Both the position numbers and the translations under genes were made by a program. This document shows positions 1 to 64,000 of a stretch of DNA of 64,000 nucleotides, piece after piece; positions within the stretch are counted from its first letter, which is position 1; every line of letters starts with the position of its first letter. The stretch covers positions 248,001 to 312,000 of IMG/VR virus record IMGVR_UViG_3300042923_000569; one strand, given 5' to 3'. Below the pieces are notes generated by a model, which worked only from the letters and a program-made list of their open reading frames with translations, was not told where the DNA came from and searched no databases.

Positions 1-2
1 GC

Positions 3-761
3 CTTAACAATATGGTTAAGTTTATTACACAGAGTTTCCATATTCTTTTTACTTTTATTATTAATAATCCCATGACCTTTATTAGAAGCAATAACTTCTT
101 TACAGATTCGGATATTAATTAATTCTTTTGCAAACTCATTAATAAATTCATCCCATGCAGTATTTGATACCTTAATTAAATCTTTGAAATTAAGTGGCAT
201 CAATGCCGGAATGAACTGATTATGTTTATTATAATGATTAATCAGTGCCAGCTTGTAATGTCCAGGCATAGTACTGAACTGAACAGATGGAATCTTGACA
301 CTATGTTCTTTCTTAAATCCATTCTTATTCAAGTCCAGATAAGTAAAATTACGTTTTACTTTATTAATTTCAGCATTTGGATTTAAGTTGTTCAACAAGC
401 ACCGATCATACCAGTACTTGAACTCTGCGTATTCAGCAAAAAGATTACTACGCATAAGGTTACATTTCTCACACAGCAAGTGCAAGTTATGCAACAAATT
501 AGAACCTTCAAGAGAGTTAAGTAAGTTATGGTCAACTGTCATACGACGACCATTACCAGCGAACATAATCATACCGTACATATCATGAAGTTTGAATACA
601 CCTTCTGAACCACAGCAATGACATTTTAATCCATCGCGTGTAGCTATATTGATAGCACGGATAGTACACGATTTAAATGGATAGTGTTTACGCATTTGTT
701 CTAAGTTGTTGAGAACAAACTCACCTTTAAACGTTACATTCTTTACTGATGAAATATTCAT
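3..761 (-). CDS. HNH endonuclease (3' end runs off the window)
   Basis: Not in the ORF track. Manual translation from ATG at 761: ...KCHCCG...MTVDHNLLNSLEGSNLLHNLHLLCEKCNLMRSNLFAE (CxxC plus HNH motif); paralog of 4917-5399. Confidence 0.8.
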   Translation of the reverse strand, partial: MNISSVKNVTFKGEFVLNNLEQMRKHYPFKSCTIRAINIATRDGLKCHCCGSEGVFKLHDMYGMIMFAGNGRRMTVDHNLLNSLEGSNLLHNLHLLCEKCNLMRSNLFAEYAEFKYWYDRCLLNNLNPNAEINKVKRNFTYLDLNKNGFKKEHSVKIPSVQFSTMPGHYKLALINHYNKHNQFIPALMPLNFKDLIKVSNTAWDEFINEFAKELINIRICKEVIASNKGHGIINNKSKKNMETLCNKLNHIVK

Positions 762-765
762 TTGA

Positions 766-1110
766 TTACCGTGCAATTAATTCATTTTCGTAAACAACCC
801 AGCGTGCACCGCTGAACACAATAGCTTCGGCTTTATCGATATCCGCAGTACTATGTGGAGAAGAAAGAATGCGAACACGATCACAAATCAAGCCGTTTGC
901 ATCGTCAACATAGGTGAATGATTCATCAAAGATTTTGCGGTACTTAGCATAATCTTCGTCACTAACATCATACACGAGATCATAAGACATACTATTAATA
1001 GTTTCAACTACATATGGAATGTCTGAACCTTGCATAAAAACTTTGTCTCCCACTTTAAATTTACTTGGTGGGATGATTGCAGTTTGCAGAAGATTTTTTA
1101 ATTGGCTCAT
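766..1110 (-). CDS. hypothetical protein
   Basis: 114 aa ORF; KFKVGDKV phage-type motif; downstream of promoter at 1142. Confidence 0.75.
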   Translation of the reverse strand: MSQLKNLLQTAIIPPSKFKVGDKVFMQGSDIPYVVETINSMSYDLVYDVSDEDYAKYRKIFDESFTYVDDANGLICDRVRILSSPHSTADIDKAEAIVFSGARWVVYENELIAR

Positions 1111-1141
1111 TTAAAATGTTCTCTCTTGATTTGATAAGGTT

Positions 1142-1175
1142 ATCATAACAAAAAGGGCTGACCGAAGTCAACCCC
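1142..1175 (-). promoter_or_regulatory. fused terminator / sigma70-type promoter, copy 1
   Basis: GGGTTGAC-TTCG-GTCAGCCC-TTTTT hairpin containing -35 TTGACT, then TG-T-TATGAT. Confidence 0.8.
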
Positions 1176-1180
1176 TTATA

Positions 1181-1510
1181 TTAATAATCTTTAAATTTTG
1201 AACGAATTTTTTTGGTTTTTCCAAAGCCAAACCATACCATGAAACACAGTAATACTACTACGGAGATTCCAACATAGTTAATAATTAGTGTGCCGCATAA
1301 TGTAAATTTGCTTGGGTCATTATCCATAGTAATATCAAGAATAATACACACGATATTAACGAAAGAAAATATATATAATGTTTCTTCTATACCGTCAAAA
1401 TACTTATTAACTAACTTATGACGGTTAAAGATTCTAAGTACTAATGCACATAATGCTACCAGTACTATTAAAGCCAGAACTAATGTTGAGATAAAGTTAT
1501 AGATTAACAT
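1181..1510 (-). CDS. hypothetical membrane protein
   Basis: Three hydrophobic segments; similar to 1517-1846. Confidence 0.75.
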   Translation of the reverse strand: MLIYNFISTLVLALIVLVALCALVLRIFNRHKLVNKYFDGIEETLYIFSFVNIVCIILDITMDNDPSKFTLCGTLIINYVGISVVVLLCFMVWFGFGKTKKIRSKFKDY

Positions 1511-1516
1511 ATAGCC

Positions 1517-1846
1517 TTATGTATCAATAAATGAAGAACGAAATTCTGATAATATCATACATATCAGAGCAATAACAATAATCGAACCAATTAACCCTAT
1601 GGTTGACATTAATATAACTGCTAATGCCGCATATTGATCAATTTTTGGTGGATGGTATATGTCAACTGAAAGACAAATCATAAGAAATAAGTTATATGCA
1701 CTTAAATAATACAATGAATCATCATTACCAGAAAGTTTCGCTACTAACTTTCTTTTATTAAAGAAGCATAGTATCCATAAAGAACATACATAAAATATGT
1801 ACACACCACCTACTACAGAAAAAATTGTGTTAATCCAAAAAATCAT
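1517..1846 (-). CDS. hypothetical membrane protein
   Basis: Three hydrophobic segments; shares FN..KLV.K...LY..S..N with 1181-1510. Confidence 0.75.
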   Translation of the reverse strand: MIFWINTIFSVVGGVYIFYVCSLWILCFFNKRKLVAKLSGNDDSLYYLSAYNLFLMICLSVDIYHPPKIDQYAALAVILMSTIGLIGSIIVIALICMILSEFRSSFIDT

Positions 1847-1890
1847 ATTAGAATCTCTAATGAAAAGGCACAGTTAAGTGCCTTATAGTT

Positions 1891-2289
1891 TTAGTTAATC
1901 TTGGTACATTTTGGTGATTCACCGGTACTGAGAATATCACCTTCAGAATTTTGGGTAATGATAGTAGCACTGTTACTTTTCTTGTAAACATAAATTACAG
2001 TACTACCAGTACTATCTTCATCGTAATAGATATACGTAGTGCGATCTTCATGGAAATCCACACCAGAAGTATCTAATGCAGTTTTCCATTTCTTACGTGG
2101 ATTTTTCTCATCAGTTACTTTAAAGTTGCATGAGAATACCGGGTAATTATCTTTCTTCTTTGGTTCAGAACGAAGGGTTTCGATCTGTTTGAAAGTATCT
2201 TGGGTGTTATCGTTAATCAGGCGTTCAAGTTCAGTTGCTTGAGCTGAGAAGGACAGGACCAGTACTGTAGCGATGATTAAACGTTTCAT
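1891..2289 (-). CDS. hypothetical exported protein
   Basis: Start reassigned to MKRLIIATVLVLSFSAQA (signal peptide). Confidence 0.75.
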   Translation of the reverse strand: MKRLIIATVLVLSFSAQATELERLINDNTQDTFKQIETLRSEPKKKDNYPVFSCNFKVTDEKNPRKKWKTALDTSGVDFHEDRTTYIYYDEDSTGSTVIYVYKKSNSATIITQNSEGDILSTGESPKCTKIN

Positions 2290-2320
2290 TTTATTTCTCT
2301 CAGTTAAATTTTGTCCCATC

Positions 2321-2352
2321 AGAATAGCAAAAAGGCTGACCGAAGTCAACCT
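2321..2352 (-). promoter_or_regulatory. fused terminator / sigma70-type promoter, copy 2
   Basis: GGTTGAC-TTCG-GTCAGCC-TTTTT; TTGACT-17-TATTCT with TG extension. Confidence 0.8.
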
Positions 2353-2359
2353 TTATTTT

Positions 2360-2632
2360 TTATTCTGGACGTTTAACGTCTTTAAGTTTTGGCATTTCCT
2401 GAATAACATTAAATGTGTGTAATACATTTTTACGGTCACGAGTACTGTAAACTTTACCTACATTACGTTCAAAAATGATCATTAGTGTGCTTTCTTGATT
2501 CACAAAAATACGATGTTCATCAGTACTGAATGATTTTACAAAACTGAAACCTTGGCTTTTTAAAAGTTCTCCAAGTTGTTGGATTGGAACCTGCTGCCAA
2601 CTCTTAATAACACTAAAATCTGTCTTTATCAT
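2360..2632 (-). CDS. hypothetical protein
   Basis: ORF in packed minus-strand run. Confidence 0.7.
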   Translation of the reverse strand: MIKTDFSVIKSWQQVPIQQLGELLKSQGFSFVKSFSTDEHRIFVNQESTLMIIFERNVGKVYSTRDRKNVLHTFNVIQEMPKLKDVKRPE

Positions 2633-2661
2633 GTTTAATTCCCTTTAACATATGATTTACT

Positions 2662-3003
2662 TTATTTATTCTCTATACAAATACTAACTAATTCATTTAG
2701 TTTAGTACCTTGTTCGTACAACGCTACTAATGTAAAAGCATTCTCTGAGCAGTACTTAACTGCATAACCAATATCAGTTCCAGATGCTTCAAGTTCTTTT
2801 AATGCTTTAACAATCATCTGATAGATCATAGTACTCGTCTTTTTAACAGGGTCGGGTTGAATCTTACCATTAGCACAATCAATAATATATCTACGCTTCT
2901 GAGATCTGGTTAATCCTGGTGGAATAGTAAAAGTTACACCATTGATATTATGTCTTAACCTGTCAAATTCTTCAGGGCTTACGATATATTCATTATCTTT
3001 CAT
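2662..3003 (-). CDS. hypothetical protein
   Basis: ORF, overlaps stop of upstream gene. Confidence 0.7.
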   Translation of the reverse strand: MKDNEYIVSPEEFDRLRHNINGVTFTIPPGLTRSQKRRYIIDCANGKIQPDPVKKTSTMIYQMIVKALKELEASGTDIGYAVKYCSENAFTLVALYEQGTKLNELVSICIENK

Positions 3004-3260
3004 AACTTACCTACAATTTCATAGTACTTCAATTTAATGAGATAGAGTAGATAGTCCGTATACTTTATCTCATTGTCATAACGTTTTCTTACTTTGACTT
3101 TATCACTTTCAGTAATACAAGTCTTCATTTCTTTTGCTCTGGACTTCTGCAAAACAGTTAGTTTGTTTGCTAGTTCTTTAATAGTACTGTTAACTTCATG
3201 GCGGTTTTTCCATGAAGCCCTGAGATGATTCAGTGTAGCATATGCACTGAATTTACTCAT
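3000..3260 (-). CDS. hypothetical protein
   Basis: ORF, ATGA-type coupling. Confidence 0.7.
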   Translation of the reverse strand: MSKFSAYATLNHLRASWKNRHEVNSTIKELANKLTVLQKSRAKEMKTCITESDKVKVRKRYDNEIKYTDYLLYLIKLKYYEIVGKL

Positions 3261-3445
3261 TGAATCCGGTCCTTTGAGATGTACTTCATTTTATAGTACA
3301 AACTATCTAACCGGACTTGATAGATAGCATCAGTAATAAACGCGTCAACTTCTTCTTCAGTATCCCCGGTTATTACAAGGTGAATGCTTTCGTATACATC
3401 TTCACCCGGCTTAAGACCTTTCAGTAATACATTGTATTCTAACAC
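3257..3445 (-). CDS. hypothetical protein
   Basis: ORF with GTG start and GGGGG SD. Confidence 0.65.
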   Translation of the reverse strand: MLEYNVLLKGLKPGEDVYESIHLVITGDTEEEVDAFITDAIYQVRLDSLYYKMKYISKDRIQ

Positions 3446-3461
3446 AATACACCCCCTAAAA

Positions 3462-3782
3462 TCAATTTAATTTTTCAATTAACCTTTTAAAATGATATAT
3501 AGTAAGACTAACCAAATACCAATAAGCAGAGATAAGAATTCCATATGATAAGTACATGTCTATTGATTGTTCATTTAAAATAAACATGTTTACAAGACTT
3601 AAATTACATAAAATAATTAAAGTATAAGATGCTGGTGTAGAAAGTCTCCACTTAGTTTTGTGTTCTTCTTCATTAAAGTTATTTTTAAAACTTAGTTGAA
3701 GAATCAAACTTAGAACTCCATAAAAGAACAGTACTGATGGAATTAAAGAAACTACAACAACTACAGCTAAAAGAATTTCCAT
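3462..3782 (-). CDS. hypothetical membrane protein
   Basis: Three hydrophobic segments. Confidence 0.7.
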   Translation of the reverse strand: MEILLAVVVVVSLIPSVLFFYGVLSLILQLSFKNNFNEEEHKTKWRLSTPASYTLIILCNLSLVNMFILNEQSIDMYLSYGILISAYWYLVSLTIYHFKRLIEKLN

Positions 3783-3831
3783 ATAAAATATCCTATAAAA
3801 AAAGGGAGATAATTATATCTCCCTATGATTG

Positions 3832-4152
3832 TTATTTTGTGTCTAACAGATGTACTTTATCTTTGTAGTAGTGATAGGTAGTCTTTGCATACAGACTTAC
3901 CATCCATAACCAGAACAGACATGACAGCCAGATTTGTAAATGTGTTACTACATTCCCGTATAGAAGCCCAATTAACCACAAACAAATTACGGTATATAGT
4001 GGGATTACATTAAAGAATGCAGATTTACTTTTCAGTAGTACCATCGTCGAACCCCACACAGATTTCCGTTGCTGGAATTTAGTGACGTACAAATCAAATA
4101 CGAAAAGTAAATTAACTAACGTAGTTCCGATAACGAATCCAAAAATGTTCAT
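3832..4152 (-). CDS. hypothetical membrane protein
   Basis: Three hydrophobic segments. Confidence 0.7.
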   Translation of the reverse strand: MNIFGFVIGTTLVNLLFVFDLYVTKFQQRKSVWGSTMVLLKSKSAFFNVIPLYTVICLWLIGLLYGNVVTHLQIWLSCLFWLWMVSLYAKTTYHYYKDKVHLLDTK

Positions 4153-4153
4153 A

Positions 4154-4936
4154 TTATACCTCTACGTTATTTTCCCACCACCATTCCAGCTCACCGCCGA
4201 ATGATTGGATTAGTTCTGGATTATCACGGATATATGATACTACAGTATCCCATCCAAGTACACCATCAGTGCCTAACTTTTCAATCCAGGGGCGAATCGT
4301 CCGGCGGCCTTGAATACACGCGTCACAACCATTTAGGGTTTCTTCACTGAAGTTAGGCACTACAGGGAACCCAGCGGCGACCAGTACTGCATTTGGTAAC
4401 AGAATTGGATAGCTGGAAACCTCACAGCTATAATCAAGCTGTTCAAAAATAAACTGCAAAACCGTTTGTTCTTCAGAAAACTTTTTAGTAAATGAAGTAA
4501 TAGGGATGTTTGGATTCAGTAACGGCCTGTAGTCATTTGCCTCGAATAATAACTCAATACCAACAGATTCAAAGTATTCATCAAAAGATATAATACCGTA
4601 ATTGTACTTATCACTTAAACTAATATGTTTATCAAGTTGTTCTTTATATCGTTCATAGATAAACGAACTATTATTTTTGTTTTCAATGAGATTGATACAG
4701 AATGAGCATTCAACTTTATGTTTAAACACTTCATCCCAATATTCAATTGGACGCGTATCGAATTTAAAAATACGTCCGTTCACAAAAATACGACCGGCAG
4801 CATCCAATTTACGATAAACTTTTAAGTCAATCAAATCAATCTGATCATTAGGTAAGCGGTGCCAGAGAATAGATTTAACTTCAGCAGAAGTTAGTTCGTT
4901 AATATTCTTTTCAGTACTAACACGCAACTCGATCAT
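4154..4936 (-). CDS. hypothetical protein, D(A/P)CxxGxR paralog family
   Basis: C-terminal GCDACIQGRRTIRPW motif shared with 5462 and 6873 ORFs. Confidence 0.8.
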   Translation of the reverse strand: MIELRVSTEKNINELTSAEVKSILWHRLPNDQIDLIDLKVYRKLDAAGRIFVNGRIFKFDTRPIEYWDEVFKHKVECSFCINLIENKNNSSFIYERYKEQLDKHISLSDKYNYGIISFDEYFESVGIELLFEANDYRPLLNPNIPITSFTKKFSEEQTVLQFIFEQLDYSCEVSSYPILLPNAVLVAAGFPVVPNFSEETLNGCDACIQGRRTIRPWIEKLGTDGVLGWDTVVSYIRDNPELIQSFGGELEWWWENNVEV

Positions 4937-5399
4937 CTTTTAAAACCTCAATTTTAATTAAGCTAGTACCAAAAGTTGGGTGTTTATACTCTTGATAAGC
5001 AACACCATTAAGATATACAACTTTAACTGGTACGGAAATAGTATTAGAACTAAGTTTTGGAATCCAATTATAATCTTCTTTGGTAATCTTTTTAGGCTTA
5101 GTGAGATATGAAAAGTTCTTAGAAACAGGTAAAGGATCACCGCTCCAGTACCATTCAAGAAATTCGGTTAGTTCAGCAAATAGATTACCACGGAGTTGAT
5201 TACAATCATAGCACATGGGAACAAGGTTGTCAATGCAATTAGAGCCGCCCAATGAACGAAGAAATACGTGATCCTGCGTATATCGTACTAAGGTTCCATC
5301 CAGCTTTTTAAAGTAGTTTTTACTTACTTGAGGAATACCACAGCACATACAGCAGACATTGCGGTATACTTGGTTCATATCTTGCATGAGAGACTCCAT
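4917..5399 (-). CDS. HNH endonuclease
   Basis: CMCCG...TQDHVFLRSLGGSNCIDNLVPMCYDCNQLRG. Confidence 0.85.
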   Translation of the reverse strand: MESLMQDMNQVYRNVCCMCCGIPQVSKNYFKKLDGTLVRYTQDHVFLRSLGGSNCIDNLVPMCYDCNQLRGNLFAELTEFLEWYWSGDPLPVSKNFSYLTKPKKITKEDYNWIPKLSSNTISVPVKVVYLNGVAYQEYKHPTFGTSLIKIEVLKDDRVAC

Positions 5400-5417
5400 T
5401 CATTGATTTAGGAGTCC

Positions 5418-5451
5418 ATTGTAGCTTAATCAGGGGGTCAGGTCAACCCCC
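5418..5451 (-). promoter_or_regulatory. sigma70-type promoter with -35 inside a GC hairpin
   Basis: GGGGG-TTGACC-TGACCCCC; TTGACC-17-TACAAT. Confidence 0.7.
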
Positions 5452-5461
5452 AGGGAGGATT

Positions 5462-6262
5462 TTATTGAACAGAAACGCTAGATAAAGTTGAAGATAGCCA
5501 GGTCAAATCGTCTTTAGCTTCTGATAGATTATTAACATTAGCTAAAATGTGACGGGCAACGAATTCATTCCACGAGTACCGTTGGTCACTACGCCCAGCC
5601 CATTTAACTACACGACGCCAGCCCAAACGACAAGGATCATATGAACGTAGTTCATTACTGGTCATAGTAGGTCGAACAGCACCAAAGATTTTAATTTGGT
5701 CTTCAGTACTGATAATAGTTGCACCAAATGCTTCAAACAAAGTAGCCTTAAAGCTAACCAATTGATTAAAAGAAGTTTCCGATACGTTCAAATTACTCCA
5801 GTTATCAATGAATGCTTTTGCTAGTTCAACATCTTTCTTTTCACCAACAATCTCACCGAAAAAATGTCCTCGGTGAGTAGAGTTAGAATTCGTAAGAAGA
5901 CTAATAATCTGTTCAGTACTCAATGCTTGTTGATAAATTAATGTAACAATATCGTATGAAATTTCTGCTTGACGTTCAATAAGATACTCAATACTTTCTT
6001 CATCTAATTTACAATTACTAATAACATAATCGATATATAGATTAGTTCCTTCAGTTAATATAAGGAAAATTTGTAAAGGGATTGGATCTTTTACCATTGA
6101 CAATACATCAGAATTATATAACTGCATATATTCATCTGGATTGAGATTTGATGCTAGTTGGATTAATTCTTCTACTGAAATTGGCGAATCTATTTTATAT
6201 TTTAAAAGGTTATTAGCAACTTCATTAATACTAACTTCCTTAGTAATATTTAAACGTGGCAT
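5462..6262 (-). CDS. hypothetical protein, DPCxxGxR paralog family
   Basis: SYDPCRLGWRRVVKW motif. Confidence 0.8.
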   Translation of the reverse strand: MPRLNITKEVSINEVANNLLKYKIDSPISVEELIQLASNLNPDEYMQLYNSDVLSMVKDPIPLQIFLILTEGTNLYIDYVISNCKLDEESIEYLIERQAEISYDIVTLIYQQALSTEQIISLLTNSNSTHRGHFFGEIVGEKKDVELAKAFIDNWSNLNVSETSFNQLVSFKATLFEAFGATIISTEDQIKIFGAVRPTMTSNELRSYDPCRLGWRRVVKWAGRSDQRYSWNEFVARHILANVNNLSEAKDDLTWLSSTLSSVSVQ

Positions 6263-6810
6263 TATAACAGTTCCTCATCTTTCATTTCTTCAAGGTACTT
6301 AATTACTTCAGGGTCATTTGAATGGTGTAGTACGCAGCCTAGATCTAGATCATCGCTATATTTTTTAACAAAATCCAAATCAATTGATTGTACATTTTCA
6401 ACATAGAAAAGGCGTATAAGGTTTTTCTCAGCTAGTGCGTTCAAATGTTCTTTTGAAGTACTCTCTGGTAGATATTCAAGTATTACGGATTTTTCAATTG
6501 CAATATCCATAATTTTATTCATCAAATCGTCGGAACTAACACCCAACTTATTTGATAGTAAAACAATATACTCATCATTATTAAGTCGATTAATTATAAA
6601 AGCATTAAAAATAGTGTGTAATACTTTACTTCCTGCAATGTCAACAAGTTTAACATACTTTTGTGCATCTTCAAATCCATGATTGAAAGACGTATATACA
6701 ATATCACTACCATAAAGTAATTCTACATTATCAGCACCATAGGTTTCAATGGCAGCAATAATTTCATCAAGACTACTGGTACTTGTTGACTCAACTACTT
6801 TGATATTCAT
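6262..6810 (-). CDS. hypothetical protein
   Basis: QSIDLDFVKKYSDDLD repeat unit shared with neighbours. Confidence 0.75.
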   Translation of the reverse strand: MNIKVVESTSTSSLDEIIAAIETYGADNVELLYGSDIVYTSFNHGFEDAQKYVKLVDIAGSKVLHTIFNAFIINRLNNDEYIVLLSNKLGVSSDDLMNKIMDIAIEKSVILEYLPESTSKEHLNALAEKNLIRLFYVENVQSIDLDFVKKYSDDLDLGCVLHHSNDPEVIKYLEEMKDEELL

Positions 6811-6872
6811 TTTTGTTCCTTTGTTATCTAAATTAAAAAGCCGAACTTAGTTCGGCATTATAAAGTACTTAA

Positions 6873-8003
6873 TTAGCTCTCAGTATGTTCACGAGACATA
6901 AACCGGCCAGTTGCAGGATCACGTGGTGGCATCTTGGCGGCCCGTTCCTGTTTTAGTCGTTCACGTTCTGCTTGTTGTTGTAGACGTTCTGTATGTTCTT
7001 GTTCACGTGCAACAGCTAATTCAGGATTAGCAGCATATGTTTCTTCAACAACGCGATTGAATTGTTCTGGATTTAAAACATCCATAAACTCTTCCTGGAA
7101 CGTAGCATTTGCTTCATCTACACTTACACCCGTTACTGAACTATAATCATTAACATCAATTTCTTTTAGATTATAAGTTAATTTTCGTTCTGCACGTTGT
7201 ACTTGACGTTCAGTGTTATTAACTGCACGTTCTTTCAACCAATCAACGTAACCATTGGCATTCATACGTGGATGTTTCTTGTAAAGTACTAACAAGTCAT
7301 TCCATGTTGGATAACCTTCTGGATCGTTATTAACACGACGATACTTACGTAACCAGATTGAATATGAACGTTGACCATCACCACACGGATCGCCGCTCAT
7401 CACACGCTGTTCATTCATAACGGTATAGAGGTTTTCTGGTGGAGTGATACCAATTCGTTCACAATCTTCAATAGTTGCATATTCAAGAACATCAGAGTTT
7501 TCTAAGTATTCTCGGAACGCATCGTTATAGTTATAGAACTCTTGATATGATTCAACACCTTTATTACGTGCAAAGTGATCAAAGAAATTATCAACATCCA
7601 TAATAGTTGAATTTTCATCTAAGAACTTTGGCGTGATACAATGCTGATGTTCTGCATAATCCATGTGAATATGCTGTTTATAATTTTCTAAAAATTCAAG
7701 CGAGTACTGTTGTTCATTATGAAACATTGAAGTTTCAATTTTAAATTCACGATTTCCGATTTTGTAGTTTGCTTCAATACAACGAATTAGAGCTTCTTCG
7801 TTAATATAATATAGTATATTACTTAAATTAATCCATGAAGCAAGAACATCAGGTGCTGCAACAAACAGACGATTTAATAAAACTTTGTTTGATAACTCAT
7901 CTTGGTAATCTTCAGATTCTTCAAGATAACGCCAAGCAACAATTTTTAATTCAGCTAAGCTAAGATCAAGTAAGCTGGTTTTATCTGAAATACGAGTAAG
8001 CAT
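6873..8003 (-). CDS. hypothetical protein, DPCxxGxR paralog family
   Basis: SGDPCGDGQRSYSIW motif; coiled-coil tail ending PPRDPATGRF. Confidence 0.8.
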   Translation of the reverse strand: MLTRISDKTSLLDLSLAELKIVAWRYLEESEDYQDELSNKVLLNRLFVAAPDVLASWINLSNILYYINEEALIRCIEANYKIGNREFKIETSMFHNEQQYSLEFLENYKQHIHMDYAEHQHCITPKFLDENSTIMDVDNFFDHFARNKGVESYQEFYNYNDAFREYLENSDVLEYATIEDCERIGITPPENLYTVMNEQRVMSGDPCGDGQRSYSIWLRKYRRVNNDPEGYPTWNDLLVLYKKHPRMNANGYVDWLKERAVNNTERQVQRAERKLTYNLKEIDVNDYSSVTGVSVDEANATFQEEFMDVLNPEQFNRVVEETYAANPELAVAREQEHTERLQQQAERERLKQERAAKMPPRDPATGRFMSREHTES

Positions 8004-8803
8004 TATAGAGCCTCAAGTTCACTAAGCATTAAGTTTAAAATAATATCATCGAACCACACGCGTGCCACGGCATAAACACCGCAAGTTTTCGCATCGGCTA
8101 CATATTCTTCCCAATTAGAATAACTTGTTTTGTTATTATTTCGATAGTAATTTACCATATCACGTGTACTATGACTAGCCATACTGCGATTATTATCATA
8201 ATCAGCAGCTAGTACTTCAGCGTTAATAGTACGCATATAATAACGATCCATTACTTCAATGATTGATTTTCCATTAATAATTGAATAAATCTGTTTAAAC
8301 ACATTCAATACACTATCCCGGGCAGTATCATAACGTACAAAGGATGAAATACGGTCACGATCTTTAGTAAGATCAATAAAGTTCAATACATCGCCACGTT
8401 CAGCCCTGATACCTAGAAATGCACTTACATCCATACTATCACGGTACAAATCAAAGAATTCTTTATCGATATTCCTCTGATTTTCAATATGATATAAAGG
8501 AAGTTTTGAAGCATGGTCTTTCAATACTTGAGCAGGGATATTATAATTATGATGGATGATTGAAGTATTAACACTTTTAGAATTAATAAAAATCTTAGTA
8601 ATTTGTTCAGGAGTTAATGAGAAGTTATTAATAATACGGTCTTGTAAACGCTGAGACAAATCACCTTCTAACATACGCTCAAACAATTCTTTATCAGATA
8701 GAATGTTACGTAATTCGTCACGATCTACTTGGTCAAAACAGAAAGAATTAATATTCTCTGAATTAATTTCAGATGGTTCAGCCCTTAAATGAATCTTACC
8801 CAT
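8003..8803 (-). CDS. hypothetical protein (helical repeat, related to neighbours)
   Basis: NQRNIDKEFFDLYRDSMDV resembles HQHCITPKFLDENSTIMDV of 6873-8003. Confidence 0.8.
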   Translation of the reverse strand: MGKIHLRAEPSEINSENINSFCFDQVDRDELRNILSDKELFERMLEGDLSQRLQDRIINNFSLTPEQITKIFINSKSVNTSIIHHNYNIPAQVLKDHASKLPLYHIENQRNIDKEFFDLYRDSMDVSAFLGIRAERGDVLNFIDLTKDRDRISSFVRYDTARDSVLNVFKQIYSIINGKSIIEVMDRYYMRTINAEVLAADYDNNRSMASHSTRDMVNYYRNNNKTSYSNWEEYVADAKTCGVYAVARVWFDDIILNLMLSELEAL

Positions 8804-8829
8804 TTAAATTATTACCTTAAAGTTATGGT

Positions 8830-9465
8830 TAAAAGAATGCTACTCGCCTTGCTTACGCAAGTCAATGATTTTGTTCTCTGCGAGAATCAAAATCTACTTT
8901 AATAATTATTCTGTTATTAAAAGAACCTTTAATATCAAAACACTTATGAAAGTACTTCATAACTTACCTATCTTATACTGACAAGATTTGTAGAGGCAAT
9001 TTCATCCCCCACAAGGGGAACGAATCTGACAATGATAGTCGTCGGTATATTGTATTGAGAATTACTTTTCAGTACAGAAGCGGGTTGTTCGGTATTCTTC
9101 TTATCTCAGTTCTAACAACGGTCGAGGTCTTAGCTCTCTAAGTGCCAGGTCTATACAATCAAACCCAGCACCTGAATAGTCATAAAATTTGGACGCAACT
9201 ATACTGTACAAATTTCGATGCTATTCTCCCTTATACTATTTGGTAAGGTGCATCCTTATATGTCTATCGAGGAAGTACTGTTAAGTATTAGATGTACTTC
9301 TTTATAGTGCCGCATTGCCGAGGGAGGTACAAACTATGCCTTCACCTATCGGGTTTCTTCTGCACTTCGTACTGCTTGAACTACTCATCTATCAATTACA
9401 TTTTCATTGAAGTAGGAACAAAACATTAGGGGCATTACGCCCCTATCAAACAGAGTTTTATTATC
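8830..9465 (-). ncRNA. candidate large (~600 nt) structured non-coding RNA
   Basis: No ORF >=60 aa; many hairpins (GTGCTGGGTTT/AGACCTGGCAC, TTCGTTCCCC-TTGT-GGGGGATGAA, CTTGC-GTAA-GCAAG); directly downstream of the stable-RNA promoter motif at 9474. Confidence 0.55.
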
Positions 9466-9473
9466 ACAGGTAC

Positions 9474-9503
9474 ATTATACCACATTAATCGAAGTCGTTT
9501 CAA
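9474..9503 (-). promoter_or_regulatory. WTGAAAC-type phage promoter
   Basis: TTGAAACG...TGTGGTATAAT, 18-nt spacer. Confidence 0.75.
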
Positions 9504-9528
9504 AAAATGTGTAGATTGTATAGTACCC

Positions 9529-9801
9529 TTAAAGTTTACCGAATGACGCCCATTCAGAGTTAGTCATAACACCGACTACACCTTTGTCATTAACGAAAAT
9601 GATAGTATCACCCGACCAATCTACGCCATGCTGAGTACTTGGTTTTTTGTTAGTACTATAAACTGCAACTAAGTTAGCACTGAATAAATTATTGAAAAAT
9701 TCACGCAGTGCAGTACTTTTCTTGAACTCTTCTGTATTGTAGATGAATTCAATAATGTCGTTGTAGTTCTCTGACAGGTTCAAATCAGAAAGAGCTTCCA
9801 T
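9529..9801 (-). CDS. hypothetical protein
   Basis: ORF in packed run. Confidence 0.7.
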   Translation of the reverse strand: MEALSDLNLSENYNDIIEFIYNTEEFKKSTALREFFNNLFSANLVAVYSTNKKPSTQHGVDWSGDTIIFVNDKGVVGVMTNSEWASFGKL

Positions 9802-10049
9802 TAGTAGATACCTTCCAGTTTAACAATAATATTATCAATACCAGGTTTAACCAGGTACAGAGGATCTTTTACCATATCCCAAAACCTTACAGCTTTGGAG
9901 AGAAATGCTTTACCCGTAACTTCAGTACCGTCAGGTAATGTCAGCGTGTAATCGATGTTACGTAACTGTTGAGGTTGGGTACAAGTAACTTTCTTACCAA
10001 CAACATGATTAGTATCTTCATCAACTACTGCATACATATAGATAGTCAT
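9801..10049 (-). CDS. hypothetical protein
   Basis: Start reassigned to MTIYMY (AAGGG SD, avoids overlap). Confidence 0.7.
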   Translation of the reverse strand: MTIYMYAVVDEDTNHVVGKKVTCTQPQQLRNIDYTLTLPDGTEVTGKAFLSKAVRFWDMVKDPLYLVKPGIDNIIVKLEGIY

Positions 10050-10059
10050 GATTGCACCC

Positions 10060-10596
10060 TTACAGTACTTCGACTTTAGTAATTTCGTCGGATAGGTAGT
10101 AACGAGTATCGTTAACAACAGTGAAGCGATAGTTATTACCACGACCTTGTTCCCAATCGAGTGTGACATTAACAATGTCACCCGATTTAGTTTCCACTTT
10201 GAAACTATCATCGTAGCTTGGGTTGTTGTACAGAGAATCCGCCGCACCCTCATTACCGCCAAAATCTTTCATTTTGATAGTCACTTCAGTTTCATTGTTT
10301 TCCAGCATAACTACTGGAGTTTGCGGGAGTGAAGTTTGCTGCAATACATATTTGATTGCATCTTCAACCGAACCGTTAATTTCAGTTTCTTTACCAGATT
10401 CAATATTTGTTACCAGTATCGAAAACGGACCAACTGGATAGATGTTACGAGAGGGCCAACATGCACCAGTACTGATAGAGATTTCATATCCCATAAAATC
10501 AAACTGGCAGCACGCATTAATCTTTTCGCCATAATTGGTATCGAAGTTCAATCCGAAAATAGTGAATCCTTGAAAATTCTTATCTGAAATCGTCAT
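10060..10596 (-). CDS. hypothetical protein
   Basis: N-terminal half paralogous to 10615-10887 (KNFQGF...ACCQF.F.G.EISIS). Confidence 0.75.
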   Translation of the reverse strand: MTISDKNFQGFTIFGLNFDTNYGEKINACCQFDFMGYEISISTGACWPSRNIYPVGPFSILVTNIESGKETEINGSVEDAIKYVLQQTSLPQTPVVMLENNETEVTIKMKDFGGNEGAADSLYNNPSYDDSFKVETKSGDIVNVTLDWEQGRGNNYRFTVVNDTRYYLSDEITKVEVL

Positions 10597-10614
10597 TTTG
10601 TTTCTCACTTAAAA

Positions 10615-10887
10615 TTAGGCTGTTTGATTAATAACATAATCAATTGCGTTTTCTACTGTTCCACTGATGTATTTGATTTTACCAGATACTGTGTTAATTA
10701 CCCTTATTGTTTCAGGTCCAATATTATATACAGCTTGATTTGGATGTTCCGCAGTCGGACTGATGGAAATTTCATGGCCCCTGAAAATAAATTGACAGCA
10801 GGCGATTGTATTTTGACCGAAGTCATCAATAAAATCAAGTCCAACAACGGCAAAGCCCTGATAGTTCTTTTTGGTCAATGGTTCCAT
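10615..10887 (-). CDS. hypothetical protein
   Basis: Paralog of 10060-10596; start reassigned to MEPLTK. Confidence 0.75.
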   Translation of the reverse strand: MEPLTKKNYQGFAVVGLDFIDDFGQNTIACCQFIFRGHEISISPTAEHPNQAVYNIGPETIRVINTVSGKIKYISGTVENAIDYVINQTA

Positions 10888-10926
10888 TTTATTCTCAATT
10901 AAAAGTAATGTTGTTTCGGTAGGAGT

Positions 10927-10960
10927 ACTATAGCAAAAAGGGCTGACCGAAGTCAACCCT
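10927..10960 (-). promoter_or_regulatory. fused terminator / sigma70-type promoter, copy 3
   Basis: GGGTTGAC-TTCG-GTCAGCCC-TTTTT; TG-C-TATAGT. Confidence 0.8.
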
Positions 10961-10975
10961 TATTTTAAATTCTTT

Positions 10976-11308
10976 TTATTTGTTGGCGTAATAATTAAAC
11001 AAAATATTGATAGCCTGGTTGTCAGCATCTACCTGCCGCTGAATACGCTCTTTCTCCATATGTTCTTTCGCAAGTTCATACAATTTACGAACAGTATCAG
11101 TACGAATATAACGAATTATATCACCGTTACCAAGTATTGATGGTGTTGGGTTATCACCACGAATATCAATTACGACTTCAACCGCCCGGTAACGGTTTTT
11201 AATTACAACACAGTTATGGTCGCGACCAACATCTGTTTTCACCGAAAAATCTTCTGGATGTTTTTCAAAAAGTTCCAGGAACTTATCACCGGCTTCAAAC
11301 TGTTCCAT
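10976..11308 (-). CDS. hypothetical protein
   Basis: ORF with SD. Confidence 0.7.
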   Translation of the reverse strand: MEQFEAGDKFLELFEKHPEDFSVKTDVGRDHNCVVIKNRYRAVEVVIDIRGDNPTPSILGNGDIIRYIRTDTVRKLYELAKEHMEKERIQRQVDADNQAINILFNYYANK

Positions 11309-11318
11309 TACAATACCC

Positions 11319-11918
11319 TTATTTTAATGCGTACAAGTGGAAAAGGAATACGTGTTCAATACCTTCTTCATCATAAAGGTATTCATGTTGAATATCGTGA
11401 GTACCGATATACTCACCCCACTTATGCCACCGCCAGCCGCCATCTTCGGGCTGATGTTTTTTAAAGATTGGTGCCATAACTAAAACGTACTTGTTATCGG
11501 TGGATTCAATGAACGGGTACTTTTGCAGTACTTGTTCGTAGTTATCACATACACCATAACCATCGAAAAGGTTGATGCCATCTTTCATCATCTGAAGTGT
11601 TTTATCCCGGTCAGCAGTGTATTCACCCGTAACTGGATTGAACATACCATAACCACGATCTAATAGTTCGTTCGTAGTATTATCCTGGATAGTGTATTCG
11701 AAGTTCAGCGAACTGACCAAATACACACCAGTACTTTCCTGCAAAATATGATCAATTGCAGTAGGTTCGGTATAGCTACTTTTCCAAAATTCATGATTAT
11801 GGTCACAAGTACCAATGATAGTAATCATTTCTGGATTGGTTGCATCATGTTCTTTGACGTAGTTAACACCATTGTCTGAATTAAAAGTACTCATATCGAA
11901 ATCTAAATTAACAAGCAT
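11319..11918 (-). CDS. conserved phage hypothetical protein (GGWRWHKWGxYIG motif)
   Basis: Motif recalled from large-phage hypothetical proteins. Confidence 0.8.
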   Translation of the reverse strand: MLVNLDFDMSTFNSDNGVNYVKEHDATNPEMITIIGTCDHNHEFWKSSYTEPTAIDHILQESTGVYLVSSLNFEYTIQDNTTNELLDRGYGMFNPVTGEYTADRDKTLQMMKDGINLFDGYGVCDNYEQVLQKYPFIESTDNKYVLVMAPIFKKHQPEDGGWRWHKWGEYIGTHDIQHEYLYDEEGIEHVFLFHLYALK

Positions 11919-11933
11919 TATGTATACCTTTTA

Positions 11934-12260
11934 TTAAAGATCGGGCAATCGGATGTTTTTAGGCATAAGGCGTGAAGTAGTTAAAACTTCACCATTTAAT
12001 TTTTCAAGCAACTCATGGCGAATATCCAATGCTTGCCATTCACTTTCCAGAAGACGATAAGAGAGAAAACAACCATGCTTCTCAATGCCATTTTCATCTT
12101 CATAGCGGAAAGTCCTTGTATAGATATCACGAATCGTGGCTTCTACGCCGCAGCAAAGTACTCGCTCATTAATCTTAAACTTTGAAATATCTTCAGGTGA
12201 ATAACGCGGAATAGATCTGTTGCGTACATTATGGTTCTTTTCGCGAGCTGGAGAGTTCAT
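11934..12260 (-). CDS. hypothetical protein
   Basis: ORF downstream of promoter at 12295. Confidence 0.7.
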   Translation of the reverse strand: MNSPAREKNHNVRNRSIPRYSPEDISKFKINERVLCCGVEATIRDIYTRTFRYEDENGIEKHGCFLSYRLLESEWQALDIRHELLEKLNGEVLTTSRLMPKNIRLPDL

Positions 12261-12294
12261 AAGTTTAACTTTTCTTTATCTGGTCAAGACGTCT

Positions 12295-12328
12295 ATAATA
12301 GCAAAAAGGGCTGACCGAAGTCAACCCT
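12295..12328 (-). promoter_or_regulatory. fused terminator / sigma70-type promoter, copy 4
   Basis: GGGTTGAC-TTCG-GTCAGCCC-TTTTT; TG-C-TATTAT. Confidence 0.8.
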
Positions 12329-12333
12329 TTGTT

Positions 12334-12528
12334 TTACGAATGCACTGCTAAAAAGTTTCTAATTTCACGGTCATTGTACAATGGTGTTTCATCATACTCA
12401 ACCGTCTCTAGGCTCTCTGTGCTGCCTTTGGTGAGGACTTTCACTACTACCTCATCATCGGTCTGGCTGAGTACGGTGAAGCCTGAGCTTTTGATACGGT
12501 CAACCAAATACTGACTTATCACGTTCAC
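12334..12528 (-). CDS. hypothetical protein
   Basis: ORF with AGGAGG SD nearby. Confidence 0.65.
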   Translation of the reverse strand: MNVISQYLVDRIKSSGFTVLSQTDDEVVVKVLTKGSTESLETVEYDETPLYNDREIRNFLAVHS

Positions 12529-12608
12529 CTCCTGAAAGTTGTGTTGGAGTACATAGCTTTCGGTACTGCAACACTCTAGGAGATGAATGTCAATAAGTCA
12601 AGTACTTT

Positions 12609-13331
12609 TTAGCATGAACAGCTAAAAAATGACCCGCGATCATGATAAGGAACTTCAACACCGCGATAGATTTCGTAGTTATCCCAAAACTCGTCTGAAA
12701 CATATTCACCTTCAAGTAATCCACCTTTAACAAGATAGTTATTCCAGGTTCCATTACGCTGTGAACGTACCCAATCATCTGCGTATTCCATTAGTTCATC
12801 AACCTCTAAACCTAAATCATCTGCATAGTTTTCAATCCAGTAATATGCAGTGTTTGAATCTTTCTTTTCTGGCTCTGATAAAGGTGCTGGTTCGACAAAT
12901 TCAGTACGTTTTACAACTGACGATGGTACAGATACAGTTAAACGTTTCTGGATTTCCTGCATTAGTTCTTCAGAAGTTAATTCTTCAAGAGCTTTCGGTT
13001 TATTCTCTGGAAAATCTGGATGGGTCCAAACGTGTGCAAGAGAAGTAATCTTACGTGGATAAACTACTAACCAGAAACGTTCACCTTTTTCAACTTTTTC
13101 AGTTAGAAACGGATCAACAATACCAACAGCTTTCAGTTCTGGACGGAAGTCAGTTGCATATGCTTTACCATCTGAACCAATACCAATGTTACAACCAACA
13201 GTTAAATCTTCACCTGCTTCAACAGGCTCAACACCTAAGTGAATTGCATCACGACGTTCTTCACGAGTATGAATCAAGCCAAGGGAATCTAATGCATCTG
13301 TTGCAACTGAACGTTTATCTTTATGAGACAT
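12609..13331 (-). CDS. conserved phage hypothetical protein
   Basis: RDAIH...VGIVDPFL...GERFWL...ITSLAHVWTHPDF and C-terminal FFSCSC. Confidence 0.8.
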   Translation of the reverse strand: MSHKDKRSVATDALDSLGLIHTREERRDAIHLGVEPVEAGEDLTVGCNIGIGSDGKAYATDFRPELKAVGIVDPFLTEKVEKGERFWLVVYPRKITSLAHVWTHPDFPENKPKALEELTSEELMQEIQKRLTVSVPSSVVKRTEFVEPAPLSEPEKKDSNTAYYWIENYADDLGLEVDELMEYADDWVRSQRNGTWNNYLVKGGLLEGEYVSDEFWDNYEIYRGVEVPYHDRGSFFSCSC

Positions 13332-13343
13332 AATTTTAAAACC

Positions 13344-14348
13344 TTATTCGAAGTTAATATTATTACGTACTACAATGCGACGTACTTTATCCATCATATC
13401 ATTGTAGCGACGGGATAGAGTTGCTTTTGAAGTTACAAACTTTCCTTTACCATCAATATAACCAGAAGTAATTACTTCGTCAAAGGTATGAACACGATAC
13501 CCGTCAAGGCCATGTACTAAACCTAATAGAACTCGTTCATGTTCTTCAAGTTCATCCATAATTTCTTCCATCACTGCAAGAAAATCTTTACTCAAACAAC
13601 GTTCATCTACAACGTAGTCTGCACTTTCACCTGGTATAATATCTTTTAGAGTTTGTTCTGAACCTTCTTCTGAACGGTTCATTGGCGTATCAATACTAAA
13701 AGTATTACTGTTATAATTCATAATACGTTTTACTGCACGGATATCGATCCCGGTTGCTTCTGAAATTTGTTCGTTTGTTGGATAGCCATTGCTATCAGAA
13801 ATGAAACGTTCAATGAATGATTGAATTTTAATATTACTTACAGAAAGATGTTCTGGTAGTGCAACCATCCGTACATCATTGTTGCCGTTACGATACATGT
13901 ACTGACGGATTGCAGTAGTAGCATAAGTACTAAACATTGTACGGAAAGATGGATCAAAACCATAGATTGCTTTCATCAATCCTTCGAATCCATATTGTAC
14001 TTTATCTTGGAATGGAATGTTACAAGTACAGTTCTTTGCTTCAGTATAAACTAAACCACTATTATAAAGTACTAGTAGTTTTTTAGATTCTTCTACATCT
14101 TCACCTGATTGGATCTTACGAATAAGTTCTTCATTGCTCACATATTCACGCGACTTTACAGAAGCTTTAATTTTATCCATAGTTAAATCAGAAGAGGAAG
14201 TATTATCTTCTTGTTTTGTTTCTTCTTCTAAATCAAGCGAACCTAGATTATCCAGATTTGTTGTTTCTTCTTCAAAGCATTCGTTTAGTACTTCTTCCTG
14301 AATTTCTTCTAAGTTTAGCTTTTTAATGCTCACATTTTCTCCGAACAA
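13344..14348 (-). CDS. RNA polymerase sigma-70 family factor
   Basis: Region 2 signature LVLYNSGLV...QDKVQYGFEGLMKAIYGFDPSFRTMFSTYA...RMVALP; region 3 PTNEQISEATG...SIDTP; TTG start uncertain. Confidence 0.9.
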   Translation of the reverse strand: MFGENVSIKKLNLEEIQEEVLNECFEEETTNLDNLGSLDLEEETKQEDNTSSSDLTMDKIKASVKSREYVSNEELIRKIQSGEDVEESKKLLVLYNSGLVYTEAKNCTCNIPFQDKVQYGFEGLMKAIYGFDPSFRTMFSTYATTAIRQYMYRNGNNDVRMVALPEHLSVSNIKIQSFIERFISDSNGYPTNEQISEATGIDIRAVKRIMNYNSNTFSIDTPMNRSEEGSEQTLKDIIPGESADYVVDERCLSKDFLAVMEEIMDELEEHERVLLGLVHGLDGYRVHTFDEVITSGYIDGKGKFVTSKATLSRRYNDMMDKVRRIVVRNNINFE

Positions 14349-14374
14349 AATATATACGATGAATTTTAGTCAAT

Positions 14375-14404
14375 AAAAAAAGCCAGGCTTTTCAGCTTGG
14401 CTTT
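14375..14404 (-). terminator. intrinsic terminator
   Basis: AAGCCAAGCT-GAAA-AGCCTGGCTT followed by T run. Confidence 0.7.
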
Positions 14405-14430
14405 GGTACAACACGAACGTAGGGGTTTGG

Positions 14431-14577
14431 TTATGCTGAGTAGGTGCTGTGAATAATCACGTTACCTTTCTCTTCTTTCAGATAGCGACGTGCTTCGGCT
14501 TCTGAACGTGCTGAAATGCGGGTGCGGTGCTTATTGCTGCTACCTTGGAAATAGTACTCTACGAAATATTCTTTCAT
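14431..14577 (-). CDS. small hypothetical protein (48 aa)
   Basis: Manual: MKEYFVEYYFQGSSNKHRTRISARSEAEARRYLKEEKGNVIIHSTYSA; ATGA-coupled to HTH gene, AAGGA SD. Confidence 0.6.
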   Translation of the reverse strand: MKEYFVEYYFQGSSNKHRTRISARSEAEARRYLKEEKGNVIIHSTYSA

Positions 14578-14819
14578 GATACTGTATCCTTTTGTTTAAG
14601 CTCAGTTGTTATTTTAATATCATAGCCGAGTTCAATTGCAAAGTCAACTAGCATATCGATACTAAACAAATCTTTGCGTTCCTGCATCAAGTTGGATACG
14701 CGAGGCTGAGAAGTCTTTAACGCGTGGGATAAATCCTTCTGTGACATATTGTGGATCAATGCCGTGCCTTTGATTAACTTGAACAACTGTTTCTTTAATG
14801 CGTCTTTATTACTAGCCAT
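14574..14819 (-). CDS. XRE-family HTH transcriptional regulator
   Basis: MSQKDLSHALKTSQPRVSNLMQERKDLFSIDML (HTH_37-like). Confidence 0.85.
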   Translation of the reverse strand: MASNKDALKKQLFKLIKGTALIHNMSQKDLSHALKTSQPRVSNLMQERKDLFSIDMLVDFAIELGYDIKITTELKQKDTVS

Positions 14820-15014
14820 TTCAAAATCTCACTTAAAATTCATCTCGATTAAAAGGTGGCGGGGTTTCCCCCGCCGGGTCTGGCATTCATTGCTTCAACC
14901 GTTACGCATATGCTCTCACCACCGAACTGATGATAACATAGTACTTCGTAGTAAATCAAGAACTTTGTTGAATGAGTTCGGTTCATTCTAAAAGGTACTG
15001 TTTCTCATTCCACC

Positions 15015-15497
15015 TATAAATGGTGTGGGGTATCTACGCTATACCACAAGTACCAGTTTGAAACGTTACGCGGCCTACGTCTACCGCACCAGATAAAGTA
15101 TCTGGAAAGTTTTTCGCTAACTTCATCCTGCTTAACCTATGGTATCGCAAGTCAACGTTTCTACTCCTAGATTACTCACATATTACTATGTCAGCAACAG
15201 TACTGAAACATCAATCCGGTTTCCCCCAGCCCCAGCTCTAACTCGGACTACGCGATTGACATAACCAATGTTCCAGTATACTTCTTTCAATTACCATTAC
15301 TTTGAATGGCGAAGTCAGACATGAGCGGCTTCTACGATATTTGTAGCGGGAATAAGCTACCCCGCATCAATCTCCACCTGTACAGTACAATTACTTTAGT
15401 ACTAATACGTGCTCACTGCAATATGTCTCATTTATAGTGTGAATCTAATTCGCGGTTATTGCCAAAGTGCCGCGAACCAATCACTTTTCGCCTAGAT
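15015..15497 (-). ncRNA. candidate large (~480 nt) structured non-coding RNA
   Basis: No ORF; GC-richer than flanks; hairpins TTCGCGG/CCGCGAA, GCGGG/CCCGC, CCAGATA/TATCTGG, long-range GAAACGTT/AACGTTTC. Confidence 0.5.
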
Positions 15498-15669
15498 TTA
15501 TATGATTAATTTATAATTTAAGTTTTACATTTGCGTAAAGCCCTCATCTTTATTAAACACTACACTTTTCAGTGCATCCAAGAACAATCTTGCTTTAGAG
15601 ACTCTATTATGCTTTCTTTCGAAGTAGAAGTCAAGCATAATTTTCATTTATTTTTCGAATCTTTAAAGT

Positions 15670-15981
15670 TTAAATCGGATATTTCTCTTTCAGTGCTTTC
15701 CAGTCTACCATTCCTGGTAGTACTGTCAATCGCTTTTTTAAGATTTCTTGGGCTAATTTTTCAGCCTGTTCTTCGGCTTGCCAACAGATACGATTCTTAC
15801 TTTCCAGATCATACCATTCATAACCTTCGAAACCATTCCAGCTTTTACATCGTGCTTTGACTTCATGCGTCTTCTTCCAGCACTGGAAGAAATACTTACG
15901 CTCAAGTACTTCGATCTTGATGACAGAACCAAATAAATCAGGTTCAAGTTTAATGAAACTAACAATGAATTTGTGTTTCAT
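15670..15981 (-). CDS. hypothetical protein
   Basis: ORF with SD. Confidence 0.7.
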   Translation of the reverse strand: MKHKFIVSFIKLEPDLFGSVIKIEVLERKYFFQCWKKTHEVKARCKSWNGFEGYEWYDLESKNRICWQAEEQAEKLAQEILKKRLTVLPGMVDWKALKEKYPI

Positions 15982-15986
15982 TTTTG

Positions 15987-16148
15987 TTAATCCTTGAAGT
16001 TAACAATATCAAGAACTACTTCATCATATGATTTACAGAAACCAACCGCCAGACCATGTGCATAATCAAACGCACTGAATTCTGGCTCACCTTTATTACT
16101 GCGAATTTTACGTGCAATGTTAGCAATGCACATTTCGTATGCGTTCAT
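15987..16148 (-). CDS. hypothetical protein
   Basis: Start reassigned to MNAYEM. Confidence 0.6.
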   Translation of the reverse strand: MNAYEMCIANIARKIRSNKGEPEFSAFDYAHGLAVGFCKSYDEVVLDIVNFKD

Positions 16149-16201
16149 ATTAATCTCATTTAAAAGTGGAGAGGCCGTCCCTCTCCAATACATATATAAT
16201 A

Positions 16202-16495
16202 CTACTTAACCTTACGAATTGCAACCAGAAAAATCCCCTTTCCGTTATTTTGGAAGGAAGTTTCTGCCATAATTTTTGAGCCATCCAGACCGAAATCGAT
16301 TGACAGTTTAACAATATTATGAGTGTGGCTAGTCTTACCCAACTGGAAACTCGTAATATAGGCTTCAGCTTCCTGGATAGTTTCAAAGCGTTTAGCAGTA
16401 CTGAAGTCATTTGAGCGTACCGGTGTATCCCATTTATCCTCACGGATAAACTGATACTCAGGAATAACACTATCAACTACAGTAATAATATACAT
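16202..16495 (-). CDS. hypothetical protein
   Basis: DFSTAKRF motif similar to DFKSAKKH of adjacent gene. Confidence 0.7.
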   Translation of the reverse strand: MYIITVVDSVIPEYQFIREDKWDTPVRSNDFSTAKRFETIQEAEAYITSFQLGKTSHTHNIVKLSIDFGLDGSKIMAETSFQNNGKGIFLVAIRKVK

Positions 16496-16496
16496 G

Positions 16497-16784
16497 CTAT
16501 TTTCCTAGACCAAGTGCTTTGATCTCTTGTGGAGATAGTTTCTTTAGGGCTGATTGACGAAGTTCTTCATCAATTGCATCTTGTGATACTTCTTCAGTAA
16601 TAACAGTACAGCGAAGAATTCCAGTTCCATTATCTGAACGTTTAGATTCCATCGCAGAATTCATAGTACTATGTTTCTTAGCACTTTTGAAATCTGTTTT
16701 ATATGGATAACCACCAGTGTGGTTATCATGATCGATAAAGCCATCATCTTTCTTTACTACATAGTAAACAATTGAATTAGACAT
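16497..16784 (-). CDS. hypothetical protein
   Basis: C-terminal ALKKLSPQEIKALGL phage motif. Confidence 0.75.
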   Translation of the reverse strand: MSNSIVYYVVKKDDGFIDHDNHTGGYPYKTDFKSAKKHSTMNSAMESKRSDNGTGILRCTVITEEVSQDAIDEELRQSALKKLSPQEIKALGLGK

Positions 16785-16786
16785 TT

Positions 16787-17308
16787 TTAGTCACCGTAAC
16801 GAACATTCGTAAATTTTCTTTCATTATCATACATGATATGTTCACGTACAATAACACCTTTTTCAATATGAAGTACACGTTCATGTACTGGAGTACTTAA
16901 AGTTATTTGTTTAAGTTCATCCAGTTCAACAGATACTTCACCTTTGTATTTTAAGAATCCCATACGTTTACGATTGAAGTGGTATTCGAATGATTTGTCG
17001 GTGACATTAATATAATACACACCTTCTTCTTCAATCGTCTTACCTTCTTCAACGTAAGTGATGATGATTTTAAAATTGCCATGATCTGTATAAGTACTAA
17101 AACAATTTTTCAATTCATTAGAAGTTACTGTAAATTGAAATACGTAACCACTTTTATTTTTAAATTTTTCTGCTGCACCATTAGCATTCATTTGGATGAT
17201 CTGTAATGGAACTGCGTCAAACTGTTCAAACACATTACTATTTCTGTCATCCATTGAAAGGAATTTATTAGGATCTGTCAGAATAACCCAATCATTTTTC
17301 TTGAACAT
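16787..17308 (-). CDS. hypothetical protein
   Basis: ORF in packed run. Confidence 0.75.
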   Translation of the reverse strand: MFKKNDWVILTDPNKFLSMDDRNSNVFEQFDAVPLQIIQMNANGAAEKFKNKSGYVFQFTVTSNELKNCFSTYTDHGNFKIIITYVEEGKTIEEEGVYYINVTDKSFEYHFNRKRMGFLKYKGEVSVELDELKQITLSTPVHERVLHIEKGVIVREHIMYDNERKFTNVRYGD

Positions 17309-17314
17309 AATTTC

Positions 17315-17581
17315 TCACATACTTAGAGATTCAATAAAATCGAATAGTTCATTACTTTCTACCAAGCCTGCTCCAATTAAACGAATACGAGTTTCTTCTT
17401 TGCTGGCAGTAGTTTCAAAAGTACTTTCCATAACTTCGTGCAAACAGTTTGGTAGTACATTCCAAAGTTCATCACCCAAATCATGGTCACTTAAGCAGCC
17501 ATGTTCATCGAAGTAATCTTTATCCACAATACTTATTAAAAAACCAAAATCTTCAGCATCATTGAATGAAAAGAGATACAT
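17315..17581 (-). CDS. hypothetical protein
   Basis: ORF in packed run. Confidence 0.7.
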   Translation of the reverse strand: MYLFSFNDAEDFGFLISIVDKDYFDEHGCLSDHDLGDELWNVLPNCLHEVMESTFETTASKEETRIRLIGAGLVESNELFDFIESLSM

Positions 17582-17955
17582 TATAGCTCCAGACCGTAAA
17601 CAGTTGCTTTCATGCGTAGTTCATAGGGATCGAACGACTCTTTAATCCATCCTTCAGGCGATACCCATGCATCCCAAGTTTTATTTCGGCGTTTGTAGGT
17701 GGTAAAGTCGAAACGTACTACACTGTCATTCGTATATTCCAAGTTGTCAGCTTGTACAACACAGAATTTAGAATCGATTTTTGCTACGAATTTGCGGTTA
17801 GCAAAAATAATTTCACCATCACACTCAATTCCAATTAGATCTTCAAACTCTGAAACGCGGTTAACCGTACCGGTACGCATTGTTCCTTTATAAAGGAAAC
17901 ATACTTCTTCATTTTTATTCAATAACATAACATTGTACCTCAAAAAGTACTGCAT
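17581..17955 (-). CDS. hypothetical protein
   Basis: ORF; start may be the downstream MLLNK. Confidence 0.7.
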   Translation of the reverse strand: MQYFLRYNVMLLNKNEEVCFLYKGTMRTGTVNRVSEFEDLIGIECDGEIIFANRKFVAKIDSKFCVVQADNLEYTNDSVVRFDFTTYKRRNKTWDAWVSPEGWIKESFDPYELRMKATVYGLEL

Positions 17956-17982
17956 TTGGTTGCAGTACTTAATTTATAATCT

Positions 17983-18438
17983 TTAATCTTTAAAGTTGAT
18001 GAAAGGACAAATTTTTTGTTTCTTTGCTTTTACATAAGCAAATACAAAGTTTGTTTCTTTTGGTTCATCAGATTTATTAGAAACCCAGCGATGTTTGAAG
18101 TATGTATTATATGCAATAACCAATACAAGTAAAGTATCAATTATCACAGATGTTACAACAGCACGATAGTTAAATACGCCGGGTAGCTGATGGAATATTG
18201 CAGGTAAGATCTTCATACTTGCAAGCATATCATTGAAAAATGCACCAAAGCCATATAAAAACACAATTAATATTGCAGTTAATGCGAATAGTAAAATTAC
18301 AACACCTGCAACGATTAAAAATGGTGAAAGTACTACTTGCCAGAAATAGATACAAAGTGAATTTGATGGACTTTTACCAAAAAAGTCCAACATAAAATCT
18401 GCCATACGGTAATGCCAAGAGTTACGACTGATATTCAT
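17983..18438 (-). CDS. conserved phage membrane protein
   Basis: ISRNSWHYR...SLCIYFW...KAKKQKICPFI; two TM segments. Confidence 0.8.
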   Translation of the reverse strand: MNISRNSWHYRMADFMLDFFGKSPSNSLCIYFWQVVLSPFLIVAGVVILLFALTAILIVFLYGFGAFFNDMLASMKILPAIFHQLPGVFNYRAVVTSVIIDTLLVLVIAYNTYFKHRWVSNKSDEPKETNFVFAYVKAKKQKICPFINFKD

Positions 18439-18561
18439 TAACTGCCTCGTGTTAGGGAATTAACACAATCCCCGATTGTTGGATGTTTTGTACCGAACTG
18501 ATAACCAACGCCAGCACCGATACTGAATACTACCAGGATAAGAATAATTGGCTTTAACATT

Positions 18562-19269
18562 TTACGACTCCAGTTTATCAATAATTGATTGGACAGTAGT
18601 TAAACACTCCTGCTGAAACTGCTCTGAATCATAATAAGCAGTCCCGCCGCCAGATTCAACTTGCTCTTTAGATAAGTATAACCCATTTTTAAGATTATAG
18701 TCAAGAACAATTTTCCATGCTTTATACGTCGCTAAAACCAGTTCTACGATGATCGGATGGTGATCCGGCTTAACATAAAAACAAATCGAATATTCACTGC
18801 TAAATGGGTAAGGCGTGCTGATAAAGTTCCTGCTATGGTCAGCCATCTGATCCGTTGCATAAGCAATTTGCTCTGCTGCGATTGCCTCTGCATCGAAATA
18901 GTACGATTTATCTTGTACCCCAAATTCCTGTTTGTAAGTTGAAATACTTTTCTCCATGCGTTGTTTAATACGCTCTGGAACTTCAGGGAAAAGATCTTTC
19001 CATTGTTGATAGTTGGATTCTTCTTCCTGGAGAAAACGTGCACGTTTGTCCAATACAACATCAAAATTGTAATCGTACTTAGAAAACAAATTCTGATAAC
19101 GTCTTTCATCATATTCTTCGTACTGCAACCCTTGTACTGGATCATACTCAATTCCATTTCCAATAACAGAAAAAATATGATCCAGTTGGCTTAGTGCAGT
19201 AGGATGAATAGTAATGTACTTATACTTCTGGAAACTCAAGTTGTATAGTACATTATCTAATTCCGACAT
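18562..19269 (-). CDS. hypothetical protein
   Basis: 235 aa ORF. Confidence 0.75.
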   Translation of the reverse strand: MSELDNVLYNLSFQKYKYITIHPTALSQLDHIFSVIGNGIEYDPVQGLQYEEYDERRYQNLFSKYDYNFDVVLDKRARFLQEEESNYQQWKDLFPEVPERIKQRMEKSISTYKQEFGVQDKSYYFDAEAIAAEQIAYATDQMADHSRNFISTPYPFSSEYSICFYVKPDHHPIIVELVLATYKAWKIVLDYNLKNGLYLSKEQVESGGGTAYYDSEQFQQECLTTVQSIIDKLES

Positions 19270-19273
19270 TTTA

Positions 19274-19522
19274 TTATCCTAACAGAATGTTTAAGATTTG
19301 TTTTTTCATATTGACTACACTAGCTTCCAGCTTTGATTTAGCATTGAAGGTACTGTCAATATCTTTATAGAACTGGTCAATCTCTTTAGTCCTGATATTT
19401 TTTGATTCAGTAAACTTCTCCTGAATAGTCTCGTACAGACCTTTAATCTTAAGAGTCATTTCCTGTACCTGAACATCAGTACTTTTGATAGATACAACTA
19501 AGTCGTTAATTTGTTCTGACAT
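19274..19522 (-). CDS. hypothetical coiled-coil protein
   Basis: ORF. Confidence 0.7.
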   Translation of the reverse strand: MSEQINDLVVSIKSTDVQVQEMTLKIKGLYETIQEKFTESKNIRTKEIDQFYKDIDSTFNAKSKLEASVVNMKKQILNILLG

Positions 19523-19529
19523 TTTGAAC

Positions 19530-19940
19530 CTACTTTAATTGTTGGATGACAGTATCATCGTAAATTTTCTGCTGCAATTTACGTAGTACAATGAAGAATG
19601 CCACAAAAAATAAAGTTGTGCAAGCCCCAAAATACATTTGATACTGAAACATGAATAATGCACATGGAACTAAAATATACACTGGTGTTGATGAAATCAC
19701 ATAGGTTCCATAACGCCGGTACATACCTAATCGTATTTCATGATTCTTATTGCCCAACGCATCAATCATCATATGTGCCGTTATACCGGCAGCCGCAGAC
19801 AATATAATAAGAACTACTGTACTTAATGTAAACCACTGCTGAGGAATATGTAAGTCCAAATTTAAAGATTTTTGAATAACATCCATGAATGCAATAAAGT
19901 ACAATACAAAGAATGCTATTAGATACTTATTGATTTTCAT
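19530..19940 (-). CDS. hypothetical membrane protein
   Basis: Four hydrophobic segments. Confidence 0.75.
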   Translation of the reverse strand: MKINKYLIAFFVLYFIAFMDVIQKSLNLDLHIPQQWFTLSTVVLIILSAAAGITAHMMIDALGNKNHEIRLGMYRRYGTYVISSTPVYILVPCALFMFQYQMYFGACTTLFFVAFFIVLRKLQQKIYDDTVIQQLK

Positions 19941-19947
19941 TTTAACC

Positions 19948-20403
19948 TCAGTCGTTAAGTACTACAGTTGGCTTCTTCTTGGCATTTTCTTTTGCTACTT
20001 CAAGATTATGTGCATCAGCTCGTTCATTCTGACTGACCCGAACATAGTTCCATACTGCAAACATAATTAATGACATCATTAAGAACGGCCAATTACTACA
20101 AAAGAAGCATAATGCTGCAAATACAATAAAGTGGTAAGTATAAATGAAATTGAAACTTTCATACTTATATACTTCCGACAGATGTAAATCTATTTTACGG
20201 GTACTATCTAAATCAGGATATTGAATCCAGTACCCCATAGTAAACAACGAAGAAGCCATATATGCAATGATCATAACTGCTACATATTTTGTTTGTAGTG
20301 TTTGATTAATGTACACATACATTTCATTCAATGAATAAAACGCAAAGATAATTTCAATGAAAATAAGTATTACAGTAATTAAGTTGATATAAGAACGTTT
20401 CAT
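19948..20403 (-). CDS. hypothetical membrane protein
   Basis: Four hydrophobic segments. Confidence 0.75.
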   Translation of the reverse strand: MKRSYINLITVILIFIEIIFAFYSLNEMYVYINQTLQTKYVAVMIIAYMASSLFTMGYWIQYPDLDSTRKIDLHLSEVYKYESFNFIYTYHFIVFAALCFFCSNWPFLMMSLIMFAVWNYVRVSQNERADAHNLEVAKENAKKKPTVVLND

Positions 20404-20424
20404 TATTCCACCGTAAAATTAATA

Positions 20425-20946
20425 TTACTTTAGGGAGATACCCCAATTCTTTTCCATCTCAGCTTTCAAATTACTGATTTCATTATTTGAAAGTACAATC
20501 TTTTCTTTTTTCTGTGAAGACATAGGCTTAGCTACCGCAACATCAGAAGTACCCATATTATTACTGACGTACTGCTGAACGCCTTTGGTGGTTAAGAACT
20601 TACCATTCAGTAGTTGTCCGAAGGTGATATTACGTTTCTCAGTATATTCACCAATTTCACTAACAGGTACGACAGTTTTGCTTAGTACTGCCACTTTGGT
20701 AAAGCCAGTAATTAGTTTATCAGCTTTAACATCACACACGATAGCAAACGGGTAACCTTCCCAATAACAAACCCATTTATGGAAATCAGTACTATCAACT
20801 TTTAAACAATCTTTAAAAGTATAATACATAAAGTCGTCATCCATAAGACCCAAGAAACCTCCACCGTCTGCAATAGATTCAATTGGAATGTAGCCAGCAC
20901 GGTTGATCATTGTCTTGGTAATTTTAGTTGCGAGTACGGATGACAT
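20425..20946 (-). CDS. hypothetical protein
   Basis: ORF with GAGG SD. Confidence 0.75.
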   Translation of the reverse strand: MSSVLATKITKTMINRAGYIPIESIADGGGFLGLMDDDFMYYTFKDCLKVDSTDFHKWVCYWEGYPFAIVCDVKADKLITGFTKVAVLSKTVVPVSEIGEYTEKRNITFGQLLNGKFLTTKGVQQYVSNNMGTSDVAVAKPMSSQKKEKIVLSNNEISNLKAEMEKNWGISLK

Positions 20947-20995
20947 AGTTTAAACCCTCAAGTAACACATTAAAATATAGTTGTTCAAAAATAAC

Positions 20996-21475
20996 TTAAA
21001 GTACTTTACGCTGACGTGCTATTTTTTCTTTACGTTCTTTTTCATGCAACATAGCAACGACTTTGTTTGCAAGTATAAAGACGGTTGGAGAAAGTAAGTA
21101 CTCAACATCGTTTATATTACCAATATTGTACTGAAAAGGCAATGTATTTCTGTTTTCTGGTTGAACAATGCGTAATTTATACTCATCGGTTTCATCCCGC
21201 CAGCTAGACCCTGACCAGCCTACATCAGTTCCACCATCTAAAGCAAGTGCTAATAATTTTTCAAGTTTAGCATTGACTTCTGGATAAAACTGTTGATTGG
21301 TATTGATTTGCTTATAAGTACACAAATATGACAGTGCATAGTTCTGAAGAAATGACCACACACTATTAGATACTTTATAAGCATATCGTGAACGTATATT
21401 AATTCCACCACATGCAAAACTGAATGCACCCTGGAACATTACAAAAAAACATAATAGATACCATTCAAATGTCAT
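20996..21475 (-). CDS. hypothetical protein (N-terminal TM)
   Basis: ORF. Confidence 0.7.
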   Translation of the reverse strand: MTFEWYLLCFFVMFQGAFSFACGGINIRSRYAYKVSNSVWSFLQNYALSYLCTYKQINTNQQFYPEVNAKLEKLLALALDGGTDVGWSGSSWRDETDEYKLRIVQPENRNTLPFQYNIGNINDVEYLLSPTVFILANKVVAMLHEKERKEKIARQRKVL

Positions 21476-21777
21476 TTGCTTACCTTATATTCTTCCTCAC
21501 ATTTAATAGCTAAAGGAGATGTTGAGTTGTTGGTTGCAGTATCGACGCCGCTTTGATAGTACTCTGAAATAATCTGATTCTTTTCAAGTATGCCATTTGG
21601 AATCTGACTATCAAAGTACTTCTGCATTTTCACGTATACTTTCTTTTTCTTTACATAGCTCATCTGTGATGAATATCCAGCACAAAATGAGATATGATTA
21701 ATACCAGTACTTGCTTGTGCTTGTTTATATAAAAACAAACTGATCAATGCAATGAAAATTAATCCAATCGTTTTCAT
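21472..21777 (-). CDS. hypothetical exported protein
   Basis: Signal peptide ending AQA. Confidence 0.7.
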   Translation of the reverse strand: MKTIGLIFIALISLFLYKQAQASTGINHISFCAGYSSQMSYVKKKKVYVKMQKYFDSQIPNGILEKNQIISEYYQSGVDTATNNSTSPLAIKCEEEYKVSK

Positions 21778-21971
21778 TAAACCTTCTCCAAGAAGATTTT
21801 TACAGGAGTAAATGGATCAGCATAAGTATACAATGCTTTATGAAGAACTTTTTTCACAAGGTATTCTTGATTATACAAAAGTACTGTGTCTCCTACCGAT
21901 GGAATTTCCCAAAACTGAATAGTTTCTTCGGCTTCATCAACAACTACATCAACATCTTTTTGAACAATCAT
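21777..21971 (-). CDS. hypothetical protein
   Basis: ORF coupled to neighbours. Confidence 0.65.
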   Translation of the reverse strand: MIVQKDVDVVVDEAEETIQFWEIPSVGDTVLLYNQEYLVKKVLHKALYTYADPFTPVKIFLEKV

Positions 21972-22543
21972 TGGAATCGTAGCTCCTGTAATGGCGACAT
22001 AATACTACTGACCGGATAGTTTTCAATCTTAGGACGATTGTCTGGCCCGGTTAGTACGGGTTCGAGTAGATGGATTTGATCTACCTTATTGTAACCTTCG
22101 AACGTAAACTCATGGATACGTTCATTGAACAACGCCCAAAGAACAATATCAGCTTTACGTTGGATCTTTGGAAGCTGTCGTGAACTGATGCAAGGCCCGT
22201 AGCGTAGCCATGAACCGTACTTAATGCCTTTGACTTCAATCCGCTGTCCACCTACATAAATGTCGCATTCACCTTCACGGCGTTCATCCATGTAAGCAGG
22301 GTCAATTGACAGATTCGCTCCCGTCATTTTCTCAATCTCTTGGAACAGTACATGAGCAGCGTACTCCGCAGCTAAGCCTACCAGATGAGAGTGAGCGTGA
22401 TTGAAGCCATAAGGGGAGACGCCATCAGGTGACAGTACGGAGAACTTTTCGGCCTTGGCTTCAGCCAGGTCCAGAAAGTTCGCGAACTCCGGTTCCGTCA
22501 AGCGAATCTTCATTTTGTTATCACGCACGATTAAACGACTCAT
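21968..22543 (-). CDS. putative PD-(D/E)XK restriction-fold nuclease
   Basis: GLAAEYA (E-helix)...GECDIYVGGQRIEVKG (D...EVK motif). Confidence 0.6.
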   Translation of the reverse strand: MSRLIVRDNKMKIRLTEPEFANFLDLAEAKAEKFSVLSPDGVSPYGFNHAHSHLVGLAAEYAAHVLFQEIEKMTGANLSIDPAYMDERREGECDIYVGGQRIEVKGIKYGSWLRYGPCISSRQLPKIQRKADIVLWALFNERIHEFTFEGYNKVDQIHLLEPVLTGPDNRPKIENYPVSSIMSPLQELRFQ

Positions 22544-22572
22544 AAAATTCTCACCTCAATTAATATGCAACC

Positions 22573-22600
22573 ATTGTACCAAAAACTGGTGCCAAGTCAA
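22573..22600 (-). promoter_or_regulatory. sigma70-type promoter
   Basis: TTGACT-16-TACAAT with TG extension. Confidence 0.65.
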
Positions 22601-22718
22601 GCAGTTTAGAATTTGTTATCTTTTTTCTACAAACTTATTGTTGCACTAAACTGTTATAAAAGTCAACAAAAAATGATGTTTTTTAAATAAATACCTCATA
22701 ATAACAGGAGGATAAAAG

Positions 22719-23855
22719 ATGGCTAGACCTATTGCTGGTATTGATGAATATAAATTTGGTGAATGTGGGTTCGTGGTTGACGGTGCTTTACTAAAGAATG
22801 GTGTTAAACTCAAAAATGTTCGTATCTATAAACAACGTTCAATCCATATGTTCGATTTAATCGATCCAATCACAAGAACTATATATCAGAAAGTACAGAT
22901 TACGGGTTATGACAATGATACTCGTGTTCTTAATTATGATTTAACGGATGATGCTTTGCTGAACGTTATTCCAGTAAACTCATTTTATGTGCGTGGGTAT
23001 AATGATACTCTATCGCAAAAAGGTTTTGTAATAAGATTCTTAACTAATAAAGTAGTACTGAGTGATGGAAGTCATGCATATCTATACGATATGTATACAC
23101 CGTTCTGTAGTTTGCCTAATCCAGATTTGGGTACAATCATTGTTAATACTGTAACAGTTGACAGTACTACAGTTACTGGTTCAGTAAGTGCAACATCAGG
23201 CAATTTAATTGAAAATGGAATGGTAGTAACGTTAACAACTCCAGAAGGAAGAGTGTATGCGACTAATGTAGTTAATCGTATCTTTACATTTACTGGTGTT
23301 GTGTTTGAAGGAACAGGAACAGGCACGATTGAGATAACTTCACCAATCTATAACACCAGTTCCATTGAATTTGAAGTACAGCCTGAAACGGCAGATAGTG
23401 ATTATGTAACTGTATATCCAGTTGCGGCTAGCCAGTTCATAGCTAATCCAGATAGTACGTACAGTTATGTTCTTCCTGAAAGTGTACATATGAGAGGGGT
23501 TGATCTTATCGTTCAGGTACAATCGAATGGTTCGGTTTATACCAGTACTGTGAATGTGGATGGCACCGGTAATATCACACTTACTCAACTAAGCAGAGCA
23601 GATGCTAACATACTTATTATTGGTAGTACAAGACTTACAGTGACTTATTCGACTGCATTGGTTTGGACATTGAACGGTTCACATTATCAGATGAGTATTC
23701 CACAATCTGTTCACCAGAAAGAGAATATATCTCTAGCAGTATATAATGACACTGAGCTTGTTACGGTAGAAGTACAAATAGATAACTCAGAAAATATAAC
23801 TCTAATCAGTGATACTAACTTTACTGGTAAGGTTGTTATTTCTGGTAAATCATAA
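22719..23855 (+). CDS. putative virion structural protein (beta-rich, Ig-like repeats)
   Basis: Only long plus-strand gene; AGGAGG SD; Thr/Val-rich; internal duplication (PESVH / PQSVH ... V.VDGTGNITL / VQIDNSENITL). Confidence 0.7.
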   Translation: MARPIAGIDEYKFGECGFVVDGALLKNGVKLKNVRIYKQRSIHMFDLIDPITRTIYQKVQITGYDNDTRVLNYDLTDDALLNVIPVNSFYVRGYNDTLSQKGFVIRFLTNKVVLSDGSHAYLYDMYTPFCSLPNPDLGTIIVNTVTVDSTTVTGSVSATSGNLIENGMVVTLTTPEGRVYATNVVNRIFTFTGVVFEGTGTGTIEITSPIYNTSSIEFEVQPETADSDYVTVYPVAASQFIANPDSTYSYVLPESVHMRGVDLIVQVQSNGSVYTSTVNVDGTGNITLTQLSRADANILIIGSTRLTVTYSTALVWTLNGSHYQMSIPQSVHQKENISLAVYNDTELVTVEVQIDNSENITLISDTNFTGKVVISGKS

Positions 23856-23858
23856 ACG

Positions 23859-23887
23859 AAAAAAGGGAGCCAATAGGCTCCCTTTTG
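23859..23887. terminator. bidirectional intrinsic terminator
   Basis: AAAAAAGGGAGCC-AATA-GGCTCCCTTTTT between convergent genes. Confidence 0.85.
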
Positions 23888-23900
23888 TTTTAATCAAATA

Positions 23901-24605
23901 TTATAGACCACGAAGAATTTCGTTGAATACCTGATTAACGGTTAGATGTGCATTGTTACGTGCAGTATCAAAGATAAACGATTTGTGATTTGCAACAGCA
24001 CCTGCAACTTCGTCATCACCGTGGAAACGACGAACGTTATCAACTAGTGCAATGACACGAGCATCATTTGCCATTAGGTGTGCAACTTTGTCATCGATAG
24101 CAGACGTTAGTTCTGCATCAGTTAGATCAGAAACTACTGAATCTGCTGACACCGCAGTTTTTGCTGCTGAACGACCGTTACCAAATACAGATTCTGCATC
24201 AGCAACAGTATCACGACCAGTACGTACTGAACCGCGTAGTGCTTCAGTAATGGTATCGATCATATCCTGAGCACGGGCTTCAACATCAACTTTCTGAGTG
24301 GTTGCCGCCGCACCAGCTTTACGTGCTTTAGCAGAAACGGTATCAACTACGCCACCGAAAAGACCAGATACTAGGCTGGAAACTTCCTGGAAAAGACCAG
24401 TTACCGAGTTTGAACTTTTTGCATCATCAAGGATTTCACCAAGATCAAGCTGAGCAGATAGTGCTTCTTCGTGTGAATCAAAAGCAACGATTAGTTCTGC
24501 TTTAGAAGTTTTGATGACTAGGGAAGTAGCATCAACTACTGCGAATAGGAAATCTTCTGAATCAAATAGTACGGTTTCGAATTGAACTTGCATTGTATAC
24601 CTCAA
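23901..24605 (-). CDS. hypothetical protein
   Basis: Ala/Asp-rich; start probably MQVQF (24593). Confidence 0.8.
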   Translation of the reverse strand: MRYTMQVQFETVLFDSEDFLFAVVDATSLVIKTSKAELIVAFDSHEEALSAQLDLGEILDDAKSSNSVTGLFQEVSSLVSGLFGGVVDTVSAKARKAGAAATTQKVDVEARAQDMIDTITEALRGSVRTGRDTVADAESVFGNGRSAAKTAVSADSVVSDLTDAELTSAIDDKVAHLMANDARVIALVDNVRRFHGDDEVAGAVANHKSFIFDTARNNAHLTVNQVFNEILRGL

Positions 24606-24667
24606 GGGTTATTGGATTATTTTGTTTCTTAGTTACTTAAAATGTACTTAATTCCTTAAGTACTTTG

Positions 24668-24740
24668 TGGAGCTATGCGGATTTGAACCGCAGACCTACT
24701 ACGTGCAAGGCAGTTGCTCTACCAACTGAGCTATAGCCCC
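24668..24740 (-). tRNA. tRNA-Ala(UGC)
   Basis: GGGGCTATAGCTCAG...CTTGCAC...TTCAAATCC; G3:U70; CCA not encoded. Confidence 0.95.
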
Positions 24741-24821
24741 TTATCACGTCCTAACTTATACCGAGTCGGCTTTCGGGCAGACGTGATACACCCCGAAGCA
24801 CATTGGCTTTGTATAAGCTTG

Positions 24822-24895
24822 ATGCGGGAGAGGGATTTGAACCCCCGACCTCCAGGTTATGAGCCTTGCGAGCTACCTGCCTGCTCCATCCCGCA
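24822..24895 (-). tRNA. tRNA-Met(CAU), initiator-like
   Basis: TGCGGGATGGAGCAG...GGTAGCTCG...GGCTCATAACC. Confidence 0.9.
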
Positions 24896-24910
24896 CTTGA
24901 TTACGTATCT

Positions 24911-24940
24911 ATTATACCAGATTTTTTCGTTTCGTTTCAT
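24911..24940 (-). promoter_or_regulatory. WTGAAAC-type phage promoter
   Basis: ATGAAACG...CTGGTATAAT upstream of tRNA-fMet. Confidence 0.75.
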
Positions 24941-24986
24941 ATTTTTAAGATTTATTTTTAAAATCTTTATCTCAACGAATGCCCTT

Positions 24987-25016
24987 ATTATACCACAAAA
25001 AAATCTGGCGTTTCAT
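24987..25016 (-). promoter_or_regulatory. WTGAAAC-type phage promoter (tandem copy)
   Basis: ATGAAACG...TGTGGTATAAT. Confidence 0.75.
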
Positions 25017-25020
25017 ATTT

Positions 25021-25224
25021 TTAAAGGGCAATGTAAAAAACAAAACCTGGGATGCCGATGAACAGTACTAACAATGCAATAGTCAGGAGTATATCGTACT
25101 TCATCCGATTCTTCTTTGACCCGTACTGTGGAGCCGCAATACCGAAGTTAATTAACACCAGAATACCAACTACCCAACAAATCAACATGAATACTACGGA
25201 CAATAAAATATGCATAAAATCCAC
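25021..25224 (-). CDS. hypothetical membrane protein
   Basis: Two TM segments. Confidence 0.65.
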   Translation of the reverse strand: MDFMHILLSVVFMLICWVVGILVLINFGIAAPQYGSKKNRMKYDILLTIALLVLFIGIPGFVFYIAL

Positions 25225-25226
25225 CG

Positions 25227-25457
25227 TTATTTGTCAATCTTTTTAAGAATTAATTCTTCGGCCTTTTTGTAGTTTAACCCACTAACTGACGCAAGCTGCA
25301 TTTCTTCAGAAACCATCTTATCACATTTAGTGCATTCAGCAGTATAATTAATTTGATGATTTCCGTTGGGTTCACCCCACCAGTTTAAACGCTGATATAC
25401 ATTCAATGACAGTACTTCAAACTTATGTCGGCAAAAGAACATTTTTAATTTAGACAT
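25227..25457 (-). CDS. hypothetical protein (FCRH...CxKC)
   Basis: Small phage zinc-finger-like pattern. Confidence 0.7.
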   Translation of the reverse strand: MSKLKMFFCRHKFEVLSLNVYQRLNWWGEPNGNHQINYTAECTKCDKMVSEEMQLASVSGLNYKKAEELILKKIDK

Positions 25458-25462
25458 ACAAG

Positions 25463-25858
25463 TTACCAGATATTAGACATATTATGAAGTGCTAAGCGTG
25501 CATCCTCAATTGTATTGAGTTTGTTGACAAAGAAAGGACTATTAATTTCCGATTCAGTCAAAGCACGATCAATACAAGCATTGGCAACTTCTAGGAATTC
25601 AGTGCATTCTTCATTGGTGAATGGTTTATCAAACACCCAATAAGGATGTGATGAATCCAACGAAATATGAACTAAATTAATTGCTTTTTTGAATGATATA
25701 TCAGCGTTTGTTGCAAGGGTAAGTACATCTTCAACAAAATCTTCAGTACTGATATATGTTGTTAATTTAACAGGTTCAAAAATCATTTCTTTGGATGTAG
25801 ATTCTTTAAGTGCAACTTCTACTTTGTTGTCTCGTTCATCCAATATGAAGTATTTCAT
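25463..25858 (-). CDS. hypothetical protein
   Basis: ORF with AAGGA SD. Confidence 0.75.
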   Translation of the reverse strand: MKYFILDERDNKVEVALKESTSKEMIFEPVKLTTYISTEDFVEDVLTLATNADISFKKAINLVHISLDSSHPYWVFDKPFTNEECTEFLEVANACIDRALTESEINSPFFVNKLNTIEDARLALHNMSNIW

Positions 25859-25871
25859 TTATTTTCCTTAG

Positions 25872-25944
25872 TGGTCAGTACTGGATTTGAACCAGTGACT
25901 TCTACATTATGAGTGTAGCGTTCTACCAACTGAACTAACTGACC
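25872..25944 (-). tRNA. tRNA-Met(CAU), elongator-like
   Basis: CTACA-CTCATAA-TGTAG anticodon arm, full cloverleaf. Confidence 0.9.
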
Positions 25945-26169
25945 TTAATTTTTATATTTTTGTATGTTGTGTGCTAGTGCGTGAATGTCGAACCGTGCAC
26001 GTTGTAGTGCAGATACTGCTGAGTCCTGATAGCTATTAGTTGTCGCCTGTACATTCTTTTCAACTGTAATATACTGCTGTAATTCAAGCTGGATGTTCAG
26101 AAGCTTTTCTTCGATCTCGATCAAACGTTGTGCAGTAATCATAATTTTTATCTCATTTAAAAAGACCAC
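25945..26169 (-). CDS. hypothetical protein
   Basis: ORF; start probably MITAQ. Confidence 0.65.
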   Translation of the reverse strand: MVFLNEIKIMITAQRLIEIEEKLLNIQLELQQYITVEKNVQATTNSYQDSAVSALQRARFDIHALAHNIQKYKN

Positions 26170-26199
26170 TCCTATAGTGGTCAGGACAGATGTAGTGTC

Positions 26200-27447
26200 T
26201 CACGACACGGCTTCTGTGTCAAGCCTAGAAATGAATTCTTCGGCATTATCTTTACATTCCAAGAAAAGTGCTTGTAAATCACAACCAGCTTTCGTTGAGA
26301 ATGTAATATCAGGTATATTTGCATCAGGGTACATTAGTTTAATATATTCCTTGATTTCAATATCTTCTAGATATGGTATTTCATATATATAATCAACCCT
26401 TCCTTTACGCACTACTGCTGGATCAACTTTTTCAAGATGGTTAGTAGTTAAGAAGATGATAGTACCGTTCAACGAAATCACACCATCTAGTACATTAAGA
26501 ATTTTTGATAGGCTTAACATTTCCATATCAAAGATATTATCGGATTGTGCTTTTGTTTCACGGTCATGAACTGCACTACATGAATCAAAGTCTTCAATCA
26601 GTACTATACTATTAGGTGGAATAGTACTCATTGCTTTTTCAAATGATTTATTACTCATAGTTGATAAATCAATGATACAAATATTTTTATTAAAGTTAGA
26701 TGCAATTGCTTTAATAGTACTACTCTTACCAGTGCCAGGTTTTCCATGTAAAATATAAGTTTGTTTACATGCTAGACCACGAGATGTGTACCAATCAGGA
26801 TTACTATAGAAGTACTCTAGGTTTTCTAGAATTTTATCTTTAATTTCTTTTTTGAGAATTACAGAAGATAATGGACGCTTCTTAACACTTGTCAAGTACT
26901 TCCAGTCTTCACCAGCAATTGTATAAATTCCCATATCGTCTTTCTTTGGTTTATATGCGAAGTCCTGTATTAATGCCATAATAGGCTTTTGGCTTCGACC
27001 AAAGGTTTTAATTACAATATGTTGCTTTTCTTTTTCTGAACCCTGTGAGTTTAAAGATGTTTTTTCAAACCAGAATAATCTTTTATTATAGAAGAAGAAG
27101 TGTTTACCATACCCTGCACCTACCACGTATGACTCATTATTATCGTTATCACTGTACCAACCGGTATTACCATCAAGAGATAAGTATCTAGACCATTTAG
27201 CATATGGTGATTTTAAAAACCAAGACATAAAAGCTTTAAACTGAGTCTCGTTTCCGGTATGTCCTGCGTTATTAAACTCTAAACTTGTCAGTACCTGTCT
27301 TTTTACAAACATAATAAATGTTGGAATAAACTTTAGACAGTACGTTAATACACCTAATCCCCATAATGAAACTGCCCCTGCTAACCAGGGATAGGTTTTC
27401 ATTGCCAGTACTAACTGTGCGTATAATCCCGCAACAAACTCGAACAT
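26200..27447 (-). CDS. BCS1-like AAA+ ATPase with N-terminal TM segment
   Basis: RPLSSVIL...WYTSRGL...Walker A GKPGTGKS, Walker B VLIEDFD, LNVLDG, TTNH..KVDPAVVRKGRVD. Confidence 0.9.
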   Translation of the reverse strand: MFEFVAGLYAQLVLAMKTYPWLAGAVSLWGLGVLTYCLKFIPTFIMFVKRQVLTSLEFNNAGHTGNETQFKAFMSWFLKSPYAKWSRYLSLDGNTGWYSDNDNNESYVVGAGYGKHFFFYNKRLFWFEKTSLNSQGSEKEKQHIVIKTFGRSQKPIMALIQDFAYKPKKDDMGIYTIAGEDWKYLTSVKKRPLSSVILKKEIKDKILENLEYFYSNPDWYTSRGLACKQTYILHGKPGTGKSSTIKAIASNFNKNICIIDLSTMSNKSFEKAMSTIPPNSIVLIEDFDSCSAVHDRETKAQSDNIFDMEMLSLSKILNVLDGVISLNGTIIFLTTNHLEKVDPAVVRKGRVDYIYEIPYLEDIEIKEYIKLMYPDANIPDITFSTKAGCDLQALFLECKDNAEEFISRLDTEAVS

Positions 27448-27806
27448 TACATATCCTTTACTGCACGTGTTAAAATATAATTAAATCTTGCTAGATCATA
27501 GATGTTTAAATCAAATAGATCTTCTCTCATAATTTGTAAGTACTCGTAAATCTCTGGTGTATCACCTTGTGATTCAATATCAGTATTGATTAGAAGGCCA
27601 AAATCTACGATACAAAGAAGAAGGTTTAAATCACCTTCATCATCAAAGTAACCCACTTTTACTAATGGTACTGGTGCTGTGTGGTCAAGTTCTAACAAAT
27701 ACGTCACACCATTATAATCAAGTGTGTGATCATCGTAACGAAGAAAATGATAGTAGTTCTTGTCAAAGAACTGTGCAACTTCACGTAATGAACCGAATGC
27801 GTGCAT
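27447..27806 (-). CDS. hypothetical protein
   Basis: ORF with AAGGA SD. Confidence 0.7.
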   Translation of the reverse strand: MHAFGSLREVAQFFDKNYYHFLRYDDHTLDYNGVTYLLELDHTAPVPLVKVGYFDDEGDLNLLLCIVDFGLLINTDIESQGDTPEIYEYLQIMREDLFDLNIYDLARFNYILTRAVKDM

Positions 27807-27827
27807 TGTGTTTCCTTATATTGAATG

Positions 27828-27903
27828 TGGAGCATGGGATCGGATTCGAACCGATGAATAATGGATTTGCAATCCACCCCCTTAACCGTTCAGGCACCCA
27901 CGC
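27828..27903 (-). tRNA. tRNA-Cys(GCA)
   Basis: GTGGA-TTGCAAA-TCCAT; U73, CCA encoded. Confidence 0.95.
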
Positions 27904-28473
27904 TTATTTGAACTTTATATATACTCGATTTCCGCTACCTTTAATGAACAAACCAAATGATTCAAAGTAATCTACAATCATTTGTAGTCTCTGGCATTGC
28001 TCAAAGTCCAAGATATAATCTTGTGTAGTAGCTGTTTGGAAGTGTTCTTCTTCCGTTTTGGGTAGTACTGGATAGTGTAAATTCAAACTGGTGGTTACTA
28101 TTTCAACCATATCATTCTCAAAATAAGATAATGCAGTTGTGTTAGAGTTAGATACCATAGTTTTAGTAAAATTAACCCAGCTCATATCATCACTTGCACT
28201 AATCATACTAACAGAATCTTGACGCCATTCGAGAACGTTAACTACAGAATCAAGACGTTTGGTTTCAATACGACCACTGTACTGTCTTTGATCATATTCA
28301 GCGTATACATACATTTTAAAAGTTATAGTGTTGTTGAATAAGTCATGTTCAATTTTAAGATTGTCATATTCATAGACGCGTGATAAATTTCCCACATCTT
28401 TACTTTGTTTAAAATTATTAAGGTTTTCATAGAATACGTTAACAATTGCATTTCTAGTATCTAGAGCATCCAT
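27904..28473 (-). CDS. hypothetical protein, EExxFQxxT family
   Basis: TEEEHFQTATTQD. Confidence 0.75.
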   Translation of the reverse strand: MDALDTRNAIVNVFYENLNNFKQSKDVGNLSRVYEYDNLKIEHDLFNNTITFKMYVYAEYDQRQYSGRIETKRLDSVVNVLEWRQDSVSMISASDDMSWVNFTKTMVSNSNTTALSYFENDMVEIVTTSLNLHYPVLPKTEEEHFQTATTQDYILDFEQCQRLQMIVDYFESFGLFIKGSGNRVYIKFK

Positions 28474-28647
28474 TTATTTGTTATATCCTGTAAGATTTTT
28501 CTTTTAATGGTTTTAATATTCTCAGTACTTTCATAAGGTAACACATTAGAATGAACTGTACTTTGTTGAAATGTTTGTTCAAATATATTAGATACAGTTT
28601 TCATTTTATCTCAAACAATAAAATAGGGAGCAATTTGCTCCCTTATT

Positions 28648-28860
28648 TTAATTAGATTGGCTGGCATCTGGTGCAGGCGGTTCTGGCTGTACTACTGGTG
28701 CAGGATCTGCGGCAGGGGTAACAACTTCAGCGGGTGCGTCAGTACTTACTTCGTCTTCACTTGCTGGAATACCAACGTCAAGTTGATTGTTTTCCGGCTC
28801 TTTAGTTAAAGCGGCAAATATTGATTTTAGAATAGACCAAATTTTACTTAAAATACTCAT
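28648..28860 (-). CDS. hypothetical Pro/Ala-rich protein
   Basis: AAGGAG SD; amphipathic N-terminus; terminator at 28621-28648. Confidence 0.7.
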   Translation of the reverse strand: MSILSKIWSILKSIFAALTKEPENNQLDVGIPASEDEVSTDAPAEVVTPAADPAPVVQPEPPAPDASQSN

Positions 28861-28955
28861 AAGTACTCCTTAGATAAACAGACTTGTGTCTGCTAATTAT
28901 TTAAGTAAGTACTTAATATAATGATGTAAACAATTATTACTGTATGTAAAAGTTG

Positions 28956-29291
28956 TTATTTACGAATACAACTGATTCCACCTTCCCATGTTTTACTGTT
29001 CATGACGACAAAACATGATGCATCGGGATATTCTACACGTTTAACACTTTGATAGTTATTACCTGATGTAGCTACTGAGATTACACGGTTGTTAGGTGTA
29101 ATATCTTCATCAATGACCGGTTTCGGTTCATCGTCAACATCTTCTTCCGTTGGTTCAGGTGCATTTTGTACATGAACTTGAACGGTAGTTGCAGTTTCTT
29201 GTGGTGCTGGATTGTTTTTCTGAGCTTCTGCCGGAAAAGGTTTACATCCAGCAAGTAGTAACAGAGCTGTAATAAGAAGTGCTTGTTTCAT
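28956..29291 (-). CDS. putative lipoprotein
   Basis: Lipobox LLLAG-C. Confidence 0.75.
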   Translation of the reverse strand: MKQALLITALLLLAGCKPFPAEAQKNNPAPQETATTVQVHVQNAPEPTEEDVDDEPKPVIDEDITPNNRVISVATSGNNYQSVKRVEYPDASCFVVMNSKTWEGGISCIRK

Positions 29292-29596
29292 TATAATTCC
29301 TTTGGAATTTTGATTTGTTTAACATCAACTACAGTTTCATCTTCAAAGAAACTTACCGCCCACTGATGGGTATTTGGATTACGAACAACTGACTTAACAG
29401 TATTGTACTTTTCACGACTTTTAAATGGCTTAAGAGATTTTTTACAAACCATCTTACCAATAAGTTTAGTTCCTAATTCCCACACTTCACGATCTGAATC
29501 GATATGACGTTGTGCCAGTACTTCTTTTTCTTTTGGAGTAAGTGAAATATACATATTAACCTTACATAATTTTAATACGTTTAAACTCAGGAACAA
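29291..29596 (-). CDS. conserved phage hypothetical protein
   Basis: IGKMVCKKSLKPFKS...NTVK...NPNT; start probably MYISL. Confidence 0.7.
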   Translation of the reverse strand: MFLSLNVLKLCKVNMYISLTPKEKEVLAQRHIDSDREVWELGTKLIGKMVCKKSLKPFKSREKYNTVKSVVRNPNTHQWAVSFFEDETVVDVKQIKIPKEL

Positions 29597-30008
29597 TAAA
29601 GTCTTCTTCGATTAAGAAGATCTCTGCATCAGAGAACACACGACAGAACTCATAATCATATTCAACCGGATTACCAAGAATACATGATTGAATGAATTCA
29701 AGTACACAATAACTATCTAATTCTTCATTATATAAGTCAATATTGTACAGAGAAAGAAGCTTCAGTACTTCTTCTTTTATTTCTGATTTCTCAACCAATT
29801 CCAACATGTCGTCGATTACAAAATCATTAAATTCTTTGTTGCCATACTTGTTAGAAGTATAAAGTTTAGCTACTGAAACTAAAAACACTGCCTGTTCATA
29901 TGAAAGGCCGTGTTGGTTTACAGTATTGTAATGATCTCCATCATTTTCCCATGAAGTAATGGCGACCGAATAACCTTTCGGAATTGTACTACCAGTTTCT
30001 ACTAGCAT
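29562..30008 (-). CDS. conserved phage hypothetical protein
   Basis: IPKGY...TSWENDGDHY motif. Confidence 0.75.
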   Translation of the reverse strand: MLVETGSTIPKGYSVAITSWENDGDHYNTVNQHGLSYEQAVFLVSVAKLYTSNKYGNKEFNDFVIDDMLELVEKSEIKEEVLKLLSLYNIDLYNEELDSYCVLEFIQSCILGNPVEYDYEFCRVFSDAEIFLIEEDFIVPEFKRIKIM

Positions 30009-30015
30009 TTTTGCC

Positions 30016-30222
30016 TTATTGTATTAGTTCAACGAAGTTTACCAGATAGATATATTTTTCATCATTGTAGGTAGTACCGAATGATGCTTTGATAATCTGG
30101 ATATTATTTTCGATACAGAAGTCTTCGAACAGATTACGGTTGTCAAATGACTTGAATACACGCCTTGAGTTAGCACCATGTTCTTTGCTGAACTGCTCAA
30201 CTACCACGATTTCTTTTGACAT
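30016..30222 (-). CDS. hypothetical protein
   Basis: ORF with SD. Confidence 0.65.
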   Translation of the reverse strand: MSKEIVVVEQFSKEHGANSRRVFKSFDNRNLFEDFCIENNIQIIKASFGTTYNDEKYIYLVNFVELIQ

Positions 30223-30418
30223 TTTTCCGCTCCTTACTCTGATTGTTCCGAGCTTTCGCTTCGCTAATACGAATGTGTTCTATTGCTTCATCAATCGTAT
30301 TATACGTGCTAAGCCGTTGGCTGTCAACAGATTTTACTGAAGATGTGTCACCCATGCAAGCATGAATTCCAGTACAGCCACACCACAAACATTTATCCTT
30401 TAAGTTTAGTTTTTTCAT
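30197..30418 (-). CDS. hypothetical protein (CxxCGxxGxHxC)
   Basis: Zinc-knuckle-like motif. Confidence 0.6.
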   Translation of the reverse strand: MKKLNLKDKCLWCGCTGIHACMGDTSSVKSVDSQRLSTYNTIDEAIEHIRISEAKARNNQSKERKNVKRNRGS

Positions 30419-30710
30419 ATCCTTCCAATTGTTCCATGATATTCATATCATATAACGCACCTGAAACAGTACTGTATACTATCGCATTATTTTTATCATC
30501 ATACACAATTGAACCATTTTTGGTGATACAATATCCCCATTCTTTGTCAACATTTTGTTCACGCGATAAACTATAAGGACTTTTTTTGCCGGTTGCTTCA
30601 GGATTGACAGTTTTTACATAAATCCATGCTGCAATACGTTTATTCATAGCATAAACAATACAAACACAAACAAATAAAATTGTACAACAAATTAATAAAG
30701 TGTTCATCAT
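30393..30710 (-). CDS. membrane-anchored protein, SPY-TKNG tandem paralog 1
   Basis: TM + SPY...GYCITKNG...VY...EGY. Confidence 0.8.
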   Translation of the reverse strand: MMNTLLICCTILFVCVCIVYAMNKRIAAWIYVKTVNPEATGKKSPYSLSREQNVDKEWGYCITKNGSIVYDDKNNAIVYSTVSGALYDMNIMEQLEGYEKTKLKG

Positions 30711-30712
30711 TA

Positions 30713-31051
30713 TTATACCTTAGTTAAACGATAACCTTCCATCTTCTCGTATTTGTTCATTACTTCAATCGCACTTTCCATATACTTGTAAACATCATAT
30801 GTATTTTCAGTACCATGAATTTTAACTACATTACCATTTTTAGTGATAGTATAACCCGTATCACCTTTGTAGTCTTTTGAACGTACTAAACCATAAGGAC
30901 TCTGTGGTAGTGAATCGTTTTGTACATCAGATACTGTCATCATATAAAGATTGGCTGTAATCTTTTTTACGTTGCTATATGTTTTAGCTACAATCAATAA
31001 GATTAAAGTCCCGCAAATCATTGCGATAGATATATCACTCACTTTGTTCAC
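30713..31051 (-). CDS. membrane-anchored protein, SPY-TKNG tandem paralog 2
   Basis: TM + SPY...GYTITKNG...VY...EGY. Confidence 0.8.
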   Translation of the reverse strand: MNKVSDISIAMICGTLILLIVAKTYSNVKKITANLYMMTVSDVQNDSLPQSPYGLVRSKDYKGDTGYTITKNGNVVKIHGTENTYDVYKYMESAIEVMNKYEKMEGYRLTKV

Positions 31052-31436
31052 CTATATCTGATACTTCATAACCTTCAAGCTTTTCATAAGTATTGATAAC
31101 TGCCATAGCATCAGTGATTTTAGTATACACTGGTGCTGAAGCAGACCTGCTTGAACGAAATATTTCTCCATTTTTAGTAACACAGTACCCCCAATTTTTA
31201 TTGGATGAAACTGTATGTATTACACCGTAAGGGCTTTTTGGTTTAGGCTTGGGTGGTGTTGGTGGTTCAATTTCACCAGTAACCATCCGGCGATACAACA
31301 TTGCAGCAATTGTCTTAGTACTGTTATGAATAACACACGCTGTAATAGCAAGTACTACGGTACAAAACATAATTATCTGTGTATCAGTCATGATATTCTC
31401 AAATTTTAGTTTGCTTATATCCACCGATCTTTTCAA
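31035..31436 (-). CDS. membrane-anchored protein, SPY-TKNG tandem paralog 3
   Basis: TM + SPY...GYCVTKNG...EGY; start probably MTDTQ. Confidence 0.8.
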   Translation of the reverse strand: MKRSVDISKLKFENIMTDTQIIMFCTVVLAITACVIHNSTKTIAAMLYRRMVTGEIEPPTPPKPKPKSPYGVIHTVSSNKNWGYCVTKNGEIFRSSRSASAPVYTKITDAMAVINTYEKLEGYEVSDIGEQSE

Positions 31437-31707
31437 GTTCGTTCATGGATTTAAGTGCAGTTGGTAAATCATAGAATGTTGATGTATCAATGGTAACCAT
31501 ACCATTTTTAATAACATATATATCTGTGTTGCTATAAGACGAATACTTTCTATCGATTTTATATGGGCTGTTCTTTAAGCCGGATTCATCAACTGGTTTA
31601 ACTAGCTTCATATGCATATTAGCTGCTATCTTTTTGTTAGCAACATATACAAGTGAACCAGAGATTGAAAGTACTACAACCACTCCTAATAAAATGAATT
31701 CAATCAT
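31399..31707 (-). CDS. membrane-anchored protein, SPY-TKNG tandem paralog 4
   Basis: TM + SPY...YVIKNG...GGY. Confidence 0.8.
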   Translation of the reverse strand: MIEFILLGVVVVLSISGSLVYVANKKIAANMHMKLVKPVDESGLKNSPYKIDRKYSSYSNTDIYVIKNGMVTIDTSTFYDLPTALKSMNELEKIGGYKQTKI

Positions 31708-32006
31708 TATGCTTTTCCATTAAGTACTGAACAGTACCATTGTAAAAGGTCAAGGTATGCTTGCTCGGTGGCAGTACGTTGTTTGATTGAACGCATCCAC
31801 CGCATATCGTCAATAATCCATTGTTCAGGTTTCATTCATCATCCTCAATAGGTGAATCAAGATCGACTTCAACACCTTTAGTTAATTCTTTAATTTCATT
31901 CCAGAAACGAACTGGTACTGGATGGACATTGATTGATACATTAATCTCTCTTGCAATTAAATCTAAGTGAATATGTTCAGGAAGTGACATATGTTTTCCT
32001 TATTAG

Positions 32007-32079
32007 TACCGCGTATTGGACTCGAACCAATGACAAAGCGATTAAGAGTCGCCTACTCTACCAACTGAGTTAACACGGC
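32007..32079 (-). tRNA. tRNA-Lys(CUU)
   Basis: GGCGA-CTCTTAA-TCGCT. Confidence 0.92.
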
Positions 32080-32090
32080 ATGTGTTTTAG

Positions 32091-32164
32091 TACCCCGTCC
32101 GAGACTCGAACTCGGAACCTTCCGATTAAAAGTCGGATATTCTAACCAATTGAATTAACGAGGC
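32091..32164 (-). tRNA. tRNA-Lys(UUU)
   Basis: TCCGA-CTTTTAA-TCGGA. Confidence 0.92.
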
Positions 32165-32353
32165 ATTATACTTTTAAAAGTACAATTTACTTTCCAGAAG
32201 AACTTATAGTTCTCATGTTTGGTTTTCCCATACGTTTACCGCAATCCTTACACAACTTAGTGTAAATCAAATCAGTACTGTCAGGGTTATAATGAATTTT
32301 ACAAACTTCAATGCTGACATGATGCCCGCAGAATAGCTGTTTAAGTATTTTCA

Positions 32354-32557
32354 TTACGGATGGAGGATATCGATCATATCATCTGGATATTCGGCATTAC
32401 ATGCAATGATACCGTGAATTGATTCACCATTTTCTGAATCTACCAAATTACCAGAAAACAGTCTATATTCTTCATTCATTTCTGAACCAGAAATATCTTT
32501 CACTTCAAATCCAGACATTAATGCAAGTTGTTGAATTTGTTTTCGGGTTAATACCAT
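32354..32557 (-). CDS. hypothetical protein
   Basis: ORF with SD. Confidence 0.65.
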   Translation of the reverse strand: MVLTRKQIQQLALMSGFEVKDISGSEMNEEYRLFSGNLVDSENGESIHGIIACNAEYPDDMIDILHP

Positions 32558-32605
32558 TATTATCTTCCTTAATTTTAAAGGGTACTAAGTACCCTTATTT
32601 TTTTA

Positions 32606-33073
32606 TTATTCTGTCGCTGCTTCAGTTTCGTAACCGTTGATAATACGGTGAATAATATCGTGTACTGACATTCCTTGGTAGCGAGTTTTACCCACATATA
32701 CATCATGCGTAACAAACGATACCGGAGTACCATCTTCTGATACCCAATTAAGTTCAGTTGGAACAAGACGGAGCTTGTGTTTGATAATATACCAATACAG
32801 ATCATGCACGTTTAATTCAATATCACGTGGTGATGGATTGAATTTAGTTGCAACATAACTTTTTTCTGATTCAGTACTTTTCAGATATACCTGGTAAACG
32901 ATTTGATTATCATCATTTCGATCAATACAGTTAGTCTGTTCAATCAGTACAGAAATCTTCTCATCAGATTCTTCTTTAGTATTAGCAAGTAGAGTCAGAG
33001 AGAATTCTTCACGGCGGTTGTCAAGAGGCCACAGCTTTACAAAGTTTAAAGTACTTTTAATTTTCAAAGACAT
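32606..33073 (-). CDS. hypothetical protein
   Basis: ORF downstream of promoter at 33108. Confidence 0.75.
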   Translation of the reverse strand: MSLKIKSTLNFVKLWPLDNRREEFSLTLLANTKEESDEKISVLIEQTNCIDRNDDNQIVYQVYLKSTESEKSYVATKFNPSPRDIELNVHDLYWYIIKHKLRLVPTELNWVSEDGTPVSFVTHDVYVGKTRYQGMSVHDIIHRIINGYETEAATE

Positions 33074-33107
33074 TTGTTTTATTTCCTGTTAGGTGTTCAT
33101 TACGAGC

Positions 33108-33136
33108 ATGGTATCAGGTTCACGCCACTCTGTCAA
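33108..33136 (-). promoter_or_regulatory. sigma70-type promoter
   Basis: TTGACA-17-TACCAT with TG extension. Confidence 0.7.
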
Positions 33137-33144
33137 GCGTGATT

Positions 33145-33221
33145 TGGTGGGGCCAGCGGGAGTCGAACCCGCGACCTTCGGATTTTCAATCCGACGCTCT
33201 AACCAACTGAGCTACAACCCC
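33145..33221 (-). tRNA. tRNA-Phe(GAA)
   Basis: TCGGA-TTGAAAA-TCCGA; CCA encoded. Confidence 0.95.
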
Positions 33222-33222
33222 A

Positions 33223-33474
33223 TTAAACTTCTTTTTGTAATTCCTTCACTTTTTCAAAAAATCTGAGAAATTTGGTTATATAATCTGGATGTATATCTTT
33301 GTGTCTTTTGGGGATACTTAGGTTTTCAAATATACCTTCATAACTGAATACATAATGACTTGATGCATTATTAACACACGGCACCCCGAACTTATCTGCA
33401 ACTGTCAGGAGATGCCGCATTGACCAGTTACGTTTGTTTTGACGCATTTTATTAAGAATCTTTTCTGCACTCAT
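33223..33474 (-). CDS. HicA-family toxin-like protein (orphan)
   Basis: 83 aa; helix-FG-beta-SSHYVF...LSIP...I.P.YI pattern of the HicA dsRBD fold; no hicB adjacent. Confidence 0.7.
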   Translation of the reverse strand: MSAEKILNKMRQNKRNWSMRHLLTVADKFGVPCVNNASSHYVFSYEGIFENLSIPKRHKDIHPDYITKFLRFFEKVKELQKEV

Positions 33475-33522
33475 TATTTTGTTTCCTTATATTATGGAAA
33501 CAAAATAATGTTTCCATTAAAT

Positions 33523-33930
33523 TTATAATTTATTTTTCATAAAATAAGATACTACGTCATAAAATTCTTTAATCATCTGCATATCTTCCAATTCTAAATC
33601 ATCGAAATCATGTAGAGTACTTTGCTGGAAGAATTGTTCTTCTGTCAATGTTAATGGAAGCTCTTTGTTATTTTTAATTGAGAATATGTCACCCTGTATA
33701 ATACATACATTTTTACCAATCATGGGTTTTTCATAATCATTTATAATTAAATTATTATTTCTTAAGATGAATGCATGTAAAGAGGTGTTCATAATTTTGG
33801 TATCACCAACCGGCCTAGTTAAATATTGGCGTAGTTGTATAGAGCTAGTACATTCAACATCATACTCACCATTTTGATTAATGGTTATCTTAGTACTTTC
33901 AAAAATACTTTCTATTAGTTTCTTGTACAT
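33523..33930 (-). CDS. hypothetical protein, EExxFQxxT family
   Basis: LTEEQFFQQSTLHDF. Confidence 0.75.
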   Translation of the reverse strand: MYKKLIESIFESTKITINQNGEYDVECTSSIQLRQYLTRPVGDTKIMNTSLHAFILRNNNLIINDYEKPMIGKNVCIIQGDIFSIKNNKELPLTLTEEQFFQQSTLHDFDDLELEDMQMIKEFYDVVSYFMKNKL

Positions 33931-33946
33931 GTTAAGATCTTATTAT

Positions 33947-34024
33947 TGGTGTGGCTGGCGGGATTCGAACCCGCGTCATCTGCGTCACAGGCAGGAACGT
34001 TAACCAACTACGCTCACAGCCACC
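33947..34024 (-). tRNA. tRNA-His(GUG)
   Basis: CTGC-CTGTGAC-GCAG; G-1 present but discriminator reads A. Confidence 0.88.
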
Positions 34025-34029
34025 ATTGA

Positions 34030-34410
34030 TTAAAAACCAATTTCATTATCTTTAAGTACTTTAATAATCTTCTTCAAGTACTTTATTTCTTCGTCAGTGT
34101 ATCCGAAATCTAAAAGTTGTTGTTCAAAACCGTTATTGACATATACTGTAATAGATGGAATACCTTCAATCGCCTTCCAAGTATAAATCTTAGAGGAAGT
34201 CATTCTAAAACCACTAGTAAGAGCACTACCAAAAACTTTTTCATTAATGGTGATACATGGTACAGTTCCAGTATTTGGTTCGACCATAGTAGTGAGTTCA
34301 GTGATTAATTGTGCATATTGCATTTCGTAATCATGCTTAGTTAAAGCTTTTAAATTAACTTCAGAAATAATATCATTCAGTACTACTTCTAATACAAAGT
34401 CTTTAAACAT
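34030..34410 (-). CDS. hypothetical protein
   Basis: ORF. Confidence 0.7.
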   Translation of the reverse strand: MFKDFVLEVVLNDIISEVNLKALTKHDYEMQYAQLITELTTMVEPNTGTVPCITINEKVFGSALTSGFRMTSSKIYTWKAIEGIPSITVYVNNGFEQQLLDFGYTDEEIKYLKKIIKVLKDNEIGF

Positions 34411-34779
34411 TTAAAATTCTCGCATTGGAATAAAAGGATAATCACCTTCATCTTCTATATGAATATGTACTTTATCATCTGAATCCATAAAGTATTCTCC
34501 CATCCACATAGCACATTCAGTATTACCGAATCCTGAATACCATCTTCCAGTATCCAATGCACTCTTAGGTATGTAGATAAAATCCAGTACTTCAGACTCT
34601 GGTACAAATACATCATGTACACTGTCATCATCTGGATGGCTTATGTATTCATTGTATACGTCACCGTACCATTCACTTCGAGTATAAATGAATTTTCTAC
34701 CATCCCATACTGCTGATGATGCATTCCTGCAATCACCAGAGTACATGCAACCACGTTCTAATTCAGATTTAGGAATCAT
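34411..34779 (-). CDS. hypothetical protein with duplicated domain
   Basis: IPKSEL..G..YSG..RN...A.W.G..F occurs twice; start reassigned to MIPKS. Confidence 0.75.
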   Translation of the reverse strand: MIPKSELERGCMYSGDCRNASSAVWDGRKFIYTRSEWYGDVYNEYISHPDDDSVHDVFVPESEVLDFIYIPKSALDTGRWYSGFGNTECAMWMGEYFMDSDDKVHIHIEDEGDYPFIPMREF

Positions 34780-35089
34780 TCTTCTTTGCCTTGTTCTTGG
34801 CTTTGTTATTCTGAATTTCATTGTAGTAAAGTACTTTACCACGTGGTGCTCCATCTGTGTTATGACGCTTACGAGCATTAGCAGTGTGCATATTACCTGC
34901 ACCTAATTTGTCGCACCAACGCATCATTTCGCGACAAATCCAGCCAATATCAGAACGAAGCTCACACGCCATTTCATCAGAGAAATTACCATTAACAAAC
35001 AATCGTGCGTGCCAACGATTATTAATCTTGGTAACCTTAATATCAGTTTCTGATTCAGTACTTAATATCATTTGTCTATTACGTTTCAT
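34769..35089 (-). CDS. hypothetical protein
   Basis: ORF with AAGG SD. Confidence 0.7.
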   Translation of the reverse strand: MKRNRQMILSTESETDIKVTKINNRWHARLFVNGNFSDEMACELRSDIGWICREMMRWCDKLGAGNMHTANARKRHNTDGAPRGKVLYYNEIQNNKAKNKAKKNDS

Positions 35090-35105
35090 TGTTAACCTTT
35101 TATTT

Positions 35106-35183
35106 TGGTCGGGATGGTTGGACTCGAACCAACGACTTCATCGTCCCAAACGATGCACTCTAAACCAACTGAGCTACATCCCG
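35106..35183 (-). tRNA. tRNA-Pro(UGG)
   Basis: CATCG-TTTGGGA-CGATG; CCA encoded. Confidence 0.95.
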
Positions 35184-35189
35184 AATTTG

Positions 35190-35263
35190 TCCGTGTGGCA
35201 GGATTTGAACCTGCGACCCCTCCGCCCCAAACGGAGTACTCTACCAAACTGAGCCACACACGG
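35190..35263 (-). tRNA. tRNA-Pro(UGG), second copy
   Basis: CTCCG-TTTGGGG-CGGAG. Confidence 0.93.
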
Positions 35264-35283
35264 TTTTTATTTCTTATGGTATT

Positions 35284-35313
35284 ATTATACCATATTTGTT
35301 TAAACTGTTTCAT
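35284..35313 (-). promoter_or_regulatory. WTGAAAC-type phage promoter
   Basis: ATGAAACA...TATGGTATAAT upstream of tRNA-Pro pair. Confidence 0.7.
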
Positions 35314-35695
35314 ATTTCTCTTTGAAATATATGCGGTGCAGTTCACGCATTGTTTGGTACATATCAGTACTCAAATCATAGGTATCAATTGTAGTTCCAA
35401 TCTGGAATAATCTAGCTTCAAATTCATCAAGATTCCTAATCTCCGAACTATGAGACAGAACCTCATCATTTTCATATATAGAAACACCTAATGAATCATC
35501 GTTCAGATCATATGAAAAGTTGAATATAGTAGTGCTATTGCCGTTCATTATATAGATACAAAAAATTAACATTGTTTGGTCTTGGTACTTTTCAATCTCA
35601 TACTGAAAAGATATATCAGTACCTTCAATTGACCATAAATTACCTTTCCAATTATGTTTTGCTCGCAATGAACATAAATCAAATATATTAGTCAT
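35300..35695 (-). CDS. hypothetical protein, EExxFQxxT family
   Basis: EARLFQIGTTID. Confidence 0.7.
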   Translation of the reverse strand: MTNIFDLCSLRAKHNWKGNLWSIEGTDISFQYEIEKYQDQTMLIFCIYIMNGNSTTIFNFSYDLNDDSLGVSIYENDEVLSHSSEIRNLDEFEARLFQIGTTIDTYDLSTDMYQTMRELHRIYFKEKYETV

Positions 35696-35696
35696 A

Positions 35697-36095
35697 TTAT
35701 GTTAAACTATAGAAATCGTAGATTCGTTTAAATTTCGTTACATGCTTAGGCTTAAGCCATTTCAAATCTTCAATAGTACTCAACTGGAATAGCATTGCTT
35801 CATCAGCTTCATAGGGTACAAATAAATCATCACTTGCATCAAACACTTCATCATCATTATAACTAAGAAATGTTGTGAACATAAAACCATCAGGCTTAAG
35901 TACTATTTCAACTAGTTCACCCTTAATATAAACATTTAAGGTAGGATACTTAGTACCTTCGTACCAACCAACAAACAGTTGCAATTGCTTACCAACGTAA
36001 TACGTTATGCGTTTCATCCATATTGCATCATATATCAGTACTCTTGAGCTTGGGTCAAGTACGTGACTAAGCTTTTGATCGAAGTTCATTCCCAT
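35697..36095 (-). CDS. hypothetical protein, EExxFQxxT family
   Basis: DEAMLFQLSTIED. Confidence 0.7.
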   Translation of the reverse strand: MGMNFDQKLSHVLDPSSRVLIYDAIWMKRITYYVGKQLQLFVGWYEGTKYPTLNVYIKGELVEIVLKPDGFMFTTFLSYNDDEVFDASDDLFVPYEADEAMLFQLSTIEDLKWLKPKHVTKFKRIYDFYSLT

Positions 36096-36474
36096 GAATT
36101 TTCCCTAAAATGTTTATTAACTTGTTACAATTGATGATTGTTTCATATATCATATCTCCGAAATCCTGAACAGTACTCTGTTGAAAGAATTCTTCCTCAG
36201 TAATGTTCAATGGTATTCTTACGTCGAATCCAGGTCGCATGTACCAGATTAATTTCTTACACACCTTAATAGTAGTATCATGAAGCTCACCTTCGGTATA
36301 AGGTATTAAGTCAAACAAACTGACATATTCATCACACTCATCAAAGTTCTGATTAGTTAATGCTATAATATAGTTGTTAATATTGAAAAACTTTAAATCG
36401 AAATGAGTTAAGTTATCAACATTCTCAAGAAACTGTGTCACCTTATCAATCGTTTGATGAATAGTCAATTTCAT
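36067..36474 (-). CDS. hypothetical protein, EExxFQxxT family
   Basis: ITEEEFFQQSTVQDF; start reassigned to MKLTI. Confidence 0.75.
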   Translation of the reverse strand: MKLTIHQTIDKVTQFLENVDNLTHFDLKFFNINNYIIALTNQNFDECDEYVSLFDLIPYTEGELHDTTIKVCKKLIWYMRPGFDVRIPLNITEEEFFQQSTVQDFGDMIYETIINCNKLINILGKIHGNELRSKA

Positions 36475-36763
36475 ATTCTGCCTTATAGTACGTATCGTCG
36501 TCATAGTCGAATGTAAAACATATCTGATAAAGACCTTCTTCAAGGTCAAGTGAATGTGTTATATCATGACAACAGTCTTGTTTTTCATTGAAATTTCTAT
36601 ATTCCTTCATTCCAGTAGTTGTGTAACAGAAGTTCTGTACAAGATGTAATACATCTTTTCTAAAGAAAGCTATCTCATACAACATATCATCTGAGAAAAA
36701 AGCAACACTGCTGAAGTTTTCAGGTAATTCAATTTCTTGATTATTCGGTAATAAAATTTTCAT
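36446..36763 (-). CDS. hypothetical protein
   Basis: ORF. Confidence 0.65.
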   Translation of the reverse strand: MKILLPNNQEIELPENFSSVAFFSDDMLYEIAFFRKDVLHLVQNFCYTTTGMKEYRNFNEKQDCCHDITHSLDLEEGLYQICFTFDYDDDTYYKAEYEIDYSSND

Positions 36764-36784
36764 AATAAAAAAGGAGAGTACACC

Positions 36785-37159
36785 TTACGGCATCTCTCCT
36801 AGTATAAATTCATAGATTTCTTTAAGTACAAGTATTTCTTCTAGAGTTAAGTCTAGGAAATCATGTACAGTACTTTGCTGGAAGTATGATTCTTCTGAGT
36901 GTACTTTATCTATGTTACGGCGAGATCCGTTGTAAAATAAATTTCTACAATTGAAGCTAAAGCCAGTACCATCGACACTACAGTATTTTATGAAATAATC
37001 ATATGTCACATATCCCCATACACTGGCTGAACCTTCGTATTTGAATCGGTGAATTACTTCTTTCACTACTTTCCATTGGTCTTCGGAAAGATGAACTGCT
37101 TTAAATTCTATGGGTTCATCTTTCCAACTTTCATTATGCATTTTCTTTTTCGGAAGCAA
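36785..37159 (-). CDS. hypothetical protein, EExxFQxxT family
   Basis: SEESYFQQSTVHDF. Confidence 0.75.
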   Translation of the reverse strand: MLPKKKMHNESWKDEPIEFKAVHLSEDQWKVVKEVIHRFKYEGSASVWGYVTYDYFIKYCSVDGTGFSFNCRNLFYNGSRRNIDKVHSEESYFQQSTVHDFLDLTLEEILVLKEIYEFILGEMP

Positions 37160-37352
37160 TCATCTCAAGATGTTTGCGAATCCAACGCATAAAGAATGTG
37201 GCTTTATCTTCGTTTTTAAATTCTGCGTTACCTGTATCAGCTACGGGAACGGGGAACATAAAGCCACATTCAGTAGTGTACCATAACTCATTTTCTTTAT
37301 AATGGCTAAATTTGACTTTTTTGTCTTTCACCATGTCTAGTAGTTTACTCAT
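37134..37352 (-). CDS. conserved phage hypothetical protein
   Basis: LWYTTECGFMFPVP..DTGNAEF...DKA..FMRWIRK. Confidence 0.8.
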   Translation of the reverse strand: MSKLLDMVKDKKVKFSHYKENELWYTTECGFMFPVPVADTGNAEFKNEDKATFFMRWIRKHLEMIASEKENA

Positions 37353-37374
37353 TTCTTTAATCCTTTAGATTTTG

Positions 37375-37448
37375 TGTTCTCGGTAGGGTACGATCCTACA
37401 ACCTATTGCTTCGTAAACAATGGCTCTATCCAGTTGAGCTACAAGAAC
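37375..37448 (-). tRNA. tRNA-Arg(ACG)
   Basis: ATTGT-TTACGAA-GCAAT; D-loop A20; atypical T-loop ATCGTAC. Confidence 0.85.
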
Positions 37449-37869
37449 TCGTTATAGTAAGAGTACCCGAAGGTACTCATAGATGTTCGTCGGCCTGCAT
37501 CTTTCAGCGTCGTAGGGGGAGTGCCGTCCCTTGTCCCTACCAAAATTCTTAATGTACTGCACTGTCACGTACAGCAGTGTTATGCACTATTCACATCGTC
37601 AACCTTCACGGTGCACTAAGGCAGTGTGATAGGATTTGTTATAGTAAGTCAGTACTTCAGTACCGACAGTATAAGCTGGACTTACCATCCACATGTGCTT
37701 ATTCGTTGCTTATACAATTTCATTAATCTCAATATAATCAGGATCGCTTATAGCACCCATTACTTGATATTCCTTTCCATTGTATTCATATTTTTCATCC
37801 CAAAGATGAAGTGAAGAACCTGATGTAATCATTACACCATTTTCTTGTAATTCTTCATACGTTGGCATA

Positions 37870-38103
37870 TTATTTAGTCTCAAAAATATCAGTACTAATT
37901 AGATGGCATTGATGGGTCATAAGACCAAAATCTCCGTAATCTTTACATACATGTTTTTTAATTTCTTTTTTGACTAATATATTTAGATGTTCTTCTGAAA
38001 TAGATGATTCCAGTACTACAGTATCTTTACGAGAACTATCGCCATCGTAGTCATACCAATCATGTTCAAATACTAATATAGCTTTATGCATTTGCATTCC
38101 CAC
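37870..38103 (-). CDS. hypothetical protein
   Basis: ORF. Confidence 0.65.
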   Translation of the reverse strand: MGMQMHKAILVFEHDWYDYDGDSSRKDTVVLESSISEEHLNILVKKEIKKHVCKDYGDFGLMTHQCHLISTDIFETK

Positions 38104-38365
38104 ACATCAAACCAACACTTTGTTCTAAACGTGCGGCTTCTTCAGCATCCCATTCGGGATAAGTTTCTTTATGTCGCCAAGTCATTTTATGAATAATTTC
38201 AGCTTCAGTCCATAATCCACCTTTATACTTACGGCGACCACGACCACGAGAACTCATTAGTATGCTTTTCTTTACCATATTACGATAACGGTGATTGTTT
38301 TGAACATGTTCACCTGATGATGCCATTACAGCATCAAAGATACGCTTCTTAGCTTTCTTGTTCAT
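38084..38365 (-). CDS. hypothetical basic protein
   Basis: ORF with AAGGA SD. Confidence 0.7.
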   Translation of the reverse strand: MNKKAKKRIFDAVMASSGEHVQNNHRYRNMVKKSILMSSRGRGRRKYKGGLWTEAEIIHKMTWRHKETYPEWDAEEAARLEQSVGLMCGNANA

Positions 38366-38384
38366 AAGTTTCCTTATTAATTTG

Positions 38385-38456
38385 CGGAACCAGCGGGAAT
38401 CGAACCCGCGTTACCTCCGTGACAGGGAGGCGTCCTTACCGCTAGACGATGGCTCC
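38385..38456 (-). tRNA. tRNA-Asp(GUC)
   Basis: CCTCC-CTGTCAC-GGAGG; G73. Confidence 0.95.
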
Positions 38457-38464
38457 AATAGACA

Positions 38465-38686
38465 TTATAGCCTATTCATTGCTATAATATCAAAGTACTC
38501 ATTAAGATGAGTTACTTCTTTTAATTTATCTCGTACTTGATCCATATCAGTGAATTCAAATACCGATGTAATAATACATGAATCGGCAATATCAACCAAT
38601 TCAGTTCTGTAATAATCATCACTAAATTGATCAGTACTCTTTTTTTCATAATAAGAGTACTGATAACGTACAAAGTACTTAAACAT
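38465..38686 (-). CDS. hypothetical protein
   Basis: KYFVRY...DSCII, similar to adjacent gene (RYYVKY...DSVII). Confidence 0.7.
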   Translation of the reverse strand: MFKYFVRYQYSYYEKKSTDQFSDDYYRTELVDIADSCIITSVFEFTDMDQVRDKLKEVTHLNEYFDIIAMNRL

Positions 38687-39012
38687 TATAGTAATCCAAT
38701 AAAATCAATTGTAATCCACATTGGTTCGATGTTTGCTGGAATAATATCTTCATCATTATACTGAAAAATATTTACACCATCACGGAATTTAGTAATTGTT
38801 TTAGCTACTGCGACATTTACTTCCCATGCTTCAACAAAATCTTTTTCAATTTCAATAATTACGGAATCAGTGACCGGCTCGTGTCCACCACGATTCATTG
38901 CATCTTCAAGGCTTAATCCTTCACCAAGTGCAAATGCAAACTGTGGTACTGAGTACTTTACATAATAACGTTTCATTTTACTTTCCATTGAATATTGCTC
39001 GTGTAGCATCAC
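38686..39012 (-). CDS. hypothetical protein
   Basis: ORF; start probably MKRYY. Confidence 0.7.
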   Translation of the reverse strand: MMLHEQYSMESKMKRYYVKYSVPQFAFALGEGLSLEDAMNRGGHEPVTDSVIIEIEKDFVEAWEVNVAVAKTITKFRDGVNIFQYNDEDIIPANIEPMWITIDFIGLL

Positions 39013-39478
39013 GTTCTTCGTTTACTACCAAGTATCCTTTCATAGTCATGCAACCTTGAATGTATCCCAACCAGCGGTGTTTTTTTGTTTCTGACATATC
39101 ATCTTTTGATAGTTCAGTTAACATCCAAGAAAGATGTGAATCAGCCGTTGGTAGTTCAGAGTTTGCTTCTGGTGTGGTATTAAGAATATCATAGTAACGC
39201 TGTCTTAATTCTGGATAGAAATTTCCATGAATCGGATTACTACATTTCTCTTGTTCTTTGAATAGGATATATGCAAGATTAACAGATTTAGAATACAAAT
39301 CAAAGTCCAATTTATCTAAATTACCACCTAAAAATAGATGATCAAGTAGAAACAGTACTGATTTGTGAGCTTTAATCTGATTAGCTGAAGCTAGTTCATA
39401 AATGCGGTGAGGATCACGAAAGTACATTTGAAACAATTCACGTGCTTGTGCCATCTCTGTATTATTCATCACTGTCAT
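38978..39478 (-). CDS. conserved phage hypothetical protein
   Basis: C-terminal HLSWML...KKHRWLGYIQG...ERDATR. Confidence 0.8.
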   Translation of the reverse strand: MTVMNNTEMAQARELFQMYFRDPHRIYELASANQIKAHKSVLFLLDHLFLGGNLDKLDFDLYSKSVNLAYILFKEQEKCSNPIHGNFYPELRQRYYDILNTTPEANSELPTADSHLSWMLTELSKDDMSETKKHRWLGYIQGCMTMKGYLVVNEERDATRAIFNGK

Positions 39479-39725
39479 CCTGCATATCTTGCAAGCGTTT
39501 CATGATTTCATCAATGAAAATCATAGCTTGTTCTTCTGATAGATTATCAGGAATTTCTAAAATCAGTTCACCTGACTCTTTCCCACTTTCAATCATATCA
39601 CGTAAACAATTATTAATCTGTTCTGCGAAATCTTCTGCGGATAGTTCAATTTTTGGTACTTCATTCATGTATGCAAAATGCATAAAATTAGTAGTCATAT
39701 AACTCTCAATAATGCTGGAATCCAT
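39462..39725 (-). CDS. hypothetical acidic protein
   Basis: ORF; start probably MTTNF. Confidence 0.65.
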   Translation of the reverse strand: MDSSIIESYMTTNFMHFAYMNEVPKIELSAEDFAEQINNCLRDMIESGKESGELILEIPDNLSEEQAMIFIDEIMKRLQDMQDDSDE

Positions 39726-39777
39726 TTTGAAGTTTTCAATTAACAGTTGAGTTCATTATGGTTGCTGATAGATTCCA
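39716..39777 (-). ncRNA. GAAUC/CAGCAA-module RNA A (minimal, Asn GUU anticodon-loop mimic)
   Basis: TGGAATC-TA-TCAGCAACCA...TCAA-CTGTTAA-TTGA...GATTCCA. Confidence 0.7.
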
Positions 39778-39783
39778 ATTTTT

Positions 39784-40113
39784 TTATTTAAGCTTAATGG
39801 AGGACGCAATTTCTTCCATTAGTTCTGCTGTAAATTCAATTCCGAACACTTCACTATATCGTTTAGAAGTACGCTCTAACCAATTAGTACTTTTCGTTGT
39901 GAAACCGTATTGTACGTTCTTAGCTGCGTTGTTGTAAGAGTTCCAAGGCTCGTTAGACGATGCATTTAAACGACCCCAATCAGTAATAGCAATGAAGCCT
40001 AGTGCTGATTCTTTACCCCGAAGAATGTTATAGACAATATGGTCTTCTGCGGTGTGTTCTTTCTTACTTTTCCAGGTTTTGATTACGGTGATGTATTGTT
40101 CTTTATTTAACAT
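39784..40113 (-). CDS. conserved phage hypothetical protein
   Basis: HIVYNILRGK motif; own AAGGA SD; preceded in frame by an amber-interrupted leader. Confidence 0.8.
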   Translation of the reverse strand: MLNKEQYITVIKTWKSKKEHTAEDHIVYNILRGKESALGFIAITDWGRLNASSNEPWNSYNNAAKNVQYGFTTKSTNWLERTSKRYSEVFGIEFTAELMEEIASSIKLK

Positions 40114-40194
40114 GATATGTTCCTTTAGATAATTTAATTTAGTTTGTTCTGAATTAAGTTTATCTGGAGGACCAGTACTAAATTTCTATAGCAT
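40114..40194 (-). promoter_or_regulatory. Met-Leu-amber leader, in frame with downstream CDS
   Basis: AAAGGT SD, ATG CTA TAG then KFSTGPPDKLNSEQTKLNYLKEHI-M with no other stop. Confidence 0.5.
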
Positions 40195-40222
40195 AATATT
40201 ACCTTTGTGCTTGTTTAATTTG

Positions 40223-40305
40223 AGCGGAATACAGGATTCGAACCTGCGTAAACTATTCGCCTCTTGCTTGGAAGGCAAGTGCTCTACCAACTGAGCTAAT
40301 CCCGC
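40223..40305 (-). tRNA. tRNA-Gly(UCC) with long variable region
   Basis: CTTGC-CTTCCAA-GCAAG; U73; 15-nt variable region AGGCGAATAGTTTAC. Confidence 0.88.
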
Positions 40306-40444
40306 TAGGATGTACTGCCGCTCTCAGTACTGTACATACTTAATCTTTACGATTTGACCTGTACAGGTGCAACGCGGTTCCCGTCATATAATTTTACAAG
40401 CTGGGGGAATCATACAAGCTTGTTTCACAAGGAAATGAAATCTT

Positions 40445-40693
40445 TTAAATTAAGGTTTCTGAAACTTCTACATTACTTACACTGTAGTAACGATCATACT
40501 CTGAAGTTTTCTTTTCATAATGTGCAATGAACTTACGCTCTGCATGATCTTCATCAAGAGCATAAACAATGTGCGACTTATTATAAGTTCTTGGTTCATC
40601 AACCATATAATCGCTAATTACCACTTTACCCGTTACAAAGTATGCAAGCATATCTCGTACTGGTGTTGTGTTACCATATTCTTCTTCGATCAT
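40445..40693 (-). CDS. hypothetical protein
   Basis: ORF with AAGG SD. Confidence 0.7.
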   Translation of the reverse strand: MIEEEYGNTTPVRDMLAYFVTGKVVISDYMVDEPRTYNKSHIVYALDEDHAERKFIAHYEKKTSEYDRYYSVSNVEVSETLI

Positions 40694-40714
40694 AATTTAC
40701 CTTATTTTATTTTG

Positions 40715-40788
40715 CAGGAGATGGTGGATTCGAACCACCGATACCGATTTCAAAGACCGGTGCATTAGGCCATCTATGCTAATCTCCT
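40715..40788 (-). tRNA. tRNA-Gln(UUG)
   Basis: CCGGT-CTTTGAA-ATCGG; G73. Confidence 0.92.
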
Positions 40789-40793
40789 AAGAC

Positions 40794-40847
40794 TAGAATC
40801 TATTGTTTTTCATATATCCAATGATGTTTGATTGCTGTTAGATTCTA
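40794..40847 (-). ncRNA. GAAUC/CAGCAA-module RNA B (minimal)
   Basis: TAGAATC-TA-ACAGCAATCA...TCAT-TGGATAT-ATGA...GATTCTA; near-identical to 41113-41166. Confidence 0.7.
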
Positions 40848-40852
40848 AATTT

Positions 40853-41083
40853 TTATTCTACTTCATGTTCCCAAACTAGTACTGCTTGCTCTAATATAGT
40901 AGTATCACCATAATAGGTTTCAAGAGTATAAGGGTACGTTTTCTGGTGCCATATTGTCTTTTGTGGGTCAGTCCATATATGTTTTAACATATCAGATACC
41001 ACAAAAATGTTATCACCGTCTACACCGATATAATCATCTTCACGACCTTCTCGTTGTAGTAAATACATTTTAATTTTTTTCAT
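40853..41083 (-). CDS. hypothetical protein
   Basis: ORF lying between RNA B and RNA C repeats. Confidence 0.7.
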   Translation of the reverse strand: MKKIKMYLLQREGREDDYIGVDGDNIFVVSDMLKHIWTDPQKTIWHQKTYPYTLETYYGDTTILEQAVLVWEHEVE

Positions 41084-41112
41084 TTAACGTCACCGTTTAT
41101 CTAAATTAAAAC

Positions 41113-41166
41113 TAGAATCCATCTTTTTTCATATATCCAATGATGTTTGATTGCTGTTAGATTCTA
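41113..41166 (-). ncRNA. GAAUC/CAGCAA-module RNA C (minimal)
   Basis: Direct repeat of RNA B. Confidence 0.7.
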
Positions 41167-41298
41167 AAAGAGAAAGTTTCAAATTGAGTTTACAGAAAGA
41201 TTTTCAAGATCTTAATACGTATTCTATTCCAACCTTATAGGATAACATGCTATCCGTATTGCACCATAGTACGCCTGGTGAATTTGAAACAAATTTTG

Positions 41299-41371
41299 CG
41301 ATCACGGCTGGATTTGAACCAGCGACCACTCGCTTAACAGGCGAACGCTCTAACCACTGAGCTACGTAACC
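41299..41371 (-). tRNA. tRNA-Asn(GUU)
   Basis: TTCGC-CTGTTAA-GCGAG; G73. Confidence 0.93.
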
Positions 41372-41390
41372 ATTTGTATTTCTTACTTAT

Positions 41391-41420
41391 ATTATACCAC
41401 AAAATTTTGCGGCGTTTCAT
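41391..41420 (-). promoter_or_regulatory. WTGAAAC-type phage promoter
   Basis: ATGAAACG...TGTGGTATAAT upstream of tRNA-Asn. Confidence 0.78.
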
Positions 41421-41424
41421 TTAT

Positions 41425-41602
41425 TTCAGTACTAATATCAATTTAATAATAAGGCCATATCGGTCGTTGCGACAATTTATATAACCCCTGCGTGTACTTT
41501 CGGAGTAATTAATTCCTATCCTTAACGATGTTATTTGCCTGCTGATAAATTATTCTAGAAGTAATTTAACGCACTTATTATTAAATTATTATTAGTACTG
41601 AA
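41425..41602. repeat. 178-nt element closed by a ~28-bp inverted repeat (rod-like ncRNA candidate)
   Basis: TTCAGTACTAATA-TC-AATTTAATAATAAG ... CTTATTATTAAATT-AT-TATTAGTACTGAA. Confidence 0.7.
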
Positions 41603-41709
41603 TTGTTGGGAGCCGCAGCGTAACTCCCGTCAGATGATAAGCCATCTGCTACCCATCGTACATAGTCTATAGCTTATTGAATCAGTGTACGTAAGCTCTT
41701 GTAGTGTTT

Positions 41710-42159
41710 TTAACAGCCAAAAAGTCCATAACCCATGCTCATATTCAAATCGCCCCAAAATCCGTTAAAGTCTGGAACTTCGTCATTAACGATTGAATAT
41801 TCAAAATCCAATTCAGTTTGTGCAATTCGCATTAATAAGTCAACAAAATAACTTGGGTCTTCGATAATATAATTAGGTTCTTCATCAGTACCGTCATTAA
41901 ACACCAAGTCACTAAATTTAACACCAGCATCAGCTAGATTCTGAGCATGTTCATTATTAAGTTGACTGTCTTCGTAATCATCAGCAATCAGAAATCGAGG
42001 ATGGTTACCTCCACTGATAATACCAATCTTAGTACCAGCAATCTTGAATGATTCTTGAACTTTTTCATTAGGTTCAGTACTTTCAACAATGAAGACTTCA
42101 TACTGATTGTGTCCATCTTTAGACCAATCACCAATATTAACTTTGAAACGATAACTCAT
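41710..42159 (-). CDS. conserved phage hypothetical protein
   Basis: IGDWSKDGH N-terminus and GYGLF C-terminus. Confidence 0.8.
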   Translation of the reverse strand: MSYRFKVNIGDWSKDGHNQYEVFIVESTEPNEKVQESFKIAGTKIGIISGGNHPRFLIADDYEDSQLNNEHAQNLADAGVKFSDLVFNDGTDEEPNYIIEDPSYFVDLLMRIAQTELDFEYSIVNDEVPDFNGFWGDLNMSMGYGLFGC

Positions 42160-42170
42160 GATTTTACCTT

Positions 42171-42761
42171 TTATTGACCAAACTTGGTCATAGCTTCTTC
42201 TAGTGTATATGAATTTACAACTTTAATAGATGCAACATTGTATATTATTACGAATACTTCACCATTATTAAACTTGTACGTATAAGCATCATACCCAAGT
42301 TGTGTTAATGCACGAACAAATTGCGTCGGATGACTGTTATACCAATCATACCATACTGACATAAGTGCATCATACATACTATCTTCACTCATATAATTAT
42401 CGAGTGCAGTACGAATAGCACGATTTTTGTCTTCGTCCCAATTTGTATATGCTTCATCATCAGGAGTATTCTGTATTAATTTTAGCAGTACTGCCTTGTT
42501 AATTTTCTGACTTTTTGATAGTTCTTTTCTTATTGTCAATTCACATTCATAAATCATACCCGTAGGGGATTTTTCACAATACCCACGTGCAGTAATTGGA
42601 TTAGATGTGAAATATATACCTGGCCCGTATTCATCGTTACCTCTACCAACGAATTCATCGCTGAATTGTGAAATTGGATTTTGTGTACCATGATAATAGT
42701 AACCGGATAGTTTACCTTCCATGATAGAAGATATATCTTCCATCAATTTTTTCATTTGCAT
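42171..42761 (-). CDS. putative ADP-ribosyltransferase-fold protein
   Basis: YYHGT...YGPGIYFTSN...ARGY...LGYDAY...E.FVIIYN (H-Y-E type ART pattern). Confidence 0.65.
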   Translation of the reverse strand: MQMKKLMEDISSIMEGKLSGYYYHGTQNPISQFSDEFVGRGNDEYGPGIYFTSNPITARGYCEKSPTGMIYECELTIRKELSKSQKINKAVLLKLIQNTPDDEAYTNWDEDKNRAIRTALDNYMSEDSMYDALMSVWYDWYNSHPTQFVRALTQLGYDAYTYKFNNGEVFVIIYNVASIKVVNSYTLEEAMTKFGQ

Positions 42762-42790
42762 AATTATGTCCCTAAGAGTTTTATTTTTAT

Positions 42791-43144
42791 TTACTTCTTA
42801 AAGAATAACCATCCAAATGCTCGTACACCAGCATACATCAGTACTGCACGAGGTTTACCAACGTTGGTATCTCTTAATGCTTGCATAAGAACTGCGTCAG
42901 CCTCTTTGCGGCTTAGATTCCCATAGTGGTATAGCCAATCATGTAGGGTTGCTGCGGAATGACCACGATCCCCAACCAGCTCAAATACTACCGGAATACG
43001 AGGAACACTTGCAAAATCTGTTTCAAACCCTGCTGGTACAATAATAGTACCGTGCTTCTTATCCTCGTAAATTAAATCAGATAGTAAACGCCACTTCTTA
43101 CCTTCGTTGTTAATTAACTCTACTTTTAAATGTGTAATGAACAT
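42791..43144 (-). CDS. DUF1353 family protein
   Basis: IIVPAGFETDFASVPR...AATLHDWLY...RKEAD...MYAGVRAFG. Confidence 0.9.
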   Translation of the reverse strand: MFITHLKVELINNEGKKWRLLSDLIYEDKKHGTIIVPAGFETDFASVPRIPVVFELVGDRGHSAATLHDWLYHYGNLSRKEADAVLMQALRDTNVGKPRAVLMYAGVRAFGWLFFKK

Positions 43145-43206
43145 ATTCCATCCTTGATTATAGTTAGTACTATAATATTTAAGAATAGATGTTCATTTTT
43201 AGGTAA

Positions 43207-43434
43207 TTATACCTTTTCGATAATAACAGTACTAGTACGTTTAACTACTGAAAAATTTTCAAGATACTGTTTACTGCGATTTAGAAATATATATGCATCG
43301 TCTTCAGTTTCAAACTCCATAGCACCGAAAAGTACTGGAAGTGTTATTACTGAATTTTGAAAACCAATGCTACTGAAAAACTCTTCAGTTTCGTTATCTT
43401 GTAACATATACGCAGTATTTGTATGAGTATACAT
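43207..43434 (-). CDS. hypothetical protein
   Basis: ORF with AAGGA SD. Confidence 0.7.
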   Translation of the reverse strand: MYTHTNTAYMLQDNETEEFFSSIGFQNSVITLPVLFGAMEFETEDDAYIFLNRSKQYLENFSVVKRTSTVIIEKV

Positions 43435-43459
43435 GCAATATTTCCTTTATTATAATTGC

Positions 43460-43580
43460 TGGAATTCATTTAATTTTTGACCGCTGCGTCTACCGATTTC
43501 GCCACTTGCACCGAAGTGCAAGGCAGGACTCGAACCTGCAAAAAGCTGTTTGCTATTAGTGTGTTTGCTGCTGAATTCCA
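43460..43580 (-). ncRNA. GAAUC/CAGCAA-module RNA D (circularly permuted tRNA mimic)
   Basis: TGGAATTC-A-GCAGCAAACA...T-arm GCAGG-TTCGAGT-CCTGC, acceptor CTTGCAC-TTCG-GTGCAAG, D-arm TGGCGAAATCGGTAGACGC...GAATTCCA. Confidence 0.85.
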
Positions 43581-43590
43581 AATTTATTAT

Positions 43591-43667
43591 TGGTGGGAAT
43601 AACTGGACTCGAACCAGTGACCTCTCCCTTATCAGGGGAGTGCTCTAACCAACTGAGCTATATTCCC
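43591..43667 (-). tRNA. tRNA-Ile(GAU)
   Basis: CTCCC-CTGATAA-GGGAG; CCA encoded. Confidence 0.95.
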
Positions 43668-43675
43668 GTACTACT

Positions 43676-44134
43676 TTACATATTATACCGTCTGTTTAAC
43701 CAATTATCATCGATACGAGTACGGCGTTCTCTTTCCGCGAATTCATCATCCAATTTCTTCACTGCTTCACAGATGCTGTCAATTTGCTCTTGAGTAGGTT
43801 CCCAAGTTTTTATGAACTCATATAGATCATTAACTGTCATTTTACCGTCAGTAAGAGGGTCTTTCACTTCAGTACTGTCAGGTTCTTCTACATGAGATTT
43901 AATGATTGGTTTAGCTTCTTCCTGCCAACCACGAGGCATCCAGTTGTCGTCTTCTAATTCACAAGACATTAGCTCTGTTGGATTCATTGTAGTATCACCA
44001 TAGAAAACATGATACAATTCACCATTCTTGTTCAGATAAAGACGTTCATTGGATCTGAACTTTGGAAGTTCAAATAAAATACCGTCTTCACCTGAATCTT
44101 GGAGTAGTTTTTTGATTTCGTTAAAAGTCATCAC
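43676..44134 (-). CDS. hypothetical protein
   Basis: ORF. Confidence 0.75.
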   Translation of the reverse strand: MMTFNEIKKLLQDSGEDGILFELPKFRSNERLYLNKNGELYHVFYGDTTMNPTELMSCELEDDNWMPRGWQEEAKPIIKSHVEEPDSTEVKDPLTDGKMTVNDLYEFIKTWEPTQEQIDSICEAVKKLDDEFAERERRTRIDDNWLNRRYNM

Positions 44135-44344
44135 TTACCACGCGAATTTATTCATAGAATCTAGTACTTCATTAAGTACTTCAAGTTTTGGGTCATTGTC
44201 TTCAATATCAAACAATGCATAAGCAAGTTCACCATAAAGAACAACGTTTTGGTCATAAGTTTGCTTTTCAACAATTTGTTTAGTGCAAACTGCAATATCA
44301 GTACTTTCAAGAATTTGCTTTACAATATTTTCCATGACATTCAC
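44135..44344 (-). CDS. hypothetical protein
   Basis: ORF. Confidence 0.65.
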   Translation of the reverse strand: MNVMENIVKQILESTDIAVCTKQIVEKQTYDQNVVLYGELAYALFDIEDNDPKLEVLNEVLDSMNKFAW

Positions 44345-44424
44345 CTAATTTTGGACATAAAAAATGGACTACACCATATGTTAAGAAACACAAGGAATAA
44401 TCCATAATCATGACTAGTTCAGTA

Positions 44425-44649
44425 TTAGAACGAATCTGGTTTAGCTACTGATCGTACTGCCGACATAAAACCTTTTTGCAGGTCAGTCCTAGCAATAGAA
44501 AGCCAACGTTGATCAATTTCTGGATTATCTTGTAGGGAATCAATAAGATCACCAACTTGGCTAGCCAAGTTTTTAATATTATTCATCGCATCAATCTCAG
44601 CCTGAGATAAATCGCGATACCCTTTAATGTGTTTGTGTTGATTATCCAT
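44425..44649 (-). CDS. acb2: anti-CBASS cyclic-nucleotide sponge Acb2
   Basis: [20 protein letters not shown]...[27 protein letters not shown] matches the Acb2 N- and C-terminal signatures as recalled. Confidence 0.9.
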
Positions 44650-44672
44650 AATCGTTATCTCTTAATTAAAAC

Positions 44673-44731
44673 TGGAATCCACATAGTCAAAGTAAAAGTT
44701 TGAGTTTTTGTGTGGTTGCTGGGGGATTCCA
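44673..44731 (-). ncRNA. GAAUC/CAGCAA-module RNA E (minimal, Lys UUU anticodon-loop mimic)
   Basis: TGGAATC-CC-CCAGCAACCA...TCAAA-CTTTTAC-TTTGA...GATTCCA. Confidence 0.72.
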
Positions 44732-44738
44732 AAACTTG

Positions 44739-44966
44739 TTATTCTACGTAGCCTAAGTAACCTACATGTACCTTTTCAGTACTCTTAGTTTTCTTGCCCG
44801 TTTCTTTATCTTCTGTGCTTACTTCACGCTCAAATACAATTGGCTCAAGTAAGACTACTTTCTTTTCTGCACCGAATACACTACTAATTTCATCATTAGA
44901 AAGTTTATCAGTACTAGTATGACGGCGTAGTGTACCATCAACTTTGTAATAATAATCGTAATACAT
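44739..44966 (-). CDS. hypothetical protein
   Basis: ORF with AAGGA SD. Confidence 0.7.
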   Translation of the reverse strand: MYYDYYYKVDGTLRRHTSTDKLSNDEISSVFGAEKKVVLLEPIVFEREVSTEDKETGKKTKSTEKVHVGYLGYVE

Positions 44967-45026
44967 AGTTATTTCCTTTTGTACTTTCTTCTATGATATT
45001 ATTTATCAATATATTCGTGCTAAATT

Positions 45027-45103
45027 TGGAGGGATACCAGTGGACTCGAACCACCAACGCAAGGATTTCACATCTCCGCTCTACCAATTGAGCTAGGCAA
45101 CCC
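45027..45103 (-). tRNA. atypical tRNA (8-bp acceptor, degenerate anticodon arm, identity unclear)
   Basis: Canonical D and T arms and CCA; anticodon arm GGAGA-TGTGAAA-TCCTT. Confidence 0.6.
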
Positions 45104-45114
45104 CATTACTAATT

Positions 45115-45205
45115 TGGTGGAAGGTCAGGGATTCGAACCCTGGGAGGGCTATTAACCCCCGACGGTTTTCAAGACCGTTGCATTAAACCACTCTGCCAAC
45201 CTTCC
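45115..45205 (-). tRNA. tRNA-Ser(UGA)
   Basis: ACGGT-CTTGAAA-ACCGT; long variable arm; CCA encoded. Confidence 0.95.
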
Positions 45206-45237
45206 AAAGAAAGTACTATAAAGTACTTTTGTACGCT

Positions 45238-45395
45238 GAATTCTATAGTAATCGAACATACTACCTTTAACACGGTTCAATATGACTTATTTATATATCC
45301 CAAGTCACCAAGTGATTACGAAGGGAGTTTTACGTCCGAGTAACCAATCCATTATTGTATGATTTTAGATTGTTTTATGTTTGCAGTGAGAATTC
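45238..45395 (-). ncRNA. GAAUC/CAGCAA-module RNA F (divergent, longer cargo)
   Basis: GAATTC-TC-ACTGCAAACA...GAATTC closing ~145 nt with internal hairpins. Confidence 0.55.
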
Positions 45396-45423
45396 GGTGT
45401 GTTAAAAATTTCTAAATTAAAAC

Positions 45424-45527
45424 AAGAATCGGGTTTTTCTGTGCCTCGTAACCAACGATGAAAGGGAATTGAACCCTAAGCGGTTTTCGCCAAATGAAAT
45501 AAGATTTATGGTTGCTGTGCGATTCTT
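45424..45527 (-). ncRNA. GAAUC/CAGCAA-module RNA G (permuted, Gln UUG-like loop)
   Basis: AAGAATC-GC-ACAGCAACCA...TTTC-ATTTGGC-GAAA, T-arm AGGG-TTCAATT-CCCT, D-like TCGT-TGGTT-ACGA...GATTCTT. Confidence 0.75.
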
Positions 45528-45643
45528 TAAATTGGAGTATATATTGGTGTTCTACAGGACTAGTGATTCTCAATAAGAGACGAATGATAAGCGTCGTGTC
45601 ATATCATCCTACAATAGAGCATCAGATCTGAGCAATACATACT

Positions 45644-45725
45644 TGGTGGGGTGTCCTGGATTCGAACCAGGGTGTGGTGTGCCTGATTTACAGTCAGGTG
45701 CATTCGACCGCTCTGCCAACTCCCC
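45644..45725 (-). tRNA. tRNA-Tyr(GUA)
   Basis: CCTGA-CTGTAAA-TCAGG; CCA encoded. Confidence 0.93.
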
Positions 45726-45731
45726 AAATTG

Positions 45732-45803
45732 CGTTCCCACGGAGACTTGAACTCCGGTTCCATGCGTGAAAGGCATGTGTCCTAACCACTAGACGATGGG
45801 AAC
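45732..45803 (-). tRNA. tRNA-Glu(UUC)
   Basis: CATGC-CTTTCAC-GCATG; G73. Confidence 0.93.
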
Positions 45804-45974
45804 AGTTTTACTACTTCAATGTCCACTCTTTACTTTTCTCTGTATCTTTCGATACTTCAAAGTTAATAGATTCCATTACTTCAGACAGATTGTTGTTCGC
45901 AATCCCATCCAAAATTTTTCTAAGGATTTTAATGTTTTCTTCCGATGACATATTTATTCCTAAATTAAAAGGCT

Positions 45975-46092
45975 GAAATCTTTTCTATACGGTCATCCAG
46001 ACACAGCCTAAAAAGCAACATGGCTGCTGGGGGATCGAACCCCACCGTTTTTCATAGCAGGAAAAAAGTTTTTATGTTTGCTGTAAGATTTC
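45975..46092 (-). ncRNA. GAAUC/CAGCAA-module RNA H (permuted tRNA mimic, Ser GCU loop)
   Basis: GAAATC-TT-ACAGCAAACA...TTTTTC-CTGCTAT-GAAAAA, T-arm TGGGG-TTCGATC-CCCA, acceptor hairpin GCAGCC/GGCTGT, D-arm GTC-TGGAT-GAC...GATTTC. Confidence 0.8.
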
Positions 46093-46105
46093 GATATTGC
46101 TTCGT

Positions 46106-46212
46106 GCAGCGACAAGGATTTGAACCTACGTGATATTAAGAGAAACCTTCTCTACTTAATTCATTACCAGTGATCGATTTACTAATGAATCGCGTCAATC
46201 ACCATCCCGCTA
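46106..46212 (-). ncRNA. tRNA-like RNA with enlarged anticodon and variable arms
   Basis: Acceptor TAGCGG/TCGCTG, T-loop AGG-TTCAAAT-CCT, arms TTCATTA/TAATGAA and AGAGAA/TTCTCT. Confidence 0.5.
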
Positions 46213-46223
46213 AACTTACTTAT

Positions 46224-46253
46224 ATTATACCACAATTTTTTCTACCGTTTCAT
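46224..46253 (-). promoter_or_regulatory. WTGAAAC-type phage promoter
   Basis: ATGAAACG...TGTGGTATAAT at the head of the 45.0-46.2 kb RNA cluster. Confidence 0.78.
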
Positions 46254-46926
46254 ATTTTTTCAAAGTATTTCGAAAAGATACACCATCACCTGTATAACTT
46301 TGTGGAAGTAATGGATTTTGAGTATTGTTCATATCATCAATCATAATAGGAACAAATGAAATACGAACAAATGTACGGACTTTGTTAGTACTTTCAACTG
46401 GACGACGATGAAGTACATAAGGATCTAAACAATAAAGTACATTCTCTTTGCATACACGAACTTCTTCAGAAATATTATCCTGTAAGAAGTAATTAACATT
46501 GTGTACTTTAGGATAAAAGTCATCAGGGAACTTAACAGAAACATTGGTGTATTCTGTTGGAATACGATTAGACCAAATATAATTTTGTTCAGGTACATGT
46601 GAGACTTTAGTACTGAAACCATCTACATGCCATTCATCATCTGTTACTGATTTAACGTAACCATGTCGAACGGTAATATAACAGTACTTTTTATCTACAT
46701 TAACTACATTCTGTTGATGAGTTAATGCTTCAATTAGTAATGATTTCATCCATTGTAGTTCATCAGGAATATGAAGAGTTTCACCATCTTCACTGATACA
46801 CATACGTAAAATATACTGAGTACCATAAGGACATTTAACTTCAATCTTAGATAACTCAATTGGTTCAACATTGTTCTCAAATTCTGCTACAGAAACTAAA
46901 CGCTTTGCACGATCAATGATACGCAT
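46225..46926 (-). CDS. putative 2OG-Fe(II) dioxygenase-like protein
   Basis: WHVDGF (HxD)...VLHRRP (distal H)...RTFVRISF. Confidence 0.55.
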   Translation of the reverse strand: MRIIDRAKRLVSVAEFENNVEPIELSKIEVKCPYGTQYILRMCISEDGETLHIPDELQWMKSLLIEALTHQQNVVNVDKKYCYITVRHGYVKSVTDDEWHVDGFSTKVSHVPEQNYIWSNRIPTEYTNVSVKFPDDFYPKVHNVNYFLQDNISEEVRVCKENVLYCLDPYVLHRRPVESTNKVRTFVRISFVPIMIDDMNNTQNPLLPQSYTGDGVSFRNTLKKYETVEKIVV

Positions 46927-46959
46927 GTGTACCTCTCAATTAAAAAAGGGCATAAGCCC

Positions 46960-47430
46960 TTAGTCTAATACTACTTCTTCAGTTTCTTTACGTTTAGCTG
47001 GTGCAGTAGTTGCAGCAGTAACATCAGTACTGGTAGTTTCTAGACTTTGTTCAAGTTTAACTACACGCTTGAACGTTTTGATCTTTGGTTTAAAGCAAGA
47101 CCATTCATTACTGTTATTTGCACCGTACTTAGCAAGATTCGCATATGCATAGTACTTATTACCTGTCCAAATCTCACCAGCTTTCTTACCGGTTTCTTTG
47201 TCATTAAAAGATAAAGATTTCTCAAGACGATCAACCGTCAAAAGACCAGCTTCAAGCTTATCAATTAGAAGGTTGATTTTAGTATCAGCTTCTTCATTGT
47301 AAATCATTGAGGACATTAGGAATTGTGCAACTTTCAGACGGTTGGTTCCCATAGCAGCCGTTACAACCAACATGTAGATAACAAAACATGCAAGAGCACT
47401 AGCAACACCATAAAGAATATAAAGACCCAT
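46960..47430 (-). CDS. hypothetical membrane-anchored protein
   Basis: N-terminal TM; EIWTGNKYYAY motif. Confidence 0.75.
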   Translation of the reverse strand: MGLYILYGVASALACFVIYMLVVTAAMGTNRLKVAQFLMSSMIYNEEADTKINLLIDKLEAGLLTVDRLEKSLSFNDKETGKKAGEIWTGNKYYAYANLAKYGANNSNEWSCFKPKIKTFKRVVKLEQSLETTSTDVTAATTAPAKRKETEEVVLD

Positions 47431-47442
47431 TTAAAACTCCGA

Positions 47443-47685
47443 TTAAGACGAAATAATTTCGGTGATAACCTTTTCTTTGAGTTCGTTGAATTTTAATTCA
47501 AGACCACGAATCTCATAGATAAGACCCCATTTTAATTTAGAAACATTCGCTAGATGCTTTGTTTCATCCTTTGATTTACCTTCTTTACTTTCAAGTACTG
47601 CCCATTCATCCGTTGCAAGCTGAAGCTGCCCTTTCAGAAGTTTAATACGTTTGTGAAGGTTCTTAAGATCAGTTGCACTTTTCAT
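47443..47685 (-). CDS. hypothetical coiled-coil protein
   Basis: ORF. Confidence 0.7.
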   Translation of the reverse strand: MKSATDLKNLHKRIKLLKGQLQLATDEWAVLESKEGKSKDETKHLANVSKLKWGLIYEIRGLELKFNELKEKVITEIISS

Positions 47686-47765
47686 GATAACAGTCCCGTT
47701 TCTAACTTAAAAGATACCGCCAACGTAGTTGACGGTATTTGGTAATTCAAACTTTAAAGTTTAAT

Positions 47766-48047
47766 TTACTTAGTATGACGTGGTTTTGGAGCTACGCCAC
47801 GAAGTTCTGCAAGCTCAGCCTGCAACTTCTTCTTCCAATCAAGAAGATGTGCGTAGCAGATCTTTGGCTTATCGCTGTTAGCGAATGGAGCAAGCTGCTC
47901 GTTTGCCTGAGCGATCTGGAACTTGATGTAGTTCTCAGTACGCATTGTTTCCAGACGAGCGATTTCAGCTTCTAGTTCTTCATTGCTCATTTCAACGATG
48001 GTGTTCTTAGCCATATCTTTATAATACCTTTTAAATAAATGCTTCAA
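47766..48047 (-). CDS. hypothetical protein
   Basis: ORF; start probably MAKNT; promoter TTGACT-17-TATCAT at ~48104-48132. Confidence 0.7.
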   Translation of the reverse strand: MKHLFKRYYKDMAKNTIVEMSNEELEAEIARLETMRTENYIKFQIAQANEQLAPFANSDKPKICYAHLLDWKKKLQAELAELRGVAPKPRHTK

Positions 48048-48155
48048 ATAGTAACTCCAACACGAAGTTACCGGAAATACGATTTACATCCGTCGATGTG
48101 AATATGATACGAGATTTCTTATTAGGAGTCAAGTACAATTTTCAAAGTTTAATTC

Positions 48156-48632
48156 TTAATCTTGAAGTAAACCGTAATCATAGATGATTAGTTCATCATC
48201 TTTGATTCCGATATTATGACTCTCTACGTCATAAAGGATATTCGAAATATCTTCACGTGTCAAGCCACTTTTTAAAATCTTTTTTGCAAATTCTCTGAAG
48301 TGAGGATGAATAGAATTTAAGTACTTTTCATCTTCAGTCGCAGAATACAAGCGATGCATCATTTCGTCCAACTCATCCAGATCATAATCATTAGGATGGT
48401 CAGTAATACTAATCACTCGTTCCATCACTATACGCGTTTCTGAACTCATGTCAACAAAAATCTTACACAGAGGAAGTTTATCGCCATATTCCTTGAAAGT
48501 GGTTAGCTCGTTATGACACTGCTTAACACCCCAGGAATCTATGAAATCCATATTCTGTGCAATCTTGATTACCATATCATCATTGATTGCATATACTATA
48601 CGTGTAGATCCAGAAGCAATATAATTGAACAT
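48156..48632 (-). CDS. protein kinase-like fold protein
   Basis: IASGSTRIVY, VIKIA, NE, YDVESHNIG (catalytic loop), IYDYG. Confidence 0.75.
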   Translation of the reverse strand: MFNYIASGSTRIVYAINDDMVIKIAQNMDFIDSWGVKQCHNELTTFKEYGDKLPLCKIFVDMSSETRIVMERVISITDHPNDYDLDELDEMMHRLYSATEDEKYLNSIHPHFREFAKKILKSGLTREDISNILYDVESHNIGIKDDELIIYDYGLLQD

Positions 48633-48652
48633 TATATCCCTTAATTTTCATC

Positions 48653-48688
48653 ATCTTAATTAAAATTTGAGGGGCTGTCAAGCCCCTC
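48653..48688 (-). promoter_or_regulatory. fused terminator-like hairpin / sigma70-type promoter
   Basis: GAGGGGCT-TGAC-AGCCCCTC hairpin containing TTGACA; TTGACA-17-TAAGAT. Confidence 0.7.
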
Positions 48689-48700
48689 GTGGTATTTATT

Positions 48701-50062
48701 TTACCACTCTACACCGACACCAGCACCCCAAAGTACTTCGGACTGTGTGTTGGTACTGACCGTCACTTTCGTGGTTACAGCTTGGTTTACACGAGAACTG
48801 AAGCCTACTGCCACAGCCTGTTCACCATCATAACCACCTACGCCTGCACCCAGCATGAAATTACCATCGCGGGTTACCTGGGGAATGTTCGCCATAGCAC
48901 CGGCACCGGCAATACCTGCACTTGCAAGTTTACGGTTATCGCCCATACGTTTATCAATATCAGAGAAACGTTTGTTATTTTTGTAATCGCTGTTGTTCAT
49001 GCGATCTTCAACTTTACCAATACGCTGAGTGTTACTGGTGATACGTTCGTCATGATCAACCAGAGTACTGTCATTGTTATCGATACGTTTACTTAACACA
49101 GCATCAGCACTTTTACGCGACGATGTTTCAGCAGTTACTGAGCGTTGTACAGAAGATACCGCAGCGGTACGTTCAGTACTTTCATCGTTGATCTGTTGTG
49201 CCAATGCTTTATCTGCGTTACCACGAGTAGTGGATTCAGACTGTAATGCATTATCCTGACGTTGTTGATCTTTCAGGAAGGTATTATTATCTACCTTAGT
49301 ACTGATAACAACGTTTTGCTGGTCATCCGTAATACGCTGTTCAGCTTTGTTTTTGTCGATATTGCTTTGCAGCATTTTATCGCCAGAAACACGCTCGGAT
49401 TTTTCAACAATAAGTGCATTACTATTGTCCTGTCCCAGCCGAACACCAATATCAGCAGTGTTTTGTGCATTGATCGCATTGTTGTTGGCATTCTGACCAA
49501 TTTCAATTGCAGTCTGTGCATTATTACCTGCGTTGATTGCATTGTTATTTGCATTATGTGCCAGGTCTTTTGCTTCTTCAACACCGGCTTGTGCAGTGAT
49601 TGCCTTGTTATCGGCTGCCTGACCAATTTCAATTGCAGTTTGTGCATTGGTCATTGCATTGTTAGCGGTGTTTTGTGCATCGCTGGCTTTATTAAAAGCG
49701 TTATGACCGATGTTTTTTGCTTCTTCAACACCTGTCTGACGTTCACTGATTTCTTTCTGAAGTGCATTGTCCTGACGTTGTTGATCAACCTGGAAAACGC
49801 TCTTATCAAGTTTATCTTTTTGGAGGTTTGAAACTTGATATTCTAAATTCTTCCCGGCGGCTTCATTGTACTTAGTTTGAATTTCTTTCCACTGAGTTTG
49901 TTCTTCTTTCCATGCACGATCTTTCTCAGCGAGAAGGTTCGCATCTTGTACTTTATCGTAAGCAGTGGGAGTTTTTACACAACCACAACTTGGATCAATT
50001 GAAGTAGCATGTGCAGAAACTGAACATGCAACAATCGCCATTGCAATCAATGTCTTTTTCAT
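48701..50062 (-). CDS. YadA-family trimeric autotransporter adhesin
   Basis: Signal peptide MKKTLIAMAIVACSVSAHA (start reassigned), coiled-coil stalk with repeats, anchor GIAGAGAMANIPQ...GAGVGGYDGEQAVAVG...GAGVGVEW. Confidence 0.9.
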   Translation of the reverse strand: MKKTLIAMAIVACSVSAHATSIDPSCGCVKTPTAYDKVQDANLLAEKDRAWKEEQTQWKEIQTKYNEAAGKNLEYQVSNLQKDKLDKSVFQVDQQRQDNALQKEISERQTGVEEAKNIGHNAFNKASDAQNTANNAMTNAQTAIEIGQAADNKAITAQAGVEEAKDLAHNANNNAINAGNNAQTAIEIGQNANNNAINAQNTADIGVRLGQDNSNALIVEKSERVSGDKMLQSNIDKNKAEQRITDDQQNVVISTKVDNNTFLKDQQRQDNALQSESTTRGNADKALAQQINDESTERTAAVSSVQRSVTAETSSRKSADAVLSKRIDNNDSTLVDHDERITSNTQRIGKVEDRMNNSDYKNNKRFSDIDKRMGDNRKLASAGIAGAGAMANIPQVTRDGNFMLGAGVGGYDGEQAVAVGFSSRVNQAVTTKVTVSTNTQSEVLWGAGVGVEW

Positions 50063-50189
50063 TTTTATTACCCTGGTGTGCCGCCACATTTGGCGTGAGG
50101 TAATAATACCGTGTCGAAACATTTCGGTCAACACATTTTTTAATATAATTCAAAGAAAACTTAACCCAAATTTACATTAAAAAAGATAT

Positions 50190-50277
50190 TGGTGGGAATA
50201 GTCGGACTCGAACCGACACGCCATCTCTGGCGGGGGATTTTGAATCCCCTGCGTGCTACCAATTTCGCCATATTCCC
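50190..50277 (-). tRNA. tRNA-Leu(CAA)
   Basis: GGGGA-TTCAAAA-TCCCC; long variable arm; CCA encoded. Confidence 0.95.
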
Positions 50278-50311
50278 AGATAAGCCCTTCAGATGAAGGG
50301 CTAAGAAGTAC

Positions 50312-50671
50312 TTATACTGACTTGTAAGAAATTACATGAATCCGATCACTAGCAATTGGAATACCAGTGTGGTCAGTAATATACTCAGCAAGAGTTAGGA
50401 GTACTTTATTACTATCTACTGTATATAAATGTAATTTAGCCGTGAATGTTTCACCTGGATTAGTGTAGAATTCATAAACTACTTCTACATTACTGTTCTT
50501 TTGTCCAGTGGCAGATGCATAAATCTGGTCTGGTGTTTGGTGTACTTTCTTAATAGGAACAGCCCAAGCAATTAGACAGAACATACCAGCAAAGATACCT
50601 ACTGCCATGTTGCCAAGAGAAAATGCTACAATTGCAACTGCAAGAAAGAATACTTCAAAAAAATGTTTCAT
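50312..50671 (-). CDS. hypothetical membrane protein
   Basis: Two N-terminal TM segments. Confidence 0.75.
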   Translation of the reverse strand: MKHFFEVFFLAVAIVAFSLGNMAVGIFAGMFCLIAWAVPIKKVHQTPDQIYASATGQKNSNVEVVYEFYTNPGETFTAKLHLYTVDSNKVLLTLAEYITDHTGIPIASDRIHVISYKSV

Positions 50672-50680
50672 TGTTAATCC

Positions 50681-51115
50681 TTAAAATCCAGTTACTTTGA
50701 ATTCACGACTTTCTTCGTCGAAGTATAGTACTTCACCAATAGAAGCTGATGCCGCTGATGAATGGTCAGTTGTTGCATCACTTTCACCTTCTACCGATAC
50801 ACGGATACCATCGATAACAAAGGTCATATTATAACCATTAACTACTAGTTCATTTTCAACAGTAGTTTCAGAGTTTGATTCTTCATCATCATTTTCGTCT
50901 TCATCCCAATGATCATCCCAATCATCGTTCTCACTTATACGCCAGATGTTTGCTCGAAGGAAAGAAAGAATTTCTTCAATGCTTTCTGATTTTTCAGGTA
51001 CAATTTTTACATTAAAGTGTTTATAAGTATATGCATCTGCATCTCCGTGCATAAACTTTAATGCAATTACAAGAACGTTTTTCTTTGGTTCTACAGGAAT
51101 TAGTTTAATAGACAA
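50681..51115 (-). CDS. hypothetical protein
   Basis: FMHGDADAYT motif, acidic loop; likely TTG start at 51115 (track ORF extends to 51235). Confidence 0.7.
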   Translation of the reverse strand: MSIKLIPVEPKKNVLVIALKFMHGDADAYTYKHFNVKIVPEKSESIEEILSFLRANIWRISENDDWDDHWDEDENDDEESNSETTVENELVVNGYNMTFVIDGIRVSVEGESDATTDHSSAASASIGEVLYFDEESREFKVTGF

Positions 51116-51125
51116 TTTGTAACCC

Positions 51126-51374
51126 TTATTCTTCAGTTTGTTCTGGCATATTATGGTATTTGAAATTACCATGTTTATCTTTTGCCGTGTAACGATCATA
51201 AGTTCCTGGATAGGATGACTTAATTGATTGTTCACGTGCGACCGCAGGGTTAATAAAAGTTACATCAGTTTTAATGTAATCTTTAAATTCTTTTTTCTTT
51301 TGTTCAAAAAGAACAGCAGTACTTTCAATGAAGTTATAAAACTTCATAGTAAGGTTTAATAGGTAATTAAACAT
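51126..51374 (-). CDS. hypothetical protein
   Basis: Start reassigned to MFNYL (GAGG SD). Confidence 0.65.
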   Translation of the reverse strand: MFNYLLNLTMKFYNFIESTAVLFEQKKKEFKDYIKTDVTFINPAVAREQSIKSSYPGTYDRYTAKDKHGNFKYHNMPEQTEE

Positions 51375-51389
51375 ATAATCCTCTGTAAT

Positions 51390-51513
51390 TGGCGGCGAGT
51401 ACTGGATTCGAACCAGTGACCAGGACATTAAAAGTGTATGAGTTATGGTTGCTGCGGGAATCCAATCAGGATTCCTTGGGTTCTACCTGCTCTACCAACT
51501 GAGCTAACTCGCC
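51390..51513 (-). ncRNA. tRNA-Lys(UUU) interrupted by a 48-nt GAAUC/CAGCAA module (RNA I)
   Basis: Removing 51438-51485 gives a 76-nt cloverleaf with GGACA-CTTTTAA-TGTCC and CCA. Confidence 0.88.
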
Positions 51514-51520
51514 TATATTT

Positions 51521-51877
51521 TTAACGAATAAGTACTAAAGTATTATTTTTAGCCAGCTCATTCACATCATAATTATCAAGTAGTTGATCAAGTGATTCAA
51601 CTAAGATAATTGGATTTTCGGTACTTTCGCTTACATCAACCAAGCTTTCTTTAATTTCCAAGAAATCTTGTACATATGGTTCACTGATAACACTATTATA
51701 CTCAGATGCATAATAAGTTACAGTTTTGTTGACACGCAAATTAAGTAATGTTCCTACAAAATCATGAATATCATTTGGTTTACCAATTAAAGTAAACTTC
51801 ATACCAAGATCTTTTTTAGAACAAATATCAGATGCAATATCTTGATATGCATGTTCTGCCATTTTAATATTTAACAT
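51521..51877 (-). CDS. hypothetical protein
   Basis: ORF with AAGGA SD. Confidence 0.7.
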   Translation of the reverse strand: MLNIKMAEHAYQDIASDICSKKDLGMKFTLIGKPNDIHDFVGTLLNLRVNKTVTYYASEYNSVISEPYVQDFLEIKESLVDVSESTENPIILVESLDQLLDNYDVNELAKNNTLVLIR

Positions 51878-51885
51878 TGTTATCC

Positions 51886-52245
51886 TTAGCTACGATTAGG
51901 TCGTGAATTTTTAATTAACTCAATGCCTGCATCAGTACATTTTTTAATATTCTGTTCGTACAGATTATCAACAACATCGGTATCTGAACTGTGAAGATAA
52001 ATCTGTTTCAGATTAGGAAACAGACCCCGCTTAAAGCGATATGTCATCATCGTTAGAATCTGACCACCAGTACGCCCACCTGAACCAGACAAGAAATTAT
52101 CCAAATGAACAACTTCGATTTCTGAAGCATTATCAAAGATAAAATTCTTTGCTTCCCACCACTCTTTCAACCAAACAATACCGTCTGATTGTTCAGCACT
52201 AAGGTGATTAGCTGGATTCCGAATATCATCTACATAGACTTTCAT
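51886..52245 (-). CDS. cyclic-phosphate-processing receiver-like domain protein
   Basis: MKVYVDDIRNP...W...EVVHLDNFL...TG...IYLHSS. Confidence 0.7.
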   Translation of the reverse strand: MKVYVDDIRNPANHLSAEQSDGIVWLKEWWEAKNFIFDNASEIEVVHLDNFLSGSGGRTGGQILTMMTYRFKRGLFPNLKQIYLHSSDTDVVDNLYEQNIKKCTDAGIELIKNSRPNRS

Positions 52246-52607
52246 TCGTGATTCTCCAGGCTATTAGCAATCAGTTCGATTCCAACTGCTTTTAGTAATT
52301 CAAAACAATTATCGAACATCATGTTAACCAAATCAGCATCAGATGAATGAAGATAAATCTGCTTGAGCTTAGGCCAAGTACTACCATCTCCCCACATCCA
52401 ATCACCAGCAACCATATAAAACAGATCCTGACCAGTAAGTTCAGGTTCATCCATATAGTTATCGAAATGGATCACTTCGATTTCAGCGGCATTTGCAATC
52501 AGGAAACTTCTTGATTCCCACCATTCTTTCAGCCAAACAATACCTTCTGACTGTTCAGGGGTAAGATGATTAACCGGATTGCGAATATCATCAATAAAGA
52601 CTTTCAT
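52242..52607 (-). CDS. cyclic-phosphate-processing receiver-like domain protein (tandem paralog)
   Basis: MKVFIDDIRNP...EVIHFDNYM...TG...IYLHSS. Confidence 0.7.
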   Translation of the reverse strand: MKVFIDDIRNPVNHLTPEQSEGIVWLKEWWESRSFLIANAAEIEVIHFDNYMDEPELTGQDLFYMVAGDWMWGDGSTWPKLKQIYLHSSDADLVNMMFDNCFELLKAVGIELIANSLENHE

Positions 52608-52846
52608 TGACTTTCCTTAATAACTTTTTGAAATGCTCGTATCTGCCTAATAATAACACAAACCGAATCATATTCATCAATTGCTCCGGTATTAACCAGT
52701 ACTTCAATTGAATCAAGAAGTTTTTCATCTTCTTCATTGATGTTGATTGATTTACTTAGTTTATTAAGTATCAATAACGAACGATGAACAAAATGTAAAT
52801 TATTCGAGCCAGGTTCACTGAAGATAGTTAGAAGATTATTGTCCAT
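52604..52846 (-). CDS. hypothetical protein
   Basis: ORF. Confidence 0.65.
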   Translation of the reverse strand: MDNNLLTIFSEPGSNNLHFVHRSLLILNKLSKSININEEDEKLLDSIEVLVNTGAIDEYDSVCVIIRQIRAFQKVIKESQ

Positions 52847-53171
52847 TTACCACCAGATGATGACCATGACTACGAGCAATAAACTGATCGACACTACAAC
52901 CCATTTCTTTACCAATAGTGGCAGTAGTGAAATCTGCTGAACCTACTTCACGGAACGTTTGTGTATCGAATGTATTATCAACATTCAATTCATAAACACA
53001 GTTCTCTTTTAATTCGATGCTGCCATTAGCTGGATGGTCTTTTGGTACAATATGACCAATTACAATACCACCTGGCATTACATGGAGCCGCATGACCATT
53101 GAGTTCATAAAATTAAATCCAGTGCATTTATTCAAGATATGAATGTTATCAAATACGTCAATCAAAGTCAA
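52836..53171 (-). CDS. hypothetical protein
   Basis: ORF, TTG start. Confidence 0.65.
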   Translation of the reverse strand: MTLIDVFDNIHILNKCTGFNFMNSMVMRLHVMPGGIVIGHIVPKDHPANGSIELKENCVYELNVDNTFDTQTFREVGSADFTTATIGKEMGCSVDQFIARSHGHHLVVNGQ

Positions 53172-53178
53172 GTACTTT

Positions 53179-53472
53179 TTATGAAAAATTTTCGTGATGC
53201 TTATAATTTAACGATGAATAGCACGATAGATCATACGCAATAAAATCATAAAATTTTGGTACATGTTCTTGTAGTTTACGCATCACTTTGAAATCAGCAC
53301 GTGCTTCTTCAGGTGTGTAAACTTTTAGACCGCAATGAAAGTACTCGTCATGTTCGGACTTCCACTTTTCAATTGCCATTTCATCAGTCATCAGATGATC
53401 ATCAGTGTAGATAATCTCGGTTGTCCATCCTTCGCCAGTAGCAGCGTACTCATAGAATAAGAAACTTTTCAC
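53179..53472 (-). CDS. hypothetical protein
   Basis: YAATGEG motif. Confidence 0.7.
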   Translation of the reverse strand: MKSFLFYEYAATGEGWTTEIIYTDDHLMTDEMAIEKWKSEHDEYFHCGLKVYTPEEARADFKVMRKLQEHVPKFYDFIAYDLSCYSSLNYKHHENFS

Positions 53473-53678
53473 TTATTAACCTCACTTATGTTTCTGATAA
53501 TATTTTCACATCGCCCAAGTTTCTTTTTCAGCTTATTATGTTCCTTCAACAAATCATTGTATGTCTGAAGTTTAACAAATTCACCTTTTTTAGATTCCTG
53601 CATTTCTGCGTCATAAGAATATTCATCATCCCATAAATCAAAACTACGTTTTACTACTGGATTATATTTCTTTACCAT
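53469..53678 (-). CDS. hypothetical protein
   Basis: MQES..GEFVK..Y phage motif. Confidence 0.7.
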   Translation of the reverse strand: MVKKYNPVVKRSFDLWDDEYSYDAEMQESKKGEFVKLQTYNDLLKEHNKLKKKLGRCENIIRNISEVNK

Positions 53679-53692
53679 GATATTACCATTTG

Positions 53693-53803
53693 TGCAAGGT
53701 GCAGGATTCGAACCTGCGTTACGTTCTTGAAATGAAAGTTATGTATGCCGTAAGATTCCATCTGGAATCGCTTTTCGTGTCCTAACCACTAGACGAACCT
53801 TGC
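53693..53803 (-). ncRNA. tRNA-Glu(UUC) interrupted by a 39-nt GAAUC/CGGCAU module (RNA J)
   Basis: Removing 53737-53775 gives a cloverleaf with CGTTC-ATTTCAA-GAACG and a Glu-type D-arm TCGTCTAGTGGTTAGGAC. Confidence 0.85.
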
Positions 53804-53809
53804 TATATT

Positions 53810-54112
53810 TTAGATTACTGGTGCATTAGAACCAATAAACATTTTAAAATTGCAGTCATGCATATAACCATTGAAATCTTTAATTGCAGTTTCAATGATT
53901 GTTAAGTATTCAGTACTACCGGGTTGAACATCAACTTCAAAGTAGTATTCCGATATATCAGTTGGATCAATCTGTAAAAGACGGGCTTTTCCACCTGCAT
54001 AGATATTATATAACAGACGTTCATGAACGTCAGACCACGCTTCAGTATCTTGTTCATTTTTAGGTGCAATGGTCAATACGTTGGAACGTGCAACAATAAC
54101 TAAGTTAATCAT
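53810..54112 (-). CDS. hypothetical protein
   Basis: ORF. Confidence 0.7.
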   Translation of the reverse strand: MINLVIVARSNVLTIAPKNEQDTEAWSDVHERLLYNIYAGGKARLLQIDPTDISEYYFEVDVQPGSTEYLTIIETAIKDFNGYMHDCNFKMFIGSNAPVI

Positions 54113-54394
54113 TTAATCTCCGATGGCAATTTCTTTAGGAGTGAATTCAAAATAGCCGTGAGAATTCAATACTTCAATTACTTTGTCACGCACTTCTTCA
54201 TCACGCTTATTATGATATTTTACATAATACTTATCTTCTTCACTAGCATGATCAACTTTAGCGTATTCATATTCACGCATTTTTTCAATTACAATGTTAC
54301 GCATTTCATCGACTTCAGGAGAAGTATTATTACCGATGAATAATGATGTATATGAACAACAATCATATTCTTTTAGATTTAAAATTTTCATCAA
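54113..54394 (-). CDS. hypothetical protein (paralog of 54391-54657)
   Basis: LF.G...SP...L..HGY.E..P..I.IGD. Confidence 0.75.
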   Translation of the reverse strand: MMKILNLKEYDCCSYTSLFIGNNTSPEVDEMRNIVIEKMREYEYAKVDHASEEDKYYVKYHNKRDEEVRDKVIEVLNSHGYFEFTPKEIAIGD

Positions 54395-54657
54395 TCACCA
54401 ATAGTAATAGAACGAGGTTTATATTCTGAGTAACCATGACCTTTAAGAATCGAATAGAACAATTCCTTCAATTCTTGTTGTTCACGATAACTACGGCAGT
54501 TAGTCTGAAAACCTTCGTCATCAACGATAGGTTCTTCCATGTATGTTTTTAATTCTGCCAGTACTACACTTGGCTGTGGGGAAAGTTCCCCACCTTTGAA
54601 CAGTGTCTGTACCAAGCAATCAAAATCACCATAGGTGTTAATTGCTAGTAGTTTCAT
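54391..54657 (-). CDS. hypothetical protein (paralog of 54113-54394)
   Basis: Same motifs. Confidence 0.75.
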   Translation of the reverse strand: MKLLAINTYGDFDCLVQTLFKGGELSPQPSVVLAELKTYMEEPIVDDEGFQTNCRSYREQQELKELFYSILKGHGYSEYKPRSITIGD

Positions 54658-54839
54658 TAGTAGTCACCCAAGTTTGATACACAAAAATCAGTATTGATTT
54701 CGTGTTCTTGAACATCAGTGATTTCACGGTCAACGGCAACTGGATGCGTAGAAAGCATACGATTGTAGGCATTTTCAACGGATACATCCACTAGCGTTAT
54801 TGAACCGTAATATCCCAAATCTAACGTGTACAGTTTCAT
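54657..54839 (-). CDS. hypothetical protein
   Basis: ORF coupled to neighbours. Confidence 0.65.
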   Translation of the reverse strand: MKLYTLDLGYYGSITLVDVSVENAYNRMLSTHPVAVDREITDVQEHEINTDFCVSNLGDY

Positions 54840-55249
54840 AAGTAATCCTTAGTCATATCATATACAACTGAATTAAGTTCAGAGAATTTTACTTTCCACG
54901 GCTGATAGTACTGTTGGAGTAGCTGATCTTTCTTGAACAAAGCTTCTAGTGCATTTACTGCGTATTTGAGATCTTCAACGAACTTATCCTTAACTTTCTG
55001 GATATATTCTGGTTTCATACCAGAGAAGCCCATTTTGTACGCAACTTCGAATTCACGATAGGACGCACCCAAATCACCTAATGGGTTCTTAACGTTCTCA
55101 GGAAAACAGAAGCGATATACTTCTTCACATGTTTCCTTTAGACGTTCTTCAGCTTTAGCTTCTTTCCCGTACTTTTCGAAAAAGATTTCTGCTGGAGGAT
55201 AGGTTTTGGCATTCGCATACCATTGAACCAGTAATTCATTCATTGCCAT
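54836..55249 (-). CDS. hypothetical protein
   Basis: ORF. Confidence 0.7.
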   Translation of the reverse strand: MAMNELLVQWYANAKTYPPAEIFFEKYGKEAKAEERLKETCEEVYRFCFPENVKNPLGDLGASYREFEVAYKMGFSGMKPEYIQKVKDKFVEDLKYAVNALEALFKKDQLLQQYYQPWKVKFSELNSVVYDMTKDYL

Positions 55250-56051
55250 AATCCTTATCAGACACGCCAGGGATGCTAGTATAATCTTCTACACTGGTAT
55301 TATGCATTTCCAGTACTATTACACCAGCACCTTGATCTTTCACAAATCCAGTACTACTGTAAATGGCGTCCATCATTTCGGTCCACTTATCATAGTTCAC
55401 TGTGTACTCAGTTCCGACAAACTCCCAGCGTCCGAAGCTTCCAGAAATGAATCCAATGAATTCACCTTTCCAGAAGACGTTAATAGTTCGAGTTCCGAAT
55501 TTGTTATCGTAGCTATCAACATCATTCCATACAACTTTGAGATCTAAATCTACTGGCTGATTCTCATTATAACCAAACCAGCTTTTAAAGTCCATGATTA
55601 GATCGTAGTTGCGATCATATTGTTCTTCCTGCAATCCAAAGAATTTACAAAAAGAATCTGTTAATACAGAGAAATCAGATTTCATGATTTCGGGTGCATC
55701 AATTAGCTGACGCCAGTTCGGAACTTCAAGATGAATACGTGCGAAGCGTGAAGCATCAATGACCAGTGTTTCAGTTAATCCAGAAACATCCAATGTGTCA
55801 CATTTGACGTAATCACGACAAGATTCAATAAGTTTAAAGGCTTTGTGCATGTCATCTTCGCACATTTGGTAAACAGTACTTTCATTGGAGAACCCGACCA
55901 TAAGTTCAACTTCATCGTTTACTAAAAACGGATAAACCAAAAAGTACTTATATTCTTCAATATTTTTATTGAAGCTTTTAATATGATTCCGACGACCATT
56001 TTTGATAAGATCGGTATAACCATCTACCAGCGTTTGTACTAAATCAGACAT
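55236..56051 (-). CDS. hypothetical protein
   Basis: 271 aa ORF downstream of promoter at 56087. Confidence 0.8.
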   Translation of the reverse strand: MSDLVQTLVDGYTDLIKNGRRNHIKSFNKNIEEYKYFLVYPFLVNDEVELMVGFSNESTVYQMCEDDMHKAFKLIESCRDYVKCDTLDVSGLTETLVIDASRFARIHLEVPNWRQLIDAPEIMKSDFSVLTDSFCKFFGLQEEQYDRNYDLIMDFKSWFGYNENQPVDLDLKVVWNDVDSYDNKFGTRTINVFWKGEFIGFISGSFGRWEFVGTEYTVNYDKWTEMMDAIYSSTGFVKDQGAGVIVLEMHNTSVEDYTSIPGVSDKDYGNE

Positions 56052-56082
56052 TGGACAACCTTTGGTTTCTCAATTAATAGAA

Positions 56083-56115
56083 CAGTACTGTACCAGAAAG
56101 ATTCAGTACTGTCAA
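56083..56115 (-). promoter_or_regulatory. sigma70-type promoter overlapped by two CAGTACTG palindromes
   Basis: TTGACA-GTACTGAATCTTTCTGG-TACAGT-ACTG. Confidence 0.7.
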
Positions 56116-56119
56116 CAAC

Positions 56120-56578
56120 TTATACTATTTTATCGATAGCATCCAGATCAAACGCCTGCTCTGAACCAGGCACGTGCGTTGAAGAAGTAAAGATAAAGTT
56201 TCCTGCTGGTGTTTCTTCGAACCGTTGACCCGGATGTGCGGTGAGATAACGATTTTCCTCACCATCAGGCCATTCAATACCAACGGTTTTAACAGTTCCG
56301 CTTTCGTAGTTAATTTCGAATGCAGTTACATCTACGCCTTTTAAACGTGTTTTCCAATCGTATGAAGATGCAAAAGTTTCATCAGCAACAAGTTGTGCTG
56401 TTGGAAGAAATGCAATTCCAAACAATTCGCGGTTGTCATCTTCGAATACTTCGTGACCATTTTCAAACATAAAGTCACGATTGTTTATAAAACTAAACCA
56501 GAATACATGTTTGATATCGAATGTTAGTACTTCGCAGTTTTCTGTTACTAAGGTAATGCTTTTGATCTTATCTGTCAT
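56120..56578 (-). CDS. hypothetical protein
   Basis: IKSITLVTENCE phage motif. Confidence 0.75.
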   Translation of the reverse strand: MTDKIKSITLVTENCEVLTFDIKHVFWFSFINNRDFMFENGHEVFEDDNRELFGIAFLPTAQLVADETFASSYDWKTRLKGVDVTAFEINYESGTVKTVGIEWPDGEENRYLTAHPGQRFEETPAGNFIFTSSTHVPGSEQAFDLDAIDKIV

Positions 56579-56724
56579 ATTGTTCCTTATTTGATAAAGT
56601 AGTATACTACGCTTAAGCCGATAACTACTGCTACAGTAGTAACAAGCTTCTTCAAATCATTCTTTCCAATACTTTCTGGATTTACTGCTTTATCGGTTTC
56701 TGGATCAATTTTAATAGACATGGT

Positions 56725-56988
56725 TTACCAATCGTTAAGGATATAAATTGTTCTACACTCTGGATTATCTGCAAAAAGCTTTTCAAAGATTTTAGTCAAA
56801 CCTTCAGATTCAAAGCTCATATAATCACGACTGACAGTAGTGAAGCCGGAACCATCTTGACCATAAAGACAATCAACTTGACACATATCACATACGTCAT
56901 TCCATTCATAGCCAAGTATTTCACCAACGGTATTAATATCACCAGTTGTAATGATATAATGCTGTTCAATAATAAATGGTTCTGACAT
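56725..56988 (-). CDS. hypothetical protein
   Basis: ORF. Confidence 0.7.
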   Translation of the reverse strand: MSEPFIIEQHYIITTGDINTVGEILGYEWNDVCDMCQVDCLYGQDGSGFTTVSRDYMSFESEGLTKIFEKLFADNPECRTIYILNDW

Positions 56989-57218
56989 TATTTTACCTTT
57001 GGAGCAGTACGTGCTGCATCATAGAATTTGTTTACTTTATTACGATAAGAAATTGCAGCATCAAATGCAGTACTGTCAATCCCTTCTTTCATGATGCGAA
57101 TAACACCGTCTTCATATTCATAAAATTCTTTATTGATATAAGCAAGCACCGTAGTGCGGTGACCTTTAAGACGCTGAAGGCTCATTTTCTGTAGTACTTT
57201 ATCTTCTAACTGTTTCAT
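56988..57218 (-). CDS. hypothetical protein
   Basis: ORF. Confidence 0.7.
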   Translation of the reverse strand: MKQLEDKVLQKMSLQRLKGHRTTVLAYINKEFYEYEDGVIRIMKEGIDSTAFDAAISYRNKVNKFYDAARTAPKVK

Positions 57219-57529
57219 TTGGACGTCCTAATTTTACAACTAGCATTGATATAACTAAATGCATCACCATCAGTATCAATACCAGAAATGATTTTTTTAT
57301 CATAACTTAAAATATACGAAATAGCATCAACATCACCGTAACCCGTACAGTACAGTGTAAAGTACTTGTAACCGGGTGGAACAGTATACTTAGTTGATGG
57401 CTCATCAATACGATCCGCTAATGCAGAAGTACTGAATATCGATAACATTAATACCAGAAACATCTTACTCATATTATTCACCAAATAACTCAGGTGGTTC
57501 GGTAATTGCCAGTAATTGTAAAAAATCAC
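57215..57529 (-). CDS. hypothetical exported protein
   Basis: Signal peptide MSKMFLVLMLSIFSTSALA; true start is internal. Confidence 0.65.
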   Translation of the reverse strand: MIFYNYWQLPNHLSYLVNNMSKMFLVLMLSIFSTSALADRIDEPSTKYTVPPGYKYFTLYCTGYGDVDAISYILSYDKKIISGIDTDGDAFSYINASCKIRTSK

Positions 57530-57695
57530 AACAATCGTAATGGCTTATACCATCCACCAGAACAATACGACCACCATTAATAGGCCAGCTTTCGATTTTA
57601 ACAAGACTTCTTTTATTCTCAAAATCAGTCTCTAGTACTGTACCAAGCCAAACACCTTCTGGTACATTTTCAAAGTCAGTACATTCAATCCACAT
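57474..57695 (-). CDS. hypothetical protein
   Basis: MWIEC...PEG...W phage pattern. Confidence 0.7.
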   Translation of the reverse strand: MWIECTDFENVPEGVWLGTVLETDFENKRSLVKIESWPINGGRIVLVDGISHYDCCDFLQLLAITEPPELFGE

Positions 57696-57713
57696 GATTA
57701 TAGTACTCTTAAT

Positions 57714-57800
57714 TGGTACGGGTGATGAGATTCGAACTCACAAGACCTAAGTCTGAGGGATTTTAAATCCCTTGCGTACTGCCAATACCGCCACACCCGC
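57714..57800 (-). tRNA. tRNA-Leu(UAA)
   Basis: AGGGA-TTTAAAA-TCCCT; CCA encoded. Confidence 0.93.
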
Positions 57801-57815
57801 ATTTAAATTTATAAT

Positions 57816-58265
57816 TTAGTAAGTACTTTCTAAAGGAAGAAAAGAGCTAGCGTTCTCGCTATGCAAGTCGCTCATTTTTCCCCAAAAGGACATTGAACCT
57901 GCGATTCCATAACCAGCAGAGAGCATACCTGAAAAATTAGACTTAATCAAGCGTTTATTCATTTCAGTATAAAGTTTCTTACCATAACCCATACCACGAA
58001 AATCAGGCTTAATATAAATTTGGATATTGGTATCGAAATAACTCCAACGATATTCTTCATTATGGAAAACTACACCAATGTTATTACCTGTATCATCCTG
58101 GATAATAATTAAATCCGAGGATACAGCAACATCTTCATCAAAAGTTATATCCTGAAGACAACTAATTAATGTCCAAGCTGGAGATTCATAAAGTCCAGAA
58201 TCAATTGCTAGTTGTGCAAGTTGTTTAATGCAAAATTCATCAGTAGTTAATAATTTCATTACCAT
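57816..58265 (-). CDS. GNAT-family acetyltransferase
   Basis: IYIKPDFRGMGYGKKLY motif A; SFWGK. Confidence 0.85.
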   Translation of the reverse strand: MVMKLLTTDEFCIKQLAQLAIDSGLYESPAWTLISCLQDITFDEDVAVSSDLIIIQDDTGNNIGVVFHNEEYRWSYFDTNIQIYIKPDFRGMGYGKKLYTEMNKRLIKSNFSGMLSAGYGIAGSMSFWGKMSDLHSENASSFLPLESTY

Positions 58266-58471
58266 AATCCAGTATGAGTTACACTAAACAAACGAAGGAA
58301 TGCATCAATCCAGATTACTGAATATGGTAAAGCATTACCAACTGATTTAATAAAAGTACTTAATTCGGACGCAATTACAGTTTTTATTGCAACATGCCAA
58401 TGATAAAATCCAAAGAATAAAGACCAGAAGAAAATCAATACGAGTACAATGCTCATTAAATAATTTCCCAA
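58259..58471 (-). CDS. hypothetical membrane protein
   Basis: Hydrophobic ORF. Confidence 0.6.
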   Translation of the reverse strand: MGNYLMSIVLVLIFFWSLFFGFYHWHVAIKTVIASELSTFIKSVGNALPYSVIWIDAFLRLFSVTHTGLW

Positions 58472-58656
58472 TCTTGAACTTCTAGTTCAATATTCATGAA
58501 ATCATCTTTAAGTACTTTACCATTAGTTAATTGATATACATTATTTCGTTTATCAATATAAAGTTCAATACCATGTTCAATGAAATGTGGGCGTCTGATA
58601 TAGAAGCCATTTTTAAAAGAGGTTTTTAAAAGTTGTTGGATTTCAGCAATAGTCAT
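58456..58656 (-). CDS. hypothetical protein
   Basis: IRRP.F...DWEII pattern. Confidence 0.65.
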   Translation of the reverse strand: MTIAEIQQLLKTSFKNGFYIRRPHFIEHGIELYIDKRNNVYQLTNGKVLKDDFMNIELEVQDWEII

Positions 58657-59139
58657 AGGTTCTCACTTGTTAACGAGATATGTTTCATCAATTTGGTTCT
58701 GAGAAATTATACGACCTATTCCTTCATGTATTGCGTTTGATACTACTAGTAGTACTATGACAACTAACAAACCAAAAAGTACAAAGCATGAATTTCTTTT
58801 TAAGAAATGAATCATAATTTATTTCTCTATTCTCAATTAAAAACTACAAGACTCCGTACTGACCGGAGATCTCTACTTGTAGAAGGTTTGTGTGGTTGGG
58901 GGTATCAACACAGTTAAGGCCAAATTCCCATTCTCGCCACGTCAAGATGTAAGTACTCTTACATTAGAGTTTGTTTTACCGCGATTAACTGGCTACATTC
59001 GAGGATAACCAATCCCCTAGCTACGATCAAGTAGCGTGGTTCTTTTTATTTCAAAAGGTGCACACCCTGTTAATTCAGGCTTTCTATCTTTACGGGATAG
59101 TTTTTTGAATTATCCTTACTGGATAACTGTGTGGGTATT

Positions 59140-59216
59140 TGGTGGTCCCAGCAGGACTCGAACCTGCGACCAAAGAATTATGAGTTCTCTGCTCTAACCA
59201 ACTGAGCTATAGGACC
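59140..59216 (-). tRNA. tRNA-Ile2(CAU) (lysidine type), or Met
   Basis: GGTCCTATAGCTCAGTTGGTTAGAGCAG..ACTCATAAT..TTGGTCGCAGG resembles ileX. Confidence 0.88.
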
Positions 59217-59374
59217 GAATTAATTATTTCTTTTCTTCGCCGCAGTACTCGCATTGTACTACTTCAGTTGGTTCACCACCTTCTTCACCAGTGATAAACT
59301 CTGATGGGATGGATTGTTTCTGGTAGTTATGTCCTGCACCAGATGCTGAACACTCATTATATGGGAATGACATA

Positions 59375-59587
59375 TTAACCTCTTTTACGACGCATTAATT
59401 TACGTAAAGCTAAAAATGGATTAGCTGGTTCTTTTACAGCTTCTTTTACTTTACCAAAAGATTCTTCTGAAAGTACTTTACTGTTTGTTTGAACGATTCC
59501 GGTAGTATTACAAGGATGACATTCATACATCATACCATCACCAGCATAATGCCAGCCATCACCATTACAAGAAGTACACTTATCCAT
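59375..59587 (-). CDS. small zinc-finger protein (CxxCxGxG)
   Basis: CTSCNGDG...CHPCNTTG. Confidence 0.7.
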   Translation of the reverse strand: MDKCTSCNGDGWHYAGDGMMYECHPCNTTGIVQTNSKVLSEESFGKVKEAVKEPANPFLALRKLMRRKRG

Positions 59588-59611
59588 GATAATCTCTCTT
59601 AATTAAAAGGG

Positions 59612-59721
59612 TGCATAAAGTAGGGTTCGAACCTACAAGGGAACCTCGCGGCTGCTCCCGAAGTCCTATCTTCGCTTTCGCTATTGTCGGACTCTCCGTT
59701 TACCAATTCCGGCATTTATGC
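59612..59721 (-). ncRNA. tRNA-Leu-like RNA with 22-nt anticodon loop
   Basis: Acceptor GCATAAA/TTTATGC-A, Leu-type D-arm, GAGTCC-[22 nt]-GGACTT, long variable arm, canonical T-arm. Confidence 0.8.
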
Positions 59722-59723
59722 AT

Positions 59724-59808
59724 TGGTGCGTCTGGTCGGACTCGAACCGACAAGCCATACGGCGGGGGATTTTAAATCCCCTGTGTTTACCAATTTCACC
59801 ACAGACGC
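59724..59808 (-). tRNA. tRNA-Leu(UAA), second copy
   Basis: GGGGA-TTTAAAA-TCCCC; CCA encoded. Confidence 0.95.
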
Positions 59809-59890
59809 TTTGTTCATCTTATATAAGTGTAGGCGTGTTCCGACGACCTCGTGTTAGTTGCTCGACATATTATGTCGCTACCTTTAGTGC

Positions 59891-59977
59891 GGCGGGTAGA
59901 GGGAATCGAACCCCCGTAGCGATGAAACGCATTGACTAAGCTAGCACGTCAATTGAGGTCGCCAACCTCATACCCGC
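59891..59977 (-). ncRNA. atypical tRNA-like RNA (long D stem, 11-nt anticodon loop)
   Basis: GCGGGTA/TACCCGC, GAGGT-TGGCG-ACCTC, ATTGAC-GTGCTAGCTTA-GTCAAT, GGGGG-TTCGATT-CCCTC. Confidence 0.75.
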
Positions 59978-60021
59978 ATCGATAATCGATGAACCACTAA
60001 AGCTCACTTATATTTTAAATT

Positions 60022-60097
60022 TGGTGCAGACAGCAGGATTCTAACCTGCGTCCATACATTCGGAATGTATGTGTTTTGACCCATAAACTATATCTGC
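60022..60097 (-). tRNA. tRNA-Arg(CCG)-like, atypical T-loop
   Basis: ATACA-TTCCGAA-TGTAT; T-loop TTAGAAT; CCA encoded. Confidence 0.7.
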
Positions 60098-60098
60098 T

Positions 60099-60173
60099 TG
60101 GTGCCCCTGACAGGATTCGAACCCGCGAATCACGGTTTTAGGGACCGCTGTTCTACCATAGAACGGCAGGGGC
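60099..60173 (-). tRNA. amber suppressor-like tRNA (CUA)
   Basis: GCGGT-CCCTAAA-ACCGT; full cloverleaf and CCA; C8 and C33 are non-canonical. Confidence 0.75.
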
Positions 60174-60193
60174 GTTGTTGTCTTGATGTATCT

Positions 60194-60223
60194 ATTATAC
60201 CACAGTTTTTCGAGCCGTTTCAA
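60194..60223 (-). promoter_or_regulatory. WTGAAAC-type phage promoter
   Basis: TTGAAACG...TGTGGTATAAT upstream of the CUA tRNA. Confidence 0.78.
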
Positions 60224-60257
60224 TTTTTTCTTCAATTTTCAACGGCTTGGGCAAAAA

Positions 60258-60527
60258 TCAATCAGTACTGTTACGTAGCTCAATGCAATGTGAGATATAA
60301 GTTCCTACCCACCAGCATAGTACTACAAGATTTACTACAGGTAAACTGCAAACTAAAATTATCGCTACAGTTAAACCCCAAATATTTCCGAAGCTATAAC
60401 CAAACTTCGGGTCAGGCTTACAATATCCTAATAAACAAAGAATATCGTATACTGCAAAACAAAGGAACATTACAATTCCAATTGTTAAACATAGCCAGAG
60501 ATACCCATACCAAATAGTTAATAACAT
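60258..60527 (-). CDS. hypothetical membrane protein
   Basis: Two TM segments. Confidence 0.7.
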   Translation of the reverse strand: MLLTIWYGYLWLCLTIGIVMFLCFAVYDILCLLGYCKPDPKFGYSFGNIWGLTVAIILVCSLPVVNLVVLCWWVGTYISHCIELRNSTD

Positions 60528-60535
60528 AGGTATCC

Positions 60536-60799
60536 TTAGTACTGGTAGCGTTCAACAAACTTGTTCTGACGAACATCGAACACATGATGCCAAACATCAG
60601 TTGGTTCAAGCTGAACTACATCGATAATGAAACCTTCTTCAGTATCGCCAGTCCATGTATCTTCGAACATATATGGACGATTAATCCACACACGAACGGT
60701 TCCATCTAAATCAATGGTTACATAACGAACATGTGAATGAACTTTAATAACTTGACCATTAATATTACAGTCAAGAAAAAGCTGTTCTTTCATTTTCAT
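60536..60799 (-). CDS. hypothetical protein (paralog of 60809-61072)
   Basis: C.ING...V...V...IDLDG.V..W...PYM. Confidence 0.75.
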   Translation of the reverse strand: MKMKEQLFLDCNINGQVIKVHSHVRYVTIDLDGTVRVWINRPYMFEDTWTGDTEEGFIIDVVQLEPTDVWHHVFDVRQNKFVERYQY

Positions 60800-60808
60800 A
60801 TCATAACC

Positions 60809-61072
60809 TTAATCGTAATACATGTCAACAAAAGAATGTGTGTCAACTGAATAAAGTTTTGTCCAGGTGTCACCATCTTCCATTGTTACCTGATACGCCC
60901 TGATGCTACTGGAACGGTCATGATACCAGTACCCTTCTGACATGTATGGAAGCTCAAGCCAGAATTCTACACGCCCTGCCATATCAATTGAAATGAATTT
61001 AACACCGAATGGAACTGAGAGTTCTGCACCATTGACGGTGCAAATCGTTTCGTTCTTTGCAAGTACTTTCAT
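60809..61072 (-). CDS. hypothetical protein (paralog of 60536-60799)
   Basis: Same motifs. Confidence 0.75.
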   Translation of the reverse strand: MKVLAKNETICTVNGAELSVPFGVKFISIDMAGRVEFWLELPYMSEGYWYHDRSSSIRAYQVTMEDGDTWTKLYSVDTHSFVDMYYD

Positions 61073-61203
61073 TTTATTTTTTACTCTTTCGTGTCGATGA
61101 AAAGATTATACTCTTAAAACATGGCACTAATCAAGGCTTTTTTTGATCTTTTTTAAGCTCGTGTACGGGCATCTGAGGGGTTTTTGTGGCTTCCCTGATG
61201 CGG

Positions 61204-61575
61204 TCAAGCATTGACTGCTTCGGCTTCTCTGGCTGCTTTTCGTTGCTCATAGCGTTTCGTCCATTCGTCGTGTTGGTAGGATACCCAAAAATATACCCAT
61301 GATATATTTTCAGGTGTCGCAAGCTTTTGCTGATTTAAATGATTAATTACAAATTGAATATCATCATCTTCATTCATATCATGAGCATCATATTCAAGTG
61401 CTTCATCATAATGTCGGTACTGAATGCTACCCATACGTTCTATTGGAGTATCATTACTATCTAGCCAGAAAAACTCTATCTCAACTATTTCATGCCATCT
61501 AATAGTGCCAAGTGAGTTACTATCTGGATATTCAACCCATTCTTGTGTTATATACTCCCATAAAAGTACTTTCAT
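61204..61575 (-). CDS. hypothetical protein
   Basis: ORF coupled to upstream gene. Confidence 0.7.
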   Translation of the reverse strand: MKVLLWEYITQEWVEYPDSNSLGTIRWHEIVEIEFFWLDSNDTPIERMGSIQYRHYDEALEYDAHDMNEDDDIQFVINHLNQQKLATPENISWVYFWVSYQHDEWTKRYEQRKAAREAEAVNA

Positions 61576-61931
61576 AGTATTAACTCATGGTATTTTTTAA
61601 TTTCAGCAAAATCATCAAAGTCAAAGTTTGCTGCTAAGAAATTTTTAGTACTTTCTTGAAAATGAGATTCTTCGGTATATTGATCTAATAGATCTAAATC
61701 CACTCTTCCACCACCGGTATAAATTAAAACTATATCATTCTGGTGAATGTACAATGTTCCTACATCTACAAAAAGGCATATATGTTTGTCAAGTATTGAC
61801 AGTTCGAAACCACCCTCGGTAATATTTGTGTCTTCTAAAAATGCCCAAGTTACCCACTTAATAGGTTTGCCGTACAGGAGTGTATAGTTTACATAAATGT
61901 CATTTAATGCTTTTAGTACTTGTTCTCTCAT
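61572..61931 (-). CDS. hypothetical protein, EExxFQxxT family
   Basis: TEESHFQESTKNF. Confidence 0.7.
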   Translation of the reverse strand: MREQVLKALNDIYVNYTLLYGKPIKWVTWAFLEDTNITEGGFELSILDKHICLFVDVGTLYIHQNDIVLIYTGGGRVDLDLLDQYTEESHFQESTKNFLAANFDFDDFAEIKKYHELIL

Positions 61932-61985
61932 TACACTATCCTACAAAAACAAAAAACCCAAGACTTAGCTTGGGTTAATTTAAAT

Positions 61986-62060
61986 TGGCATCCCGTATAG
62001 GAATCGAACCTATATCGATAGCTTAGAAGGCTACTGCTCTATCCATTGAGCTAACGGGAC
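61986..62060 (-). tRNA. tRNA-Arg(UCU)
   Basis: GTAGC-CTTCTAA-GCTAT; A20; CCA encoded. Confidence 0.95.
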
Positions 62061-62092
62061 ATAGTACTACTTTGTAGTACTTTTATTTATTC

Positions 62093-62434
62093 TTATTCAG
62101 TTTCGTTAAATTCACTGAATGTCATTACTGCACGTTGGTTTTTACCATTAAAATAATAGGTACAGGCAACATCACCTGATTCTTCACCATGACGAATACA
62201 CGTCAACAGAATTCCCGGTAAAGATAAGCTTAATTTAGTTAAATCTTCTATTTCATCATACCAAACAGCATCACTATCAGTGCAAATCTGGTTGTTACGG
62301 ATAAAGAATGATTCACCCGAAACTACATCTTTAAGTGCAGCTTGAATATAATTCAAATCAACTTTAGCATCTTTAATACCTGGTGGTAATGTATGTAGTT
62401 TAGCAGTAATTGAAAATGATGATGAGTAACCCAT
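62093..62434 (-). CDS. conserved phage hypothetical protein
   Basis: MGYSS.F...WYD...DL..LS...P...GEESGD...YYFNGK. Confidence 0.8.
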   Translation of the reverse strand: MGYSSSFSITAKLHTLPPGIKDAKVDLNYIQAALKDVVSGESFFIRNNQICTDSDAVWYDEIEDLTKLSLSLPGILLTCIRHGEESGDVACTYYFNGKNQRAVMTFSEFNETE

Positions 62435-62436
62435 TA

Positions 62437-62631
62437 TTAAACCTCTGTTGTTTCCTGAACTTCTAGTTCAAGTACATTATCTAAATCTTCAGTACTACAA
62501 GTATCAAGCCATTCCTGACGTTCTTCAGCACTTTCGAAAATAAAAATACTATCCTTGTATTCGAAGCCATATGGAACACCATATTCAGCTTCTAAATCAT
62601 CACGTAGATTAACCGAATCCTTCGTAATCAT
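62437..62631 (-). CDS. hypothetical acidic protein
   Basis: ORF with AAGGA SD. Confidence 0.7.
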   Translation of the reverse strand: MITKDSVNLRDDLEAEYGVPYGFEYKDSIFIFESAEERQEWLDTCSTEDLDNVLELEVQETTEV

Positions 62632-62643
62632 ATTGTATCCTTG

Positions 62644-63105
62644 TTAAAGTTGAAGTTCCATGAACTTCTGCATAAGTAAATCATAATCATCAATTACAGT
62701 ACTAGTTTTAGTTTCTGATACTTGTTTGTAATCATTTAAACTAATAATGTAAGTCCAACCTGTACAATAACCATATCCACTAAATTCAGCAATGATATGG
62801 TCGTTTGATTGAATTCCTTCATTCGTTGAATATGCTTTCGCAAAAGAATGAACGAATCCAAGAGATTCACTACCCCGAAGAATAGATGATACATGTTCAC
62901 GAGCATTAATTGTTGAACGAATAAAAGAATACCATTGATTTCTTTTATCAAAGCCATAGTCATAAAGATCAATTTCCTGTGCAGGAGAATGATCTTGAAA
63001 AACCAGAGTACAAATATCTTTTGTTTTTTCTGTTTTCGCACTAAACAATTTAAAAGTCAGCGTAGACATGTTATTTCTCTGTTTATTGGCACCCGAAGGT
63101 GCCAA
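62644..63105 (-). CDS. hypothetical protein
   Basis: ORF; start probably MSTLT. Confidence 0.7.
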   Translation of the reverse strand: MAPSGANKQRNNMSTLTFKLFSAKTEKTKDICTLVFQDHSPAQEIDLYDYGFDKRNQWYSFIRSTINAREHVSSILRGSESLGFVHSFAKAYSTNEGIQSNDHIIAEFSGYGYCTGWTYIISLNDYKQVSETKTSTVIDDYDLLMQKFMELQL

Positions 63106-63111
63106 TCATTA

Positions 63112-63489
63112 TTATTTAGGTAAAGAGTTTAAGTACTTTTTACCTGCTTGGATAAGTTTCTTCTTTTTGATCTTAAAAGAAGTACTGTCCTGACCACCAA
63201 ACATTGTGCAGTTCGCGAGAATTTCAGCCCACGCTGTCATATAAAGAGTTGGTGCAAGAGGATCTGTCCATATGGTTTCAAAGTCCTCAGACTTCGCCAT
63301 ATGGAAGGTCATATCCTTGCGGATCAATTCTTGAATTACAGTTTCTTCAGGAAAGAGATGTTTCCATGTATCAGCACTAACATTAGCGTGATCAGGGAAA
63401 TGTACTTTACCCTCTTCATCTTCTACACGACATAATGGTTTACCACAGTCATGATATTCTTGGTAACGAAGTACAATATCATTTGGCAA
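63112..63489 (-). CDS. putative HD-domain-like protein (start uncertain)
   Basis: YHDCGKP...HFPDHA.VSA resembles the HD-domain HDxGK...H..H motifs. Confidence 0.5.
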   Translation of the reverse strand: MPNDIVLRYQEYHDCGKPLCRVEDEEGKVHFPDHANVSADTWKHLFPEETVIQELIRKDMTFHMAKSEDFETIWTDPLAPTLYMTAWAEILANCTMFGGQDSTSFKIKKKKLIQAGKKYLNSLPK

Positions 63490-63674
63490 AATCTTATCTT
63501 TGATTTTGCTATATACTTCAAGTAATACAGGGTCGCCCTATCCAGTGTCAAGTTCAGAAATTAGTACTTTGTACTGTTCCTGAACCATAAGACCATGTGC
63601 ATGTACACTTAGTCCTTTCATCTGTTCGGTTGTCTGCATTAAGTGTAGTAAGTCTTCGAAAGTGTTTGGATAAA

Positions 63675-63998
63675 TCATTTAGCACCTCCGTTGAAGAGTT
63701 GATACTTACGGAAGATACTACGCTGTTCAGCAGTTACTGGAGCACTTGCAAAGGCGGTGAAGCCATAATCCCAATCAGGTTCGAAGAACTGAACAAAGTC
63801 AATCCCTAATCCCTGGAGTTCATCATATGCTTTTTGTAACTTATGTTTATTCTTACACGAAATGACAATTAGAGAACTAGTCTCAGTACTGTTATTTTCG
63901 AAGGCCAAGCCGCTTTCATAAGCTGCGTGGTTAGATTGTACTACTATTTGCTCGATTGGAAGATCCGTTCTTACAAATACATAAATCCAAGTTTTTTC
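63675..63998 (-). CDS. peptidyl-tRNA hydrolase Pth2-like protein (5' end beyond the window)
   Basis: Frame extends to the edge: WIYVFVRTDL...VQSNHAA...LIVIS...FFEPD...TAFASAP. Confidence 0.75.
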   Translation of the reverse strand, partial: EKTWIYVFVRTDLPIEQIVVQSNHAAYESGLAFENNSTETSSLIVISCKNKHKLQKAYDELQGLGIDFVQFFEPDWDYGFTAFASAPVTAEQRSIFRKYQLFNGGAK

Positions 63999-64000
63999 AT

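What the first reader, a model, noticed from the sequence alone, without database searches (positions are those of the whole stretch)
43460..43580. Circularly permuted tRNA with the acceptor stem capped by a C(UUCG)G tetraloop
Seen: order 5' module, T-arm (GCAGG-TTCGAGT-CCTGC), 3' acceptor strand CTTGCA, CTTCGG, 5' acceptor strand TGCAAG, Leu-type D-arm (TGGCGAAATCGGTAGACGC), closing GAATTCCA. It cannot be aminoacylated as transcribed. This is the T-acceptor-D order known for YrlA (established), here with a non-YrlA terminal motif.
Basis: partly seen in the sequence, partly recalled or inferred. Interest (0 to 1): 0.85.

Follow-up and report, generated by a model that had tools for sequence, protein, structure and literature searches.

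The report
Phage tRNA-mimic Y-like RNA cassette
The 120-base element is a real, conserved tRNA look-alike RNA with its ends swapped and its acceptor end sealed; it belongs to a large, unannotated family of phage RNAs that sit next to the gene of a Ro60-like ring protein, so it is most likely that protein's "Y RNA" partner and not a decoding tRNA.

Summary
The order is a closing stem, a CAGCAA linker, the T arm, a 7-bp acceptor helix capped by UUCG, a Leu-type D arm, an A-rich linker, and the other strand of the closing stem.

- **Conservation.** The element has unannotated orthologues in Rak2/GAP32-like jumbo phages. It is one of at least 10 related cassettes in the window.
- **Shared module.** The cassettes share a 7-9 bp covarying stem P1, then (U)ACAGCAA, then an A-rich 3' linker, then a G after the stem. 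This module occurs in many unrelated phage contigs and encloses hairpins or permuted tRNA bodies.
- **Structure support.** Covariation is strong: 96% of cells pair against 63% in shuffles, 20 of 22 pairs show double changes, and the 15-48 Levitt pair covaries.
- **Partner gene.** The module is syntenic with a DUF2828+vWA protein whose predicted fold matches Ro60/TROVE. Of 80 loci chosen by the protein alone, 57 carry cassettes on the gene's strand, usually just upstream. All relatives carrying the element encode this protein.
- **Family placement.** The Rfam YrlA model matches only the tRNA-like part, below threshold, and the YrlA Ro-binding motif is absent.

Verdict: a YrlA-type tRNA mimic with a new docking module for a divergent phage Ro-like protein. 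The function is inferred, not shown.

The parts
43573..43580 (-). P1 5' strand (UGGAAUUC) of the closing stem
   Evidence: It pairs with 43460-43467. P1 covaries across the family; all 7 pairs show double changes.
43550..43572 (-). 5' linker that starts with the family motif AG-CAGCAA (43572-43565)
   Evidence: The motif is found 6 times in the window, all on the minus strand, against 0.53 expected. Family consensus.
43540..43549 (-). ACAGC (tRNA positions 39-43, 3' strand of the anticodon-stem remnant) plus UUUUU (44-48)
   Evidence: It pairs with GCGGU 43480-43484 with a G.A mismatch at 29.41. Compensatory AUAGC/GCUAU in GAP32, XbC2 and Kaldavass. U48 pairs with A15.
43523..43539 (-). T arm GCAGG / UUCGAGU / CCUGC
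   Evidence: 99% paired, and 4 of 5 pairs show double changes.
43505..43522 (-). 7-bp acceptor helix CUUGCAC/GUGCAAG capped by UUCG
   Evidence: All 7 pairs show double changes across the family. Caps vary: tetraloops, or N73-CCA plus a spacer, in other phages.
43485..43504 (-). U8 G9, Leu-type D arm GCG/AAAUCGGUAGA/CGC, A26
   Evidence: 91% identical to enterobacterial tRNA-Leu over 33 nt. D stem 99% paired. A14 and GG conserved.
43468..43484 (-). GCGGU (positions 27-31) plus the A-rich 3' linker CAAAAAUUAAAU
   Evidence: an A-rich tract before P1 3' is a family feature.
43459..43467 (-). P1 3' strand GAAUUCCA followed by the conserved G (43459)
   Evidence: G after P1 in 93% of 98 distinct cassettes.
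43591..43667 (-). tRNA-Ile(GAU) immediately upstream; the likely co-transcript that defines the 5' side of the RNA
   Evidence: A 10-nt spacer.
39716..39777 (-). Short cassette A (P1 + CAGCAACCAUAA + hairpin with loop CUGUUAA)
   Evidence: R1 26.4 bits.
40795..40846 (-). Short cassette B, 5 nt upstream of tRNA-Gln
41113..41166 (-). Short cassette C (paralogue of B)
44673..44731 (-). Short cassette E (hairpin UCAAA-CUUUUAC-UUUGA, a Lys-UUU-like loop)
   Evidence: Near-identical in XbC2.
45424..45527 (-). Long cassette F (P1 AAGAAUCG/CGAUUCUU; T-arm-like, no D arm)
45238..45395 (-). Long cassette I (P1 GAAUUCU/AGAAUUC, motif variant CUGCAA)
   Evidence: identical in L014.
45975..46092 (-). Long cassette G (P1 GAAAUCUU/AAGAUUUC; T arm UGGGG-UUCGAUC-CCCCA)
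51393..51513 (-). Inside-out form H: tRNA-Lys(UUU)-like gene carrying the module (hairpin + CGCAGCAACCAUAA) between positions 28 and 29
   Evidence: XbC2 orthologue with a different hairpin sequence.
53688..53802 (-). Inside-out form J: tRNA-Glu(UUC)-like gene with a 38-nt module insert at the same position

Best explanation
The element is a gene for a small non-coding RNA of the Y-RNA/YrlA type: a tRNA mimic that does not decode.

**Making the RNA (inferred).** It is transcribed with the phage's tRNA cluster, directly behind tRNA-Ile. It is cut out by the tRNA-processing and AU-site nucleases.

**Fold (shown by sequence and covariation).** The two ends pair in a 7-8 bp stem, P1. This stem closes a tRNA-like L-shaped body made of an anticodon-stem remnant, a T arm, a 7-bp acceptor helix sealed by UUCG, and a D arm.

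**Docking (inferred from synteny).** P1, the adjacent ACAGCAA-containing 5' linker, the A-rich 3' linker and the following G form a module shared by a large phage RNA family. I infer that this module is the docking site for the phage's Ro60-like ring protein (Pfam DUF2828 + a vWA domain). This parallels the way the stem and internal loop of Y RNAs dock on Ro60.

**Function (inferred by analogy).** The exposed tRNA-like body would then recruit or occupy tRNA-recognising factors. Candidates are processing or repair enzymes, an exoribonuclease as in Ro-Y RNA-PNPase complexes, or host tRNA-targeting defence nucleases. This would serve RNA quality control or counter-defence during infection.

No binding, expression or function has been shown.
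For: **Anatomy and tRNA likeness.**

**Orthologues in eight or more Rak2-like phages, with compensatory changes.**
- P1 changes from GGAAUUC/GAAUUCC to AGAAUCU/AGAUUCU or GGAAUUU/AAAUUCC.
- The inner helix changes from ACAGC/GCUGU to AUAGC/GCUAU.

**Covariation on 50 distinct sequences.**
- 96.2% of cells pair, against 63% in shuffles and 36-46% when partners are slid.
- 20 of 22 pairs have double changes.

**The module is shared whatever it encloses.**

**The partner protein has a Ro60 fold.**
- Pfam DUF2828 + DUF7788/vWA.
- AlphaFold model with pLDDT 78.8.
- The top nine PDB matches are all Ro60/TROVE, E 1e-6 to 5e-4, aligned over the full length.

**Synteny.**
- 7 of 22 cassette loci carry the gene.
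- Of 80 loci picked by the protein alone, 57 have cassettes on the gene's strand: 131 cassettes against 3 on the other strand and 1 in shuffles.
- 117 of those cassettes lie upstream. In 28 loci the nearest one ends 11-113 nt before the start codon.
- Cassettes lie directly upstream of the gene in Listeria phage AG20 and just downstream, in the tRNA array, in Felixounavirus momo.

**All relatives with the element encode the protein.**

**Sub-threshold YrlA matches on several family members.**

**Literature.**
- The Felixounavirus Bas63 Ro60-like gp130, upstream of that phage's tRNAs, counters the Ppl defence system. The authors guessed that some of the 'tRNAs' are Y RNAs (PMC11482910).
- The Ro60 of phage phiLo binds neighbouring Y-like RNAs and host PNPase (PMC12135203).
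Against: - No expression, end-mapping or binding data exist for this RNA or this protein.
- In the Rak2-like phages the Ro-like gene lies about 200 kb from the cassettes, and none is next to it. The link there rests on family membership.
- The YrlA Ro-binding motif is absent, and the YrlA model scores only 25.7 bits against a threshold of 69.
- The alignment used for covariation was fitted to the model, which favours pairing.
- Part of the family keeps full anticodon arms and an encoded N73-CCA. That fits real tRNA precursors as well as mimics.
Confidence: 0.65

Rival explanations
1. It is a circularly permuted tRNA gene, as in the red alga Cyanidioschyzon merolae. The P1/ACAGCAA module brings the transcript ends together. 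An endonuclease and an RNA ligase excise it and make a circle. RNase P and 3' trimming/CCA addition then open the acceptor cap to give a working tRNA.
For: - The same module occurs as an insert at position 28/29 in normal-order tRNA-Lys and tRNA-Glu genes of the window. In XbC2 the insert is conserved with a changed hairpin.
- In other phages many long forms keep a full anticodon stem-loop.
- 6 of 32 long forms encode N73-CCA right after a 7-nt acceptor strand, where 0.5 is expected.
- The acceptor helix is 7 bp.
- Rak2-like phages encode two RNA ligases (PMC5259590), and RtcB lies near the Listeria phage locus.
Against: - This element and all its orthologues have no anticodon loop; the linker sequences where one should be are not conserved.
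- The cap is a tight 4-nt UUCG with no discriminator or CCA.
- It combines a Leu-type D arm with a 5-nt variable loop.
- The window's insert-bearing Lys(UUU) and Glu(UUC) genes duplicate ordinary copies.
- No splicing endonuclease or bulge-helix-bulge motif is evident.
- Short cassettes with only a hairpin cannot give a tRNA.
Confidence: 0.07
2. It is a free-standing tRNA decoy that works without the Ro-like protein. A stable, end-protected tRNA body (and, in the short cassettes, anticodon-loop mimics) would soak up host tRNA-cleaving or tRNA-modifying defence enzymes. P1 would serve only to stabilise the RNA.
For: - Short cassettes in at least five unrelated phage lineages carry a Lys-UUU-type loop CUUUUAA/C.
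- Stable tetraloop caps (UUCG, GAAA, GUAA) argue for selection of a closed, nuclease-resistant form.
- Phage tRNA clusters are generally linked to evasion of anticodon nucleases (PMC7824862).
Against: - It does not explain the invariant ACAGCAA motif and the G after P1.
- It does not explain the tight, strand-specific synteny with the Ro-like gene.
- It is partly compatible with the best explanation rather than exclusive of it.
Confidence: 0.13
3. It is a cis-acting element of the polycistronic transcript: a processing or punctuation signal, or a 5'-UTR stabiliser or terminator for the downstream 75-aa ORF (43434-43207). It would not be a trans-acting RNA.
For: - Cassettes sit at gene boundaries, often a few nt before a tRNA or 20-30 nt before a start codon.
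- The flanks are AU-rich.
- The downstream UUUUAAUUAAG motif is part of the translation initiation region.
Against: - The promoter/terminator scan finds nothing at the cassettes.
- A tRNA-like tertiary fold with a covarying Levitt pair is not needed for punctuation.
- Synteny with the Ro-like gene.
- Tandem arrays with no ORFs between the cassettes.
Confidence: 0.1
4. It is a non-functional scar: a rearranged remnant of tRNA-Leu genes produced by recombination between repeated sequences in a plastic tRNA region.
For: - The region is full of odd tRNA-like genes.
- GAP32 carries a visibly degraded extra copy (L003 1506-1609).
Against: - The element is conserved across phage genera with compensatory changes in all helices and kept tertiary pairs.
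Confidence: 0.05

Closest known systems
YrlA (Rfam RF02553), the tRNA-like Y RNA of Salmonella, Mycobacterium smegmatis and mycobacteriophages (Chen et al. 2014, PMC4201824)
   Same: - The 5' and 3' ends pair in a stem next to a large internal loop.
- The other half is a tRNA mimic in the order (V)-T arm-capped 'acceptor' stem-D arm, with tRNA tertiary pairs including a covarying 15-48 pair.
- There are several paralogous RNAs per genome.
- The genes lie beside a Ro60-type gene (seen here in other phages carrying the module).
- M. smegmatis YrlA also has a 7-bp acceptor helix.
   Different: - There is no GNCGAAN0-1G motif; the conserved single-stranded motif is ACAGCAA, with an A-rich opposite strand and a G after the stem.
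- It scores 25.7 bits against a gathering score of 69, and only over model positions 24-84.
- The partner is a DUF2828-type Ro-like protein, not a canonical TROVE protein.
- In this phage lineage the RNA genes sit in the tRNA cluster, far from the protein gene.
- The family also includes hairpin-only forms and forms embedded in normal-order tRNAs.
Thermus phage phiLo Ro60 with Yrl1/Yrl2 (PMC12135203; PDB 9KOP, 9L5Y)
   Same: - A phage-encoded Ro60-fold protein with small RNAs encoded just upstream.
- A stem plus an internal loop carrying a short conserved motif.
- 9KOP is the best structural match of the DUF2828 model.
   Different: - phiLo's protein is an annotated TROVE protein, and its RNAs carry the CGAA motif.
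- No tRNA-like domain was reported for them.
Circularly permuted tRNA genes of Cyanidioschyzon merolae, some green algae and Thermofilum (my own knowledge; reviewed in PMC4090602, found)
   Same: - The 3' half of a tRNA is encoded upstream of the 5' half.
- The transcript ends are brought together by pairing.
- In parts of the family the acceptor 3' strand is followed by CCA and a spacer.
   Different: - Those genes have a bulge-helix-bulge junction cut by the archaeal/eukaryal splicing endonuclease and yield decoding tRNAs.
- Here there is no BHB and no anticodon loop.
- The acceptor is sealed by a tetraloop.
- The setting is a bacterial virus.
Two-piece (permuted) tmRNA genes
   Same: The gene order T arm-acceptor 3' strand-linker-acceptor 5' strand-D-like region, closed by a terminal helix.
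   Different: - There is no tag reading frame or pseudoknots, and the element is far too short.
- Rfam permuted-tmRNA scores 9.9 bits.

Membership tests
YrlA (RF02553) | tRNA-like domain in the order T arm - capped acceptor-like stem - D arm, with tRNA tertiary signatures | tested here: met
YrlA (RF02553) | Reaches the Rfam gathering score over the whole model | tested here: not met
   25.7 bits against 69, and only model positions 24-84 of 114. Relatives score 34-38 bits.
YrlA (RF02553) | Terminal stem carrying the Rsr-binding motif GNCGAAN0-1G (PMC4201824) | tested here: not met
   The stem is GGAAUUC/GAAUUCC, and the adjacent conserved motif is ACAGCAA.
YrlA (RF02553) | Encoded next to a TROVE (Ro60/Rsr) gene | tested here: not met
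   - No TROVE domain among the ten longest window ORFs tested, which include the only two over 400 aa.
- tblastn with Bxz1 Ro finds no Rak2-like phage.
- A divergent Ro60-like DUF2828 gene exists in all relatives, but about 200 kb away.
Y RNA in the broad sense (partner RNA of a Ro60-fold protein) | 80-130 nt, ends paired in a stem beside a large internal loop; genes syntenic with a Ro60-fold protein | tested here: met
   - About 120 nt; P1 plus asymmetric linkers.
- Family-level synteny.
- Ro60 fold of the protein.
Y RNA in the broad sense (partner RNA of a Ro60-fold protein) | Physically bound by the Ro60-type protein | not testable with these tools
   Needs co-immunoprecipitation or a gel-shift assay.
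Canonical tRNA (RF00005) | Contiguous cloverleaf with free acceptor ends and a 7-nt anticodon loop | tested here: not met
   Not called by ARAGORN or the Rfam tRNA model. No anticodon loop.
Permuted tRNA genes (C. merolae type) | The 3' half lies upstream of the 5' half of one tRNA | tested here: met
Permuted tRNA genes (C. merolae type) | All tRNA parts, including the anticodon, are present, and there is a bulge-helix-bulge junction for splicing-type processing | tested here: not met
   - No anticodon loop in this lineage.
- The junction is a plain 7-8 bp stem with long linkers.
Permuted tmRNA (RF04321) | tRNA-like domain plus a tag-coding region and pseudoknots | tested here: not met
   9.9 bits against 47.

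The most novel reading that the evidence does not exclude
The phage Ro60-like protein uses a library of interchangeable RNA 'baits', all carrying the same P1/ACAGCAA docking module. The baits are anticodon-loop mimics (Lys-UUU, Asn-GUU types), sealed tRNA bodies such as this element, and even whole tRNAs carrying the module as an extra arm. With them the protein would capture, neutralise or re-route host tRNA-targeting defence nucleases or tRNA-repair enzymes. That would give Y RNAs' tRNA mimicry a defined purpose. A rarer alternative, still open for parts of the family that keep an anticodon arm and an encoded CCA, is that the module marks the first permuted or intron-bearing tRNA genes of bacterial viruses, matured with the help of the Ro-like protein.
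Probability: 0.2. Interest if true: 0.88.

Novelty: new variant of a known kind. Interest (0 to 1): 0.72.

Why it matters
**Scale.** Ro60-like DUF2828 proteins occur in more than 700 sequenced phages. These include Felixounavirus, the Listeria phage AG20 group (Pecentumvirus), KVP40-like vibriophages, Campylobacter phages and Rak2-like jumbo phages. One of these proteins has been reported to counter a bacterial defence system (PMC11482910). Its RNA partner had only been guessed at.

**What the RNA family provides.**
- A concrete, searchable candidate partner with a simple signature.
- Many natural variants of the 'cargo' domain.
- An easily testable system for an open question: what the tRNA-like half of bacterial Y RNAs is for.

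**Annotation.** The family also explains a class of mis-annotations, such as 'tRNAs with introns' and odd tRNA calls in phage tRNA clusters. It is absent from Rfam 15.

Tried and rejected
- **Promoter or terminator cassette** (like the promoter-stem-loop cassettes of T4-type phages). The consensus scan finds nothing at the cassettes, and hexamer spacing does not fit.
- **Known ribozymes or riboswitches.** No Rfam family other than YrlA and tRNA matches, even at E up to 10.
- **T4 stable RNAs C and D as relatives.** They lack the module.
- **Transposon-like element with terminal inverted repeats, or an integron attC site.** The stem sequences differ between copies and covary, there is no consistent target duplication, and the core sites do not match.
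- **Canonical TROVE partner.** tblastn with mycobacteriophage Bxz1 Ro found only actinophages and a few others.
- **An anticodon hidden in the linkers of this lineage.** No conserved 7-nt loop can be assembled.
- **MAFFT alignments** misplaced the inner helix and acceptor strands. I therefore used a covariance-model alignment and my own parsing.
- **A broad DNA pattern scan** was unspecific, but it happened to deliver the unrelated loci that revealed the protein link.
- **BLAST of uncultured cassette loci against cultured phages** gave nothing useful.
- **Burroughs & Aravind 2016** could not be read.

Full report
**1. The observation**

The feature lies on the minus strand, like all 28 tRNA genes of the window: 26 called by ARAGORN and two more by Rfam. 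Reading from 43580 down to 43460, the order is as follows.

- UGGAAUUC, then AG-CAGCAA, then a 15-nt linker.
- ACAGC, then UUUUU.
- The T arm GCAGG/UUCGAGU/CCUGC.
- CUUGCAC, UUCG, GUGCAAG.
- UG, then the D arm GCG/AAAUCGGUAGA/CGC, then A.
- GCGGU, then CAAAAAUUAAAU, then GAAUUCCA, then G.

The acceptor helix is exactly 7 bp and is closed as C(UUCG)G. ACAGC and GCGGU form the remnant of an anticodon stem (positions 39-43 and 27-31) with a G.A mismatch. There is no anticodon loop.

The element starts 10 nt after tRNA-Ile(GAU) (43667-43591). It ends 25 nt before the start codon of a 75-aa ORF (43434-43207) that has no family match. Neither ARAGORN nor the Rfam tRNA model calls it. The minimum-free-energy fold recovers the closing stem, the T arm and the capped acceptor, with a modest z-score of -2.16.

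**2. Conservation**

The window comes from an unsequenced relative of the Rak2/GAP32-like jumbo phages. The element has unannotated orthologues at 72-77% identity in:

- Yersinia phages fHe-Yen9-04 and fHe-Yen9-03;
- Serratia phage BF;
- six Erwinia pEa_SNUABM phages;
- Cronobacter phage GAP32.

Xanthomonas phage XbC2 and Erwinia phage Kaldavass give half-length matches (79% identity), and two IMG/VR jumbo contigs also carry copies.

Most of these genomes hold two paralogues. One has a Leu-type D arm, usually with a long variable arm. The other has a class-I D arm.

Changes are compensatory.
- The closing stem becomes AGAAUCU/AGAUUCU or GGAAUUU/AAAUUCC.
- The inner helix becomes AUAGC/GCUAU.
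- The T stem becomes GUAGG/CCUAC.

**3. It is one member of a cassette family**

The motif 'stem strand + CAGCAA' occurs six times in the window, always on the minus strand, where 0.5 is expected. A stem-aware scan raised this to eight free-standing cassettes: A, B, C, D (the finding), E, F, G and I.

All eight have these parts:
- a 7-9 bp terminal stem, P1;
- (U)ACAGCAA right after its 5' strand;
- an A-rich tract before its 3' strand;
- a G after the stem (93% of 98 distinct cassettes).

The short forms (about 55-75 nt) enclose one hairpin, often with a 7-nt anticodon-like loop: CUUUUAC in E and CUGUUAA in A. The long forms (about 100-150 nt) enclose tRNA parts.

Two further genes carry the same module inside out, as a hairpin followed by CGCAGCAACCAUAA inserted between positions 28 and 29 of otherwise normal genes. 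These are a tRNA-Lys(UUU) gene at 51513-51393 and a tRNA-Glu(UUC) gene at 53802-53688. The XbC2 orthologue of the Lys gene keeps the linkers but has a completely different hairpin sequence. So it is the structure that is selected.

**4. The family reaches far beyond these phages**

A loose DNA pattern scan of IMG/VR brought in unrelated contigs of 50-385 kb. In these the same module appears in tandem arrays beside tRNAs.

There the long forms are complete circular permutations of a tRNA.
- Several keep a full anticodon stem-loop (UCU, GUU, GAA, GUA), with the break at position 26/27.
- The Leu-type forms, like the finding, lack the loop.
- Caps are tetraloops (UUCG, GAAA, GUAA). In 6 of 32 distinct long forms the cap is instead N73-CCA plus a spacer, where 0.5 is expected.

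A covariance model built from the finding and three orthologues gave these results.
- It scores the finding at 143.5 bits and the window's short cassettes at 19-26 bits.
- It finds 52 matches at E < 0.01 in 35 sources.

On that alignment:
- 96.2% of cells pair, against 63% in column shuffles and 36-46% when partners are slid;
- 20 of 22 pairs show changes on both sides;
- the covariation score is 0.639, against 0.168 in shuffles.

The alignment is fitted to the model, which flatters pairing. Even so, the number of distinct pair types per position is large.

tRNA tertiary signatures are kept.
- A14 is present in 31 of 32.
- GG in the D loop is present in 31 of 32.
- The Levitt pair is A15-U48 in 18 and G15-C48 in 11, so 29 of 32 are compatible. 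None of 10,000 permutations reached that number.

**5. The protein link**

Clustering the ORFs of cassette-bearing loci revealed one recurrent neighbour. It is a protein of about 480 aa on the same strand, present in 7 of 22 loci, with Pfam domains DUF2828 and DUF7788 (vWA-like).

Evidence that it has a Ro60 fold:
- An AlphaFold model (pLDDT 78.8) has Ro60/TROVE structures as its nine best PDB matches, aligned over the full length at E 1e-6 to 5e-4. They are phage phiLo Ro60 (9KOP), Deinococcus Rsr (2NVO), Xenopus Ro and human Ro60.
- A sequence profile alone barely sees this (E 0.3 to the phiLo protein).

Distribution of the gene:
- tblastn finds it in 711 phage records, several annotated 'Ro-like RNA binding protein'.
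- It is in every relative that carries an orthologue of the finding: BF, the pEa_SNUABM phages, Yen9-04/03, GAP32, XbC2 and Kaldavass. It is also in the related phage CBB.
- There it lies about 200 kb from the tRNA region, with no cassette beside it.

Examples of adjacency in other phages:
- In Listeria phage AG20, three cassettes lie between a promoter-like site and the gene, with RtcB nearby.
- In Felixounavirus momo, the gene is followed by the tRNA array, which holds four cassettes.

The reciprocal test was decisive. Eighty IMG/VR loci were chosen by the protein alone, with these results.
- 57 carry at least one strict cassette on the gene's strand.
- That makes 131 cassettes, against 3 on the opposite strand and 1 in shuffled sequence.
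- 117 are upstream. In 28 loci the nearest cassette ends 11-113 nt before the start codon.
- The finding-derived model gives 14 hits in these loci, all on the gene's strand.

This is the yrlA-rsr arrangement.

**6. Comparison with what is known**

YrlA is defined by three things (PMC4201824):
- a Ro-binding stem with GNCGAAN0-1G;
- a tRNA-like domain in the order V-T-AS-D;
- a position next to rsr.

The finding has the second feature. It fails the first: its motif is ACAGCAA. The Rfam model scores it at 25.7 bits against a threshold of 69, over positions 24-84 only. Relatives score 34-38 bits. It meets the third feature only in a modified sense, because the partner is a divergent Ro60-like protein. 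Canonical TROVE is absent from the window's large ORFs and from Rak2-like phages by tblastn.

It is therefore not a member of RF02553, but it works like one.

Two papers bear on function.
- Bas63 gp130 is a Ro60-like protein encoded upstream of that Felixounavirus's tRNAs. It counters the Ppl defence system, and the authors speculated that some of the 'tRNA genes' are Y RNAs (PMC11482910).
- Thermus phage phiLo Ro60 binds two upstream Y-like RNAs and host PNPase (PMC12135203).

I found no description of the P1/ACAGCAA family or of permuted tRNA-like genes in phages. Rfam 15 has no model for it. Megaphage 'enigmatic tRNA introns' (PMC6784885) may be related; I did not test this.

**7. Mechanism and rivals**

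Shown:
- the sequence anatomy;
- conservation and covariation of all helices and of one tertiary pair;
- the shared module;
- its synteny with a Ro60-fold protein.

Inferred:
- the RNA is excised from the tRNA-cluster transcript;
- P1 with its flanking motifs docks on the Ro-like ring;
- the sealed tRNA body engages tRNA-recognising factors.

The main rival is a permuted tRNA gene that matures into a decoder. For this element that is unlikely. It has no anticodon loop, a 4-nt cap without CCA, and a Leu-type D arm combined with a 5-nt variable loop. It stays open for family members that keep an anticodon arm and an encoded CCA.

The other rivals are a protein-independent decoy, a purely cis-acting processing or stabilising element, and a recombination scar. 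They are weighed in the rival entries. None accounts for the invariant module together with the synteny.

**8. Verdict**

The element is a new variant of the Y RNA/YrlA kind. It is one copy of a widespread, unannotated phage RNA family that carries a new docking-type module and is tied to a DUF2828 Ro60-like protein. Its function remains to be shown.

Noticed in passing
window 51393-51513 (-): A tRNA-Lys(UUU)-like gene with an encoded CCA and a 48-nt insert between positions 28 and 29 of the anticodon stem (hairpin GGAAUCC-UGAU-UGGAUUCC, then CGCAGCAACCAUAA). Rfam tRNA scores it at 47 bits; ARAGORN misses it. It is conserved in XbC2, where it is annotated as a 122-nt tRNA-Lys, with a different hairpin sequence.
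   Followed up: partly
window 53688-53802 (-): A tRNA-Glu(UUC)-like gene with a 38-nt insert of the same module at the same position. Both ARAGORN and Rfam at gathering threshold miss it.
   Followed up: partly
window 59612-59721 (-): A Leu-like tRNA (acceptor GCAUAAA/UUUAUGC, long variable arm) whose anticodon stem encloses 24 nt instead of a 7-nt loop. It starts 2 nt after tRNA-Leu(UAA) 59808-59724.
   Followed up: no
window 46105-46253 (-): A promoter-like site with a TGAAACG -35 element and an extended -10, the type described for phages CBB and GAP32. A structured RNA of about 110 nt follows it and ends in a T-arm-like motif, just upstream of cassette G.
   Followed up: no
window 60102-60173 (-) and 40222-40305 (-): A tRNA found only by Rfam (50.6 bits) next to tRNA-Arg(CCG), and an unusually long (84 nt) tRNA-Gly(UCC).
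   Followed up: no
window 13344-14348, 42171-42761, 48701-50134, 26200-27447 (all -): ORFs with Pfam matches: sigma-70 regions 2 and 3; an ART-PolyVal ADP-ribosyltransferase; a YadA-type membrane anchor; and a BCS1-like AAA ATPase.
   Followed up: partly
L029 8595-8672 (XbC2_443, annotated tRNA-Glu): A tRNA-like gene whose anticodon arm is replaced by a 9-bp hairpin capped with UUCG, so it has no anticodon.
   Followed up: no
L156 about 3670-3800; L188 about 3640-3730: Further topologies of the family next to the Ro-like gene. In one, the module is inserted at position 26/27 of a normal-order tRNA that has a CCA end. In the other, P1 takes the place of the acceptor stem around a normal-order D-anticodon-T body, with the motif variant CACAGCUAA.
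   Followed up: no
L150 2909-3172 (phage T4 rnaC, rnaD): T4's two stable RNAs of unknown function lie at the end of its tRNA cluster. rnaC has a T arm and an acceptor-like end, but neither RNA has the P1/ACAGCAA module.
   Followed up: partly
KU574722.1 102737-104248 (phage CBB) and MK773491.1 (phage 7t3): The Ro60-like DUF2828 gene is annotated 'structural protein' in these records. That would mean it is carried in the virion. I did not check this against the proteome tables.
   Followed up: no

What the first reader, a model, noticed from the sequence alone, without database searches (positions are those of the whole stretch)
44425..44731. Acb2 anti-CBASS gene directly preceded by a Lys-anticodon module RNA
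Seen: a compact 74-aa Acb2 homolog, shorter in the middle than the Pseudomonas phage protein as I recall it, with RNA E ending 24 nt upstream of its ATG. Established: Acb2 sequesters cyclic di- and trinucleotide signals. Inference: the tRNA region doubles as an anti-defence island, which supports a counter-defence role for the module RNAs. RNA E could alternatively be a cis-regulatory leader.
Basis: partly seen in the sequence, partly recalled or inferred. Interest (0 to 1): 0.6.

Follow-up and report, generated by a model that had tools for sequence, protein, structure and literature searches.

The report
Acb2 gene beside tRNA-mimic RNA repeat
A jumbo phage carries an ordinary short anti-CBASS sponge gene (Acb2), and the spacer in front of it holds one copy of an apparently undescribed, conserved family of small tRNA-mimicking RNA elements that dot the phage's tRNA gene array; the two being neighbours looks incidental.

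Summary
Both observations hold. ORF 44425-44649(-) is a 74-aa Acb2: Pfam PF24729 E 2e-20, PDB 8H2J E 7e-20. It keeps all four ligand-contact residues and lacks about 19 residues in the middle. This short form is common in phages, so the protein is a new member of a known family.

RNA E (44673-44731, -) is real. It has an 8-bp closing helix, a CAGCAACCA linker and a hairpin whose loop, CUUUUAC, has the form of a tRNA-Lys(UUU) anticodon loop. It ends 24 nt before the ATG. It is not a one-off leader. It belongs to a repeat family of 45 distinct copies in 9 GenBank phages and 3 UViGs. Copies lie in the tRNA region, within about 7 kb in the five genomes mapped. Covariation supports folding as RNA: 93% of cells paired, and U-G but never C-A. 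Lys-loop and Asn-loop subtypes recur across genera. Larger siblings share the same helix and linker but carry a circularly permuted, YrlA-like tRNA body. The family is absent from Rfam, and I found no paper on it.

The Lys copy sits next to acb2 only in this phage, XbC2 and Kaldavass. So the adjacency does not support a shared counter-defence unit. The RNA's function (tRNA mimic or decoy, or processing/stability element) is inferred, not shown.

The parts
44425..44649 (-). acb2: a 74-aa short-form Acb2 (Vs.4 family) cyclic-oligonucleotide sponge gene
   Evidence: Pfam PF24729 at E 2e-20. PDB 8H2J at E 7e-20 and T4 Vs.4 (7UQ2) at E 0.009. phrog_717 at E 8e-24. Y11, K26, R48, I52 and T55 align with PaMx33 Y11, K26, R67, I71 and T74.
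44658..44663 (-). Shine-Dalgarno-like AAGAGA, 8 nt before the ATG of acb2
   Evidence: Read from the sequence. It is unpaired in the predicted fold.
44673..44731 (-). RNA E: 59-nt member (Lys-loop subtype) of the closing-helix / CAGCAA / hairpin RNA family
   Evidence: Model R1 gives 66.5 bits, E 1e-10 to 4e-10. The element is 58/59 identical in XbC2.
44724..44731 (-). 5' arm of the closing helix (UGGAAUCC)
   Evidence: Pairs with 44673-44680. Pair probabilities are 0.93-1.0 for 7 of the 8 pairs and 0.54 for the outermost U-A. The helix is 98.9% paired over 45 distinct copies. It shows AU/GC and UA/CG/UG covariation and no C-A.
44713..44721 (-). CAGCAACCA linker motif (CAGCA is nearly invariant in the family)
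   Evidence: The same motif lies in the conserved insert of the tRNA-Lys gene at 51393-51513.
44687..44703 (-). Inner hairpin UCAAA-CUUUUAC-UUUGA. The 7-nt loop has the form of a tRNA-Lys(UUU) anticodon loop: U33, UUU, A37
   Evidence: The stem columns covary between subtypes. The stem and loop are nearly invariant among the Lys-type copies of eight genomes. The hairpin is thermodynamically marginal.
44673..44680 (-). 3' arm of the closing helix (GGAUUCCA). It is followed by G and a U-rich stretch (44668-44672)
   Evidence: G directly after the helix is invariant in 45/45 copies. An RNWUU motif lies within 0-3 nt in 31/45 copies, against 11% background.
44739..44966 (-). Upstream 75-aa ORF (phrog_28709, unknown function). 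Its stop codon lies 7 nt before RNA E

Best explanation
Two separate things lie side by side.

(1) acb2 encodes a short-form Acb2 sponge. By homology it should assemble into an oligomer and sequester cyclic di- and trinucleotide immune signals (CBASS; in some homologs Thoeris 3'cADPR). That would blunt abortive-infection defence.

(2) RNA E is not a private leader of acb2. It is one copy of a tRNA-derived, modular RNA family that sits in the spacers of the phage's tRNA/small-ORF array. Every copy has the same 'handle': a 7-9 bp closing helix made by its two ends, a 5' CAGCAA linker, and an invariant G after the helix. The handle displays a variable 'cargo'.
- In the small copies the cargo is a hairpin. 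In the Lys and Asn subtypes the hairpin loop copies the tRNA-Lys(UUU) or tRNA-Asn(GUU) anticodon loop.
- In the large copies the cargo is a circularly permuted tRNA body with a T arm, a capped acceptor stem, a D arm and a split anticodon stem, as in bacterial YrlA Y RNAs.

Shown: the family exists, is conserved across genera, folds as RNA on the gene strand, and is limited to the tRNA region.

Inferred: the copies are cut out of the polycistronic transcript as 60-130 nt RNAs. RNase P would cut at the next tRNA, and RNase E-like cuts would fall in the A/U-rich flanks. The released RNAs would act in trans as tRNA mimics through a protein that binds the handle, probably in the conflict over tRNAs.

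Inferred: the position next to acb2 results from gene shuffling between repeats, not from functional coupling.
For: Acb2:
- Family match, PDB match and conserved contact residues.
- 257 of 260 matching phage records cover at least 80% of the 74-aa query. The 60 listed matches span only 213-240 nt, so the short form is common.

RNA family:
- 45 distinct copies in G000, XbC2, Kaldavass, GAP32, CBB, BF, fHe-Yen9-03, XaC1, Munch and 3 UViGs; none in 121Q.
- In the five genomes first searched every match lies in about 7 kb of the tRNA region, with 6-11 matches per genome at E <= 0.1, weak long hits included.
- 93.3% of cells paired against 76.5% in shuffles and at most 51% when slid. At one closing pair the counts are UA 24, UG 11, CG 9 and no CA. 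XaC1 copies have a compensatory flip in the helix core.
- The Lys hairpin is nearly invariant and the Asn hairpin invariant where present, while the linkers vary.

Permuted tRNA-body siblings with the same handle:
- 6 genomes, 92% paired, 12 pairs with changes on both sides, 0/500 shuffles reach this.
- A weak YrlA-model hit on the tRNA-like part (25.7 bits).

Array context:
- About 10 of 45 copies end 4-8 nt before a tRNA gene, and one sits between tRNA-Asn and tRNA-Gln.
- At least 22 of 45 start 5-12 nt after a stop codon.
- About 27 of 45 lie 15-31 nt before an ORF start.
- The RNWUU motif is enriched after the helix.

Adjacency is not conserved.
Against: - There are no RNA data.
- The inner hairpin is unstable on its own: it is unfolded in isolation, with pair probability 0.36 in RNA E and 0.003-0.03 in the other window copies.
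- The overall fold energy is not unusual, z = -0.30.
- Several family loops are not anticodon-like (YGGAUAU and 8-9-nt loops). CBB's ortholog of the Lys copy has loop CCUAACC.
- No partner protein is identified. Rsr/TROVE and RtcB are absent from the genome.
- A closing hairpin persists before acb2 in GAP32, CBB, BF and fHe-Yen9-03 (not Munch) even where the cargo is lost. That fits a cis role for the helix.
- Acb2 ligand binding and oligomerisation are inferred from homology only. The dimer + cGAMP co-fold gave no verdict.
Confidence: 0.5

Rival explanations
1. RNA E acts only in cis, as an intercistronic processing or stability element. The closing helix, followed by G and a U-rich stretch, would protect the 3' end of the upstream mRNA or define and stabilise the 5' end of the acb2 mRNA. 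It might also act as a leaky terminator. The inner hairpin would be inherited baggage from a tRNA ancestor.
For: - The element fills the spacer tightly: the upstream stop codon is 7 nt away and the start codon lies 23 nt downstream. The same holds for most copies.
- A helix made from the same arm sequences persists upstream of acb2 in GAP32 and CBB without the hairpin. In BF and fHe-Yen9-03 it appears as a canonical terminator-like GGATTC-GAAA-GAATCC + T6.
- The A/U-rich RNWUU motif is enriched right after the helix.
- The inner hairpin is thermodynamically marginal.
Against: - It does not explain why the Lys and Asn hairpins stay (nearly) invariant across genera while the linkers drift.
- It does not explain why siblings with the same handle carry a five-helix permuted tRNA body maintained by covariation.
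- It does not explain why copies stand directly in front of tRNA genes, or between two tRNAs, like members of the array.
- The terminator scan did not call RNA E. The Shine-Dalgarno site is not sequestered.
Confidence: 0.27
2. The family is a DNA-level repeat or a decaying relic. One version is a PeSL-like recombination cassette or MITE-like element that shuffles small ORFs such as acb2. The other version is pseudo-tRNA debris. Neither has an RNA function of its own.
For: - The copies are repeated, have terminal inverted repeats, lie in a hyperplastic region of small ORFs, and gene content between copies differs among genomes.
- BF has a 'flipped' collapsed hairpin, as expected from a deletion between two copies.
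- Parts of the copies resemble tRNA pieces, and model R1 aligns the 3' arm to T loops.
Against: - Mismatches in the helix are only U-G on the gene strand (11 U-G, 0 C-A), which points to RNA pairing.
- Subtypes sit at syntenic places in different genera rather than at scattered sites, and none lies outside the tRNA region.
- PeSLs are defined by a sigma-70 promoter with a 17-nt spacer after a stem-loop (PMC4122927). No such promoter is found here.
- The permuted tRNA body shows 12 compensatory pairs.
Confidence: 0.13
3. One reading: RNA E and acb2 form one counter-defence unit. RNA E would be either a co-regulated decoy or a dedicated regulatory leader of acb2.
For: Direct adjacency (24 nt) is kept at 58/59 identity in XbC2 and also in Kaldavass. 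Both could in principle serve counter-defence.
Against: - Adjacency is absent in GAP32, CBB, BF, fHe-Yen9-03 and Munch, which all have acb2. Among them, intact Lys-type copies elsewhere were seen in GAP32, BF and fHe-Yen9-03.
- XaC1 has Lys-type copies, but its locus beside the copies shows no acb2 and it is not among the 60 listed acb2 matches; the other 200 were not inspected.
- Sibling copies precede unrelated ORFs and tRNAs.
Confidence: 0.05

Closest known systems
Acb2 of Pseudomonas phage PaMx33 (PDB 8H2J/8IXZ) and T4 Vs.4 (PDB 7UQ2)
   Same: Same Pfam family (PF24729). The first 41 residues are nearly identical to PaMx33 Acb2. Y11 and K26 (cyclic-dinucleotide pocket) and R67, I71 and T74 (cyclic-trinucleotide pocket) are conserved.
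   Different: The window protein has 74 aa against 93. It lacks about 19 residues between the two long helices, so it corresponds to the bare 58-position hairpin core. Binding and oligomerisation are untested for this form here.
YrlA, bacterial Y RNAs with a tRNA-like module (Rfam RF02553; PMC4201824)
   Same: Both are modular RNAs whose 5' and 3' ends form a helix that carries a tRNA-like cargo. The large siblings of RNA E have the same permuted order: T arm, capped acceptor stem, D arm.
   Different: RNA E itself has no T arm, D arm or acceptor stem. The best YrlA-model score in the genome is 25.7 bits against a gathering score of 69. The phage encodes no Rsr/Ro60 or RtcB. The helix sequence and the CAGCAA linker are specific to this family.
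Phage tRNAs that evade tRNA-cleaving defence (T5 tRNA-Lys/Thr/Asn against PARIS AriB; PMC11464382, PMC12409363)
   Same: Both are encoded in a phage tRNA array. [quoted passage not shown]
   Different: The T5 RNAs are complete, decoding tRNAs that replace cleaved host tRNAs. RNA E has no tRNA body and cannot decode. AriB also reads the D loop, which RNA E lacks. No Thr(UGU) subtype was seen.
PeSL promoter/stem-loop cassettes of T4-type phages (PMC2839356, PMC4122927)
   Same: Both are short conserved repeats in front of small ORFs in hyperplastic regions. Both are associated with gene gain and loss between related phages.
   Different: PeSLs are a stem-loop followed by a sigma-70 promoter (-35, N17, -10). 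Here the two arms enclose 35-110 nt, no such promoter is found, and copies also precede tRNA genes.
tRNA-like processing signals and 'armless' tRNAs (plant mitochondrial t-elements, mascRNA, nematode mitochondrial tRNAs), from my own knowledge
   Same: These are tRNA-derived structures embedded in polycistronic transcripts. The layout is a helix plus an anticodon-arm-like hairpin without D and T arms.
   Different: RNA E has no 3' CCA or discriminator context and no evidence of RNase P cleavage. Its connectors are much longer than in armless tRNAs. In the large siblings the acceptor stem is capped, so it is not a processing substrate.

Membership tests
Acb2 / Vs.4 sponge family | Sequence match to the Acb2/Tad1 hairpin domain above the curated cut-off | tested here: met
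   PF24729 at 73.1 bits against a cut-off of 27, E 2e-20, profile positions 1-58 of 58. PDB 8H2J at E 7e-20.
Acb2 / Vs.4 sponge family | Cyclic-dinucleotide pocket residues (PaMx33 Y11 and K26) | tested here: met
   Y11 and K26 are present at the aligned positions. Their roles are taken from PMC10312549.
Acb2 / Vs.4 sponge family | Cyclic-trinucleotide pocket residues (PaMx33 R67 and T74, plus A70/I71) | tested here: met
   R48, T55 and I52 align with R67, T74 and I71. A70 is S51 here.
Acb2 / Vs.4 sponge family | Homo-oligomer (hexamer) that forms the pockets between protomers | tested here: inconclusive
   The dimer + 3'3'-cGAMP co-fold scored 0.28 (median) against a mark of 0.32: no verdict.
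Acb2 / Vs.4 sponge family | Binding of cGAMP/cA3 and rescue from CBASS | not testable with these tools
   Needs ITC or native gels and plaque assays.
Canonical tRNA | Cloverleaf with acceptor, D, anticodon and T arms | tested here: not met
   ARAGORN and Rfam RF00005 tRNAs in the window but nothing at 44673-44731.
YrlA / Y RNA | Match to RF02553, and a cognate Rsr (TROVE) protein | tested here: not met
   No hit on RNA E. The best hit in the genome is 25.7 bits against 69, on the sibling at 43483-43546. PF05731 is absent.
PeSL cassette | Stem-loop followed by a sigma-70-type promoter with a 16-18 nt spacer, then Shine-Dalgarno site and ATG | tested here: not met
   The promoter scan lists no site in 44650-44740 on the - strand. 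The best -35-like TTGACU has only about a 14-nt spacer to any -10-like hexamer (read from the sequence).
Intrinsic terminator | G+C-rich short hairpin directly followed by a U run | tested here: not met
   Not called at RNA E. The arms are 43 nt apart. The positional counterpart in BF and fHe-Yen9-03 does look like a terminator.
Closing-helix / CAGCAA / hairpin RNA family (model R1, defined here) | 7-9 bp helix xGAAUCy...xGAUUCy, 5' CAGCA(A), inner 4-5 bp hairpin, G after the helix | tested here: met
   66.5 bits, E about 1e-10, all 67 model positions. All the features are present in the sequence. RNA E was among the seed sequences, so the score is partly by construction. The independent support is its near-identity to the XbC2 and Kaldavass copies and its similarity to the BF, GAP32 and XaC1 copies.

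The most novel reading that the evidence does not exclude
The jumbo phage and its relatives encode a Y-RNA-like system of modular tRNA mimics. A shared handle (closing helix + CAGCAA + G) would bind one phage or host protein. It would display either an anticodon arm (Lys UUU, Asn GUU) or an anticodon-less tRNA body. The mimics would titrate or misdirect host factors that recognise tRNAs, for example anticodon nucleases of the PrrC or PARIS type. This would be counter-defence carried out by RNA rather than by replacement tRNAs.
Probability: 0.2. Interest if true: 0.85.

Novelty: new variant of a known kind. Interest (0 to 1): 0.5.

Why it matters
The Acb2 gene adds little. It is one more member of a family with more than 4,000 known homologs, although it shows that the minimal 74-aa hairpin form keeps both ligand pockets.

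The RNA is the interesting part. Phage tRNA arrays are now seen as counter-measures to tRNA-cleaving immunity. This array also holds a conserved, covarying family of non-tRNA RNAs that copy parts of tRNAs: exact Lys and Asn anticodon loops, or a capped, permuted tRNA body. If these RNAs are expressed and act in trans, they would be a new class of phage non-coding RNA. They would also give a direct way to ask whether phages use RNA decoys against tRNA-directed defence. If they act only in cis, they would still show how long tRNA/ORF transcripts are punctuated in jumbo phages.

Tried and rejected
- Thermodynamic test of RNA E alone: z = -0.30, no signal.
- Rfam at gathering and at E-value thresholds: nothing on RNA E, only a chance snoRNA hit at E 1.4.
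- Exact 59-mer scan of IMG/VR: 0 hits.
- Loose pattern scan of IMG/VR: 119+ loci. Of the 80 loci listed and re-scored with the model, only 4 contigs held true members, so most hits are chance.
- Sigma-70 promoter or terminator inside or after RNA E: not called. I also checked hand-found -35/-10 combinations; their spacers are too short.
- Permuted or split tRNA reading of RNA E itself: rejected, because there is no T-stem partner. It holds only for the larger siblings.
- JBD67 Acb2 as a tested short form: wrong. Its ORF is 108 aa.
- Rsr/TROVE and RtcB as partners: absent from the genome.
- Complex prediction (Acb2 dimer + 3'3'-cGAMP): no verdict, neither for nor against binding.
No RNA evidence could be gathered, and read laying was not used.
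- Literature searches for a description of this RNA family found nothing relevant.
- The large protein searches were not run, because Pfam and PDB settled the protein. No alternative genetic code was used.
Full report
**Setting.** The window is bases 248001-312000 of a complete 357,873-bp virus record with direct terminal repeats. Its nearest GenBank relative over this locus is Xanthomonas phage XbC2, genus Mimasvirus, the genus of Cronobacter phage GAP32 and Pectobacterium phage CBB. Bases 24.6-62 kb of the window form a tRNA array. ARAGORN finds 26 tRNA genes and Rfam 27, all on the minus strand and interspersed with small ORFs.

**The protein.**
- ORF 44425-44649 (-) encodes 74 aa. It matches Pfam PF24729 (Acb2/Tad1 hairpin domain) at E 2e-20 over the whole 58-position profile, and phrog_717 at E 8e-24.
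- Against solved structures the best match is p26 of phage PaMx33, the founding Acb2 (8H2J, 93 aa), at E 7e-20. T4 Vs.4 (7UQ2) follows at E 0.009.
- In that alignment the first 41 residues are nearly identical. Gaps of 12 and 7 residues then remove the middle of the PaMx33 protein, and the C-terminal helix aligns again.
- The published contact residues are all present at the aligned positions: Y11 and K26 for cyclic dinucleotides, and R67, T74 and I71 for cyclic trinucleotides (PMC10312549). Here they are Y11, K26, R48, T55 and I52.
- The short form is not rare. In a tblastn search of 50,697 phage records, 257 of 260 matching records cover at least 80% of the query. The 60 listed matches span only 213-240 nt, in jumbo phages, T4-like phages, Vibrio phages and Pseudomonas phages.
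- Acb2 homologs number over 4,000, and some also bind 3'cADPR (PMC12393519).
- The protein is therefore a new member of a known family. Its mode of action (oligomeric sponge) is inferred from homology. My one co-fold attempt gave no verdict.

**RNA E is there as described.** On the minus strand, 44731-44673 reads UGGAAUCC-CC-CAGCAACCA-CACAAAAAC-UCAAA-CUUUUAC-UUUGA-CUAUGU-GGAUUCCA.
- The 8-bp terminal inverted repeat occurs once in the window, against 0.00 expected.
- The 7-nt loop has U at position 2, UUU, then A, which is the form of a tRNA-Lys(UUU) anticodon loop.
- The last base is 24 nt from the A of the ATG.
- The fold energy is unremarkable (z = -0.30), and neither ARAGORN nor Rfam calls anything here. 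The case for RNA E therefore rests on comparison with related sequences.

**Comparison turns RNA E into a family.**
- In XbC2 the same spacer is 58/59 identical, while the surrounding 558 nt are 78.9% identical.
- Searching for the CAGCAACCA motif and the GAATC/GATTC arms found siblings in the window at 39712-39781, 40790-40851 and 41109-41170. Related but larger or looser versions lie at 43452-43588, 45420-45528, 46031-46098 and inside a tRNA-Lys gene at 51393-51513.
- An 18-sequence alignment gave a covariance model, R1.
- Searches of whole phage records with R1 gave 45 distinct copies in G000, XbC2, Kaldavass, GAP32, CBB, BF, fHe-Yen9-03, XaC1, Munch and three uncultivated contigs. None was found in 121Q.
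- In the five genomes first searched, every match lies within about 7 kb of the tRNA region. A pattern scan of the whole 358-kb genome found no convincing copy elsewhere.

**Structure of the family.** On the 45 distinct copies, 93.3% of cells form standard pairs. Shuffled partners give 76.5%, and partners slid by one to three columns give at most 51%.
- The closing helix is 98.9% paired. Its outer pairs alternate A-U/G-C and U-A/C-G/U-G.
- At one position there are 11 U-G and no C-A. This is what pairing in RNA on the gene strand predicts, and pairing in DNA does not.
- XaC1 copies have the helix core flipped (GGAUUCUU...AAGAAUCC), again compensatory.
- The inner hairpin columns covary between subtypes (UCAAA/UUUGA, UCAA/UUGA, UCAU/AUGA, UUCU/AGAA, UUUCA/UGAAA). 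This is covariation between paralogous subtypes.
- The hairpin is weak. It is unfolded in isolation, with pair probability 0.36 in RNA E and 0.003-0.03 in the other window copies.
- CAGCA after the 5' arm is nearly invariant. A G directly after the 3' arm is invariant in 45/45 copies and is followed by Y-N-U-U.

**Subtypes.**
- The loop CUUUUAC/CUUUUAA on the stem UCAAA/UUUGA occurs in G000, XbC2, Kaldavass, GAP32, BF, fHe-Yen9-03 and XaC1.
- The loop CUGUUAA on UCAA/UUGA occurs in G000, XbC2, Kaldavass, GAP32, CBB, BF, fHe-Yen9-03 and one UViG.
- By my recollection of the E. coli sequences, CUUUUAA and CUGUUAA are the anticodon loops of tRNA-Lys and tRNA-Asn. This was not checked against a database here.
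- Within these subtypes the hairpin is (nearly) invariant while the linkers differ. That indicates purifying selection on the hairpin sequence.
- Other loops (YGGAUAU, CUUAUCU, and 8-9-nt loops) are not convincing anticodon loops. CBB's ortholog of the Lys copy has CCUAACC. So 'anticodon module' fits two subtypes, not the whole family.

**Larger siblings.** At window 43452-43588 (-), and at orthologous places in XbC2, Kaldavass, GAP32, BF and XaC1, the same closing helix and CAGCAA linker enclose a larger cargo. It consists of a T arm (GCAGG-UUCGAGU-CCUGC), an acceptor stem capped by a short loop, U8-A9, a D arm and the two strands of an anticodon stem. Together these form a circularly permuted tRNA body with no anticodon loop.
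- On six sequences, 92% of cells pair and 12 pairs change on both sides, which 0 of 500 shuffles reach. Slid controls give at most 46%.
- This is the layout of bacterial YrlA Y RNAs. The Rfam YrlA model gives its best hit in the genome on exactly this tRNA-like part, but at 25.7 bits it is far below the gathering score of 69.
- The phage has no Rsr/TROVE and no RtcB.
- The tRNA-Lys(UUU) gene at 51393-51513 carries a 48-nt insert between positions 28 and 29 of the anticodon stem. The insert holds a hairpin and CGCAGCAACCAUA.
- In XbC2 and Kaldavass the insert is kept. Its hairpin is replaced by a fully different but still complementary sequence, the CAGCAACCA stretch is unchanged, and the tRNA stems covary.
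- RNA E aligns with the part of this gene that runs from the second hairpin arm through the anticodon loop. This suggests common descent.

**Context of the copies.**
- About 10 of 45 copies end 4-8 nt before a tRNA gene (Ile, Gln, Leu).
- One GAP32 copy sits 3 nt after tRNA-Asn and 8 nt before tRNA-Gln, like a member of the array.
- About 27 of 45 lie 15-31 nt before an ORF start.
- At least 22 of 45 begin 5-12 nt after a stop codon.
- An RNWUU motif lies within 0-3 nt after the helix in 31/45 copies, against 11% at random positions. By my own knowledge this is the RNase E preference.
- None of this shows processing. It makes excision plausible, with RNase P cutting at the next tRNA and RNase E-like cuts in the flanks.

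**Is the adjacency to acb2 meaningful?**
- The Lys copy directly precedes acb2 only in G000, XbC2 and Kaldavass.
- In GAP32 and CBB the element before acb2 keeps the closing helix but has lost the hairpin. GAP32 still shows CAGCA|UUACUUUG, as after a 21-nt deletion. GAP32's intact Lys copy lies about 0.8 kb upstream, before GAP32_432; the corresponding CBB copy before CBB_451 has loop CCUAACC.
- In BF and fHe-Yen9-03 only GGAUUC-GAAA-GAAUCC + U run remains, and the Lys copy precedes another small ORF.
- In Munch acb2 overlaps its upstream ORF.
What persists before acb2 in all of these but Munch is a hairpin built from the arm sequences. That keeps a cis role for the helix in play.

**Is the tRNA region an anti-defence island?** Most ORFs have no family match. 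The recognisable ones are these:
- Acb2.
- An ART-PolyVal ADP-ribosyltransferase at 42171-42761.
- Two tandem cRec-domain proteins at 51886-52607. These are predicted cyclic-phosphate/cADPR-processing enzymes linked to RNA ligases (PMC7824862).
- A GNAT-like protein.
- Outside the window, a T4 Rnl1-type RNA ligase.

Together with the tRNAs this fits a conflict-related region, but that reading is inference.

**Weighing the explanations.**
- A purely cis explanation accounts for the tight spacing and for the persistence of the helix. It does not account for the invariance of the Lys and Asn hairpins, for the five-helix permuted tRNA bodies on the same handle, or for copies standing among tRNAs.
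- A DNA-repeat or relic explanation is contradicted by the U-G-only mismatches, the syntenic conservation and the compensatory changes.
- I therefore favour a family of modular tRNA-mimic RNAs released from the array transcript, with RNA E as the Lys-anticodon-arm member (confidence about 0.5). I treat the neighbourhood with acb2 as a product of shuffling between repeats.
- A decoy role against tRNA-directed nucleases is attractive. [quoted passage not shown]
- That role is unproven. AriB also needs D-loop contacts that RNA E lacks, no Thr subtype exists, and no expression data could be obtained.

**Novelty.** Acb2 is known. The RNA family is absent from Rfam 15, and I found no paper on it in the library. 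The closest described kinds are YrlA-type tRNA mimics and tRNA-like punctuation elements. I rate the finding a new variant of a known kind, of moderate interest. The interest lies in the RNA family as a whole rather than in its juxtaposition with acb2.

Noticed in passing
window 43452-43588 (-); orthologs at L008:1179-1311, L029:1496-1628(-), L030:1496-1634, L031:1496-1633, L172:1659-1794: A circularly permuted, YrlA-like tRNA mimic. The same closing helix and CAGCAA linker as RNA E enclose a T arm, an acceptor stem capped by a short loop, a D arm and a split anticodon stem, with no anticodon loop. Over 6 phages 92% of cells pair and 12 pairs change on both sides. There is a weak YrlA-model hit of 25.7 bits. 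The genome has no Rsr or RtcB.
   Followed up: partly
window 51393-51513 (-): A tRNA-Lys(UUU) gene of 121 nt with a 48-nt insert between positions 28 and 29 of the anticodon stem. The insert holds a hairpin plus CGCAGCAACCAUA. It is conserved in XbC2 and Kaldavass, where the hairpin is fully replaced by a compensatory sequence and the tRNA stems covary. ARAGORN misses the gene. It is unknown whether the insert is an intron or an extra arm.
   Followed up: partly
window 51886-52245 and 52242-52607 (-): Two tandem paralogs with the cRec domain (PF20274, E 8e-10 and 3e-8). The domain is predicted to process 2',3'-cyclic phosphate or cADPR and is linked to RNA ligases (PMC7824862). They lie just upstream of the insert-bearing tRNA-Lys gene. 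A T4 Rnl1-type RNA ligase lies elsewhere in the genome, at G000:201200-201838.
   Followed up: partly
window 42171-42761 (-): A 196-aa protein with an ART-PolyVal ADP-ribosyltransferase domain (E 7e-10), 1.7 kb downstream of acb2. It is followed by a DUF1353 protein at 42791-43144.
   Followed up: no
window 45420-45528 (-) and 46031-46098 (-): Intermediate family members. The first has a closing helix, CAGCAACCA, a hairpin with loop AUUUGGC, a T-arm-like hairpin and a small capped stem. The second has GAAAUC-UUA-CAGCAAACA, a hairpin with loop CUGCUAU (a Ser GCU-like anticodon), a T arm and an acceptor-like 3' strand.
   Followed up: partly
L005:2455-2500 (Serratia phage BF) and L007:2462-2506 (Yersinia phage fHe-Yen9-03): Upstream of acb2 these phages have GGATTC-GAAA-GAATCC followed by a T run. 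The arms are in the opposite order to RNA E, as if a deletion had joined the 3' arm of one copy to the 5' arm of the next. It looks like an intrinsic terminator.
   Followed up: no
window 48701-50134 (-): A 477-aa ORF ending in a YadA-like membrane anchor domain (PF03895, E 1e-19). This is a trimeric-autotransporter anchor encoded inside a phage tRNA region.
   Followed up: no
window 26200-27447 (-): A 415-aa protein with BCS1_N + AAA ATPase domains (E 3e-17 and 6e-17) in the tRNA region.
   Followed up: no
window 60102-60173 (-): Rfam calls a tRNA here (50.6 bits) that ARAGORN did not list. The ARAGORN tRNA-Ser at 45027-45103 is weak in Rfam, at 35.1 bits.
   Followed up: no
L172 (Xanthomonas phage XaC1, record 328574-329823): XaC1 has five family copies, two of them with the closing-helix arms swapped. 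They are clustered next to a gene annotated as head maturation protease, and no tRNA gene is annotated in the 3-kb stretch.
   Followed up: no
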